A DNA stretch of 44,364 nucleotides from Intrasporangiaceae bacterium. Lineage in GTDB: Bacteria; Actinomycetota; Actinomycetes; Actinomycetales; Dermatophilaceae. Of this stretch, positions 1 through 44,364 are shown one piece after another; the stretch's first letter is position 1, and each line of letters starts with the position of its first letter. The notes beneath the pieces were generated by a model. It searched no databases. It was not told where the DNA came from and worked only from the letters and a program-made list of their open reading frames with translations. Both the position numbers and the translations under genes were made by a program. The stretch lies in the NCBI GenBank assembly GCA_012518475.1, contig JAAYSB010000006.1:1-44364 (forward strand), read 5' to 3'.

Positions 1-1
1 G

Positions 2-256
2 GCCGGTGCTCCGATCACGACGCCGGCCCTGCTCATCAGCCTCGACGGCGACCAGCTCGGTCCGGCTGCCGGCGTCGACGGCCTGGCCGGCCTCTATGAC
101 CCGGCGACGCGGACCCGTTGGCACTACCCCGACAGCGAGGTCCCCGAGGGGGCCTCGAACGACCACGTCACGTGGGTCCGCTCACCGGCCCGGGTCGTCG
201 ACGAGATCGAGTCCTGGTGGGCGCGGTCCGGTGCCGGGTCCGCGTCCGGCGACTGA
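2..256 (+). CDS. C-terminal part of a probable alpha/beta-fold hydrolase (5' end outside window)
   Basis: Frame from nt 2 reads AGAPITTPALLISLDGDQLGP...SNDHVTWVRSPARVVDEIESWW...* with GC3-rich codons; 'P-x-L-x-I-x-x-x-x-D' plus a late His is typical of a/b hydrolase C-termini. Not in the ORF track (no start codon in window). Confidence 0.6.
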   Translation, partial: AGAPITTPALLISLDGDQLGPAAGVDGLAGLYDPATRTRWHYPDSEVPEGASNDHVTWVRSPARVVDEIESWWARSGAGSASGD

Positions 257-265
257 ATGACAGAG

Positions 266-305
266 GGGGTATGCGCCGCTCACCGAGGTGAGCAGCGCAC
301 ACCCC
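266..305. repeat. Palindromic intergenic element (GGGGTATGC...GCATACC family), possible bidirectional terminator
   Basis: ggggtatgcgccgctcacc-ga-ggtgagcagcgcacacccc: 19-bp arms with 2 mismatches, between convergent genes; ends resemble the elements at 8411 and 19918. Confidence 0.6.
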
Positions 306-331
306 GACTGTGGTTGTGTCGGTACCGCCGT

Positions 332-742
332 TCAGGCGGCCTTCGGGCGGGTGAGCTGGCCCTCCCGCGCCACCCGGCCGGCGGGGACGAACGCGTCACT
401 CTCGATCGTCGATCCGGCAACGACCTTGGCGCCGGCGCCGACCTTGACGCGCGGGCCGATGACGGCCCGCGTGCCGACCACCGCGCCGCGCCCGATGTGA
501 GCCGCGGAGCCGATGACGGCACCGTCACCGATGACGGCGTCCTCGTCGATCCACGCACCTTCACCGATCCGGACCGACCGCGCCACGCGGGCGCCGCGGT
601 CGACATAGGCGCCCGGTGCGATCCGCGAGCTGGCGTCGACGGTCGCTCCACGCTCCACGAGCCCATCGCCGTTCGGGTGGTACGCATACGTGTGCAGGGT
701 GCCGTCGTCAGCCTCGATCTCGACGTACTTCTTCCTGGGCAT
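332..742 (-). CDS. Hexapeptide-repeat (left-handed beta-helix) protein, DapH/DapD/GlmU-related
   Basis: MPRKKYVEI... followed by repeated [IV]-G-x-x-A-x hexapeptides (IGEGAW IDEDAV IGDGAV IGSAAH IGRGAV VGTRAV); GGAAGGAGG RBS just upstream of ATG at 742. Confidence 0.8.
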   Translation of the reverse strand: MPRKKYVEIEADDGTLHTYAYHPNGDGLVERGATVDASSRIAPGAYVDRGARVARSVRIGEGAWIDEDAVIGDGAVIGSAAHIGRGAVVGTRAVIGPRVKVGAGAKVVAGSTIESDAFVPAGRVAREGQLTRPKAA

Positions 743-863
743 GACTGGCCTCCTTCCGAGTTCTGGGGGCAGACCCCATACGCCTGCCTCCCTCGTGCAA
801 CGAGTCAGCCCCTGCCGAGATTCCCGCCGCCCTGTAGCCCATTCACGGCCAGGCAACCCGTAA

Positions 864-889
864 CACAACCTGGTAATTGCCAGGTTGTG
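864..889. repeat. REP-like palindrome family A, copy 1
   Basis: CACAACCTGG-TAATTG-CCAGGTTGTG; an identical 26-mer occurs at 27458-27483; lies just 3' of the arfB stop. Confidence 0.85.
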
Positions 890-897
890 GCACGGGG

Positions 898-1320
898 TCA
901 GGACCAGTCCCCGGAGCGACCCCGCTTGGTCTCGCCCCTGCGCTTCTTCTCCGCGAGCCGGCGTTCCTTCGAGCCCCGCGTGGGACGGGTGGCCCGACGC
1001 TCCCGGGCCGGTGGCGCCGCCGCCAGGGCGACGAGCTCGACGAGGCGGGCGCGGGCCGTGCGGCGGTTGGCGAGCTGGTTGCGGTGCTCCTGGCAAGCGA
1101 TCGTCAGCACGCCATCGGTGATGCGCGCGTCGAGGTTGAAGAGCATCCGCGCCCGCATCGCCTCGGTGAGGACTGCCGATCCGGCGATGTCCCAGGACAG
1201 CTCGACCCGGGAGTCCGCAGTGTTGACGCCCTGCCCACCCGGACCGGATGAGCGGGAGAAGCGTTCGCTCAGCTCCGAGGCCGGGATGACCAGCGACCGC
1301 GTCACCGCCAGGTCGTGCAT
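898..1320 (-). CDS. arfB: Alternative ribosome rescue peptidyl-tRNA hydrolase ArfB
   Basis: FSRSSGPGGQGVN (GGQ motif), basic C-tail RRATRPTRGSKERRLAEKKRRG; leaderless TAGTGT-N7-ATG supports start at 1320. Confidence 0.93.
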   Translation of the reverse strand: MHDLAVTRSLVIPASELSERFSRSSGPGGQGVNTADSRVELSWDIAGSAVLTEAMRARMLFNLDARITDGVLTIACQEHRNQLANRRTARARLVELVALAAAPPARERRATRPTRGSKERRLAEKKRRGETKRGRSGDWS

Positions 1321-1478
1321 GAGTTTCACACTAACGAGTGACGGCGACCGCGCGTCGTGGCCGTCCCGCGATCGTGGTTACCGACAGTAGGCAAGAGTGT
1401 GAGGCCGAGTCCGTTCCGGGGCGCTCGGTCTCCTCGCCCGCGGCCTGCACCCGGTCCTCACCACTGAGCCGCCTGACG

Positions 1479-2990
1479 TCACTCGGTGACGGGCTCGAGG
1501 TCGCTCGTCGCGGGGCCCTCGATGAGAGTGCCGTCCGGGGCGAAACGGGAGCCGTGCAGCGGGCAGTCCCACGACCGCTCGGCATCGTTCCAGGCGACCA
1601 CCCCGCCGAGGTGCGTGCAGACAGCGCTGAGTGCGCACGTCCGACCGTCGACGGTCGAGACCGCAGTCGGCCGCACCGGGTTGCCCTCGACCCGTCCGGC
1701 TCCTTCCCCCGGAGGGGTCTGGCCGCTCCCAGGCGCCGCGAGGCGGACCCGGTCACCGACGAGCCGGCCTCCGACTGAGGCGCCCTGGGCCGCGGTCTCG
1801 GTGATGTCGGCGGTCCGGATTCCCTTGGCGCGCAAGGCCTCTGCATAGGCGGGGGCGGAACCGAGGATGTCACCGGAGATGAGCTCGCCGGCGGCCGAGG
1901 CAAGGGCCATTCCCCACTTGTCGTATCCGGTGGCGACGAACAGCCGCTCGGCGGTCCCGGGTACCGCGCCGATGTGGGGCACCTGCGTCGTGAGGTGATA
2001 GTCCTGTGCCGACCACGACCAGGCCGGCTCGTCCACCGGCAGGTGCGACGAGGCCCACGCGTGGATCTCGTCGACGCGGGCCTGGGTCGAGCCGCCGTGA
2101 CCGACCTCGTGGCCGTTGCCCCCGACGAGGAGGAAGTCGCCCTCACCGGTGCTCGCGGTCCGCAGCGAACGGGTCGGGTCGTCGAGCGACAGTGACATGG
2201 ACTGCGGAACGTTCAAGAGGTCGGCAACCGGATACGCGAGGACATAGGACCGGTATGCCTTGATCCGGGCGAAGTCCAGGCTCCGGTCGAGCACCGGTGC
2301 CTGGGTCGCGAGAACGAGGTGCTCGGCGCGCACCTCACCCGCCGTCGTCGAGACCATCCAGGGCCGGGTGAAGGACGAGCCGGTCATCCGGATGCCCTCG
2401 ATGACACGGCCGCCGAAGGACTCCAGCTCGGCGACCAGGGCCCGCACGGTCGCGACGGGGTCGATCTGGGCCTGGTCGGGCAGGCCGATCGCGTCGAGCA
2501 CTGGGAAGGGGAGGTCGCCCTGTCCGACGTCGATGATCTCGAGGCCGGCGTCCCGGGATGCCTGTCGCTCCGCCTCGACGTCCTTGGCCCCGGACTCGGT
2601 CACCGCATACGTCATGGCCAGGCGGGTGTCGAAGGGGACGTCCCGCTCTCTGAGCAGATCGAGGAGCCACTCCTGTCCGGAACGGTTCGCAGCGATATAT
2701 GCGGCCACCGTCTCGGTCGAGGCGTGCCGAGCCAACCGCTGCAGCATCGAGCCCTGCAGGAGCGAGACCTTCGCGCTGCTGTGCCCGGTCGTGCCCGAGC
2801 CTGCCCGGCGTGCGTCGATGACCGTGGGGACCAGTCCGGCCCGGGCGAGGCGGACCGCGGTGCACAGGCCGGTCAGTCCGGCACCGACGATGAGCACCTC
2901 GACCCTCGCGGGAAGCTCACTGGGCGGGCCTGGGGTGTCGCCCGAGTTGCCCCACCACAGTGGCCGTCGGTCTGATCCTCTGATTCTCAT
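1479..2990 (-). CDS. FAD-dependent oxidoreductase with C-terminal Rieske [2Fe-2S] domain (YhfW/PuuB-like)
   Basis: IVGAGLTG FAD motif, GTTGHSSAK, ATGYDKWGM, Rieske CTHLG...WDCPLHGSRF; start chosen at MRIRGSDRRPLWW. Confidence 0.88.
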   Translation of the reverse strand: MRIRGSDRRPLWWGNSGDTPGPPSELPARVEVLIVGAGLTGLCTAVRLARAGLVPTVIDARRAGSGTTGHSSAKVSLLQGSMLQRLARHASTETVAAYIAANRSGQEWLLDLLRERDVPFDTRLAMTYAVTESGAKDVEAERQASRDAGLEIIDVGQGDLPFPVLDAIGLPDQAQIDPVATVRALVAELESFGGRVIEGIRMTGSSFTRPWMVSTTAGEVRAEHLVLATQAPVLDRSLDFARIKAYRSYVLAYPVADLLNVPQSMSLSLDDPTRSLRTASTGEGDFLLVGGNGHEVGHGGSTQARVDEIHAWASSHLPVDEPAWSWSAQDYHLTTQVPHIGAVPGTAERLFVATGYDKWGMALASAAGELISGDILGSAPAYAEALRAKGIRTADITETAAQGASVGGRLVGDRVRLAAPGSGQTPPGEGAGRVEGNPVRPTAVSTVDGRTCALSAVCTHLGGVVAWNDAERSWDCPLHGSRFAPDGTLIEGPATSDLEPVTE

Positions 2991-3044
2991 CGTTCCAGCG
3001 TCGCACCGTGACAACGGCGCTGTCAGTCGGCACCGACTGCGGTT

Positions 3045-3090
3045 CGTGGGTGGAGCTCGGGCGATCATCGTGACCCGCGCTCCACCCACG
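3045..3090. repeat. REP-like palindrome family C, copy 1
   Basis: 46 bp with perfect 12-bp terminal inverted repeats CGTGGGTGGAGC/GCTCCACCCACG; its reverse complement matches 7125-7170 at 41/46 positions. Confidence 0.85.
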
Positions 3091-3103
3091 GAATCCGACG
3101 TTG

Positions 3104-3883
3104 TCAGGTCGTCGGCTGGCGGAGCGGGATGTCGCGCAGTGTCCACCACGTTGCGACAGCCACGGCGACGATGACCACCGCCTGGAGCAGGAGTCCGAGG
3201 ATCAGGCCGGCGCCGCCGAAGAGCATCGCATTCGGCGATTCCCCGACGATCGTGATGCTTCGGGGCGTGGGAACGGCGATCATGGTGGCCGCGAACGGCA
3301 GGCCGACGGTGAGCGGGAGCAGCAGAGTGGCCCAGACGCCCAGTCGCTGGAACGTGGCGCCGACGAGGAAACCGCTCAACCCCATGACGATGAAGAGCAC
3401 CGCTGCACCCCACGCATACCCAGCGACTCCGTCATTGAGCACGGGGTTGTCTGTGCCGTCGCCGAACCCGTGGATCCAGTCCAGCCGACCGTAGACCGTT
3501 CGCTCGGCGAGAATGAGGGCCGTGCTGACCAGGGACAGGACGATCCCGACGACGACCGAGGTGAGCACGGCGGCCCTGATGAAGGACCGTCGGGTCATCC
3601 CCGCAGCGACCATGGGCCGCAGATAGGTCGTGACCATGACGATGTTCACCCCGAAGGCGATCCACATGAGGATCTGGGGCGCATACTGCAGCGCGGACAT
3701 GCTCGGCTCGACCGCGCGACTGACGATCGCGAGGATGGCGACGGCGAACACCGAGACCGTGACGATGGTCCAGAGAGCCACGACGACGTGGCTGTGGAGC
3801 ATGATCCGGGCCACGCGCAGCCACTGCGGGGGGCCGATCGCACGGGTGGAGGAACGCGAGAGGGTTGGACTGGTGGCGCTCAT
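3104..3883 (-). CDS. ABC transporter permease-like membrane protein
   Basis: About 6 hydrophobic segments; ATGA overlap with the upstream ABC ATPase; GntR-ATPase-permease order. Confidence 0.75.
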   Translation of the reverse strand: MSATSPTLSRSSTRAIGPPQWLRVARIMLHSHVVVALWTIVTVSVFAVAILAIVSRAVEPSMSALQYAPQILMWIAFGVNIVMVTTYLRPMVAAGMTRRSFIRAAVLTSVVVGIVLSLVSTALILAERTVYGRLDWIHGFGDGTDNPVLNDGVAGYAWGAAVLFIVMGLSGFLVGATFQRLGVWATLLLPLTVGLPFAATMIAVPTPRSITIVGESPNAMLFGGAGLILGLLLQAVVIVAVAVATWWTLRDIPLRQPTT

Positions 3884-4786
3884 GAGACCTTCTCCTTCGC
3901 GACGGTGGGGTCGCTGGACTCCGTGGTGGTCAGATGGATGAAGAGGTCCTGGAGGGGAACTCCGGAGACGGCCAACCCCGCGCGCTCGAGCTCGGCGGCG
4001 TGATCGGCGGCGGTGGAACCGAAGAGCGTGACCTCCCGGGTCGGGCCGAGCGATCGACCGGCGACGACGGGCAGTCCGCGGGTGGCCGACTCGACGGCAT
4101 CGGCCGGGCCGGTGATGGTCAGGCCCCGCTGACGCAGCTCCTCGGCCTCCCCCGAGAGCAGGACCCGGCCTTCGTGGAGGATCGTCACAGTCTCGAGGAG
4201 ATGCTCGACCTCGCTGATGAGGTGTGTCGAGAGGATGATGGTCCGCCCGGACTCGGCGAACTCGGCGAGAAGCAGGTCACCGAACCGCTGCCGGGAGGGA
4301 GCGTCGAGGCCGAGGTGGACCTCGTCGAACATCGTCACTGGCGCCCCCGAGGCCAGTCCGAGCGCGATCCCGACGGCGGATCGCTGTCCGCGGGAGAGCC
4401 CCCGGCTTGCGCTTGGGCGAGACCCCGAACTCAGCGAGTATCGCCTCGGCGACGGATCGGTCGAAGTGCGGTCGCAGCGTCTCGTGCACGTCGGGGGTCA
4501 CTGAGATCTTCTCGTCCGCGACCACGTCGCCGGACTCACGGATCAGGCAGACCTGCTCCATGACGGCCTCGTCCTCATAGGCGAGCCGACCCCCGACCTT
4601 CACCTCGCCGGAGGTGGGCCGCAGCATCGAGGCCACGAGGGAGAGCAGGGTCGTCTTGCCGGCTCCGTTGCGTCCGAGCAGTCCGTGGATCCGGCCGGCG
4701 CCGAGCTCCACAGAGACGTCGGTGAGTGCGCGGGTGCCGCCATAGGCGTGGGTGACGCGTTCGGTCGCCACCGTGAGGCCGGTCAT
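3880..4786 (-). pseudogene. ABC transporter ATP-binding protein, frameshifted at ~4392-4399 (pseudogene or sequencing error)
   Basis: Walker A GRNGAGKTT is in ORF 4277-4786; signature LSRGQR, Walker B MFDE, D-loop LGLD and H-loop STH continue in another frame to 3880. Span is 907 nt (=909-2). Confidence 0.85.
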
Positions 4787-5163
4787 GAGGTCCCCTCCTT
4801 GTCGAGGTGGTCGGCGTGGGTGTGGACGTATGCGGTGAGCTCGTCGGCGCGAATGCCGAGCTGCTGGGCCTCACGCAGGACAGGAGCGAGCCGCTCGCTG
4901 TAGAACGCCTCGCGTCGTTCGGCGCGGAGCCGATCCGGAGCCCCGGCAGTGACGAACATGCCGAGACCGCGGCGCTTCTCGAGGACGCCCTCAGCGACGA
5001 GCTCGGCGAAGGCCTTGGCGGCGGTCGCCGGATTGATCCGATAGGTCGTCGCGTACTGCGTCGTCGACATGACCTGGTCCCCCTCGCTCAAGGCGCCGGA
5101 GAGGATCTCGCCGCGGATTGCCTCAGCGATCTGGACGTAGATCGGGTGGCGGCTCTCGAACAT
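4783..5163 (-). CDS. GntR family transcriptional regulator, YtrA subfamily
   Basis: PIYVQIAE...INPATAAKAF...RRGLGMFV winged HTH, short C-terminal domain (126 aa total), heads an ABC operon. Confidence 0.9.
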   Translation of the reverse strand: MFESRHPIYVQIAEAIRGEILSGALSEGDQVMSTTQYATTYRINPATAAKAFAELVAEGVLEKRRGLGMFVTAGAPDRLRAERREAFYSERLAPVLREAQQLGIRADELTAYVHTHADHLDKEGTS

Positions 5164-5179
5164 GCCGGCTCCTGTCTAT

Positions 5180-5205
5180 TGGTTCATTGCACGACTAATG
5201 AACCA
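5180..5205. promoter_or_regulatory. Probable YtrA/GntR autoregulatory operator
   Basis: AT-rich perfect inverted repeat TGGTTCATT-N8-AATGAACCA 16 bp upstream of the gntR start codon. Confidence 0.7.
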
Positions 5206-5240
5206 TAGAAGTCCCGGCCCTCTCAACGCCTGTGCATGCC

Positions 5241-5376
5241 GGGTGGAGGTGCGGGGCGACAGAGGTGCGACGTGGGGAACCTCCACCCGCGGCAAGGGTG
5301 GGCTGGCCGAGGGGGAAGCCTTGGCTGGGTGGAGGCGCGCGGCGACAGAGGTGCGACGTGGGGAACCTCCACCCGC
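5241..5376. repeat. Tandem pair of 50-bp palindromic-ended repeats with a 36-bp spacer (BIME/REP-like, related to family C)
   Basis: 5241-5290 and 5327-5376 are 48/50 identical (GGGTGGAGG...GGCGACAGAGGTGCGACGTGGGGAACCTCCACCCGC); each has GGGTGGAGG/CCTCCACCC ends. Confidence 0.85.
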
Positions 5377-5418
5377 TGGGAGGGGGGCGGAGTCAGCCGA
5401 GGGAGCGGTGTGTCTACG

Positions 5419-5584
5419 TCAGTCGTCGCTGATCGAGAAGGTCGCGCCCCCGTGCACCCCGCCATTGGTATCGGTATGCGTCGCGTCCGTCGTCACCGCC
5501 AGCCCGGCATCGTGGCCGGACCGGCCGGTCTCGGTGGTCGACCCGTGGATGCCGAGGTGCTCGAGGAACCCGCCCAAGGCTCAT
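5419..5584 (-). pseudogene. Truncated PaaI/hotdog-fold thioesterase remnant
   Basis: Frame from 5577 reads LGGFLEHLGI...THTDTNGGVHGGATFSISDD*, containing the PaaI-type GxxHGG-x3-S-x2-D motif, but it stops after ~52 aa; the ATG at 5584 (ATGA overlap with the upstream gene) is out of frame by one base. Confidence 0.55.
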
Positions 5585-6093
5585 CGCGGACCCTCCCCGG
5601 GACGCAGCGCTTGGCCGCGGATCTCGGCGTGCAAGGACTCGAGGACCTTGCTCTGCTCACCGGCCTGTCGCGCCAGCTGCTCGAACTCCCGCGCGTCCAG
5701 GCCCAGCTCGTCGGAGTACTCGACGAGGGTCTCCCAGAGACCCTGCTTGCCGTTGACCGCTGAGCGGAGCAGCTCGAGCTCGAGCAGCGGCGTCATGGGG
5801 GAACCGGAGCAGAGGCGGCCGTTCGGCTTCAGGCGGCCCACGGCCTCGCCGAGCTGGGCCAGGAGGACCTTCGGAAGAGGCTGGGTCAGGCCGAGGTCGT
5901 CGATGAGAGCGGCCAGCCGCCCGTGCTCCTCGTCGATCTCTCCTGCCACCCGGGTGAGATCGGGGGAGAGAGGGCTGCTGGCATACCACTGCGCCATCTT
6001 CTTGCTGCGGGCGCGGCCGGCCGTGGCGCCGGTGAGGTGGTCGGACAGATAGGTCTGGAGCAGAGCGCGGTCGATCGTCGAGGGAATTGCCAT
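5581..6093 (-). CDS. Conserved actinobacterial helical hypothetical protein (possibly ferritin-like)
   Basis: YLSDHLTGATAG...EIDEEH...LELELLRSAVNGKQGLW; leaderless TACGGT-N6-ATG; strong GC3 bias. Confidence 0.75.
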   Translation of the reverse strand: MAIPSTIDRALLQTYLSDHLTGATAGRARSKKMAQWYASSPLSPDLTRVAGEIDEEHGRLAALIDDLGLTQPLPKVLLAQLGEAVGRLKPNGRLCSGSPMTPLLELELLRSAVNGKQGLWETLVEYSDELGLDAREFEQLARQAGEQSKVLESLHAEIRGQALRPGEGPR

Positions 6094-6339
6094 GTCTCGA
6101 CCGTAGGCCCTGTCCGTGCCGTGCTGCCCACCCTCGGGGGTGGGAGTCAGTGCCCTGCCTCCTCCGCCCCCGCCTGGAAGACCGGGAGATCAGCTGAGGC
6201 CGATCCGGACTCAGCTGCCGAGGTGTGGACCGATCGCAGGATGCACTCCTGGTTACTGACTGGTGCTTCCCAGCCTGATCGAACGCCGCCTCGGGCACAT
6301 CGGGTTCAACCCCTGATCGCACCCGTGGGGGCAGGTCCG

Positions 6340-7098
6340 TCACACGGACGTGCTCGACCACTTCTCCAGGACGGCGTCGGCGAACGCGGCGTGCAGCGTC
6401 GTGCTCGGGTGGAAGCCGTCCCCGGCGAACATCTCCGCGGCCAGCGGTCCGTCCGCGTCGATGCGGAACGCCCGCTCGCGCTCCTCGATGAGCGCGGTGC
6501 TGATGACGTTGAAGGCCCGTCCCCGCCACCCCAGTCCGTCGGCGAGGGGGCGGGGAAACGCAGGAAAGTGTTCCAGCGGCGGGATCCCGAGCAGGCAGAC
6601 GCGGGCAGTGGGGGCCGCCGCGAGGACGGCGTCGAGCAGGGCAGTGAACTCACGGCGGAACCGCGCCGCGCTGTGCAGGTTCTTCAGGTCGTTGACCCCG
6701 ACGGAGAGGAAGACCAGATCGGCATCGTGCAGCACCGTCTCGTCGACGAGCTCGATCGCCGTCCCGGCCGTTGCTCCGGTGCGGGCGCACGCGACCCACT
6801 CGACGGTCGCCCTGTGATGGCGGGCCAGCCGCTCCGCGAGCTGCCCGGCGACGCTCGAGCGGTGGTGGTCGATCGCGTACCCCGCGGTGACGCTGTCGCC
6901 GAGGGCGACGACCTTCATCCGGCGCTCTCCGTCGCCGACCTCACCGATGGTCCCCTCCGCGTCGCCGAACCGGGGGATCGTCCGGATGAGGCGATATCCC
7001 TGGAGCGGCATGACCGGAGCACCGAGGACCCACCACGGCACCTGGCTGGGCAGGTGCTCGCGGGCCCGGGACAGGCGCGAGAGGTCGGGGCGGCGCAT
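6340..7098 (-). CDS. SGNH/GDSL hydrolase family protein
   Basis: Blocks ALGDS, TGA, GVND, DGFHP; leaderless TACGAT-N6-ATG at 7098. Confidence 0.9.
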   Translation of the reverse strand: MRRPDLSRLSRAREHLPSQVPWWVLGAPVMPLQGYRLIRTIPRFGDAEGTIGEVGDGERRMKVVALGDSVTAGYAIDHHRSSVAGQLAERLARHHRATVEWVACARTGATAGTAIELVDETVLHDADLVFLSVGVNDLKNLHSAARFRREFTALLDAVLAAAPTARVCLLGIPPLEHFPAFPRPLADGLGWRGRAFNVISTALIEERERAFRIDADGPLAAEMFAGDGFHPSTTLHAAFADAVLEKWSSTSV

Positions 7099-7124
7099 GT
7101 GCCGATCGTAGGCGGCGCTGACTT

Positions 7125-7170
7125 CGTGGGTGGAGTGCGGGTGACGATGGTCGCCCGACGTCCACCCACG
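7125..7170. repeat. REP-like palindrome family C, copy 2
   Basis: CGTGGGTGGA...TCCACCCACG, 46 bp, inverted relative to 3045-3090 (41/46 identity); just 3' of the aminotransferase stop. Confidence 0.85.
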
Positions 7171-7187
7171 AGGTGGGGGATGGATGG

Positions 7188-8375
7188 TCAGGCGAAGGTC
7201 GCCAGCCGGTCCATGGCCTCGTTCATCTCGTCCGTTGCGCCGGCGAGACTGATGCGGACCCAGCGGTTCCCGTCGAGCGACGTGTCCAGGCCGGTTCCCG
7301 GGGCGAAGTCCACCCCGGGCGTCAGGGCCACGCCTGTCGCGGCAAGCACCTCGTCGCACCAGCGAGTCGAGTCGTTGGTGAGGTGCGATACGTCCGCATA
7401 CGCATAGAACGCGCCGTCCGCCGGCGCCCAGCGGGAGATTCCCAGCTCGGGGAGACGGGACAGGATCACGTCCCGGTTCGCCGCATACCGCTGCACGTGG
7501 CCCTCGAGCTCAGGACGAGCCTGCGGGCCGAGGGCCGCGGTCGCGGCGACCTGGGAGATGGCCGGTGCGCAGATGTTGAGGTTGCCGAGGAGCAGCTCGA
7601 TCGGCCGGACCAGGTGCTCGGGCAGGACGAGCCAGCCGACGCGCCAGCCGGTCATCGAGAAGTACTTGCTCATCGACCCCACGAGAACTCCGGAGCGGGA
7701 CGTCGCCCACGCCGAGGTGGCCGGTTCGCCGAACGTCACGCCGTGATAGATCTCGTCGCTGACGAGGAGCACGTCCTGCTCCGCACACCACCGGGCGATC
7801 GCGGCGAGCTCGTCGGCAGCGATGACCGTCCCGGTCGGGTTGGCCGGGGAGGCGATGATGAGGCCCGCGGGTGGTCCGCCGTTCACCGCCGACCACTGCT
7901 CGAGCATCGCCAGCGTTGGCTGGAACCGCACCTCCGGGCCGCACTCGAGCTCGACCGCGCGGCAGCCCAGGGCCTGGAGCGTGTTCCGATAGGCCGGATA
8001 GCCGGGCCGAGTCATGAGCACGACGTCGCCAGGATCGAAGGCTGCGAGGAACAGCGCCGTGAAGCCCGCGGACGAGCCGGTGGTGATGGCAATGGCATTC
8101 GGGTCGATGTCGAGTGCATACCAGTCGGCGTAGTGCTCAGCGATGGCTTGCTGCAGCGCAGGGATCCCCATGGCGGGGGTGTATCCGAGGACTGCCCCGT
8201 CCGCCATCGCTGCAGCAGCCGCCTCCCGTGCCACCGCGGGCGCGGGGGTGCTCGGCTGCCCGGCACACATCGTGATGACATCGCCGTGCGACACCTGTCG
8301 CTCGTGGGCCGCCTTGAGCAGCTCCATGACGTGGAAGGGCTCGACGCGGCCGCGCGCGGAGACTCGGGCACTCAT
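7188..8375 (-). CDS. PLP-dependent aminotransferase class I/II (aspartate aminotransferase-like)
   Basis: [28 protein letters not shown] (PLP lysine), GAFY. Confidence 0.92.
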
Positions 8376-8410
8376 ACCCTCATCCTGCACCGTCCGGAAG
8401 GGACCCATGG

Positions 8411-8445
8411 GGTATGCGTCACGGACCGGGTGCGCGTCGCATACC
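8411..8445. repeat. Palindromic intergenic element (GGTATGC...GCATACC family)
   Basis: ggtatgcg...ccgggtgcgcgtcgcatacc; the right half is nearly identical to 19918-19953; lies between divergent genes. Confidence 0.65.
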
Positions 8446-8474
8446 TGCTCCCCGGTCCTGACATGATCAAGGCC

Positions 8475-9554
8475 ATGGACATCGACCGGTCAGACCCCGA
8501 GGGCCGCGCGTGGGTGCACGAGGCGGTCCGCAAGGTCGAGGCGGACAGCAACCGCTCGGCCGACACACACCTGCTGCGGCTCGACGTCCCTGCCTGCCCG
8601 GACGTCGACATCTATCTCAAGGACGAGTCGACCCATCCGACCGGGTCGCTCAAGCACCGACTGGCACGCTCGTTGTTCCTCTTCGGGCTCTGCAACGGCC
8701 AGATCCACCGTGGGACAACGGTCATCGAGGCCTCGTCGGGGTCGACCGCTGTCTCCGAGGCCTACTTCGCCCGGCTCCTCGGCCTGCCCTTCATCGCGGT
8801 CATCCCGGAAGGCACGAGCGCCGAGAAGGTCGCGCTCATCGAGCGTGAAGGCGGGCGCTGTCACTACGTCGCAGACTCCGGGGCGATCTATGACGAGTCG
8901 AGGCGTCTCGCGGCCGAGACCGGAGGGCACTATCTCGACCAGTTCACCCATGCCGAGCGGGCCACCGACTGGCGCGGGAACAACAACATCGCCGAGTCGA
9001 TCTTCGCCCAGCTGGCGCTCGAGCCGCACCCGGTCCCGAGCTGGATCGTCGTCTCTGCGGGCACCGGCGGCACGAGTGCGACGATCGGCCGGTTCCTCCG
9101 ATACCGCTGCTACGACTCGTATCTCGCTGTCGCCGACCCGGAGAACTCGGCCTTCTTCCCCGGGTGGAAGGACCTCGACCCCGAGGCGACGACCGAGTGC
9201 GGCTCACGCATCGAGGGCATCGGCCGGATGCGCGTTGAGCCGAGCTTTCAAGCCGGAGTCGTCGACCGGATGATCTCCGTCCCGGACGGTGCCTCGGTCG
9301 CGATGACTCGGGCGGTCGAGCCACTCCTCGGCCGTCGCGTCGGCCCCTCCACCGGCACGAATCTGTATGCGACGCTCCAGATCGCGCACGAGCTCCAGTC
9401 CCGCGGCGAGAGGGGCAGCATCGTCTCGCTCATCTGTGACTCGGGAGAGCGGTACCACCAGACCTACGACCAGGACGCGTGGCTCGACGAGCACCGGATC
9501 GACGTTGCGGCCCACCTCGACGAGGCGCACCGCCTCCTCGGCACCCACCCCTGA
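8475..9554 (+). CDS. cds1: PLP-dependent cysteine synthase family protein, Cds1-type L-cysteine desulfhydrase
   Basis: [36 protein letters not shown] (ASSGST variant rather than the PTSGNT of CysK), SAGTGGT, GPSTG. Confidence 0.8.
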
Positions 9555-9595
9555 ACGAGGGCCCTGGGCCCGGCCGGTCCCGCCTCTGTGCTGAC

Positions 9596-9655
9596 TTGTT
9601 GTATGGCGACACGCAGAGAATCGGTCCCGATCCCCTGCGTGTCGCCATACGACAA
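9596..9655. repeat. REP-like hairpin family B, copy 1
   Basis: TTGTTGTATGGCGACACGCAG-N18-CTGCGTGTCGCCATACGACAA (60 bp) between convergent genes; same arms and length at 40146-40205. Confidence 0.88.
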
Positions 9656-9690
9656 CTCGTGGGGGACGTGAGGGGCCCGGGCCGGGAGGC

Positions 9691-10521
9691 TCAGGAGGGG
9701 TCGGTGTGCTGGGCGTAGCCGCGGTGTACCGCCGCGGTCACGATCTCCTGCGGCCACGGCCAGCTGCCCTCTCGCGCGGCGTCCTCGACCGGGACCCCGG
9801 CCGCGGCGAGACGCCGGATCTCGGCCGCGAGATCGGCGATCTCCTGCTGCTGACCGCTGACGAAGTCCGCGTCGACCGGGGCTCCGTGCCCCGGGACGAC
9901 GACCGTGCTCGGTGTGGCAAGGGCGCCGACCGTCTCCAGGGTCTGGGCCCACTCGAGCGGGAAGGAGTCGTCGCCCAGGCCCGGGGGCCCGGACTCCTCG
10001 ACGAGGTCCCCGGTCAGCAGGACTCCGGCGTCGGGCACGCGGACGACGATGTCCCCTCCGGTGTGTCCGCGGCCGGGGTGGATCAGCTCAACCGCGCGGT
10101 CGCCGAGATCGATGATCTGCCAGGTCGAGAAGGTCCGGTCGGGGATCACGAGGGAGGTCTCGGCGAACTCCTCGCAACGCGGACCACCTTCTCGTGCAGC
10201 GCGATCGATGATGCCCGGTCCCCATTCTGCTAGGTTGCGGGCCGCCTCCTCGTGGGCGTGGACCGGCACGTGCGGATCTGCCTCGCGGAACGCGGCGGTG
10301 CCGAAGGTGTGGTCGAAGTGCCAGTGCGTGGTGACGACCGCGTGGACGGCCTCGGCGCCGAGGCGGCGGATATCGGCGAGCACCGCCCGGCCGGCGACGA
10401 CGGACGCGTCGGTGTCCACGACGACGAGCCCCCGCTCACCACCGACGAGTGTGACGTTCATGTCCCACCACGGGTAGCGCCCGACCCAGACCCGGTCGGC
10501 CACCTCGGTGAAGTCGGTCAT
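9691..10521 (-). CDS. MBL-fold metallo-hydrolase
   Basis: THWHFDH (HxHxDH), GHT, TGDL, VPGHG motifs. Confidence 0.9.
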   Translation of the reverse strand: MTDFTEVADRVWVGRYPWWDMNVTLVGGERGLVVVDTDASVVAGRAVLADIRRLGAEAVHAVVTTHWHFDHTFGTAAFREADPHVPVHAHEEAARNLAEWGPGIIDRAAREGGPRCEEFAETSLVIPDRTFSTWQIIDLGDRAVELIHPGRGHTGGDIVVRVPDAGVLLTGDLVEESGPPGLGDDSFPLEWAQTLETVGALATPSTVVVPGHGAPVDADFVSGQQQEIADLAAEIRRLAAAGVPVEDAAREGSWPWPQEIVTAAVHRGYAQHTDPS

Positions 10522-10649
10522 CCTCCCAGCCAAGCACACCGAGAAGCCGTTGACGGCTGGAGAAGTGGTGGTCCCAGGCGCCTCAGACCCCCGAAGAACC
10601 ATCCGTCGATGGTCTTGCCGTCGCCCATGCCGGGGCGCAGACTGGCGGA

Positions 10650-11798
10650 ATGACCTCCGCACCGCGACTCCTCGTCGGCACGACCAAGGGAGCGTTCATC
10701 CTCGACGGCACGTCCGACCGCAGCGGCTGGTCGGTCCGCGGCCCCTACTGCGACGGCTGGCCGATAAACCACGTCGTCGGCGACCCGCGGACCGGCACGA
10801 TGTGGGCCGGTGGGGGAGGCGACTGGAGCGGCGCCGGGGTGTGGCGTTCCGATGACGACGGGCACACGTGGACCCTCGCGAAGCTGACGACCGGCGAGGT
10901 CGACACGTGGGCGGCACAGGACCCCGAGTTCGCCGAGATGATCGGCTGGACGGACGACCCCCCGCCGTTCGCGGACCGGTTCGCCCAGGTGTGGTCACTC
11001 GGCCGGGTCGGTGACCGGCTGTATGCCGGGACCAAGCCGGCGGCCCTGCTCGCCAGCGATGACGACGGACGGACGTGGGAGGTCGTCGACTCCCTCACCG
11101 ACCACCCATCGGCGCAGGACTGGAACCCCGGAGCCGCCGGACTTGTCCTGCACACGATCATCAGCGACCCCGACGACCCGGAGAAGCTGTGGCTCGGGAT
11201 CTCTGCCGCGGGTGTCTTCGCGAGCAAGGATGGCGGCGGGGAATGGGAGCGCCGCAACGCGATCGCCGAGCCTGAGGAGGTCCAGCCCGCGGAGCACCCG
11301 GCGGGCCCGGCCGACGGCGAGGTCGGCCACTGCGTCCACAACATCGTCCGCGCCCCCGGCTCGGCCGACGTGCTCTATCAGCAGAACCACTACGGGGTCT
11401 GGCGGTCCGAGGACGGCGGGCAGACCTGGCACGACATCACCCCCGGCCTGCCGTCGACGTTCGGCTTCCCGATCCGGGTCCACCCGCGCGACCCCCAGAC
11501 GATCTGGACGATCCCACTCAACGGCGACATGTCGGGCCGCTATCCCAACGACGCCGCGGCCGCCGTGTGGATGTCCACCGACGGAGGCCGGACCTGGTCC
11601 GACCGGCGCGAGGGGCTGCCGCAGGAGTCCTGCTTCTTCACCGTGCTCCGCCAGGCGATGGCCGTCGACACGCACGAGCCTGCCGGGGTCTACTTCGGCA
11701 CGAACACCGGGTCGGTCTTCGTCAGCGCCGACGAGGGTGAGTCGTGGACCGAGGTGGCCCGCCACCTGCCCACGGTCCTGTCCGTCGAGGTCCTCTAG
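10650..11798 (+). CDS. BNR/Asp-box repeat beta-propeller protein (sialidase/glycosyl hydrolase-like)
   Basis: Repeated S-x-D-x-G-x-[TS]-W boxes (SDDDGHTW, SDDDGRTW, SEDGGQTW, STDGGRTW, SADEGESW); N-terminal LLVGTTKG. Confidence 0.85.
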   Translation: MTSAPRLLVGTTKGAFILDGTSDRSGWSVRGPYCDGWPINHVVGDPRTGTMWAGGGGDWSGAGVWRSDDDGHTWTLAKLTTGEVDTWAAQDPEFAEMIGWTDDPPPFADRFAQVWSLGRVGDRLYAGTKPAALLASDDDGRTWEVVDSLTDHPSAQDWNPGAAGLVLHTIISDPDDPEKLWLGISAAGVFASKDGGGEWERRNAIAEPEEVQPAEHPAGPADGEVGHCVHNIVRAPGSADVLYQQNHYGVWRSEDGGQTWHDITPGLPSTFGFPIRVHPRDPQTIWTIPLNGDMSGRYPNDAAAAVWMSTDGGRTWSDRREGLPQESCFFTVLRQAMAVDTHEPAGVYFGTNTGSVFVSADEGESWTEVARHLPTVLSVEVL

Positions 11799-11830
11799 CC
11801 GAGTCATCCCTCCGGCGCCCTCACCGGTGA

Positions 11831-11868
11831 GCCCTCCGTTATCTCGCGATTGCGAGATAACGGAGGGC
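11831..11868. promoter_or_regulatory. Perfect 17-bp inverted repeat abutting the -10 box of the MFS-GH2 operon
   Basis: GCCCTCCGTTATCTCGC-GATT-GCGAGATAACGGAGGGC, followed by TAGATT (11870-11875)-N6-ATG. Confidence 0.55.
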
Positions 11869-11881
11869 CTAGATTTGCAGC

Positions 11882-13162
11882 ATGCCGCAGTCCGTGCCCC
11901 AGACCATGCCCCTGGACCGTCGCCTCTGGGTGCCCATCGTGCTCGTCGGTCTGGTCGGCCAGCTCGCCTGGACCGTCGAGAACATGTATCTCAACGTCTT
12001 CATCTTCGAGACGATCACCGACAACCCGACGGTCATCGCGACAGTCGTCGCCGCGAGCGCGATCACCGCCGGTCTGACGACGATCCTCATGGGACCATGG
12101 TCCGACCGACTCGGCCGGCGCCGACCCTTCATCTCAGGCGGCTATGTCCTCTGGGGGCTGACGACCGCGGCGTTCGGGCTCATCACTGTGGGAGGTCCGC
12201 TCGGCCTGTCCGTCGGGGCCGCGATCATCGCCGTCATCGCGCTCGACTGCATCATGACGTTCTTCGGCTCGACCGCCAATGACGCCGCCTATCAGGCCTG
12301 GGTCACCGACGTGACGACCCCTGCAGACCGGGGCCGGGTCGACGGCGTCGTGCAGACCCTGCCGCTCATCTCGATGCTCATCGTCTTCGTCGCCCTCGAC
12401 CCGCTCACCCAGGACGGCCGGTGGATGGCGTTCTTCGGAACCGTCGGCGCGGTCGTCCTCGTCGTGGGGCTGCTCTCCCGGTTCCTCATCCGGGATGTCG
12501 CCGTTCCCGTGGAACGCAAGGAGTCCTACGCCGCGTCGGTCCTCCACCAGCTGCGGGCATCGGCCGTCAGGGAGCGGCCCCTCCTCTACCTCGCGCTGTT
12601 CACCTGGGCCCTCTGGGGGATCTCGACACAGGTCTTCATGCCCTTCCTTCTCATCTATCTCGACCACTTCCTGCGGCTCGAGGCCTACGCCCTGGTCCTC
12701 GGGGGCGCCCTGATCATCGCGGCCGTCCTGACGATCCTCGGCGGCCGGGTCATCGACCGGGTCGGCAAGGCGCCGGTCCTTCTGCCGGCGATGGGGCTCT
12801 ATGTCGCCAGCCTCGTCGTGTTCTCGTTCACCCGCGAGACCGTCCCGGTGCTGCTGGCCGGGGCTCTCGTCCTCACCGGAATGCTCCTGACCGCCGCCAC
12901 CCTGGCCGCCATCACCCGCGACCAGACCCCCGTCGACCGGGCGGGCAGCGTCCAGGGCGTCCGCATGCTCCTGACGATCATGGTGCCGATGGTCGTCGGC
13001 CCGTTCATCGGAGCCGCGGTCATCGCGAGCAACAACGAGACCTACACCGACCTCGGCGTCACCCGTATCGTCCCGACCCCCGCCATCTTCCTTGCGGCAG
13101 CGGTCGTCCTGCTCCTCGCCGTCGTCCCCGCCCTGCGGCTCCGCTCGCGGATCACCTCATGA
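11882..13162 (+). CDS. MFS transporter (probable sugar/glycoside importer)
   Basis: About 12 TM segments, GPWSDRLGRRRPF motif A; ATGA overlap with the GH2 gene. Confidence 0.9.
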   Translation: MPQSVPQTMPLDRRLWVPIVLVGLVGQLAWTVENMYLNVFIFETITDNPTVIATVVAASAITAGLTTILMGPWSDRLGRRRPFISGGYVLWGLTTAAFGLITVGGPLGLSVGAAIIAVIALDCIMTFFGSTANDAAYQAWVTDVTTPADRGRVDGVVQTLPLISMLIVFVALDPLTQDGRWMAFFGTVGAVVLVVGLLSRFLIRDVAVPVERKESYAASVLHQLRASAVRERPLLYLALFTWALWGISTQVFMPFLLIYLDHFLRLEAYALVLGGALIIAAVLTILGGRVIDRVGKAPVLLPAMGLYVASLVVFSFTRETVPVLLAGALVLTGMLLTAATLAAITRDQTPVDRAGSVQGVRMLLTIMVPMVVGPFIGAAVIASNNETYTDLGVTRIVPTPAIFLAAAVVLLLAVVPALRLRSRITS

Positions 13163-14883
13163 TCCGGGTGTCACCGCCGGAGGGTGTCCCGCTGCCGGAG
13201 TATCCGCGACCCCAGCTCGTCCGGCCGAGCTGGCTCAACCTCAACGGGACCTGGGACTACGCGATCACCGACGGGTCCAGCCCGCAGGTCTTCGATGGCG
13301 AGATCCTCGTCCCCTTCTCCCCGGAGGCACCGCTTTCCGGCGTCAACCGCTCGCTCGGCCCGGAGGAGACGCTCTGGTATCACCGACGGGTATGCGCTGC
13401 GCACCTCCCCACGGGACCGCCCGGCTCACGGATCCTCCTGCACTTCGGCGCGGTCGACCAGGAGGCGGTCATCCTCGTCAACGACGTCGAGGTCGTCCGG
13501 CACCTCGGTGGCTACCTCCCCTTCACCGCCGACATCACCGCGATCGCGTCGACGGGCGATGACCTCGACATCGTCGTCCGGGTCACCGACGACACGGACC
13601 GGACCTGGCGCACGCGGGGCAAGCAGAAGACGGACCGTGGCGGGATCTGGTACACCCCGCAGTCCGGAATCTGGCAGACCGTCTGGCTCGAGACCGTTCC
13701 CGCGGGCGGGGTGGACCGCCTTGTCGTCACCCCCTACCTCGACGAGAACGGGGCGGGATTCGACGTCGTCGTCGAGTCCGCTTCGGCCACGGCGGAGATC
13801 GAGATCGTCGGCGGACCGACGCATACCGTGCCCTGCAACGAGGCGAGCCGGATCGAGGTCCCCGACCCACGCCTGTGGTCACCGGAGGATCCCCACCTCT
13901 ATGACCTCGTGGTCACCGCAGGCGAGGACCGGGTGACGTCCTATGCAGGCCTAAGGACGGTCGGAATCGGGCTGGACGACAAGGGAACTCATCGCCTGCT
14001 CCTCAACGGGAAGCCGTACTTCCACGCCGGCGTCCTCGACCAGGGCTACTGGCCCGACGGGCTCTACACGGCACCGAGCGACGCGGCACTCGCGGCCGAC
14101 GTCATCGCGGCGAAGCAGCTCGGCTTCACGATGGTGCGTAAGCACATCAAGGTTGAACCGCTGCGGTGGTACTACCACTGCGACCGGCTCGGTCTCCTCG
14201 TCTGGCAGGACATGCCGAACGGAGGCCGCGCATACCGTATGCCCGTCGTCACCGTCCCGGCGTTCCTCCCGGTTCGCCTGCGGGACAGCAGATATCGAGT
14301 CTTCGGTCGGCAGGACGCCGAAGGGCGCCGGGAGTTCCGGGCCGAGCTCGTCGAGATGATCGGGCATCTCCGGTCGATCACCTCGATCGTCTGCTGGGTC
14401 CCGTTCAACGAGGGCTGGGGCCAGTTCGACGCCAACGGCGTGGCCGAGGAGGTGCGCCGGCTGGACCCGACCCGGCACGTCGACCACGCCTCGGGCTGGC
14501 ACGACCAGGGCGGCGGCGATCTGCAGTCCCTGCATGTCTACTTCCGACGGTTCCGGATGCCGCGTCGGCGGGACGAGCGTCCGGTCGTCCTCAGTGAGTA
14601 CGGCGGATACAACCTGCGCGTCGAGGGTCACACGTGGGGCGCGAAGAACTTCGGCTACCGCCGCACGACGGACCCCGTGGCACTTCTCGAACGGTTCACC
14701 GCCCTGCACCGCGAGCAGATCGAGCCCGCGGTCGCTGAGGGTCTGTGCGGCATCGTCTATACCCAGCTGACCGATGTCGAGGACGAGCTCAACGGACTGC
14801 TCACCTATGACCGGGTCGACAAGCTCGACCGGGCGGCCGTGCGCGCAGTACTCGAACCGTTGACCGGGGCAAGGACCGTCTGA
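13159..14883 (+). CDS. Glycoside hydrolase family 2 (beta-galactosidase/glucuronidase/galactofuranosidase-like)
   Basis: PEYPRPQL, WLNLNGTW, LHFGAVD, GIWQTVWLE, LDQGYWPDG, RKHIK, WVPFNEGWG (acid/base), LSEYGG (nucleophile). Confidence 0.92.
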   Translation: MIRVSPPEGVPLPEYPRPQLVRPSWLNLNGTWDYAITDGSSPQVFDGEILVPFSPEAPLSGVNRSLGPEETLWYHRRVCAAHLPTGPPGSRILLHFGAVDQEAVILVNDVEVVRHLGGYLPFTADITAIASTGDDLDIVVRVTDDTDRTWRTRGKQKTDRGGIWYTPQSGIWQTVWLETVPAGGVDRLVVTPYLDENGAGFDVVVESASATAEIEIVGGPTHTVPCNEASRIEVPDPRLWSPEDPHLYDLVVTAGEDRVTSYAGLRTVGIGLDDKGTHRLLLNGKPYFHAGVLDQGYWPDGLYTAPSDAALAADVIAAKQLGFTMVRKHIKVEPLRWYYHCDRLGLLVWQDMPNGGRAYRMPVVTVPAFLPVRLRDSRYRVFGRQDAEGRREFRAELVEMIGHLRSITSIVCWVPFNEGWGQFDANGVAEEVRRLDPTRHVDHASGWHDQGGGDLQSLHVYFRRFRMPRRRDERPVVLSEYGGYNLRVEGHTWGAKNFGYRRTTDPVALLERFTALHREQIEPAVAEGLCGIVYTQLTDVEDELNGLLTYDRVDKLDRAAVRAVLEPLTGARTV

Positions 14884-14927
14884 TCGGGCGGTTGAAGTGC
14901 GGGTTGGACGCGCTTAGCGTTGGACGT

Positions 14928-15680
14928 GTGGCCACCACACCTGATCCCGCTGAAGAGCTCCTTCCGCTGGCGGAGATGCTGAGCGAGCAGGCCGACCAAG
15001 GCCTTGCCGACGCCGACCCGCAGGACGTCGTCCAAGCCCTCACCGAGATGGTCGGTCATCCGGAATACCCCTGTCTCGGCGCCCGATCCGTCTTCCGGAG
15101 GGACCAGGCAAGAGTCGTCGTCCTCGACGACATGACCGACTCGGAGGGCCTACGGAAGCTCTCCGCGGCGCTGACTGCCTTCGGCAGCGAGGTCCAGCCC
15201 GAGGACCAGTTCGCCTCCCTGATCGCGGTCTTCCGCGCCCCGGTCCCCGAGTCGGAGGAGGAGTTCGAGGAGTGTCTCTGGTCGGTGCTTCAGTTCCTCG
15301 CCGACCTGGACCGCCAGGAGTGGGCCGAGGGGGTATCCGCAGATCCGACCAACCCGCACTTCTCGTTCAGCCATGCGGGCACCGCCTTCTTCGTCGTCGG
15401 TCTGCACCCCCTCGCATCCCGGGTGGCACGGCGCGCACCTCTGCCCACCCTCGTGTTCAACCTCCACGAGCAGTTCGAGGCACTGCGTGAGAGCGACCGG
15501 TTCGAGGGCATGCGCGACACCATCCGACGCCGGGACGAGGCCCTCAACGGAACGGTGAACCCCATGGTCGACGACCACGGCGAGTCCTCCGAGGCGCGCC
15601 AGTACTCCGGCCGCGAGGTCGAGCCCGACTGGGTCGCACCGCTCGACGCCGACGACATCCCGACGAAGGAGACCACGTGA
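14928..15680 (+). CDS. YqcI/YcgG family heme-dependent guanidino N-hydroxylase (GntA/DcsA-like)
   Basis: YPCLGA (family 'PC' motif), FSFSHAGTAFFVVGLHPLASRVAR, LVFNLHEQFE, EARQYSGR; leaderless TAGCGT-N7-GTG start. Confidence 0.85.
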   Translation: MATTPDPAEELLPLAEMLSEQADQGLADADPQDVVQALTEMVGHPEYPCLGARSVFRRDQARVVVLDDMTDSEGLRKLSAALTAFGSEVQPEDQFASLIAVFRAPVPESEEEFEECLWSVLQFLADLDRQEWAEGVSADPTNPHFSFSHAGTAFFVVGLHPLASRVARRAPLPTLVFNLHEQFEALRESDRFEGMRDTIRRRDEALNGTVNPMVDDHGESSEARQYSGREVEPDWVAPLDADDIPTKETT

Positions 15681-16351
15681 ACCCGGCAGTGCGCCGCAAC
15701 GCCGACCGGCTCAGCAGCAGGCGCCCCTATCCGAAGGACGGTCCCGCGGACGGCTTCACCCGGATCCCTCCGCAGCACGGGGCCGCGGTCGAGCTCGCGC
15801 CCGGGGACGTCCTCACCCTCGTCGACCCCCTCGGAGAGCAGGTGAGCGACCTCTACCTCGTGCGCGTCGACGAGCCGGCCGACCACTTCAGCGTGGGGCG
15901 GACCATCGATGTCGGGAACACGCTGTACCCGAGCGTGGGGAGCATCCTGTACAGCGGCCGCAGCGTGGCCCTCGCGGAGATCGTCACCGACACGGTCGGG
16001 GTGCACGACCTCACCCTCACCCCGTGCAGCCAGCAGACCTTCGACCTGCTCTATCCCGACCTCGGCGGCGCACCACACCGGTCCTGCTTCGCCAACCTCG
16101 TCGCTGCGCTCGAGCCGCACGGGGTCGCCCCCGACACCATCGGCGGGACGATGAACGTCTTCATGGACGTATGGACCGACGCCGACGGTGAGCTCCACAT
16201 CGACCCACCGCCGACGGCTCCGGGCGACTGTCTCGAACTGCGCATCCTCGAGCCGGTCATCGCCGGCATCACCGCCTGCTCGGCGGAGAAGTCGAACAAT
16301 GGGACGTGCACCCCGATCGACTACCGGGTCACCCGCGCCGCTGGTTACTGA
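15677..16351 (+). CDS. DUF1989 / urea carboxylase-associated family protein (YcgI/CgdAB-like)
   Basis: DPLGEQVSD, DTVGVHDL..TPC, SCFANL, NVFM, ACS..KSNNG metal-binding pattern; GTGA overlap and AAGGAG RBS. Confidence 0.85.
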   Translation: MNPAVRRNADRLSSRRPYPKDGPADGFTRIPPQHGAAVELAPGDVLTLVDPLGEQVSDLYLVRVDEPADHFSVGRTIDVGNTLYPSVGSILYSGRSVALAEIVTDTVGVHDLTLTPCSQQTFDLLYPDLGGAPHRSCFANLVAALEPHGVAPDTIGGTMNVFMDVWTDADGELHIDPPPTAPGDCLELRILEPVIAGITACSAEKSNNGTCTPIDYRVTRAAGY

Positions 16352-16404
16352 CGAGTAAGTCACACCTCCTCGTCACGCTCGGTGGGCGGGAGCACGATGG
16401 AGAC

Positions 16405-17667
16405 ATGAAGTCCGACGAAGCCCGGGACCTCGGCCGCGCCGCCGGTCCGGTCCTGCGTCAGCTCACCGGGCTCGTCCGTGGTGCCCACTTCGCCATCAGT
16501 GACACGGTCAACGACACGCTCACCCGCGCCCTCGGCCCGAGCGTGCGACCGATCCGCGCCGTCTCCGACGCCGCCACGGCCGGCGTGTATGCGACGGTCG
16601 GCCTCGCGCTCGACGCCGGTTCCCAGGTCGCCGGCGTCGTCGCCGCCCACCGGCTCCAGCGGCAGGGGGACCAAGGGCCCAGCGTCCACGACGGAGCCGG
16701 CGCCCACTATGCCCTGCCGATCAGCCTCGGCCTGCGCGGGGACACCATTGCCCGCGATGCTGTGCGCCTCGCCCCAGCCATGCACCTGCGGCACAACGGG
16801 CACCAGGTTTACCTCGACCCGGAGGCGATCACCGAGGCCTATGGTCAGGTCACCGCTGAGATCGCCGTCTTCCTCCACGGGCTCTTCGAGACCGAGCGCG
16901 CCTGGGATCTCGGGACTCACGACCGTGCCTCGTACACAACCCGACTCAGCAGCGACCTCGGACTCACCCCCGTCACGCTCCGCTTCAACACCGGCCTGCG
17001 GATCTCCGAGAACGCCCTCACCCTGAGCGAGGTCCTCGACGGGCTCGTCGCAGCCTGGCCGGCGCCCGTCGAGCGCATGGTCCTCATCGGCCACTCGATG
17101 GGCGGCCTGGTCATCCACGGTGCGCTGGCCGCGGCCGCGGACGCCGCCGATCGCGGGGAGCCGCCCGCGTGGACCGCGCTGGTCACCGACACTGTCGCTC
17201 TCGGCAGCCCGCACCACGGCTCGGCGATCGCGCGGGCGGTCGCCGGCGCGGCGCATACCTTTGGGCAGTCACCGAAGGGGGAGTGGCTCGCGGACTTCCT
17301 TCGCTTCCGCAGCGTCGGACTGCGGGATCTCATGCACGGCAACATCGTCGCCGCCGACTGGGAGGGGCACGACCCGGACGACCGGGAAGACCGACGGACC
17401 CATCCGCTGCCCTATCCGGACATCGACCACTACGCCGTCGTCGGTCTCATCGCCGGTGGCCGGCTGTCCGAGCAGCTCGCCGACCGGCTCGGTGACCTCG
17501 TCGTCGACGGTACCTCCGCCTCGCACCGGGTGGCCGAGCCGGGACGGAGCAGGTTCGGGGTCGACGGGGTGGCGGTCGTGCCGGGCATCGGCCACTTCGC
17601 CCTGCTCAACAACAACGAGGTCTACACGCACCTGCACCGCTGGCTGGCCGCCACTTCTCCCGAATAG
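16405..17667 (+). CDS. Lipase/PGAP1-like alpha/beta hydrolase
   Basis: VFLHGL, GHSMGG nucleophile elbow, LGSPHHGS, GDLVV, GHFALL. Confidence 0.85.
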   Translation: MKSDEARDLGRAAGPVLRQLTGLVRGAHFAISDTVNDTLTRALGPSVRPIRAVSDAATAGVYATVGLALDAGSQVAGVVAAHRLQRQGDQGPSVHDGAGAHYALPISLGLRGDTIARDAVRLAPAMHLRHNGHQVYLDPEAITEAYGQVTAEIAVFLHGLFETERAWDLGTHDRASYTTRLSSDLGLTPVTLRFNTGLRISENALTLSEVLDGLVAAWPAPVERMVLIGHSMGGLVIHGALAAAADAADRGEPPAWTALVTDTVALGSPHHGSAIARAVAGAAHTFGQSPKGEWLADFLRFRSVGLRDLMHGNIVAADWEGHDPDDREDRRTHPLPYPDIDHYAVVGLIAGGRLSEQLADRLGDLVVDGTSASHRVAEPGRSRFGVDGVAVVPGIGHFALLNNNEVYTHLHRWLAATSPE

Positions 17668-17752
17668 CAGCGAAATGGCGGTCCGTTCTGCTGCTCGCGC
17701 CGGCTGAGGTGAATCGCCACTTCTTCCAAATAGCAGCGAAATGGCGGCCCGT
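17649..17752. repeat. Tandem pair of 38-bp palindromic-ended repeats (REP-like family D)
   Basis: 17649-17686 and 17715-17752 are 35/38 identical (CGCCACTTC...AATAGCAGCGAAATGGCG), 28-bp spacer, between convergent genes; the first copy overlaps the hydrolase stop. Confidence 0.82.
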
Positions 17753-17763
17753 CGTCGTCGCGG

Positions 17764-18366
17764 TCAGCGACCCTGGAAGGCGTCGAGCGCCACTGTGATG
17801 GCTGCCGCGAAGCGCCAGTCCAGCAGGGTGCCGTTGCTGTCCGGTCGGATCGTCGTGAGGTAGTTGTCCCGAACCTTGCGCTGGCGCTCGACCGACAGGA
17901 CGCTCGTGCCGGCCGGGTCGGTGAAGTCGAAGTGGAACTGCCACGGGATCAGCCCCATGACGTCACCGACGATGGGCAGCATGTCGCCGAATCGGCGGGC
18001 GAGGGCGACGTTCTGGCTGCGCTCCTGACCGGTCGCCGAGACGTTTCCGGCGGTGATGTGCCACGTCGAGTTGAGGAGGGACTTGACCGCGTCCTTGCGG
18101 AAGACACCGATGGGATTGCGGTGGGCGTCGAAGACGTCTGTCGTCGCGGCCATGTCGATGACCTGACGAGACTGAAACCCGAAGGCCACCTCACGTCTGG
18201 ACTCGTCGGTGAAGAAGCTCACCTCCTCCCTCAGCTTCATCCGCTTCTGCTGCGCGAAGGCGAGCAGCTGCCGCGCACTGCCGGCCTCGTCCGCGGCACT
18301 GACCCAGTACTGGTTGACCATGACGGTCACCTTCTGGCGGACGTGCAGCCGTGTGATGTCGTTCAT
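17764..18366 (-). CDS. LURP-one-related/scramblase (tubby C-terminal-like) family protein
   Basis: VRQKVTVMVNQY...AFAQQKRMKLREEV...LLNSTW...RDNY pattern typical of this actinobacterial family. Confidence 0.7.
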   Translation of the reverse strand: MNDITRLHVRQKVTVMVNQYWVSAADEAGSARQLLAFAQQKRMKLREEVSFFTDESRREVAFGFQSRQVIDMAATTDVFDAHRNPIGVFRKDAVKSLLNSTWHITAGNVSATGQERSQNVALARRFGDMLPIVGDVMGLIPWQFHFDFTDPAGTSVLSVERQRKVRDNYLTTIRPDSNGTLLDWRFAAAITVALDAFQGR

Positions 18367-18561
18367 CGTCGACCCCCGCTCGTGGTGTGGTGAGCCGATC
18401 CTCTCTCATCCGGGCCGCTGCTGTCCCGCATTTCGGAGGGCGGGCGGCGCCACGCATCCGTCCCCCCTGCCTGCAGTGACCTGGGTGGGAGGCGTCCGGC
18501 CGTCGGGCGCGTCGGTCCCTTAGCATGGGTGCTCTAAGCCCAAGGAGTGGTGTCCGACCGG

Positions 18562-19878
18562 ATGTCTGGTTATTGGCTGAATCTCGGCCTCGTCGCCGTC
18601 CTCGTCCTCATCAATGCGGCGTTCGCCGGCACTGAGATGGCGCTTGTCTCCCTGCGCGAGGGACAGCTCAAGCAGCTCGAGCGGGAAGGGACGCCCAGAG
18701 GCCTGCGCCTCGTGCGCCTCGCCCGGGACCCCAACCGGTTCCTCGCGACCATCCAGATCGGCATCACCCTCGCCGGCTTCCTTGCGTCGGCGACCGCAGC
18801 GGTGGCCCTCGCCGAGCCGCTGGTGCCCCACCTCGAGCCCGCCCTCGGCGGCGCAGCGCACCCGATCGCGGTCGCGGTCATCACGCTCGTGCTGTCCTTC
18901 ATCACGCTCGTCTTCGGTGAGCTGGCCCCCAAGCGTCTGGCCATGCAACGGGCGCTGTCCTGGGCCACCGTGGCCGCCGGCCCGCTCAACCTCCTCTCCA
19001 CGCTGGCCCGCCCGGCCGTCTGGCTGCTGGCCAAGTCGACGAACGCCGTCGTCCGCCTCCTCGGTGGTCGTCCGGACGAAGCGAGCCGCGAGCCCAGCCC
19101 CGAGGAGATCAAGGAGATCGTCACCTCGCACCGCGAGCTCAACCCCGAGCAGCGCGAGATCATCGCCGGTGCCCTCGAGATCCACCGGCGCACCCTGCGC
19201 GAGGTCCTCGTCCCGCGCGGTCAGGTCTTCACCCTCCCGCATGACCTCACGCTCGACCAGGCCCGCGCCGCACTCGCCGCGGCTGGCCACTCCCGCGCAC
19301 CGGTCGCGATCGAGGGCCACCTCGACGACGTCGTCGGCGTCGTCCACTGGTCGGCACTCGTCGACGGCGGGGACGCCGAGGTCGGCGAGGTCGCCACCGA
19401 GCCGCTCGTCTTCCCCGGTGCCGCCCCGGTGTCGGTCACCCTGCGCGCCTTCAAGAGCAGTCGCCAGCAGCTCGCTCTCGTCGTCGACGAGCACGGCGCG
19501 GTCGACGGCATCGTCACGATGGAGGATCTTCTGGAGGAGATCGTCGGCGAGATCTACGACGAGACGGATACGGACAGCGCCGGGCTCGTCCCGGAGGGCG
19601 ACGGGTCCTACATCCTGCCGGGCACCTATCCGCTCCACGACCTGCCCGACCTCGACATCGACCTGCACTACGAGCCGGGCGACTACACGACCCTGGCCGG
19701 CCTCGTCCTCGACGACCTCGGCCGCATCCCGGAGGGGCCCGGCGACTCCATCGTCGTCGATGGCTGGCGGATCGATGTCATTGCCGTCGGACGGCACACG
19801 ATTGCCGGGGTCCGCGTCTCCCGGGCGCCTGCCGAGGGCGAAGCCGTCGCCGACCACGAGGCGCGCCCGGCGGACTGA
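18562..19878 (+). CDS. Hemolysin family CNNM/CBS/CorC-HlyC protein
   Basis: EMALVSLR, FLATIQIGITL, GELAPK, CBS pair (HSRAPV; VVDEHGAVDGIVTMEDLLEEIVGEI), TTLAG. Start could be GTG 18547/18550. Confidence 0.92.
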   Translation: MSGYWLNLGLVAVLVLINAAFAGTEMALVSLREGQLKQLEREGTPRGLRLVRLARDPNRFLATIQIGITLAGFLASATAAVALAEPLVPHLEPALGGAAHPIAVAVITLVLSFITLVFGELAPKRLAMQRALSWATVAAGPLNLLSTLARPAVWLLAKSTNAVVRLLGGRPDEASREPSPEEIKEIVTSHRELNPEQREIIAGALEIHRRTLREVLVPRGQVFTLPHDLTLDQARAALAAAGHSRAPVAIEGHLDDVVGVVHWSALVDGGDAEVGEVATEPLVFPGAAPVSVTLRAFKSSRQQLALVVDEHGAVDGIVTMEDLLEEIVGEIYDETDTDSAGLVPEGDGSYILPGTYPLHDLPDLDIDLHYEPGDYTTLAGLVLDDLGRIPEGPGDSIVVDGWRIDVIAVGRHTIAGVRVSRAPAEGEAVADHEARPAD

Positions 19879-19917
19879 CCGTTCGCCATGCCGGTCGGAC
19901 CGGGAGGACATGGCGGG

Positions 19918-19953
19918 GGTATGCCGGGCTCGCCCGGGTGCGCGACGCATACC
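19918..19953. repeat. Palindromic intergenic element (GGTATGC...GCATACC family)
   Basis: ggtatgc...ccgggtgcgcgacgcatacc between convergent genes; similar to 8411-8445. Confidence 0.65.
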
Positions 19954-20039
19954 TCATCGGCAGTCGGGTGTCAGACGCCTTGGGTGGCGGGGTCGGCGGG
20001 GTGACGTTCACCGGTCCGCAGGGTCAGTCCCCGGCCGGC

Positions 20040-20669
20040 TCAGAGGAAGCGCGGGCCCCACTTGATGATCTCGATGATGATGACGAGGGTGAGCCAGCCG
20101 ATGAGGCTGAGGGTGAACCAGCCGTTCTCGACGAACGCCTTGGCCTTGGCGTGCGCGCCCTCGGAGAGATACAGGTTGTTCTCGCGGATGTTCCAGTTCG
20201 TCATGGAGGCGAAGACGAAGGTCGTCGCGAAGGTGACGAGGAGGCACCAGGGGCAGAGCGCGCCGATGACGAAGGTCGACTGGTACAGCAGCCAGTAGGC
20301 GAAGATCACGCCGAGGGTATAGCCGATGTTGGCGGCGAACATGAACCAGCGCGGGAAGCGCACCCCGGACAGCTTGGCCACCGCGATGGTCATCACGACA
20401 GGCTCGCCGATGAGTCCGAAGAACGCGTTGGGGAAGCCCCATACGTTGGCCTGCCAGGTCGTCCCGACCTTGGCGCAGTCGAGGACCTCGTTGATCGAGC
20501 AGGCGAGGATGGCGTCGGGGTTGGCAGCCAGGACGATCGCGTCATAGGCGAGCACCCAGGAGGCGATGAGGCTGAGAATCGCGAAGAACAGCATCTCGGA
20601 GAACAGGAACGTGCGCGCGCGCTTGGGCGTGACGTTCTGCTCCATCACGACGCCGGTGGTCTCGGACAC
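20040..20669 (-). CDS. Vitamin K epoxide reductase (VKOR) family disulfide-bond formation protein
   Basis: Loop cysteines CSINEVLDC, GFPNAFFG, active-site CPWC in a TM helix. Confidence 0.92.
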   Translation of the reverse strand: MSETTGVVMEQNVTPKRARTFLFSEMLFFAILSLIASWVLAYDAIVLAANPDAILACSINEVLDCAKVGTTWQANVWGFPNAFFGLIGEPVVMTIAVAKLSGVRFPRWFMFAANIGYTLGVIFAYWLLYQSTFVIGALCPWCLLVTFATTFVFASMTNWNIRENNLYLSEGAHAKAKAFVENGWFTLSLIGWLTLVIIIEIIKWGPRFL

Positions 20670-20851
20670 CAGATCTCCTCTCAGCCAGGCCCGCCCCGCG
20701 AGAGGTCCCTCAGGCCGCGTTCATTGTATGGACAGACTAGGGGCGCCTCGTCCATCGCCTGCCGCGCGTTACACATTGCTCCAGCGATCCGCCGGCGGCA
20801 GGGGTTCCCGGGACGCCAGTTCTCTGCACAGAGGCTGTCGACCGTGCCACG

Positions 20852-21613
20852 ATGAGCGACATGACCTTCCCGATCGAACACCTCATCCCCACCGACGACG
20901 GCACGATCCGCGGCCTGCTCTGGCTGCCCGAGTCTGCGCCTGAATGCGGTGCCCCCGGTCTGGTCGTCCTTCAGGAGATCTTCGGCCTGAGTGAGTTCGT
21001 CAAGTCCCGCTGCGCCGACCTCGCGCGGATGGGGTATGCGGTGCTCGCCCCGGCCGTCTACGACCGCCTTGTCGGTGATGAGGAGGAGGTGCCCGTCGTC
21101 GAGGCCGACGGGGAGGACTTCCTCCAGCGGTCGATGGACCTCGTCGGCCGGCTCGACTGGGATCGGGCGGTGCGCGACGGATTCGCGGCCCGCGACGAGC
21201 TGGCCGCTCAGGAGGCGGTCCACGGGGACCGGATCGGGCTCGTCGGGTTCTGCTTCGGGGGTGGTCTGGCGTTCAACATCGCCGCAGTCGCGAAGCAGGC
21301 CGGTGCGCCCGTCGCGGCTCTCGTGTCCTACTACGGCTCCGCGCTACCCGGGCTGCTCGAGCTCGCCGATGACGTCGACTGCCCGAGCCTGCACCACTTC
21401 GGGACCAAGGACAGCTACATCCCGCTGGAGCAGGTCGAGGAGATCCGTGAGGCGGTGACCGCCGGCGGCAGCCGAGAGCAGATTCACTTCGAGCTGCACG
21501 AGGGCGCGGACCACGCCTTCGACAACCCGAACCCGATGTTCCACCACCCCGAGGCGAGCGCACGCGCCTGGGTTCAGACCCAGGCCTTCCTCTCGGAGGT
21601 CCTGCCCGCGTAA
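20852..21613 (+). CDS. Dienelactone hydrolase family protein
   Basis: LQEIFG, GFCFGG (Cys nucleophile), YYG, HFGTKD, ADHAF. Confidence 0.92.
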   Translation: MSDMTFPIEHLIPTDDGTIRGLLWLPESAPECGAPGLVVLQEIFGLSEFVKSRCADLARMGYAVLAPAVYDRLVGDEEEVPVVEADGEDFLQRSMDLVGRLDWDRAVRDGFAARDELAAQEAVHGDRIGLVGFCFGGGLAFNIAAVAKQAGAPVAALVSYYGSALPGLLELADDVDCPSLHHFGTKDSYIPLEQVEEIREAVTAGGSREQIHFELHEGADHAFDNPNPMFHHPEASARAWVQTQAFLSEVLPA

Positions 21614-21666
21614 GCGGATCGGTGCCTGGGTCTGGGGGCACCCGATGGTCATCGCCGTCGGCATGG

Positions 21667-21930
21667 TCACGTGCCGTTGCGCTCGCGGTGGCTGCACCCG
21701 GGCCAGCAGCACGGTCGGCGCTTGCCCTCCTCGAGCTCTTCGCGGGTGCGGCGGATCCGGCGCTCGCGTGTCGTGTCCTGCTTTGCGTCCTCGACCCAGC
21801 AGATGAACTCGTTCCTCGCCAGGGGCGTGATGTCCTGCCAGAGCGCGAGGACTGCTTCGTCGGAAGTGAGCTCGTTGCGCAGGTCGGCGGGCAGTGTGTG
21901 GACGGTCCCGCCGGGGACCTTGGTGCTCAT
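21667..21930 (-). CDS. YdeI/OmpD-associated family small protein
   Basis: LPADL...ITPLARNEFICWVEDAKQDTTRERRI...RPCCWPGC; leaderless TAGTCT-N7-ATG. Confidence 0.85.
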   Translation of the reverse strand: MSTKVPGGTVHTLPADLRNELTSDEAVLALWQDITPLARNEFICWVEDAKQDTTRERRIRRTREELEEGKRRPCCWPGCSHRERNGT

Positions 21931-22218
21931 GCGACCAAGACTAGGGAGCAGGGGCATCACTGACCAGAGGGCAGGGGCATGAGCGCGCACCGGACGGCTG
22001 CAGCCCTGCACTCGGCCTTGCGCTCGCCTCGCCGCGGTCCTGGTGAGCTGCAGCGCTCGGGGGTCCTGCGGCGATATATCGCTGCAAGATCGGCCATCGC
22101 CGCGGCTCGGGACGACCGCCGCAGGCGTTCATCGCACCGACTTCTGGAGCCCGTGGCGGACGGGGGTGCACTGCTCCTATCGTCGAGAGGAACATCGCCT
22201 GCCGAAGGGAAGACCGTC

Positions 22219-22779
22219 ATGTCCGAGCTCACCGAGGCCACCGTCGCCGACCGCCACCGCCTCCTGGCCCAGCAGTTCATCGACCTCATCGACGGCACGC
22301 AGGACTGGGACTCCCAGAGCCCCGTTCCGGAGTGGCGGGCCCAGGACATCGTCGAGCACCTCGCCTGGCTCCCCAGCCTCCTCGGCAGCCTCGGCGTCGA
22401 CCTCGATGTCGCGGCCATCGACTCACCAGTCGAGCGGTTCAAGGCCCAGACCGTCCGGGTCCAGGAGATCCTCGACGGACCCGAGGCGGGCCGCGAGATC
22501 AACCTGCCGGGCATGAGGCGGATGACGGTGACCGAGGCGATCGACCGGCTCTACAACTTCGATCTGTATGCGCACGCCTGGGACCTCGCATCGGCCACCG
22601 GGCAGGAGCACCGGCTGGACGAGGACTACGCAGTCAGTGCTCACCAGGGCATGTCGGCGATGGGCCCGGCACTCCACGAGTCCGGCCAGTTCGGCACTCC
22701 CCGTGAGGTTGCCGAGGACGCCCCCGCCTCGGAACGGCTCCTCGGACTCATCGGCCGCGACCCGCACTGGCGGCGCTGA
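22219..22779 (+). CDS. DinB-superfamily mycothiol-dependent maleylpyruvate isomerase-like / TIGR03086-type metal-binding protein
   Basis: WDSQSPVPEWRAQDIVEHL and DLYAHAWDLA metal-binding motifs, C-terminal LLGLIGRDP. Confidence 0.85.
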   Translation: MSELTEATVADRHRLLAQQFIDLIDGTQDWDSQSPVPEWRAQDIVEHLAWLPSLLGSLGVDLDVAAIDSPVERFKAQTVRVQEILDGPEAGREINLPGMRRMTVTEAIDRLYNFDLYAHAWDLASATGQEHRLDEDYAVSAHQGMSAMGPALHESGQFGTPREVAEDAPASERLLGLIGRDPHWRR

Positions 22780-22852
22780 CCTGCTCGCTCGGTCGGCGAG
22801 CTTCACGCGCGTGTCTGGTCACCTCACGTTGGACCTCCGTAGGGTTGCGCAG

Positions 22853-23650
22853 GTGAGCAACGACCGGATGGCGGCACAGCGCAGGCGCGTGCTCATCACC
22901 GGCGCGACCGGCACGATCGGGTCGCTTCTCGCCGAGCGCCTCGCCGACGACTACGACATCGTCCAGCACGGCCGCAGCGCCGAGAACGAGGAGCAGGAGC
23001 GCGTGCTGCGCCGCGCCGATCTCGCCGACTACGACCAGGTCAGAGCGCTCATGGACGACATCGACACCGTCCTGCACCTCGCCGGCGAGGCAAGCCCGGG
23101 TGCGGAGTGGGAGTCGGTACTCGAGTCGAACATCATCGGGTACCGCAACGTCCTCGAGGCAGCCCGCGAGGCCGGCGTGCGCCGCGTCGTCTACGCCTCC
23201 TCGAACCACGCGATGGGCATGTATGACCGGTTCGAGGAGTGGCCGGTCTATCCGCACCACCTGCCGCGCCCCGACTCGCTCTATGGCGTGTCCAAGGTCT
23301 TCGGCGAGACGCTCGGCCGGTTCTACCACGACGAGCACGGACTCGACGTGATCTCACTCCGGATCGGGTGGAGCTCAGGCGATCCCGCGCTCGCGGAGGA
23401 GGAGATCCTGCATGCCATGTGGCTGAGCGAGGACGACACCGAGCAGGTGTTCCGCCGGGCCATCGAGGCCGACGTCCGGTACGGGGTGTACTACGCCGTC
23501 TCGGACAACCCCAACCGGCGGTGGGACATGACGAACACGATGCTTGAACTGGGTTACCGGCCGAAGGACTCCTGGACCCGCGTCGCCGGCCAGGACGAGC
23601 AGGTTGTCGAGGGCGGGGCTCACGTCGCCGATGACTGGCCGGCGGAGTAG
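22853..23650 (+). CDS. NAD-dependent epimerase/dehydratase (uronate dehydrogenase-like)
   Basis: LITGATGTIG, HLAG, ASSNHA, RPDSLYGVSK, LRIG, WLS; leaderless TAGGGT-N7-GTG start. Confidence 0.88.
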   Translation: MSNDRMAAQRRRVLITGATGTIGSLLAERLADDYDIVQHGRSAENEEQERVLRRADLADYDQVRALMDDIDTVLHLAGEASPGAEWESVLESNIIGYRNVLEAAREAGVRRVVYASSNHAMGMYDRFEEWPVYPHHLPRPDSLYGVSKVFGETLGRFYHDEHGLDVISLRIGWSSGDPALAEEEILHAMWLSEDDTEQVFRRAIEADVRYGVYYAVSDNPNRRWDMTNTMLELGYRPKDSWTRVAGQDEQVVEGGAHVADDWPAE

Positions 23651-23947
23651 GACGCCACATCTGAGCGGTGCGGCAGAGTCGGACGTCAGGCGTGGTGCGA
23701 GCGTCGATCAGCTGTCTCGTCGAGGGCGCGACGAATGGACCTCCGGCGCGCATCTCGACGCCGGTCGGGATAGCGCGTTCAGACGGCTCAGTTCGCTCAT
23801 CACCGCATCCGGACGGTCATCGCCCATCACCCGACAGGCTGTGCGTGGACCGAACGCCGGCACCGAGACCTCATGAACCGCTCCGCCGGTCAGCCAAGGG
23901 CTGAGATTCCCGTCGGCGCGCCCGGATCTGCTGGCACCATGACCGCC

Positions 23948-24589
23948 ATGGTGACGGCATCGAACCTGTGGCTGTTCGTCGTGGCCTCGGTGCTGCTCAT
24001 CGTCATCCCAGGCCCCAGCGTCCTGTTCGTCATCGGTCGGGCCCTCGCGCTGGGGAGGGTCGGCGGCCTGCTCAGCGTTCTCGGCAACGCGTTGGGGATG
24101 CTTCCGTTGGTCGCCGCGGTCGCGCTCGGCGTGGGGGCCGTCGTCGCCTCCTCCATCGTGCTCTTCACAGCCATCAAGATCGTCGGCGGCCTCTATCTGG
24201 TCTATCTCGGCGTCCAGGCGATCCGGCACCGGAGCGAAACGTCGGTGAGCGTCAACCGCCTTGCTGTGACAAGCCGCTCGCCAGAGCGGGTGCTCGCCGA
24301 AGGCTTCTTCGTCGGGGTCACCAACCCCAAGACGATCGCGTTCTTCGTCGCCGTCCTGCCCCAGTTCGTGTCCCTGGAGTCCGGGTCGGTTCCATTCCAG
24401 ATGGCCGTGCTCGGGACGATCTTCGTCGCACTGGCACTGGTCTTCGACTCTCTCTGGGCACTGGCGGCGGGCTCGGCCCGCGAGTGGTTCGGTCGGGCGC
24501 CGCACCGGGCCGAGAGGCTGGGTGCGGCTGGCGGTGTCATGCTCATCTGTCTCGGCGGGGCTCTCGCCCTCTCCGGGAACCGGCACTAA
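23948..24589 (+). CDS. LysE/RhtB family amino acid exporter
   Basis: IPGPSVLFV, GGLYLVYLG, TNPKTIAFF. Confidence 0.92.
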   Translation: MVTASNLWLFVVASVLLIVIPGPSVLFVIGRALALGRVGGLLSVLGNALGMLPLVAAVALGVGAVVASSIVLFTAIKIVGGLYLVYLGVQAIRHRSETSVSVNRLAVTSRSPERVLAEGFFVGVTNPKTIAFFVAVLPQFVSLESGSVPFQMAVLGTIFVALALVFDSLWALAAGSAREWFGRAPHRAERLGAAGGVMLICLGGALALSGNRH

Positions 24590-24719
24590 CCAGGTCCAGA
24601 GGGGGCCGGCGCCCGAGCGACCGCTCGCCGTTACGGTCCTACTGGGGGGGATCTGTCCGGCGCTGAGGGATCGGGCACGATTCACCTCCAGGGCGCGTTT
24701 CACCGGTACCGTCGGATGT

Positions 24720-25901
24720 GTGAACGGCCAGCGTGTCGCCCTGGGGGCGGCAGCAGGGTGGCAGGAGGGGCTCTATCGGCGCCTCCACGAGAACCCTGAG
24801 CTCTCCATGGCGGAACTTGAGACCGGCGCGGAGATCGCCCGGTGTCTCGAGTCGCTGGGCTATGAGGTGCAGCGGATCGGCGGTGGGGTCGTCGGGGTGC
24901 TCCGCAACGGCGACGGCCCGACGGTCCTCTTCCGCGCCGACATCGACGCCCTCCCGGTCCAGGAGGCGACCGGCCTCCCGTATGCCAGCAAGCGGCCCGG
25001 TGTCATGCACGCCTGCGGCCACGACATCCACATCGTCTGTGCGCTCGGCGCCGCCGAGGTGCTCGCAGGGTCCCGGGACACCTGGGCCGGCACCTACATC
25101 GCGCTCTTCCAGCCGGGGGAGGAGACCGCGGAGGGCGCCCGTGCCATGGTCGCCGACGGGCTCGTCGACCGGGTGCCGAGGCCGGACGTCGCTCTTGCCC
25201 AGCACGTCCTCACCGCTCCGGTCGCCGGCAAGGTCGCAACAGCCCCGGGTCCGGTCCTCTCCGCCGGGGACTCCATCCGGATCACCATCCACGGACAGGG
25301 CTCGCACGGGTCCATGCCGCACCTCGGGGTCGACCCCGTCGTCATCGCCGCCGCGGTCGTGCTGCGCCTCCAGACGATCGTCTCGCGGGTTCTCGCCCCG
25401 GACGAGTTCGGCGTCGTCACCGTTGGCAGCGTCCAGGCAGGGGCCAAGTCCAACATCATCCCCGCTGAGGCGACTCTCCTCGTCAATACCCGCGCCTATG
25501 ACGAGCACGTGCGCGACCGGATCCTCGAGGCCGTCGAAAGGATGGTTCGGGCCGAGTGCGCCGCGTCCGGTGCGACGCAGGAGCCGACCTTCGAGTTCTA
25601 CGACCAGTTCCCGATGACCGACAACGACGCCGCCGTCACCGCTCGGGTCCGGGCCGCCCTCGAGGGCGGCCTCGGTGCCGACCGGGTCGAAGACCTGCCG
25701 CGGATCCCCGCGAGCGAGGACTTCAGCGTCATCCCCGATGCCTTCGACGTCCCCTATACCTACTGGGGTCTCGGCGGATTCACTGCTGGGCAGACGCCGC
25801 TGCCCAACCATAATCCCGGCTTCGCGCCAGCCATCCAGCCCACCATCAGCACCGGAACCGAAGCGGCGGTGATCGCCGCTCTCGCCTGGCTCGGAAAGTA
25901 G
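24720..25901 (+). CDS. M20D family amidohydrolase (hippurate hydrolase-like)
   Basis: LHENPELS, RADIDALP, MHACGHD, FQPGEE, HGSMPH, SEDF, NHNP; leaderless TACCGT-N7-GTG. Confidence 0.92.
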   Translation: MNGQRVALGAAAGWQEGLYRRLHENPELSMAELETGAEIARCLESLGYEVQRIGGGVVGVLRNGDGPTVLFRADIDALPVQEATGLPYASKRPGVMHACGHDIHIVCALGAAEVLAGSRDTWAGTYIALFQPGEETAEGARAMVADGLVDRVPRPDVALAQHVLTAPVAGKVATAPGPVLSAGDSIRITIHGQGSHGSMPHLGVDPVVIAAAVVLRLQTIVSRVLAPDEFGVVTVGSVQAGAKSNIIPAEATLLVNTRAYDEHVRDRILEAVERMVRAECAASGATQEPTFEFYDQFPMTDNDAAVTARVRAALEGGLGADRVEDLPRIPASEDFSVIPDAFDVPYTYWGLGGFTAGQTPLPNHNPGFAPAIQPTISTGTEAAVIAALAWLGK

Positions 25902-25907
25902 GTCACG

Positions 25908-27419
25908 ATGAGCGTCAACGTCGCCGCGGAACCAGACATCGCATACCAGGGCAACGACAAGCTGCTCGCCGGCCTCGTGCTCTCGATCGTGTCCTTCTGG
26001 CTGTTCGCCATCTCGCTCGGCACCGTCGCGCCGGCGGTGCTGCTCGACCTCAACGGCCCCTACGCCGACGAGGCAGCGAAGACCTGGACCTCACCGGTGC
26101 TCTCGCCGACGGCGATGAACCTCGCGGTCGCCCTGACCGGTCTGGTGTCCGGCCTCTTCATCGTCCTCATGGGTGGACTCGCCGACCGGTTCGGCCGGGT
26201 GCGCCTGACCATGGTCGGCAACGGGCTCAACATCCTCGGCTGTGCCCTCATCGTCCTAGCCGGCGGAGCCCTCGCCACCCCGATGCTCATCACCGGCCGC
26301 GTCGTCCAGGGACTCTCCGCGGCGTGCGTCATGCCGGCGACGATCGCGCTCGTCAAGTCCTACTGGGACGGGCCGGCCCGTCAGCGCGCCGTGTCGATGT
26401 GGTCGATCGGATCCTTCGGTGGTGCCGGGCTCGCGGCCTTCATCGGCGGCCTGACGGCGACCCAGATGTCCTGGCGCTGGATCTTCGTCTTCTCGGCGAT
26501 CGTGTCCGTGGTCGCGATGCTCCTCGTCCGCGGGACCCCCGAGAGCCGCGTCGTCACCACCGGCCACCGACGCTTCGACAGTGTGGGCCTCGCACTGTTC
26601 CTCATCACCTTCCTAGCGGTCATGCTGCTGCTCACGTTCGGCGGAAAGACCGTCGGGTGGCTCTCGCCGACCGGACTCGGGCTGCTGCTCGGGTTCCTCG
26701 TCGGACTCATCGCGTTCGTCATCGTCGAGCGGGGCCGGGAGTACGCCTTCATCGACTTCGGGCTGTTCCGCAACATGAACTTCACCGGTGCTGTCGCCGC
26801 GAACTTCATGCTCAACTGCACGCTCGGCACGCTGATCGTCAGCCAGCAGCTCCTCCAGATCGGCGGGAACATGGCGCCGCTCGCCGCCGGCGCACTCACT
26901 CTCGGCTACCCGCTCATGGTCATCCTCTTCGTCCGCGCGGGAGAGAGGCTGCTCCAGGTGCACGGCCCGCGCAAGCCGATGATCTGGGGAGCGCTGCTCG
27001 TCGCCCTCGCCGCCGCACTGCTCATGCCGACGAACCTCCTGCTCACGCAGTACCGCTGGCTCGCGCTCATCGCCTATGCGTGCTTCGGGCTCGGACTGGC
27101 GTTCTTCGCGACCCCGGCCACCGACGCCGCCCTGACGAGTCTGCCGCCGGAGCACGCCGGCTCCGGGATGGGCATCTTCAAGATGGCCTCCTCCCTGGGC
27201 GGGGCGATCGGGACGGCCGTGGCCCTGTCCCTCTTCCTCGGGTTCTCCGGAAGCGACGCGGGCAACGTCGTCGGCTATGTCGTCGAGATGGTCGGCCGCC
27301 AGGACAACATCGCTATCCGCCAGGCCGCGATGATCGCGATCGGGGCGATGCTCCTCTTCGCCCTGGCCGCTGCGGTCGTCGCCGCCCTCGCCGTTCCGAA
27401 GGGTCGCCAGGAGGACTGA
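25908..27419 (+). CDS. 14-TM MFS transporter (DHA2, NorB/NorC-like)
   Basis: GNDKLLAGLVLSIVSFWLFA N-terminus, GGLADRFGR, WRWIF, GIFKMASSLGGA. Confidence 0.88.
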   Translation: MSVNVAAEPDIAYQGNDKLLAGLVLSIVSFWLFAISLGTVAPAVLLDLNGPYADEAAKTWTSPVLSPTAMNLAVALTGLVSGLFIVLMGGLADRFGRVRLTMVGNGLNILGCALIVLAGGALATPMLITGRVVQGLSAACVMPATIALVKSYWDGPARQRAVSMWSIGSFGGAGLAAFIGGLTATQMSWRWIFVFSAIVSVVAMLLVRGTPESRVVTTGHRRFDSVGLALFLITFLAVMLLLTFGGKTVGWLSPTGLGLLLGFLVGLIAFVIVERGREYAFIDFGLFRNMNFTGAVAANFMLNCTLGTLIVSQQLLQIGGNMAPLAAGALTLGYPLMVILFVRAGERLLQVHGPRKPMIWGALLVALAAALLMPTNLLLTQYRWLALIAYACFGLGLAFFATPATDAALTSLPPEHAGSGMGIFKMASSLGGAIGTAVALSLFLGFSGSDAGNVVGYVVEMVGRQDNIAIRQAAMIAIGAMLLFALAAAVVAALAVPKGRQED

Positions 27420-27457
27420 CGATCGAACTGGTCGCCCTGCGCCCAACCCGGGCGTGC

Positions 27458-27483
27458 CACAACCTGGTAATTGCCAGGTTGTG
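27458..27483. repeat. REP-like palindrome family A, copy 2
   Basis: CACAACCTGGTAATTGCCAGGTTGTG identical to 864-889; the flanks extend the stem (GTGCCAC...GTGGAAC); 3' of the MFS stop. Confidence 0.85.
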
Positions 27484-27559
27484 GAACGGCGCGGGAATCC
27501 GGGCCCCACAGGCGGGTCGGACAGGGCACACTAAGGGGTCACCCGCCCCTGCGGATTCC

Positions 27560-27574
27560 ACTACACTATGTAGT
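27560..27574. promoter_or_regulatory. Candidate operator overlapping the promoter of the WS/DGAT operon
   Basis: ACTACA-CTA-TGTAGT perfect inverted repeat in an AT-rich patch containing TACACT (-10-like), ~35 bp before the ATG. Confidence 0.5.
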
Positions 27575-27608
27575 AGTTCTGGTTCGTCACGACATCAAGG
27601 AGCAGCCC

Positions 27609-29090
27609 ATGGCGCGGCCCATCGCACCCGAAGACCTCACGTGGCTGCTCATGGATCGACCGAACAACCTCATGCACGTCCACGGCTTCATGGGCTTCGA
27701 CGTGCTCCCGGACCTCGAGGCGTACACGAATGTCGTCATGGAGCGCATGGTGCGCAAGTTCCGGCGGCTGTCCCAGGTGCCGGTGCAGATCGACGGGGAC
27801 TGGTACTGGGAGGACGACGTCGACTTCTCCATCGACAATCACGTGCGCACCGTCGTCCTCGACGACGCCGACGACGAGACATTCCGGAGGTATGTGTCGG
27901 GCCAGTTCTCCCAGCCGTTCGACCGGACCCGCCCGCTGTGGGAGTTCCAGCTCATCACAGCACCCGGGACCGAAGGCGGATATGGCTTCGGACGCTTCCA
28001 CCACGGTCTCGCCGACGGCATCCGCCTCGTCCAGATGATCATCAGCCTCTGTGACCCGGCCGAGGGGGCGGTTCCCAACAAGGTCGGCCGCAACCGCGAC
28101 CGACAGCACCAGCACCTTCTCGAGCAGGCACTGCACTTCGCGGAGACCTCGGTGACCGACACGATCGATTTCGCCGGCCGCGCCGGCCGCGCCCTGGCCA
28201 GGGCTGGGCGCAGCGCCGTGACGACGACCAACCCCCTCGGCCTCGCCCATCACATCGGCGAGGCGCTCGAGCTGGTGCGTCACCCGGTCAAGCTCATCGA
28301 CGCCGTGACCGGCCTGGCCTCGTTCGACAACGAGGTGACGAATACCTGGCGCGAACTGGCCCGCATGCTCATCTCCGACGGCCACGAGGCCGGCGCCTGG
28401 GCCGGGAGCGCCGGCGTCGACAAGTCCGTCGCCTGGCTGGAGTCCTTCCCGCTCAAGGACCTGCGCAAGGCGAGCAAGGCATACCGGTGCACCCTCAACG
28501 ACATCCTCCTTGCTGCGGTGTCCCTCGCGCTGACCGACTACCTCGCCGAGCGTGGGGTGACGGACGTCGAGACCCTGTCCTGGATGATGCCGGTCTCCCT
28601 TCAGCCGGTCGACGAGCGCCTGCCCTCCAAGCTCGGCAACAAGTTCGTCGTTGTCATGCTCCCGATGCCCCTCGGCATCCGTGATCCCGAGCGCCTCATC
28701 CGCCGGGTCCACGAGGCCTCGACGAGGCTGAAGCACTCCGCCGAGCCCCTCGTCGCCTTCGGCTTCCAGCGCATCATCGCCGAGGCGCCGACAGGGGTCG
28801 CACGAGCCCTCACCAGCTTCTTCGCCGACAAGACGATCGGCCAGCTGACCAACGTTCCTGGACCGCGCATCGCCCTCAACCTCGCCGGAGTCCCCGTCCG
28901 CTCGATCCTTGGCTGGGTGCCGACGTCCGGCGACCAGCCGCTCGGCATCTGCCTGTTCAGCTACAACGACTCCCTCACTGTCGGCGTCGCCTCCGACGCG
29001 CGCATGATCCCTGACCCCGAGCACCTCGCCGCTCTCATCCAGACCCATCTCGAGGCGCTCTCCTCCACCACGAAGGCATCCCATGGCTGA
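27609..29090 (+). CDS. Wax ester synthase / diacylglycerol acyltransferase (WS/DGAT)
   Basis: Catalytic HHGLADG (HHxxxDG), DRTRPLWE, TLNDILL, LGNKF, TNVPGP, FSYND; AAGGAG RBS. Confidence 0.93.
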   Translation: MARPIAPEDLTWLLMDRPNNLMHVHGFMGFDVLPDLEAYTNVVMERMVRKFRRLSQVPVQIDGDWYWEDDVDFSIDNHVRTVVLDDADDETFRRYVSGQFSQPFDRTRPLWEFQLITAPGTEGGYGFGRFHHGLADGIRLVQMIISLCDPAEGAVPNKVGRNRDRQHQHLLEQALHFAETSVTDTIDFAGRAGRALARAGRSAVTTTNPLGLAHHIGEALELVRHPVKLIDAVTGLASFDNEVTNTWRELARMLISDGHEAGAWAGSAGVDKSVAWLESFPLKDLRKASKAYRCTLNDILLAAVSLALTDYLAERGVTDVETLSWMMPVSLQPVDERLPSKLGNKFVVVMLPMPLGIRDPERLIRRVHEASTRLKHSAEPLVAFGFQRIIAEAPTGVARALTSFFADKTIGQLTNVPGPRIALNLAGVPVRSILGWVPTSGDQPLGICLFSYNDSLTVGVASDARMIPDPEHLAALIQTHLEALSSTTKASHG

Positions 29091-31203
29091 CCGCAAGCCC
29101 AGCAGAACGAAGTCGACCCCCCGGGCCACCGATCCCAAGGTGGTCGTCAATGTCACCCTCCAGGGAGGGGAGTGGGACTACGACCTGTCGGCATCCCTCG
29201 CCGGCCACAACTTCCGGCTCATCCGGATCGGCACGAGTGGGGATGTCACGGCGGCCGAGGAGCATGTGTGGCGCTGGTCGCTGTCGGCCGACGCCATCGC
29301 TGTCAGCGGGGTGCGCGAGGCGCGTGCCGCCGGTCATTTCACCGGACAGATCGAGGACTTCCGCAAGGTGAAGGGGACGACGACGCGGGTGCCTGTCCGC
29401 GACGACTCGCTCCTTGCAGACGTGTTCCAGGAGTGGGCGATCCGCCGCGTCCAGACCGAGATGCCGGGCTACTTCACCAACGCCCGCGTCGTCATCGTCG
29501 GCAAGACGACCCGCGAGCGGACGGTCTCGGTACTGCGCGAGTTCACCGACAACATCGTCTTCGAGGTGCCGCGCGAGGACCTCGACCTTCCGGGAAGCTT
29601 CAAGACCAACCCCGTCACCGCGGCGGCCTCCGACATCACCGAGACCGCCTGGCGCTGGACGCCCGGCTTCCTCAAGCACGCCGTCTCCGCCCCGGCCGGC
29701 TGGGTGACCGACAAGATCGCCCACCACGCCGCCGAGAACGCCGACGTGATCATCGGCTCGTTCTCCGAGCTGATGCGCTTCGGGCTGCCCGAGCTCAAGG
29801 GCAAGGCGGTCATCACGAGCGCGGTCTCCGAGGAGCGGCTCGAGACCCTCGCCGAGCTCGGCGCGGACCTGGTCGTCGACGTCACCCCCCAGCCGTTCGA
29901 CTTCATCGTCGTGCCCGCCCTGTTCGAGGCGATGGTGGCCGCGACCCTACCGAAGGGGAGCGAGCTCACGACCGACGCGCTGGCCCAGTTCATTCAGGAC
30001 GCCGAGCTCGAGCCGCGGCTGCTGTGGCCCAACGGGCCGCGCCGCAAGAGTCGCTTCTCCTTCGTCATCCACCCGCTCTCGACCGAGTACTTCAAGAACG
30101 TCGAGCCCCTCGGCAAGGTCATGAGCATCCCGGGCATGGGCCAGGTCGTCGAGAAGGCCGTGGCGTACGTGCCGCCCTTCGTCTACAGCCACGTCACCGG
30201 CATCGTCTCCGCCACCGGCGATGAGGCGGAGGGCTGGCTCATCACCGTCGGCGGCACCCCCAAGGAGATGCTCGCCCACCCGCCCGAGTTCACCTACTCC
30301 CGCCTCCTCGAGGCCAGCGAGATCTCGCGTCGGCTCGGAGCCCAGATCATGGGTCTCGGCGCGTTCACCAAGGTCGTCGGAGACGCCGGTGTCACCGTTG
30401 CGAAGCAGGCCCGCCTGCCGGTGACGACCGGGAACTCCTACAGCGCCTCGGGAGCGCTCTGGGCCGGCCACGACGCCCTGCGCCGACTCGGGATCGTCGA
30501 GATGGGCGAGCAGGGAATGATGCACGGCAAGGCCATGGTCGTCGGGGCCTCCGGCGCCATCGGCTCGGCCTGCGCACGCCTGCTGGCCCTCGCCTGCGAC
30601 GAGCTCTGGCTCGTCTCGCCGGAGACGGCCAAGCTCCTCGCACTCAAGGAGCAGATCGAGTCGGAGAACCCGCGCGCCGAGATCTTCGTCGCGACCAGCC
30701 CGGCTGCCGCGCTGCCCGACATGGACATGATTGTCACGGCCACCTCCGCCGCCGGCCAGAAGGTCCTCGACATCGAGTCGGTCAAGCCCGGTTGCGTCAT
30801 CACCGACGTGGCCCGCCCCCTCGACCTGTCCGCCGAGGACGTCGCCAAGCGCCCGGACGTCCTCGTCATCGAGTCCGGTGAGGTGGAGCTGCCCGGGGAG
30901 CCGCGACTGCGCGACATCGGCCTGCCCGACGGCGTCGTGTATGCGTGCCTCGCCGAGACCATCGTCCTCGCCCTCGAGGGCCGCTACGAGAACTTCACCG
31001 TGGGCCGCAACATCGAGTGGGAGAAGGTCAAGGAGATCTACAAGCTCGGTCTCAAGCACGGCATGAAGCTCGCGACCATCTCGGGCGTCAACGGCCCGTA
31101 CACCGAGGACGACTTCGCCCGGGTTCGCGCGGCTGCGCTCGCCGCGCGGGAGTCCGCGGGCAGCGACACCGATTCACCCGCACACGAGGAGGAGATGGCA
31201 TGA
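29083..31203 (+). CDS. Two-domain dehydrogenase: N-terminal domain of unknown function fused to a C-terminal acyl-ACP/thioester reductase-like (AAR/COG5322-type) domain
   Basis: From ~30050: FSFVIHPL, GLGAFTKVVG, TTGNS, Rossmann VVGASGAIG, DVARP, YACLAET (Cys codon 30946-30948), collinear with cyanobacterial AAR motifs FGLIGH, LGGFTSI, TTGNT, VVGATGDIG, FACFAE (recalled). Start overlaps the WS/DGAT stop. Confidence 0.75.
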   Translation: MADRKPSRTKSTPRATDPKVVVNVTLQGGEWDYDLSASLAGHNFRLIRIGTSGDVTAAEEHVWRWSLSADAIAVSGVREARAAGHFTGQIEDFRKVKGTTTRVPVRDDSLLADVFQEWAIRRVQTEMPGYFTNARVVIVGKTTRERTVSVLREFTDNIVFEVPREDLDLPGSFKTNPVTAAASDITETAWRWTPGFLKHAVSAPAGWVTDKIAHHAAENADVIIGSFSELMRFGLPELKGKAVITSAVSEERLETLAELGADLVVDVTPQPFDFIVVPALFEAMVAATLPKGSELTTDALAQFIQDAELEPRLLWPNGPRRKSRFSFVIHPLSTEYFKNVEPLGKVMSIPGMGQVVEKAVAYVPPFVYSHVTGIVSATGDEAEGWLITVGGTPKEMLAHPPEFTYSRLLEASEISRRLGAQIMGLGAFTKVVGDAGVTVAKQARLPVTTGNSYSASGALWAGHDALRRLGIVEMGEQGMMHGKAMVVGASGAIGSACARLLALACDELWLVSPETAKLLALKEQIESENPRAEIFVATSPAAALPDMDMIVTATSAAGQKVLDIESVKPGCVITDVARPLDLSAEDVAKRPDVLVIESGEVELPGEPRLRDIGLPDGVVYACLAETIVLALEGRYENFTVGRNIEWEKVKEIYKLGLKHGMKLATISGVNGPYTEDDFARVRAAALAARESAGSDTDSPAHEEEMA

Positions 31204-32066
31204 AGTCCGTCCAGGGCAAGAAGGTCCTCATCACCGGTGGGGCGATGGGGCTGGGACGGCTCTTCGCCGAGCGAGCCATCGCCGAGCACGCCGACACGAT
31301 CGTCCTCTGGGACGTCAACGAGATGGCCCTCAACGAGACCCTCGGCGAGCTCGACGGCCAGGACACCGAGGTCGTCGGATACATCGTCGATCTCGCCTCC
31401 GCCGAGGAGATCAGTGCGACAGCGACCGAGGTCCTCGACGCGATCGGGACCATGGACATCGTCATCAACAACGCCGGCATCGTCCGGGGCAACACGTACT
31501 TCTGGGAGTCCGACCCCGTCCGGGACACCCAGGCGACGATCGAGGTCAACACCCTCGCGCCGATGTATGTCGCGCACGCGTTCCTGCCGAGCATGATCGC
31601 CTCCCCCGGACAGACCCGCCTCGTCAACCTCGCCTCGGCGGCCGGCTTCACCCCGAACCCGCGAATGGCCGCATACGCCTCGAGCAAGTGGGCTCTCGTC
31701 GGCTGGTCGGACTCGGTGCGCCTCGAGCTCAAGCAGGCCGGTCACGACCACGTCAGCGTGACGACGGTCTGTCCGTACTACATCCGCACCGGCATGTTCG
31801 ACGGCGTGAAGTCGGCGCCGCTGCTGCCGATTCTCGACCCGGCCGAGGTCGTCGACGAGGCGTGGAAGGGCATGCTCAGCGGCTCCCCGTTCGTCGTGCT
31901 TCCGAAGACGGTCATGCTCAGCGAGATGCTCAAGGGGGTCCTGCCCATCGGGATCCGAGACTTCATCGCCGACCACGTCATCGGGGTCTATCACACGATG
32001 GAGGACTTCACCGGCCGGGTGGAGCAGGCCCCCGACACGTCCGCAAAGGGTCGGGTCAAGCGCTAG
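31200..32066 (+). CDS. Short-chain dehydrogenase/reductase (retinol DH/17beta-HSD XI-like)
   Basis: LITGGAMGLG, NNAG, ASAAG, YASSK, CPYYIRTGMF; ATGA overlap with the upstream gene; GAGGAGG RBS. Confidence 0.92.
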   Translation: MKSVQGKKVLITGGAMGLGRLFAERAIAEHADTIVLWDVNEMALNETLGELDGQDTEVVGYIVDLASAEEISATATEVLDAIGTMDIVINNAGIVRGNTYFWESDPVRDTQATIEVNTLAPMYVAHAFLPSMIASPGQTRLVNLASAAGFTPNPRMAAYASSKWALVGWSDSVRLELKQAGHDHVSVTTVCPYYIRTGMFDGVKSAPLLPILDPAEVVDEAWKGMLSGSPFVVLPKTVMLSEMLKGVLPIGIRDFIADHVIGVYHTMEDFTGRVEQAPDTSAKGRVKR

Positions 32067-32098
32067 CGGTCGCGCAGGTTCGTGACCAGAATGGCTCT

Positions 32099-32572
32099 AT
32101 GACGCACCACTTTGCCGAGCATCTCGCCGGTGTGAGCAGCTTCCGGATGATGCCGACCTACGAGTTCGAGACCGGTGCCTCGAGGGCGGCCGTGAGCTGC
32201 CTCGGGGAGGGTCTGTCCCTCGCCTACACCTGGATCCACCCCGCGGACGGCGAGCAGCGCGGCGGACTGGTCATCAGCGCCTCGGACGAGGACGGCGTCG
32301 TCCACGCCGCCTGGCACGACTCGTGGCACCAGAAGTCCGGGCTCATGCAGCTGACCGGGCGACGGGAGGGTGACCGGATCGAGCTGTCCGGAACCTATGC
32401 GGAGGAGTGGGGTTGGACAATCACCGTCGTCCACCCCGAGACCGAGTCCCAGGCAGGCATGACGATGCGGATGTGCAATGTCATCCCGGAGTCCGCCCTG
32501 GCGATGGCGCCGGCCGACGGCCCCGCGGTACCGGCCGGACCGTACGAGGTCTCGCTCGCCGAGTGGCACTGA
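32099..32572 (+). CDS. Hypothetical protein (DUF1579-like beta-barrel?)
   Basis: GC3-biased ORF with YTW...AAWHDSWHQ...WGWTI pattern; CAGAAT-N6-ATG. Confidence 0.65.
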   Translation: MTHHFAEHLAGVSSFRMMPTYEFETGASRAAVSCLGEGLSLAYTWIHPADGEQRGGLVISASDEDGVVHAAWHDSWHQKSGLMQLTGRREGDRIELSGTYAEEWGWTITVVHPETESQAGMTMRMCNVIPESALAMAPADGPAVPAGPYEVSLAEWH

Positions 32573-32994
32573 CCACGCCGCCGCATCGCGCGAGCCCACT
32601 CCCCATCGGTGCGGTCTTCGTCGGCGGCATGGCGGGAACGGCACTACGCGCTCTGATCGACCGCGCGGCCCCCGCTGCGGCCGGTGAGTGGCCCTGGGCA
32701 ACGTTCGCCGTCAACATCACCGGGGCGTTCCTCCTCGGGATGCTCCTCGAGACCCTTGCCCGCCGCGAAGCACGCGACGGCTCCGGCGGCCCCGCCAGGC
32801 TCCTCCTCGGCACAGGTCTCCTCGGGGGCTATACGACGTACAGCACCTTCGCCGTCGAGATCCTGCACCTCGGCCTGCTCACTGCGCTGCTGTATGCGAC
32901 GCTCACCGTCGTCGGCGGCCTCGCCGCCGCGGGGCTCGGCTTCCGGATCGCCCGCGGCCGACCCTCGGAACCGGTCCCGGAGGCGGGTTCATGA
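32563..32994 (+). CDS. crcB: Fluoride channel Fluc/CrcB, subunit 1
   Basis: GGMAGTALR, PWATFAVNITGAFLLG, GLLGGYTTYSTF; start uncertain (GTG 32563). Confidence 0.88.
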   Translation: MALTTPPHRASPLPIGAVFVGGMAGTALRALIDRAAPAAAGEWPWATFAVNITGAFLLGMLLETLARREARDGSGGPARLLLGTGLLGGYTTYSTFAVEILHLGLLTALLYATLTVVGGLAAAGLGFRIARGRPSEPVPEAGS

Positions 32995-33365
32995 CGCTCC
33001 TTCTCATTGCTCTGGCCGGAGGGGTCGGGGCGGCAACGAGATTCGTCCTCGACGGCGTCATCAATGCCCGCTGGTCGGCCGGCGGGCTCAGGCCCGGGAT
33101 CGTCGTCATCAACGTCGTGGGGTCGTTCCTGCTCGGCCTCCTCGTCGGGCTCGCCGCACGTGGGTCGGGCCTGTCCACCGACACCGTGGCTGTGCTCGGT
33201 CTGGGGTTCTGTGGCGGCTTGACGACCTTCAGCACCGCGTCCCTGGAGCCGGTGCACCTGTGGGCGACCGGGGAGCGAGGTCCTGCCACCGCATACGTCC
33301 TTGTCACGCTCATCGGGTCGCTCCTGGCCGCCTGGCTCGGCCTCGCCCTCGCGGCGCTCGCCTGA
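32991..33365 (+). CDS. crcB: Fluoride channel Fluc/CrcB, subunit 2
   Basis: GGVGAATRF, INVVGSFLLG, GFCGGLTTFST; ATGA overlap with subunit 1. Confidence 0.9.
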   Translation: MTLLLIALAGGVGAATRFVLDGVINARWSAGGLRPGIVVINVVGSFLLGLLVGLAARGSGLSTDTVAVLGLGFCGGLTTFSTASLEPVHLWATGERGPATAYVLVTLIGSLLAAWLGLALAALA

Positions 33366-33394
33366 CCCGAGCGTCCGGCGAACCCGGAGGAAAC

Positions 33395-33411
33395 ACTCAG
33401 CGTCCACCCAG
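33395..33411 (+). promoter_or_regulatory. Candidate MprA-type response-regulator box
   Basis: ACTCAG-N5-ACCCAG direct repeat (11-bp period) upstream of an HtrA/PepD-like gene. Confidence 0.4.
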
Positions 33412-33465
33412 AATGCGGGCGGATGCTGGCTGGAGTCACCGAGACCGACGGGAAGGAGCCCTTCG

Positions 33466-34665
33466 ATGACAACGACCCTTCCAGTTCCTGAGCAGACCCA
33501 CCACGAGATGCCTCAGCCGACACCGGCTTCTGGGCCGCCGCCGGCCCCGACCCGGCCGTCCCGGGGCCGGCGCGCGGCAGAGCTCGGGGTCACCGCCCTG
33601 CTCGCGGCAGCCATCGCCAGCGGAACGACGCTCGCGGTCGATCGCACCCTCGCCGACGAGGGAGCCCCGGGCACCAGCCCGGGCCCGGTGGTCGAGGGCG
33701 CGAACGGAGCGACAACCGACTGGAGCGCTGTCGCTGCGTCGGTCTCGCCGAGCGTGGTCTCGATCGGGGTGTCGGGTCAGCGCGGTCAGGGGGAGGGCTC
33801 CGGGGTCGTGTGGGACGCCGAGGGGCACATCGTCACGAACGACCACGTCGTCTCCGGCTCCGGCGCCAGTGCAGAGGTCCAGGTGACGCTCGCGGACGGG
33901 CGGACCTACGACGCCATCGTGACCGGCACCGACCCGACGACGGACCTGGCGGTCGTGCGGCTCACGAGTCCGCCGACCACGCTGAGGCCGATCACACGAG
34001 GGGACTCCGAGACGCTCACCGTCGGGGATCCCGTCATGGCCATCGGCAACCCGCTGGGGCTCTCCGGCACGGTGACGACCGGCATCGTCAGCGCGCTCGA
34101 CCGTCCCGTTGCCGCCGGTCAGTCGCGGGCCCGTGAGGGGCTGGCCCAGGTGACCAACGCGATCCAGACCAGTGCCCCGATCAACCCCGGCAACAGCGGC
34201 GGCGCACTCGTCGACGCCGAGGGAGGTCTCGTCGGCATCAACTCCTCGATCGCCACGCTGGGCTCACCCGGGCCGTTCGCCTCGGGGCAGGCCGGCAACA
34301 TCGGCATCGGCTTCGCGATCCCGGTCGCGCAGGTCGAGGGCGTTGTCTCCCAGCTCATCGAGTCGGGTTCGGTTGAGCACGCCTATCTCGGGATCAGCAC
34401 GAGTGACACGAGTGTGCGGGACGGCACGTCGTCCGTCCCCGGCGCGCTCGTCGCGGAGACCGTGAGTGACGGCCCGGCAGCGACAGAGGGGCTTCGGTCC
34501 GGGGATGTCATCACCGCCATCGACGGTGCGCCGGTCACGAGCTCGCGCAGTCTCGTCGGGACGATCCGCGCCCGGGCCGTGGGCGAGCAGGTCGAGCTGA
34601 CCGTGAGCCGAGGCTCCGAGACCGTGTCCGTGCCGGTGACCCTCGCGGCGGCGCCCTCACGCTGA
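33466..34665 (+). CDS. htrA: HtrA/DegP-family (S1C) membrane-anchored serine protease with PDZ domain
   Basis: TM anchor, triad motifs TNDHV, TDLAV, INPGNSGG, C-terminal PDZ (GLRSGDVI); AAGGAG RBS. Confidence 0.92.
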   Translation: MTTTLPVPEQTHHEMPQPTPASGPPPAPTRPSRGRRAAELGVTALLAAAIASGTTLAVDRTLADEGAPGTSPGPVVEGANGATTDWSAVAASVSPSVVSIGVSGQRGQGEGSGVVWDAEGHIVTNDHVVSGSGASAEVQVTLADGRTYDAIVTGTDPTTDLAVVRLTSPPTTLRPITRGDSETLTVGDPVMAIGNPLGLSGTVTTGIVSALDRPVAAGQSRAREGLAQVTNAIQTSAPINPGNSGGALVDAEGGLVGINSSIATLGSPGPFASGQAGNIGIGFAIPVAQVEGVVSQLIESGSVEHAYLGISTSDTSVRDGTSSVPGALVAETVSDGPAATEGLRSGDVITAIDGAPVTSSRSLVGTIRARAVGEQVELTVSRGSETVSVPVTLAAAPSR

Positions 34666-34677
34666 CGGTGCACCGCG

Positions 34678-35715
34678 TCAGCGGAGCAGACCCGGATCGA
34701 TGACCCGGATGCCGGGCCTGCCGACGATGCCGGGCAGGCCCGGGAGGGCGTCGGCCGCCTCCTCCAGCGTGAGGTCCGGTCCGTTCGCGAGGAGCCGCTC
34801 GATTGCGACCCGTCCGGCCACGACGTCGTCGAGCAGGGCGGCGTAGTCGTGCGCCGGCATGCCGTGGGAGCCGAGGAGGTCGAGCTCCCAACCGATGACG
34901 CGGCCCATCGGCACCTCCGGGCTCTCGTTCCCGAGCAGCCCGACCTGCACCTGCCGGCCGCGACGTCGGAGCGCGAGGATCGAGTCGCGGCACGTCTGTG
35001 CGGACCCGAAGGCGTCCATCGACACGTGGGCACCGCCCTCGGTGACGTCGACGATGTCCGAGGCGTCGGTGAGCGTGACCTCAGCGCCGAGTGCCGCGGC
35101 GAGCTCGCGCGCCCGCTCGCTCGGATCCACGACGACGACCCTGGCTCCGCGCGAGACCGCAATCGCGACAGCGGACAGACCGACACCGCCGGCGCCGAAC
35201 ACCGCGACCCACTCGCCCGTCTCCACCTTCGCCCGGCCCACGATGCCTCGGTATGCGGTCGCCACCCGGCACCCCAGCCCCGCCGCCGCGCGGAAGGACA
35301 GATCGTCAGGGATCGCCACGAGATTCTCGGCCGCCGCGGCGACGGTGACGTACTCGGCGAAGGACCCGGGGAGGGAGAAGCCAGGCTGCTGCTGGGCGGG
35401 ACAGACCTGGCCGTCGCCCGCTGAGCAGACCTCGCAGGCTCCACAGGCATAGACGAACGGTGCGGTGACCCGTCGCCCGATCCACGCGGTGTCGACGCCG
35501 GAGCCGACCTCGACGACGGTGCCGGCGAACTCATGGCCGGGGATGTGCGGGAAGCGTCGGATGTCCGGGTCGTGACCCATCCAGCCGTGCCAGTCGCTGC
35601 GGCACAGGCCCGTGGCCGCGACCTGGACCACCGCTCCGGCCGGTGGTGCCGTGGGAGCAGGGACCTCGGTGAGAGTGACAGGTCCGCGCGGTCGGGAGTA
35701 GACGAGGGCGCGCAT
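34678..35715 (-). CDS. Zinc-dependent alcohol dehydrogenase
   Basis: GLCRSD, PGHEFAG, structural Zn CGACEVC...C, GAGGVG; leaderless TACGCT-N7-ATG. Confidence 0.93.
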   Translation of the reverse strand: MRALVYSRPRGPVTLTEVPAPTAPPAGAVVQVAATGLCRSDWHGWMGHDPDIRRFPHIPGHEFAGTVVEVGSGVDTAWIGRRVTAPFVYACGACEVCSAGDGQVCPAQQQPGFSLPGSFAEYVTVAAAAENLVAIPDDLSFRAAAGLGCRVATAYRGIVGRAKVETGEWVAVFGAGGVGLSAVAIAVSRGARVVVVDPSERARELAAALGAEVTLTDASDIVDVTEGGAHVSMDAFGSAQTCRDSILALRRRGRQVQVGLLGNESPEVPMGRVIGWELDLLGSHGMPAHDYAALLDDVVAGRVAIERLLANGPDLTLEEAADALPGLPGIVGRPGIRVIDPGLLR

Positions 35716-35737
35716 ACCCGTCAGCGTAGGGCGGCCA

Positions 35738-36649
35738 TCATCGCAGTCGTGCCTCGGCCTTCCTGCGGCTGCGGACAGCGGAGCTGACGGCGGCGCGGGC
35801 ATCCGCATCGGCAGCGCGGGCTGCCTCGGCCGCGCGCAGGGCCAGGTCGTAGCGGCGCCTCGCCTCGGCCAGCTCCTCCTCGGCGTCCTCGAGCGCGGCC
35901 CCGGTCGTCTCGACCTGCTCCCGGGCCCGGGCCTCTTCCTCCTCGGCCTCCCGGACTGCCTCGCGGGCGCGTTCCAGCCGGGCGGCTTCGGCCTTGGCCT
36001 CGCGGGTCGTGTCGTCGCTCTTCCTCCCCGTGCCGGACACCTCGCTCGGGTCGCTCGTAGCGGCCTGGCCACCTTCGCCGCCTCCGGACAGGGCTGTGAG
36101 CACGACACCGGAGCCGGTCACGGCGACGGCATCGCTGAGGTCGACCTCGCCGAACCCGCTGTAGGACAACGGCTTCGTGAGCAGCGCGCTGGCGACCGCG
36201 TCACTGGCGCCGGCATCGGCGAGGACCGCGATCGCGGTGGCCCGCACGGCCTCCTGTCCCGCCGCACCCAGACGCCGGCCCTCGGCAGCGACGGCGTCGA
36301 CCGCAGCGCCGACGAAGGCGGTGACTGCGGCGTCCCGCTCGGTGCGCATCTGCTGGAGCGAGTCGACATCGAGGGCCGCCTGCGCAGCCCGCATCCGGGC
36401 ACCGAGGCCGACAAGGTCCGCCGCGACCTCGGGACTGGACCGGACGGTCCGGTTGATGGCCCAGGCCGCGACATCCGGCTTGCGAAGGCGACCGATCTGC
36501 GCGGCAGCATCCTTGTCCCCGTTGGCCTTCGCCTCCGACGCGAGCTCCTTGCGCCGCGCGATGAACAGGTCGGGCGCGCAGTCATAGAGCTGACGCGCGG
36601 CGCTGACCACGACCGGCGCCGGTGCCGCCTCGAGGTCGGGACCGCTCAT
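35738..36649 (-). CDS. Conserved actinobacterial hypothetical protein with C-terminal coiled coil
   Basis: LY..APDLFIARRKELA...LRKPDVAAWAIN N-terminal domain, Ala/Glu/Arg-rich tail; leaderless TACAGT-N7-ATG. Confidence 0.78.
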   Translation of the reverse strand: MSGPDLEAAPAPVVVSAARQLYDCAPDLFIARRKELASEAKANGDKDAAAQIGRLRKPDVAAWAINRTVRSSPEVAADLVGLGARMRAAQAALDVDSLQQMRTERDAAVTAFVGAAVDAVAAEGRRLGAAGQEAVRATAIAVLADAGASDAVASALLTKPLSYSGFGEVDLSDAVAVTGSGVVLTALSGGGEGGQAATSDPSEVSGTGRKSDDTTREAKAEAARLERAREAVREAEEEEARAREQVETTGAALEDAEEELAEARRRYDLALRAAEAARAADADARAAVSSAVRSRRKAEARLR

Positions 36650-36756
36650 AGCGGTCACTGTAGGTCACCCACCTGCCACACGTTCGGGCGTCGGCTCCGG
36701 TGGACCCGCGAGGATGGCACCGTGCGCTCCTCGTCGACGGTGGAACACTGGGTCGC

Positions 36757-37095
36757 ATGACCGTCGCGAAGTCCGTCCTCCTGCTCTGCCTCGCCGGCCT
36801 CGCCGAGATCGGCGGGGCCTGGCTCGTCTGGCAGGGCGTCCGCGAGAACCGTGGGCTGGCCTGGATGGGCGCCGGCGTCATCGCACTCGGGCTCTACGGG
36901 TTCATCATCACCCTTCAGCCCGACGCGCACTTCGGCCGGATCCTCGCGGCCTACGGCGGGCTGTTCATCGCCGGGTCGCTCGCATGGGGGATGGTCATGG
37001 ACGGCTTCCGACCGGACCGGTTCGACGTCATCGGCGCGATCCTCTGCCTCGTCGGCGTCGCGGTCATCATGTATGCCCCACGGGTCGCACCATGA
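36757..37095 (+). CDS. ynfA: YnfA (UPF0060) small multidrug-resistance-like membrane protein
   Basis: [33 protein letters not shown]. Confidence 0.92.
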
Positions 37096-37222
37096 CGGGC
37101 CAGGACGGCGCGCATCCACGTGCCCGCCGCCGTTGAGGCCTCGCTCGCGGTGCAGAGCAGCCGCTGACGCCCGTTCGAGTGACGGCATCGCGGGAGCCGC
37201 GCACAGTGCGAGTATCACGGGT

Positions 37223-37525
37223 ATGTCTGAAGTGAAGGTCACCCACAACAAGGACGAGGCCCGCTATGAGGCCAGGATCGATGACGCGCTCGCGGGCTTC
37301 ATCGAGTACCGGCTCACGGACCAGATCATCGTCATGTCCCACACCGAGGTCGACCAGACGTTCGAGGGTCAGGGCGTCGGGAGTGCACTGGCCAGGTTCG
37401 CCCTCGATGACGTCGAGGCGGACGGCAAGCGCCGCGTGCTGCCCACCTGCCCGTTCATCAAGGGCTGGATCCACAAGCACCCCGAGTACGCGAAGCTCGT
37501 CTACGGGGTGGCCCCTCAACCCTGA
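37223..37525 (+). CDS. Small GNAT acetyltransferase (YjdJ-like)
   Basis: RYE, HTEVD..FEGQGVG, PTCPFI..WI.KHPEY. Confidence 0.92.
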   Translation: MSEVKVTHNKDEARYEARIDDALAGFIEYRLTDQIIVMSHTEVDQTFEGQGVGSALARFALDDVEADGKRRVLPTCPFIKGWIHKHPEYAKLVYGVAPQP

Positions 37526-38523
37526 GCCGAAGGCTCTTCCGCTACAGACTCGTTCACCACAGGCTCCTTCATCATCGCGGCCATGACGCGGTCGAGCCGG
37601 AAGCCGAGCCGCTCATAGAGCCTCGTCGCTCCCGTCGGGCTGTCCGAGTCGACGCCGAGCTCGATGACGTCGTACTGACCGGACTCCGCCGCGAGCCGGA
37701 TCGATCGGCTCAGGCACGCCGCCGCGAGACCGCGCCCACGTGCCTCGCGGACCGTCCCGACGAGGTCGACATAGGCCTGACGGGGCACCCACTGACTGAC
37801 GAGGACGTATGCGAGGACCGCCCCGTCGTCCCCGATCGCCAGCGTGGAGAGCTGCCGGCGGGGCGGACGGCCGGTCCAGTAGTCGTGCCACGTCGCCTCG
37901 GACTGCGGGGTGGAGCCCCAGTGGTCGACGAAGGCCGCGTTGTGTGCCTCGCGCACACCGCCCTCGTGCTCGGACGTGGGGGTGACGAGCTCGACGCCCT
38001 CGAGCTCCCCCGGTTCCGGCACCGTCACCGGGTCCCCGGGGAGGGGGCGGGCGAGCTCGTTGAAGTACCGGACCACCGCATACCCCATGTGGGTGAGAAG
38101 GCGACGGGCGTCGGAGCCCTCGAGCTCCCCACCCGCGCGGAAGTAGTACGGCGTGCCGGAATGGCGCTCCGCGGCGAGCTCGCGGCCCCGCTCCTCCTGG
38201 CGTCGGACGAGCTCGCGACCGATGCCTCTGCCGCGCCAGTCGGGGTGGACGCCACCGCCGAGCTGGCACCGCACGCGGCCCTCATCGTCCAGGTTGTGCG
38301 CGACCCGGAGCTGGCCGTAGCCGACCATCAGCTCGCCGTCCCAGACCGCCCAGGAGTCGGTCTCGGGGGTGAAGCCGGACTCTTCCAGCTCCTCAGCGAG
38401 GTCCTCGGCCTCGTAGTACTCCTCAGTGCGGTCCGCCATCGCGAGGAGGTTCGTCAGCTCGGCCCACTGCTCGACGCTGTCGGGGGTGAGGTGGCTCCAG
38501 CGCAGGCTCCTCTTCGTCGTCAC
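37516..38523 (-). CDS. Tandem GNAT N-acetyltransferase (MshD-like fold)
   Basis: Two acetyl-CoA motifs VHPDWRGRGIG and EARGRGLA; AFVDHWG; ATRLYERLGF. Confidence 0.9.
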   Translation of the reverse strand: MTTKRSLRWSHLTPDSVEQWAELTNLLAMADRTEEYYEAEDLAEELEESGFTPETDSWAVWDGELMVGYGQLRVAHNLDDEGRVRCQLGGGVHPDWRGRGIGRELVRRQEERGRELAAERHSGTPYYFRAGGELEGSDARRLLTHMGYAVVRYFNELARPLPGDPVTVPEPGELEGVELVTPTSEHEGGVREAHNAAFVDHWGSTPQSEATWHDYWTGRPPRRQLSTLAIGDDGAVLAYVLVSQWVPRQAYVDLVGTVREARGRGLAAACLSRSIRLAAESGQYDVIELGVDSDSPTGATRLYERLGFRLDRVMAAMMKEPVVNESVAEEPSAQG

Positions 38524-38587
38524 CTGCTCATGGTGGCGCCTCCCGTTCGGGAGCGTCCAGTCGATTTCGCGGTTCTACGATGGGCGC

Positions 38588-39418
38588 ATGGACCGAGCCC
38601 CCAGCGACCGACTCCTCAGCGACGACGACATCGAGGCCTATCACCGCGACGGTGTGCTCGTCGTCCGTGGCGTCCTCACCCCGGAGGAGGTCGAGACGGC
38701 GCGCGAGGCGATCGCGGACGTCCTGGCCGCGAGCGGACTGCTCACCCAGGTCGCGAGCGGCATCGACGACCCGGGCAGGTTCGTCGAGGACTTCCGGCGC
38801 TGGCAGGAGTTCCCCGCGCTCGAGCAGCTCGCCCTGCACTCGAAGACTCCTCGGTATGCCGCCGAGCTGCTCGCGCGGTTCACCGAGCCCGAGCAGGCGG
38901 TGCGGTTCTATCACGACCACATCCTCGTCAAGGAGGGCGGAACCAGGCAGCGCACGCCGTGGCACCAGGACCAGCCGTACTACAACGTCGACGGGCACGG
39001 AACGAGTGCGTGGATCCCGGTCGACCCGGTGCCGCTCGCCGGGTGCCTCGAGCTCGTCGCCGGGTCGCACGAGGGTCCCTGGAAGATGCCGCGGACCTTC
39101 CTCGACGGCAAGGCCAAGTGGTTCCCGGAGGGCAGCCTCGAGGAGCTGCCCGACATCGAGTCCGACCGGGACGCCTTCGACATCCGGGCCGCGGACCTGC
39201 AGCCGGGTGACGCGATCTTCTTCGACTTCCTCACCATCCACGGCGCTCCCGGCTTCCCGTTCCAGGGTCGTCGACGTGTGCTCTCGCTGCGCTACCTCGC
39301 CGGTGACGCCACCCATGCCCCGCGCGACTGGATCACCTCGCCGCCGTTCGACGAACTCGTCGGGGTTCTTCCCGCGGGGGTGCCGATGGAGGACCCGCTG
39401 TTCCCCGTCGTCCGCTGA
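38588..39418 (+). CDS. Phytanoyl-CoA dioxygenase (PhyH) family Fe(II)/2OG oxygenase
   Basis: YHRDG, TPWHQD, WIPVD, GSH, PGDAIFF..LTIHG, RR; leaderless TACGAT-N6-ATG. Confidence 0.92.
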   Translation: MDRAPSDRLLSDDDIEAYHRDGVLVVRGVLTPEEVETAREAIADVLAASGLLTQVASGIDDPGRFVEDFRRWQEFPALEQLALHSKTPRYAAELLARFTEPEQAVRFYHDHILVKEGGTRQRTPWHQDQPYYNVDGHGTSAWIPVDPVPLAGCLELVAGSHEGPWKMPRTFLDGKAKWFPEGSLEELPDIESDRDAFDIRAADLQPGDAIFFDFLTIHGAPGFPFQGRRRVLSLRYLAGDATHAPRDWITSPPFDELVGVLPAGVPMEDPLFPVVR

Positions 39419-39480
39419 CGGATCGTGGTGCGCTCACCTGTCCTGCGCCTGGACCGAGCGCGGGAATAGCCCGAAGCGCA

Positions 39481-40119
39481 ATGGGGTTGAGACTGGCCCA
39501 GCACCGACCCGAACGGAGCAGCGCGGTGGCACCACACCCCCAGGTCCAGCGACTCATCGATCTCGACCTTTCCCCGGACGTGACGGCGCACGATCCCGGC
39601 CCGCCGCCGTCCCCGGACGCGGTGCTCGCGATCCATCATGAGGCCATCCCCGCGGCGGAACTCGCCTCGTTCCTCCGGCTGGGCGACACGTCGGGCTTCG
39701 TCGTCGTCGATCTCACCGACCTTGCCGAGTTCGTGCCGGTCGAGGGTCTGGAGATCCCGGACCGGCCGCTGTACTGGCTCGAGGGAGTCGACCGTGGGGA
39801 CGACCTGCAGAACTGGTCCCCGGAGGAGGTCGTCCCCGAGCTCGAGCAGCGCGGACGCTCCCCGATGACGGTCCACGAAGGCATCAGCTGGCTGCTGCAG
39901 CGACCTGAGGTGCTCGAGCCGAGCGCGTGCTTCATGACGATCGGCTCCCGCAAGCCCAAGCCGAGGGGTGCCTTCGACTCCCGCACTCCCGCGATCTGGA
40001 TCAGCGGGGGCACCGGCCGCGACGGTCGCGAGAACCGGGGCGCTCCCAAGGTGGGGTGGTGCTGGTGGCGGAACCGGCATACCTGGCTGGGCTTCGGCTC
40101 GGTGACCGGCCGGGGCTGA
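39481..40119 (+). CDS. DUF5701-type hypothetical protein
   Basis: VDRG...N.SP...GRSPMTVHEG...PAIWIS...PKVGWCWWRNRHTWLGF; start uncertain. Confidence 0.7.
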   Translation: MGLRLAQHRPERSSAVAPHPQVQRLIDLDLSPDVTAHDPGPPPSPDAVLAIHHEAIPAAELASFLRLGDTSGFVVVDLTDLAEFVPVEGLEIPDRPLYWLEGVDRGDDLQNWSPEEVVPELEQRGRSPMTVHEGISWLLQRPEVLEPSACFMTIGSRKPKPRGAFDSRTPAIWISGGTGRDGRENRGAPKVGWCWWRNRHTWLGFGSVTGRG

Positions 40120-40144
40120 ACCACCGGGCACCGTTTCTCTCCGA

Positions 40145-40206
40145 GTTGTTGTATGGCGACACGCAGACGATCGGCCGCTCCGCTCTGCGTGTCGCCATAC
40201 AACAAC
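40145..40206. repeat. REP-like hairpin family B, copy 2
   Basis: Perfect 23-bp arms GTTGTTGTATGGCGACACGCAGA / TCTGCGTGTCGCCATACAACAAC with a 16-nt loop. Confidence 0.88.
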
Positions 40207-40265
40207 GGCAGAGACGAGCCGAGCGGGTCGCCGGCACTGGCTGCCCGGGTGCATAGGCTGGCCGT

Positions 40266-41876
40266 ATGCCTCCTGCAGAGAACGGTTCCTGGCTGACCGA
40301 CGCCGTCATCTACGAGATCTACCCGCAGTCCTTCCAGGACACGAACGGGGACGGGATCGGCGATCTGCGAGGCGTCATCGACCGGCTCGACTACATCGCC
40401 TCGCTCGGCGTCGACGCGATCTGGTTCAACCCGTGCTTCGCCTCGCCGTTCTTCGACGCTGGCTACGACGTCGCCGACTACCTGCAGATCGCACCGCGCT
40501 ACGGGACGAACGACGACATGGTCGAGCTCATCGACAAGGCGCGCGAGCGGGGGATCCGGATCATCCTCGACCTCGTCGCCGGGCACACCTCGATCGAGCA
40601 CGAGTGGTTCCAGGTCGAGCTGCACGCGGATGGCCCGAGTCCTGAGGGAGACCGCTACATCTGGCGTGAGGACGAACCTGCCAGCGGCTGGGCCAACGAC
40701 GTCCCCGGGCAGCCGGCGTGGGTCCGCTCACCCGGGCCGCGTCAGGGCTGGTACCTCAAGAACTTCTACGACGAGCAGCCGGCGCTGAACTTCGGCTGGG
40801 TCGAGCCCGATCCCGCCCACCCGTGGCGCCAGCCGGTCGATGCCCCCGGGCCCCTGCGGAACCAGCAGGCGCTCAAGGACATCCTCGACTTCTGGCTGGG
40901 CAAGGGGGTCGCCGGGTTCCGGGTCGACATGGCGTTCTCCCTTGTCAAGGACGAGGGTCTGTTCCAGGGCTGGATCGCCTCGTCGGCAATCTGGCGCAAC
41001 ATCCGCGAGTGGCTGGACGAGGCATACCCCGACGCCGTTCTCATCCCCGAGGGTGAGGAGCCGCGCACAGGGGAGCGGCTCGCGTTCGACGCCGACTTCA
41101 TGCTCGTCATCCACGCCCCGCACGCGAGCCTCTTCGATGACCAGTCAGCCGGGATCCTGCCGTGGCACGAGTCGCGCCGGCCGTTCTTCGGCGCGGCCGG
41201 CGAGGGGTCGACGGGGATGTTCCTCGACACCTGGGCGCTGTATCGCGAAGCCGAACCGGAGCGGAAGGTCATCATCGCCACGGCCGACCACGACTTCAAC
41301 CGGCTCCGCGCCGGACGCACCCCGGAGGAGCTGCGCACGGCCTTCACGTTCCTCTTCACCTGGGGGAGCGTGCCGAGTCTGTACTTCGGTGACGAGATCG
41401 GTATGCGCTATCTGCCGGACATGCCGAACGTCGAGGGCGCGATCTGCAACCCGTCATACAACCGCGCCGGAGCCCGCACGCCGATGCAGTGGGACGCGAC
41501 GGAGAACGCCGGCTTCTCGACGGCTGCGGCCGAGGACCTCTATCTGCCGATCGACCCGGACCCGGACCGGCCCACTGTCGCCGCCCAGGACGGTGTGGAG
41601 GGCTCGACGCTGTCGTTCGTGCGCGAGCTGGTGGCTCTGCGGCGGCAGCATCCGGAGCTCCAGGGGCACGCGTCGACGACGGTTGTCCACGCGGGCTATC
41701 CGTTCGCGTGGCTGCGCGGTGAGAACTACCTCGTCGTCGTCAATCCGCGGCGGGAGGCGGCAGCTATCGAGACGACGGCCGGTGCGGGGATGACCCCGAT
41801 CTTCGGTTCCGGTGCCGAACTCACCGAGGGCGGTGTCGAGGTCGAGGGCTTCGGGTACGGGATCTTCGCGCGGTAG
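40266..41876 (+). CDS. GH13 alpha-amylase family glycosidase (alpha-glucosidase/TreS-like)
   Basis: YEIYPQSFQDTNGDGIGDL, GYDV, DLVAGHTS, GFRVD (nucleophile), PEG, DHD, YFGDEIGM, RTPMQW; leaderless TAGGCT-N6-ATG. Confidence 0.93.
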   Translation: MPPAENGSWLTDAVIYEIYPQSFQDTNGDGIGDLRGVIDRLDYIASLGVDAIWFNPCFASPFFDAGYDVADYLQIAPRYGTNDDMVELIDKARERGIRIILDLVAGHTSIEHEWFQVELHADGPSPEGDRYIWREDEPASGWANDVPGQPAWVRSPGPRQGWYLKNFYDEQPALNFGWVEPDPAHPWRQPVDAPGPLRNQQALKDILDFWLGKGVAGFRVDMAFSLVKDEGLFQGWIASSAIWRNIREWLDEAYPDAVLIPEGEEPRTGERLAFDADFMLVIHAPHASLFDDQSAGILPWHESRRPFFGAAGEGSTGMFLDTWALYREAEPERKVIIATADHDFNRLRAGRTPEELRTAFTFLFTWGSVPSLYFGDEIGMRYLPDMPNVEGAICNPSYNRAGARTPMQWDATENAGFSTAAAEDLYLPIDPDPDRPTVAAQDGVEGSTLSFVRELVALRRQHPELQGHASTTVVHAGYPFAWLRGENYLVVVNPRREAAAIETTAGAGMTPIFGSGAELTEGGVEVEGFGYGIFAR

Positions 41877-41889
41877 GGGCGAATCCCCG

Positions 41890-42468
41890 TCACAGGCTCT
41901 TGCCCAAGGCCTGGGGGAGTACCTCACCCAGCCACGCCTGACTGTCCCGGTGGCTGCGCACGTGCACGATCGGCAGGTCCGGCCGCGTCTCGAGTGCAGC
42001 CGAGATCCGTTGGCGCGTTTTGTGTCTCCTCGACCACGCCCAGCGCACGACGTGCTCCGGGTCTGAGAAGACGGTATGCAGCGGCGGCTCCAGGTTGCCG
42101 TTCCACAGCTCCTCGCTCCGGAGGCTCCGGCGCAGCGTCCGGCCGATCACCTGGCGCATCGCCGTGTGGGTCGGTAGGTCGAGCCAGACGAACAGGTCGG
42201 CCCGCTCCAGCAGCAGTGCGCGGACGCTCGAGTACTGCCACTCGGTCGTCCATGCCGGTTCAGCGGTGAATGCCTCCACGTCGGCGATGAAGGAGTCCCT
42301 CGGGGTCCAGCCCGGCCCGTGATAGAGCGCATCGATCTCGATGTGCGGCACCCGAAGGACGTCGGCGATCCGGGCGGCGAGAGTCGTCTTGCCCACCCCG
42401 GAGGTTCCCGCCACGACCACGCGGGCGGGGCGCGCCGGCAGCGGGTCGGCGGGGGAGAGGAGAGGCAC
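41890..42468 (-). CDS. P-loop kinase/AAA family (adenylate kinase/FlaR-like)
   Basis: GTSGVGKTT, IEIDAL, WLDLP, ELWNGN. Confidence 0.88.
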   Translation of the reverse strand: MPLLSPADPLPARPARVVVAGTSGVGKTTLAARIADVLRVPHIEIDALYHGPGWTPRDSFIADVEAFTAEPAWTTEWQYSSVRALLLERADLFVWLDLPTHTAMRQVIGRTLRRSLRSEELWNGNLEPPLHTVFSDPEHVVRWAWSRRHKTRQRISAALETRPDLPIVHVRSHRDSQAWLGEVLPQALGKSL

Positions 42469-42530
42469 CCCGGCAGTCTCCCACCGCCGCAGGCTGTCCT
42501 GGCGGGACTCACGCGTCCTAGGCTCGGACC

Positions 42531-43064
42531 ATGCCGCAGTACCTCGCGTTCCTGCGCGCCATCAACCTCGGTGCGAAGCGGAAATTCCCCAAGGCCGACA
42601 TCGTCGCCGCGACGGAGGCGGCCGGGATGACGGACGTGGAGACCCACATCAACACGGGCAACGTCTTCTTCACGAGCACACTTCGCTCACCGGCGAAGGT
42701 CCGCGCGGCACTGGAGAAGGCGTATGCGACCGACCGGGGCTTCGACGTCCCCGCCATCGTCTTCACACCAGAAGAGATCCGCGCGATCACCGAGCGAGGC
42801 ACGCAGCTCCGTGCCGTGAACGAGGACGGTGCGCGGCACTACGTCCAGCTGTTCCATGAGCCGCCGCCGCAGGGGGCAGTCGCTGCTGCTCAGGCGCTCG
42901 GCCTCCCGGGGGAGGAGCTGGTGGTCGAGGGGAGGGCGGCCTACGCCCTCATGCCGGAGGTTGCCGGCTCGCGGCTGACGAACAGCAAGGAGTATGCGGC
43001 GCTCGGCCAGGGGACGGCTCGCACCATCACCGTCCTGCAGGCAATCGTCGAGAAATGGTGCTGA
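42531..43064 (+). CDS. DUF1697 family protein
   Basis: YLAFLRAINLG, VETHINTGNV, TAR; leaderless TAGGCT-N6-ATG. Confidence 0.9.
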   Translation: MPQYLAFLRAINLGAKRKFPKADIVAATEAAGMTDVETHINTGNVFFTSTLRSPAKVRAALEKAYATDRGFDVPAIVFTPEEIRAITERGTQLRAVNEDGARHYVQLFHEPPPQGAVAAAQALGLPGEELVVEGRAAYALMPEVAGSRLTNSKEYAALGQGTARTITVLQAIVEKWC

Positions 43065-43309
43065 GCACGTCAGCCGCGACCGCTGTGAGATGACCGGCTG
43101 CGCGTGGGCGGCGGGACCTTGTTGCAGGGACGTCTGACAGTGGAAAGGCGTTCTTGAGGTTTCACCCACACCCTGTGATTCCGGGCGATAATCAGGTCAG
43201 CCAGGTCCTGCACACCGCCGACAACGCCGACCTCGCAGAGATCGCAACCGCCGCTTGATCGTGGCGCGCCAGGGTTGATGGGGTCGCTTCCGTGGTGTGG
43301 CATAGAGCC

Positions 43310-44119
43310 ATGCCCGCTCGCGATCAGGTCCTTGCTCTCGTCCAGCCCGCCTTCCAGCCGCCCGAGCTCATGATCGAGACCGCCCGTGCTGCCGAGTCCG
43401 CGGGCATCGACGAGGTCTGGCTGTGGGAGGACTGCTTCTACTCCAGCGGCATCGCCCCCGCCGCAGCGATCCTGAGTGCGACCGAGCGGATGCGCGTCGG
43501 CATCGGCCTGCTTCCCGTGCCGCTGCGGGCCCCGTCCCTGGCTGCGATGGAGATCGCGGCGATGGCGCGGATGTTTCCGGGCAGGTTCCTCCCCGGACTC
43601 GGTCACGGCATCCTCGGCTGGATGGGCCAGGCCGGAGTCCGGGTGGAGTCACCGCTCACCCTCCTCCGCGAGCACCTCTCCGCGATCACCGCGCTGCTCG
43701 ACGGTGAGGAGGTCACTGTCACTGGGCGGTACGTGCGCCTCGACGGGGTCCGGCTGGACTTCCCGCCGGAGGTGATTCCGCCGATCTACATCGGCGGTCG
43801 TGGTCCCAAGACGCTCGCCCTGGGTGGCGAGCTGGCGCACGGCCTCATCCTCGACGACGTCGCGCCGGAGGGCCGGGCCGATCCCGGTCGGGTGCGCGAG
43901 GTCATCGACCACGTGGGCGAGCACAGCGAGCTTGTTGCCTTCCTGTCCACGCCGGACGACGTCACTGCAGACCGGCTCGCGCACGAGGCCGGAACCCTGT
44001 TCGCGGCCGGGATCTCGCGAGTCGCCGCCTTTGCCGGTGGAGTGGACGGACCGCCGAGATCCGGCGATGACATCCGCCGGTTCGTCGATGTGCTCGCTGC
44101 TGCCGGTGGGTGTGGATGA
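43310..44119 (+). CDS. LLM-class flavin-dependent oxidoreductase
   Basis: AESAGIDEVWLWED, TERMRVG, PGRFLPGLG, PPIYIGGRGPKTL. Confidence 0.9.
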   Translation: MPARDQVLALVQPAFQPPELMIETARAAESAGIDEVWLWEDCFYSSGIAPAAAILSATERMRVGIGLLPVPLRAPSLAAMEIAAMARMFPGRFLPGLGHGILGWMGQAGVRVESPLTLLREHLSAITALLDGEEVTVTGRYVRLDGVRLDFPPEVIPPIYIGGRGPKTLALGGELAHGLILDDVAPEGRADPGRVREVIDHVGEHSELVAFLSTPDDVTADRLAHEAGTLFAAGISRVAAFAGGVDGPPRSGDDIRRFVDVLAAAGGCG

Positions 44120-44146
44120 GAGCGTGAGTCGGGTGTGCCGTCCACA

Positions 44147-44187
44147 TCAGTGACAGGGTGCCTGGTCAGGCACCGAGGCGTCACTGA
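44147..44187. other. Intergenic stem-loop upstream of the Uma2-like gene
   Basis: TCAGTGAC/GTCACTGA outer and GGTGCCTG/CAGGCACC inner arms. Confidence 0.5.
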
Positions 44188-44217
44188 CCCTGGGCATGGT
44201 GATCAGAAAGGTGCACC

Positions 44218-44364
44218 ATGGAGACCATGAGCCTCATGGACGTCGGCAGCTTCACCGTCGAGGATCTCGCGATCTACCGCGAGAAGTGGCAGGACATGAC
44301 CGTCCAGCTGCTCGACGGTGAGCTGGTCGTGTCCCCCAGTCCCGCGTACATGCATCAACTCGAC
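44218..44364 (+). CDS. Uma2-family (PD-(D/E)XK) putative endonuclease, N-terminal part (runs off window)
   Basis: METMSLMDVGSFTVEDL...QLLDGELVVSPSPAYMHQL matches the Uma2 N-terminal 'ELxDGxLxVSPxPxxxHQ' pattern; start may be 44227. Confidence 0.75.
   Translation, partial: METMSLMDVGSFTVEDLAIYREKWQDMTVQLLDGELVVSPSPAYMHQLD

Follow-up and report, generated by a model that had tools for sequence, protein, structure and literature searches.

A likely relative of cyanobacterial AAR, an alkane enzyme of half its length, in a three-gene unit that travels among actinobacteria

The window, a 44,364-nucleotide stretch of an Intrasporangiaceae genome, contains three adjoining genes (g1, g2 and g3) that likely co-travel among actinobacteria, and the middle one is likely an unstudied, double-length relative of acyl-ACP reductase (AAR), the cyanobacterial alkane enzyme. 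We predict, with a probability of roughly 0.55, that the trio converts acyl-CoA to aldehyde, alcohol and finally wax ester, possibly in an NADH-linked manner. Here g2 would reduce a fatty acyl thioester to a fatty aldehyde, with both the reductive direction and the fatty substrate presumed, g3 would turn this product into the alcohol and g1 would esterify it. The reading draws on the swappable partners of g2, all of an aldehyde-consuming kind (g3, an extended SDR or a class III aminotransferase), on the dependence of the g1 clade on g2 and on the joint nesting of the three gene trees. The original prediction of this pathway is partly supported: gene families, AAR fold and Cys, gene order and recurrence agree with it, but the WS/DGAT gene is optional and the N-terminal half of g2 appears to be an extra module.

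All features lie on the plus strand. The first gene, g1 (27609–29090), is predicted to encode a divergent WS/DGAT-family acyltransferase of 493 aa, with HHGLADG at residue 131, and its ATG stands 6 nt downstream of AAGGAG (27597–27602), which reads as a ribosome-binding-site-like hexamer. It shares 8 nt (29083–29090) with g2 (29083–31203, 706 aa), which overlaps g3 (31200–32066; a classical SDR of 288 aa, adh_short E = 6e-41) in the ATGA at 31200–31203. From profile alignment, PDB matches and a structure model, g2 divides into a Cys-less N-half (residues 1–322; 29083–30048) and a C-half (residues 323–706; 30049–31203) predicted to be an AAR/PigE-type acyl-thioester reductase module, with TTGN at 448, GASGAIG at 488 and YACLAE, which includes Cys622, at 620; g3 has TGGAMGLG at 12, NNAG at 90 and YASSK at 159. 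Every sequence feature first described for the locus, namely three overlapping same-strand genes, the HHxxxDG motif of WS/DGATs, the motifs in the C-half of g2 and a classical SDR, was found again. The GC content of the trio (0.66–0.70) is in line with that of its flanks, and dN was lower than dS for each gene and each g2 half in four of four pairwise comparisons, with dS near saturation. At the level of sequence, these values and the Pfam, PigE and AAR profile matches confirm that the three genes stand beyond chance. The upstream MFS gene (one weak match in 80 loci) and the downstream 157-aa ORF (no match in 80 loci) were rejected as members of the unit, and a consensus scan of the locus found no promoter and no plus-strand terminator. 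RNA-library contigs from four runs (two studies), selected together with this stretch, cover all three genes, and two X2 RNA-library contigs, one of them from a ~94% relative, cross the g1–g2 and g2–g3 junctions; because of this run choice and the ~94% relative, and since contigs cannot show transcription, we set these aside as evidence.

In AAR, the acyl chain is loaded onto a Cys, CoA or ACP is released and hydride is then taken in a ping-pong cycle. Residues 324–690 of g2 match the PigE N-domain model (E = 6e-52, PigE positions 1–362) and the AAR model (E = 7e-22), and against PDB sequences the C-half matches 4ppm (E = 1.7e-28) and 6jzq (E = 9e-17). Scores nonetheless fall below the cut-offs of both families (TIGR04058 for AAR, 78.1 versus 449.7 bits; NF053554 for PigE, 177 versus 850 bits, reaching only positions 1–362 of 837), and g2 has no fused class III aminotransferase. 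AAR, the PigE N-domain and TamH are grouped as AAR-fold acyl-thioester reductases (COG5322; PMC10829540). The AF2 model of g2 (pLDDT 88.8; modelled on P0001, which differs from the window's g2 by N219D) superimposes in its C-half on AAR 6jzq (VIA Z 32.8, rmsd 3.0 Å, 326 residues aligned, 26% identity). Cys622 takes the position of AAR Cys294, with YACLAE aligned to FACFAE, and a Cys is kept there in 61 of 70 diverse g2 homologs; TTGN, GxxGxIG and ACxAE all fall within one ~360-aa module. As judged from this model, the tools show an AAR fold for the C-half, and the predicted AAR likeness, including Cys622 on the catalytic Cys, was borne out wherever it could be computed.

A search of 48,161 chains placed AAR (Z 32.6) and the terminal amidation domain of CarI (TAD; Z 31.3) on top, with the next chain at 13.0. 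The pairwise fold comparison is likewise a tie (Z 32.8 for AAR versus 31.8 for TAD), and TAD binds NAD rather than NADP, so g2 might instead be a non-reducing acyl-transfer enzyme like that proposed for TAD, with NAD as a mere cofactor. We give this very little credence: g2 is 26% identical to AAR but 18% to TAD, TAD Asp2170 corresponds to Val in g2 (DVARP) as it does in PigE, D-V-A-R-P is found in 50 of 50 g3-type g2 homologs, and the locus holds no NRPS or carrier protein.

The NADPH phosphate pocket of AAR (R189, R193 and R314) maps to P513, K517 and R642 of g2, on a g2–AAR sequence alignment with strand 2 re-registered by hand, and is therefore not kept in full. S-P-E occupies the pocket site in 48 of 50 g3-type g2 homologs. 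The replacement of Arg189 by Pro513-Glu514, with Lys517 and Arg642 retained, weakly suggests that fused g2 may use NADH.

The N-half could be placed only by profile comparison. An hhalign of its family with the C-half family gave 84% (E = 7e-6, 212 columns), versus at most 2.2% in four controls, and the N-family profile returned nothing significant from PDB (best E = 0.16) or Pfam. Modelled alone without an alignment, it reached pLDDT 39, and fold searches with the whole g2 model were filled by the C-half. Its Atlas neighbours are clusters of 303–341 aa labelled ‘putative quinate 5-dehydrogenase’, and a relative occurs as a free gene of ~301–324 aa in loci where g2 is split; this gene was found only with an alignment query, the window sequence alone giving mostly fragments. 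The claim of an AAR-like fusion stands for the C-half; the N-half is instead probably a degenerate, Cys-less paralog of the same module, and would serve as a non-catalytic structural partner that was formerly a separate subunit.

Among solved structures, g3 is closest to its relatives 17-beta-HSD11 (E = 5e-40) and HSD17B13 (E = 2e-31), with generic SDRs ranking behind them. Its strand 2 ends in Asp (LWDVN), kept in 50 of 50 orthologs, which we take to be an NAD(H)-type fingerprint. Mouse SDR16C5/6 presumably belong to the group of these relatives. They are reported to oxidise fatty alcohols in vivo (PMC12269847), which speaks against the reductive direction and, together with the conserved Asp of g3 and the missing AAR Arg189 in fused g2, would fit an oxidative or salvage pathway in which g3 would oxidise long-chain alcohols with NAD+, g2 would act as an acylating aldehyde dehydrogenase yielding acyl-CoA, and g1 would store alcohol and acid as wax ester. 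This direction seems quite unlikely, as the published accounts of AAR, PigE and TamH all give the reductive direction, the alternative partner of g2 is of a reductive type, and the annotated recurring neighbours included neither an alkane hydroxylase nor a beta-oxidation gene.

That alternative partner is a stand-alone extended SDR matching positions 4–353 of the 657-position PRK07201 model (E = 3e-74). It also resembles the N-part of ~660-aa fusions of an extended and a classical SDR, a second SDR being present in 116 of 119. We take PRK07201 to be maFACR/Maqu_2507, the likeness here coming from the matching layout. The Marinobacter enzyme has the same two-domain layout, and its N-domain has been proven to reduce fatty aldehydes (PMC7573125). 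Among 30 family genomes, the extended-SDR half alone occurs only beside g2 (3/3) and the full two-SDR enzyme is confined to a genome in which no g2 was detected. In sequence, the extended SDR is similar to that half of two-domain fatty acyl-CoA reductases which acts as the aldehyde reductase; g3 itself is not a close match to the PRK07201 C-domain (103.9 bits, fourth among the genome's 14 generic SDR matches; median identity to such C-domains, 28%).

Across 80 g2 loci, g3 lies directly downstream of g2 in 41 and the extended SDR directly upstream in 23, while the two never occur together (0/80). Against the wax-ester pathway, neither partner was present in 11 of the 70 loci whose flanks were adequate, and two fused g2 genes from another phylum have none of the partners beside them. 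Because many of these loci come from closely related organisms, or from one organism represented twice, the counts are not independent. The acyltransferase is rarer, with g1 present at 12 of the 80 loci; among SDR loci with enough upstream DNA, 12 of 38 have it and 26 of 38 do not. Seen from g1, the picture is reversed. In metagenomes, where a single g1 sequence found nothing and an alignment query gave the loci, g2 comes next in 27 of 28 loci of the g1 clade (at least 50% identity), followed by g3 in all 19 that are long enough, versus 1 of 10 at 40–49% identity and 0 of 20 under 40%. A family survey gave 20 of 20 at 49% identity or more and 2 of 10 at 40–45%. The link is asymmetric: the g1 clade depends on g2, and g2 occurs mostly without g1. 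No g1 ortholog was found elsewhere in 21 Acidimicrobiia-type genomes lacking g1 at the g2 locus, 20 of which have other WS/DGATs. These absences of g1 also weigh against the wax-ester pathway.

The absence of g1 beside most g2–g3 pairs, and the presence of WS/DGATs in 34 of 36 family genomes, would also fit g1 as a diacylglycerol acyltransferase merely co-regulated with a g2–g3 alcohol module, the alcohol going elsewhere or serving as an electron sink. We think this improbable, since the g1 clade almost never occurs without g2, distant WS/DGATs almost never occur with it, and g1 shares the tree of g2. In each of the three gene trees, rows from Acidimicrobiia are nested next to the genus of the window; AU tests (p = 3e-5 and 2e-5) are only indicative, because the choice of group followed earlier trees and, in the case of g1, a single row lies in the outgroup. 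From these trees, the three genes appear to have crossed jointly from Dermatophilaceae-type hosts into Acidimicrobiia. The expected conservation of the trio holds in that it recurs and seems to have moved as a unit, but the conserved part consists of g2 and a single reductase of aldehyde type, with WS/DGAT optional from the side of g2 (12/38). Cultured carriers include Nostocoides sp. F2B08 (L035), Ornithinimicrobium ciconiae (g2 homolog, 82%; P0005) and Kribbia dieselivorans (g2–g3 pair; L039). Plasmids yielded matches to the C-half only, mostly aminotransferase fusions and none covering 80%.

The g1 product exceeds the Pfam cut-offs for WS_DGAT_cat (PF03007) and WS_DGAT_C (PF06974) and matches 7nxg (E = 1e-21) and 6chj (E = 3e-18), which we take to be the Acinetobacter WS/DGAT and the Marinobacter WS, and HHxxxDG is present in 22 of 23 homologs. 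Its TIGR02946 score is below the cut-off (274.7 versus 309.95 bits), which leaves room for an acceptor other than a fatty alcohol, and two family loci (L203 and L204) have a frameshifted g1 5′ of an intact-looking g2; both points count against a wax product. An unlikely but substantial alternative is that the acyl group reduced by g2 and g3 is a special one (branched, hydroxy, isoprenoid or dicarboxylic) and that the product of g1 is a dedicated ester for the envelope or for signalling rather than storage wax. That g1 forms a clade of its own, sharing only 25–31% identity with the three other WS/DGATs of the genome, is in keeping with this, as is the substrate of PigE, a 3-acetyloctanoyl thioester, which indicates that AAR-fold enzymes take unusual acyl groups. 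Split g2 relatives lie among housekeeping genes (coaX, greA, lysS, clpC and radA), a setting that suits a membrane-lipid role better than storage, and 9 of 26 of these loci contain a class III aminotransferase. Yet no conserved acyl-tailoring, carrier-protein or export gene accompanies the trio in 80 loci, and the partner swapped in for g3 is similar to the half of a plain fatty acyl-CoA reductase that acts on the aldehyde.

The preferred wax-ester pathway was expected to operate without an ADO or an aminotransferase, and in agreement PF11266 had no match in the genome (94% complete; Synechococcus control positive) and the locus contains no aminotransferase. Searches of the genome for further known alcohol-forming reductases found none, although the PF03015 search was silent even in controls and is no proof that PF03015 is absent. 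Literature searches found no characterisation of the trio arrangement or of its wax route, and no report of wax esters in the host family among the matches listed. To our knowledge, known bacterial fatty-alcohol routes use SDR-fold reductases. If the pathway is correct, a Cys-dependent AAR-fold enzyme would constitute a third fatty-alcohol reductase family, giving a role to the many proteins currently labelled ‘predicted amino acid dehydrogenase’ (4,310 matches; 484 clusters at 50% identity, E up to 1e-30), and could explain the alcohol source in many WS/DGAT-bearing actinobacteria without Acr1 or FAR. An NADH-linked g2 would also be a useful part for producing fatty aldehydes, alcohols and waxes; in engineered E. 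coli, AAR with an aldehyde reductase yields fatty alcohol (PMC7744569). More speculatively, and with considerable doubt on our part, the starting point might have been a free two-subunit AAR-fold enzyme (a live subunit and a Cys-less partner) making aldehydes for amine lipids, whose subunits became fused, whose cofactor changed from NADPH to NADH, and which gained NAD-type alcohol dehydrogenases and a dedicated wax synthase as new partners. This would give a bacterial wax-ester fermentation in which NADH is discharged into storage lipid at low oxygen, and a third fatty acyl-CoA reductase family with thousands of unstudied members.

Several known systems resemble parts of the trio. The CarI TAD (PDB 9E4S; 10.1101/2024.10.28.620694) shares the fold, the TTG motif and the Cys with g2, but g2 is not at an NRPS C-terminus and lacks the Asp2170 of D-D-S-G-P. 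Like bacterial WS/DGATs (TIGR02946), g1 has HHxxxDG and both Pfam domains, but its clade is divergent and tied to g2. Cyanobacterial AAR (TIGR04058; PDB 6JZQ/6JZU/6JZY; PMC7089970) has the same fold, TTGN, glycine loop and catalytic Cys, and two of its three basic phosphate-pocket residues are kept in g2; it differs in that g2 carries an extra 320-aa N-half, has Arg189 replaced, and is partnered with an SDR and a WS/DGAT in a genome with no detected ADO. The PigE/TamH/PP_2782-type reductase-transaminase fusions (NF053554; PDB 4PPM; PMC8341465, PMC10829540) are the best sequence match of the C-half and share its Cys and the Val of the DVxxP loop; the g2 locus has no aminotransferase domain or gene and lies outside a secondary-metabolite cluster, but a class III aminotransferase does accompany the split g2 relatives. 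Finally, maFACR (PMC7573125) performs its first step with a Ser-Tyr-Lys SDR (an Acr1-like C-domain), with NADPH and no Cys intermediate, whereas g2 has a different fold and the window's second step would fall to a classical SDR; what the two have in common is the proposed two-step logic from acyl-CoA through aldehyde to alcohol, and the pairing of g2, in the 23 extended-SDR loci, with a free protein like the maFACR N-domain.

The genes g1 (WS/DGAT family; 27609-29090, 493 aa), g2 (a two-half gene; 29083-31203, 706 aa) and g3 (a classical SDR gene; 31200-32066, 288 aa), all on the plus strand, form a real, conserved and co-transferred three-gene unit. Overlaps of 8 nt (g1/g2) and 4 nt (g2/g3) bear out the arrangement in the original prediction, and a motif check of the translated genes recovered the motifs, Cys622 included, at the positions it had assigned. 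The host assembly is 2.9 Mb (69% GC, 94% complete), and the closest named loci are Intrasporangiaceae/Dermatophilaceae records, for example Nostocoides sp. F2B08. Upstream on the same strand lie an M20 amidohydrolase and an MFS transporter (24678-27419), a pair not conserved with the trio, while a 157-aa ORF starting 32 nt past g3 (32099-32572, plus strand) matched no known family and had no counterpart in 80 related loci.

The C-half of g2 (residues 323-706) matches both the PigE N-domain and cyanobacterial acyl-ACP reductase (AAR) in sequence. The predicted likeness to AAR also held in structure, with an AlphaFold model (70-row alignment; pLDDT 88.8) superimposing on AAR at Z 32.8 (rmsd 3.0 Å, 326 residues). 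The terminal amidation domain (TAD) of carmabin was the second superposition partner (Z 31.8), and none of the other chains among 48,161 searched by structure exceeded Z 13; acyl transfer by g2 in the manner of TAD is nevertheless barely credible as its function. The TAD preprint (10.1101/2024.10.28.620694) includes a Cluster 4 of discrete homologs, which might touch the g2 family. Cys622 is conserved in 61 of 70 g2 homologs.

The N-half (residues 1-322) had no sequence match in Pfam or PDB. Profile-profile comparison with the C-half family gave 81-84% probability over 210-212 columns, compared with at most 2.2% for four control profiles. None of the TTGN, glycine-loop and Cys motifs survives unchanged at its aligned position, and the Cys is absent; the N-half, a probable degenerate copy of the AAR-like module, is conserved all the same (dN 0.08-0.18, below the 0.22-0.26 of g1). 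The gene product is probably a double-module AAR-fold enzyme and, strictly, no member of AAR, PigE or TAD. Nine of the 70 full-length homologs lack the catalytic Cys of the C-half as well (P0184, P0185, P0193, P0210, P0224, P0276, P0285, P0286 and P0288).

Across 401 genomes of the phylum, 47 had alignment matches and three a fused gene in a single frame. We fetched 26 split loci with a free N gene (~305 aa) and C gene (~360 aa), which adjoin in 17 of the 26; in the other nine the order is N gene, class III aminotransferase, START-type gene, C gene (L140, L143-L147 and L157-L159; for example, L145:7032-10872, minus strand, with an AAR-like C gene). These nine lie mostly inside the housekeeping locus coaX-greA-lysS-clpC in actinobacterial genomes that are small and low in GC, and by analogy the aminotransferase form looks like PigE/TamH chemistry in trans, a putative fatty amine route. 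Directly before the N gene, 22 split loci carry a 208-aa gene that matched neither Pfam nor NCBIfam (L145:10823-11449, minus strand, and 21 others), and one locus has two tandem N genes followed by one C gene (L137:6023-7883). The N gene stands intact and alone in four fetched split-type loci (L148:7713-8687, L149, L150 and L151), and a single query of five N-only genomes found no C gene except for one weak partial match. This state reflects operon decay or a separate function; since the N gene persists in genomes that yielded no C gene, its product may have an independent role.

The prediction of a conserved neighbourhood held for recurrence of the trio, with g2 plus one reductase partner as the core and, seen from g2, an optional g1. 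Among the best 80 of 236 g2 relatives from species genomes, g2 is immediately followed by a g3 ortholog in 41 and immediately preceded by an extended SDR (PF07993) in 23, never both (0 of 80), whereas g1 precedes g2 in only 12, each time with g3 (12 of 38 g3 loci having enough upstream DNA). Neither reductase partner adjoins g2 in 11 of 70 loci with adequate flanks. Full-length g2 occurred in 11 of 60 host relatives, eight behind g1 (seven of these also with g3) and three behind the extended SDR, and in three of 301 genomes of another phylum, two of which have no partner gene nearby. A patatin-like lipase gene occurs near g2 in eight of the best 80 loci, none having g3 (L048:10084-11016, L041, L051, L055, L057, L063, L074 and L080).

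From the side of g1, 58 of 79 metagenome loci were kept (whole g1 match and at least 400 nt downstream; 21 were too short). There, g2 directly follows g1 in 27 of 28 loci at ≥50% identity, in one of ten at 40-49% and in none of 20 below 40%; g3 is also present in all 19 long loci of the ≥50% class. The family survey (251 genomes, 31 matches, 30 fetched) placed g2 beside g1 in 20 of 20 loci at ≥49% identity (own locus counted; g1 frameshifted in two) and in two of ten at 40-45%. Close relatives and repeat sampling of a single organism swell these counts, but what matters is the gradient with identity: since adjacency rises with identity, the wax synthase clade of g1 is tied to g2 and other WS/DGATs are not. 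The frameshifts that split g1 while leaving g2 next to it (L203, L204) reflect decay or sequencing error. A different WS/DGAT (33% identity to g1) directly follows an extended-SDR-g2 pair in Nocardioides sp. zg-1230 (L049:10151-11449), possibly a case of a wax synthase recruited independently for a second time.

In the g2 phylogeny, the state with g1 and g3 is basal in the g3 clade, within which nests an Acidimicrobiia-dominated clade of 33 rows; five rows near its base keep g1 and the remainder lack it. No g1 ortholog was found elsewhere in 21 Acidimicrobiia-type g2 genomes without adjacent g1. Trees of each trio gene (25 loci; outgroup rooting for g1 and g2) all place Acidimicrobiia rows beside the window's genus. 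The simplest reading of these trees is that the whole trio was probably transferred between classes and g1 lost later, with which AU tests, only indicative, agree. One locus filed as Alphaproteobacteria (L023, G471) is all but identical to Ilumatobacteraceae L022 in its genes and its placement in the tree and is likely mis-binned or recently transferred.

We assign a probability of roughly 0.55 to a route in which g2 would convert acyl-CoA to acyl-Cys622 and then aldehyde, g3 would reduce the aldehyde to alcohol and g1 would esterify the alcohol to a wax ester, with the N-half in a non-catalytic role. As predicted, the host genome (94% complete) yielded no aldehyde-deformylating oxygenase. It also had no PRK07201 match over cut-off, and its top FAR-like PF07993 match, to a gene that by our own reading is dTDP-glucose dehydratase-like, was no better than E 3e-9. 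Both WS/DGAT Pfam domains are present in g1, which scores below the TIGR02946 cut-off and shares 25-31% identity with the genome's three other WS/DGATs; a special acyl substrate with a non-storage ester product is unlikely. Some WS/DGAT is carried by 39 of 40 g2 genomes without adjacent g1, and that g1 is itself a co-regulated TAG synthase appears highly unlikely.

AAR is described as binding the NADPH phosphate via R189, R193 and R314 (PMC7089970); the g2 counterparts are P513, K517 and R642, with E514 adjacent. Among fused proteins, S-P-E occurs in 48 of 50 of the g3 type and 26 of 28 of the extended-SDR type, and G-R instead in split C proteins (13 of 13 rows listed, of 17; 8 of 9 with the aminotransferase). 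All 50 g3 sequences carry an Asp at strand 2. By the usual cofactor fingerprint both g2 and g3 look NAD(H)-linked, for g2 with about even odds. Such linkage allows an NADH sink or an oxidative direction, and mouse SDR16C5/6 are reported as fatty-alcohol oxidisers (PMC12269847), a precedent for alcohol oxidation and salvage, which we nonetheless consider distinctly unlikely here.

The assignment of g3 as a classical SDR was confirmed, its best solved relatives being 17-beta-HSD11 and HSD17B13; a close Acr1-type enzyme was ruled out by profile and identity comparison. In the literature searched, with most subscription papers outside its coverage, no characterisation of a g2-type protein or trio operon was found, and within it g2 is a so far unstudied, probably double-module enzyme. 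An engineered cyanobacterial aldehyde-to-wax route has reportedly been published already (PMC3594298). Passages of a survey of WS/DGAT gene contexts, Ilumatobacter included, name a Maqu_2507-like SDR among the neighbours and none that is AAR-like (PMC10351704).

In 30 family genomes, the free N-half of a two-SDR enzyme occurred in three, with g2 adjoining every time, and the whole enzyme in one, where g2 was not found. Of the 657-position PRK07201 model, which we take to be the maFACR family, the extended SDR covers the opening 353 positions; it also matches the N-part of ~660-aa two-SDR proteins. These share the layout of Marinobacter maFACR, described as reducing fatty aldehyde with its N-domain and acyl-CoA with its C-domain (PMC7573125). 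Because the free extended SDR adjoins g2 and the whole enzyme occurs without it, g2 seems by analogy to occupy the place of the acyl-CoA-reducing half and g3 that of the aldehyde-reducing half. Of the indirect evidence, this partner swap speaks most strongly for the proposed order from acyl to aldehyde to alcohol, and in predicted function the trio would resemble a two-step fatty acyl reductase combined with a wax synthase.
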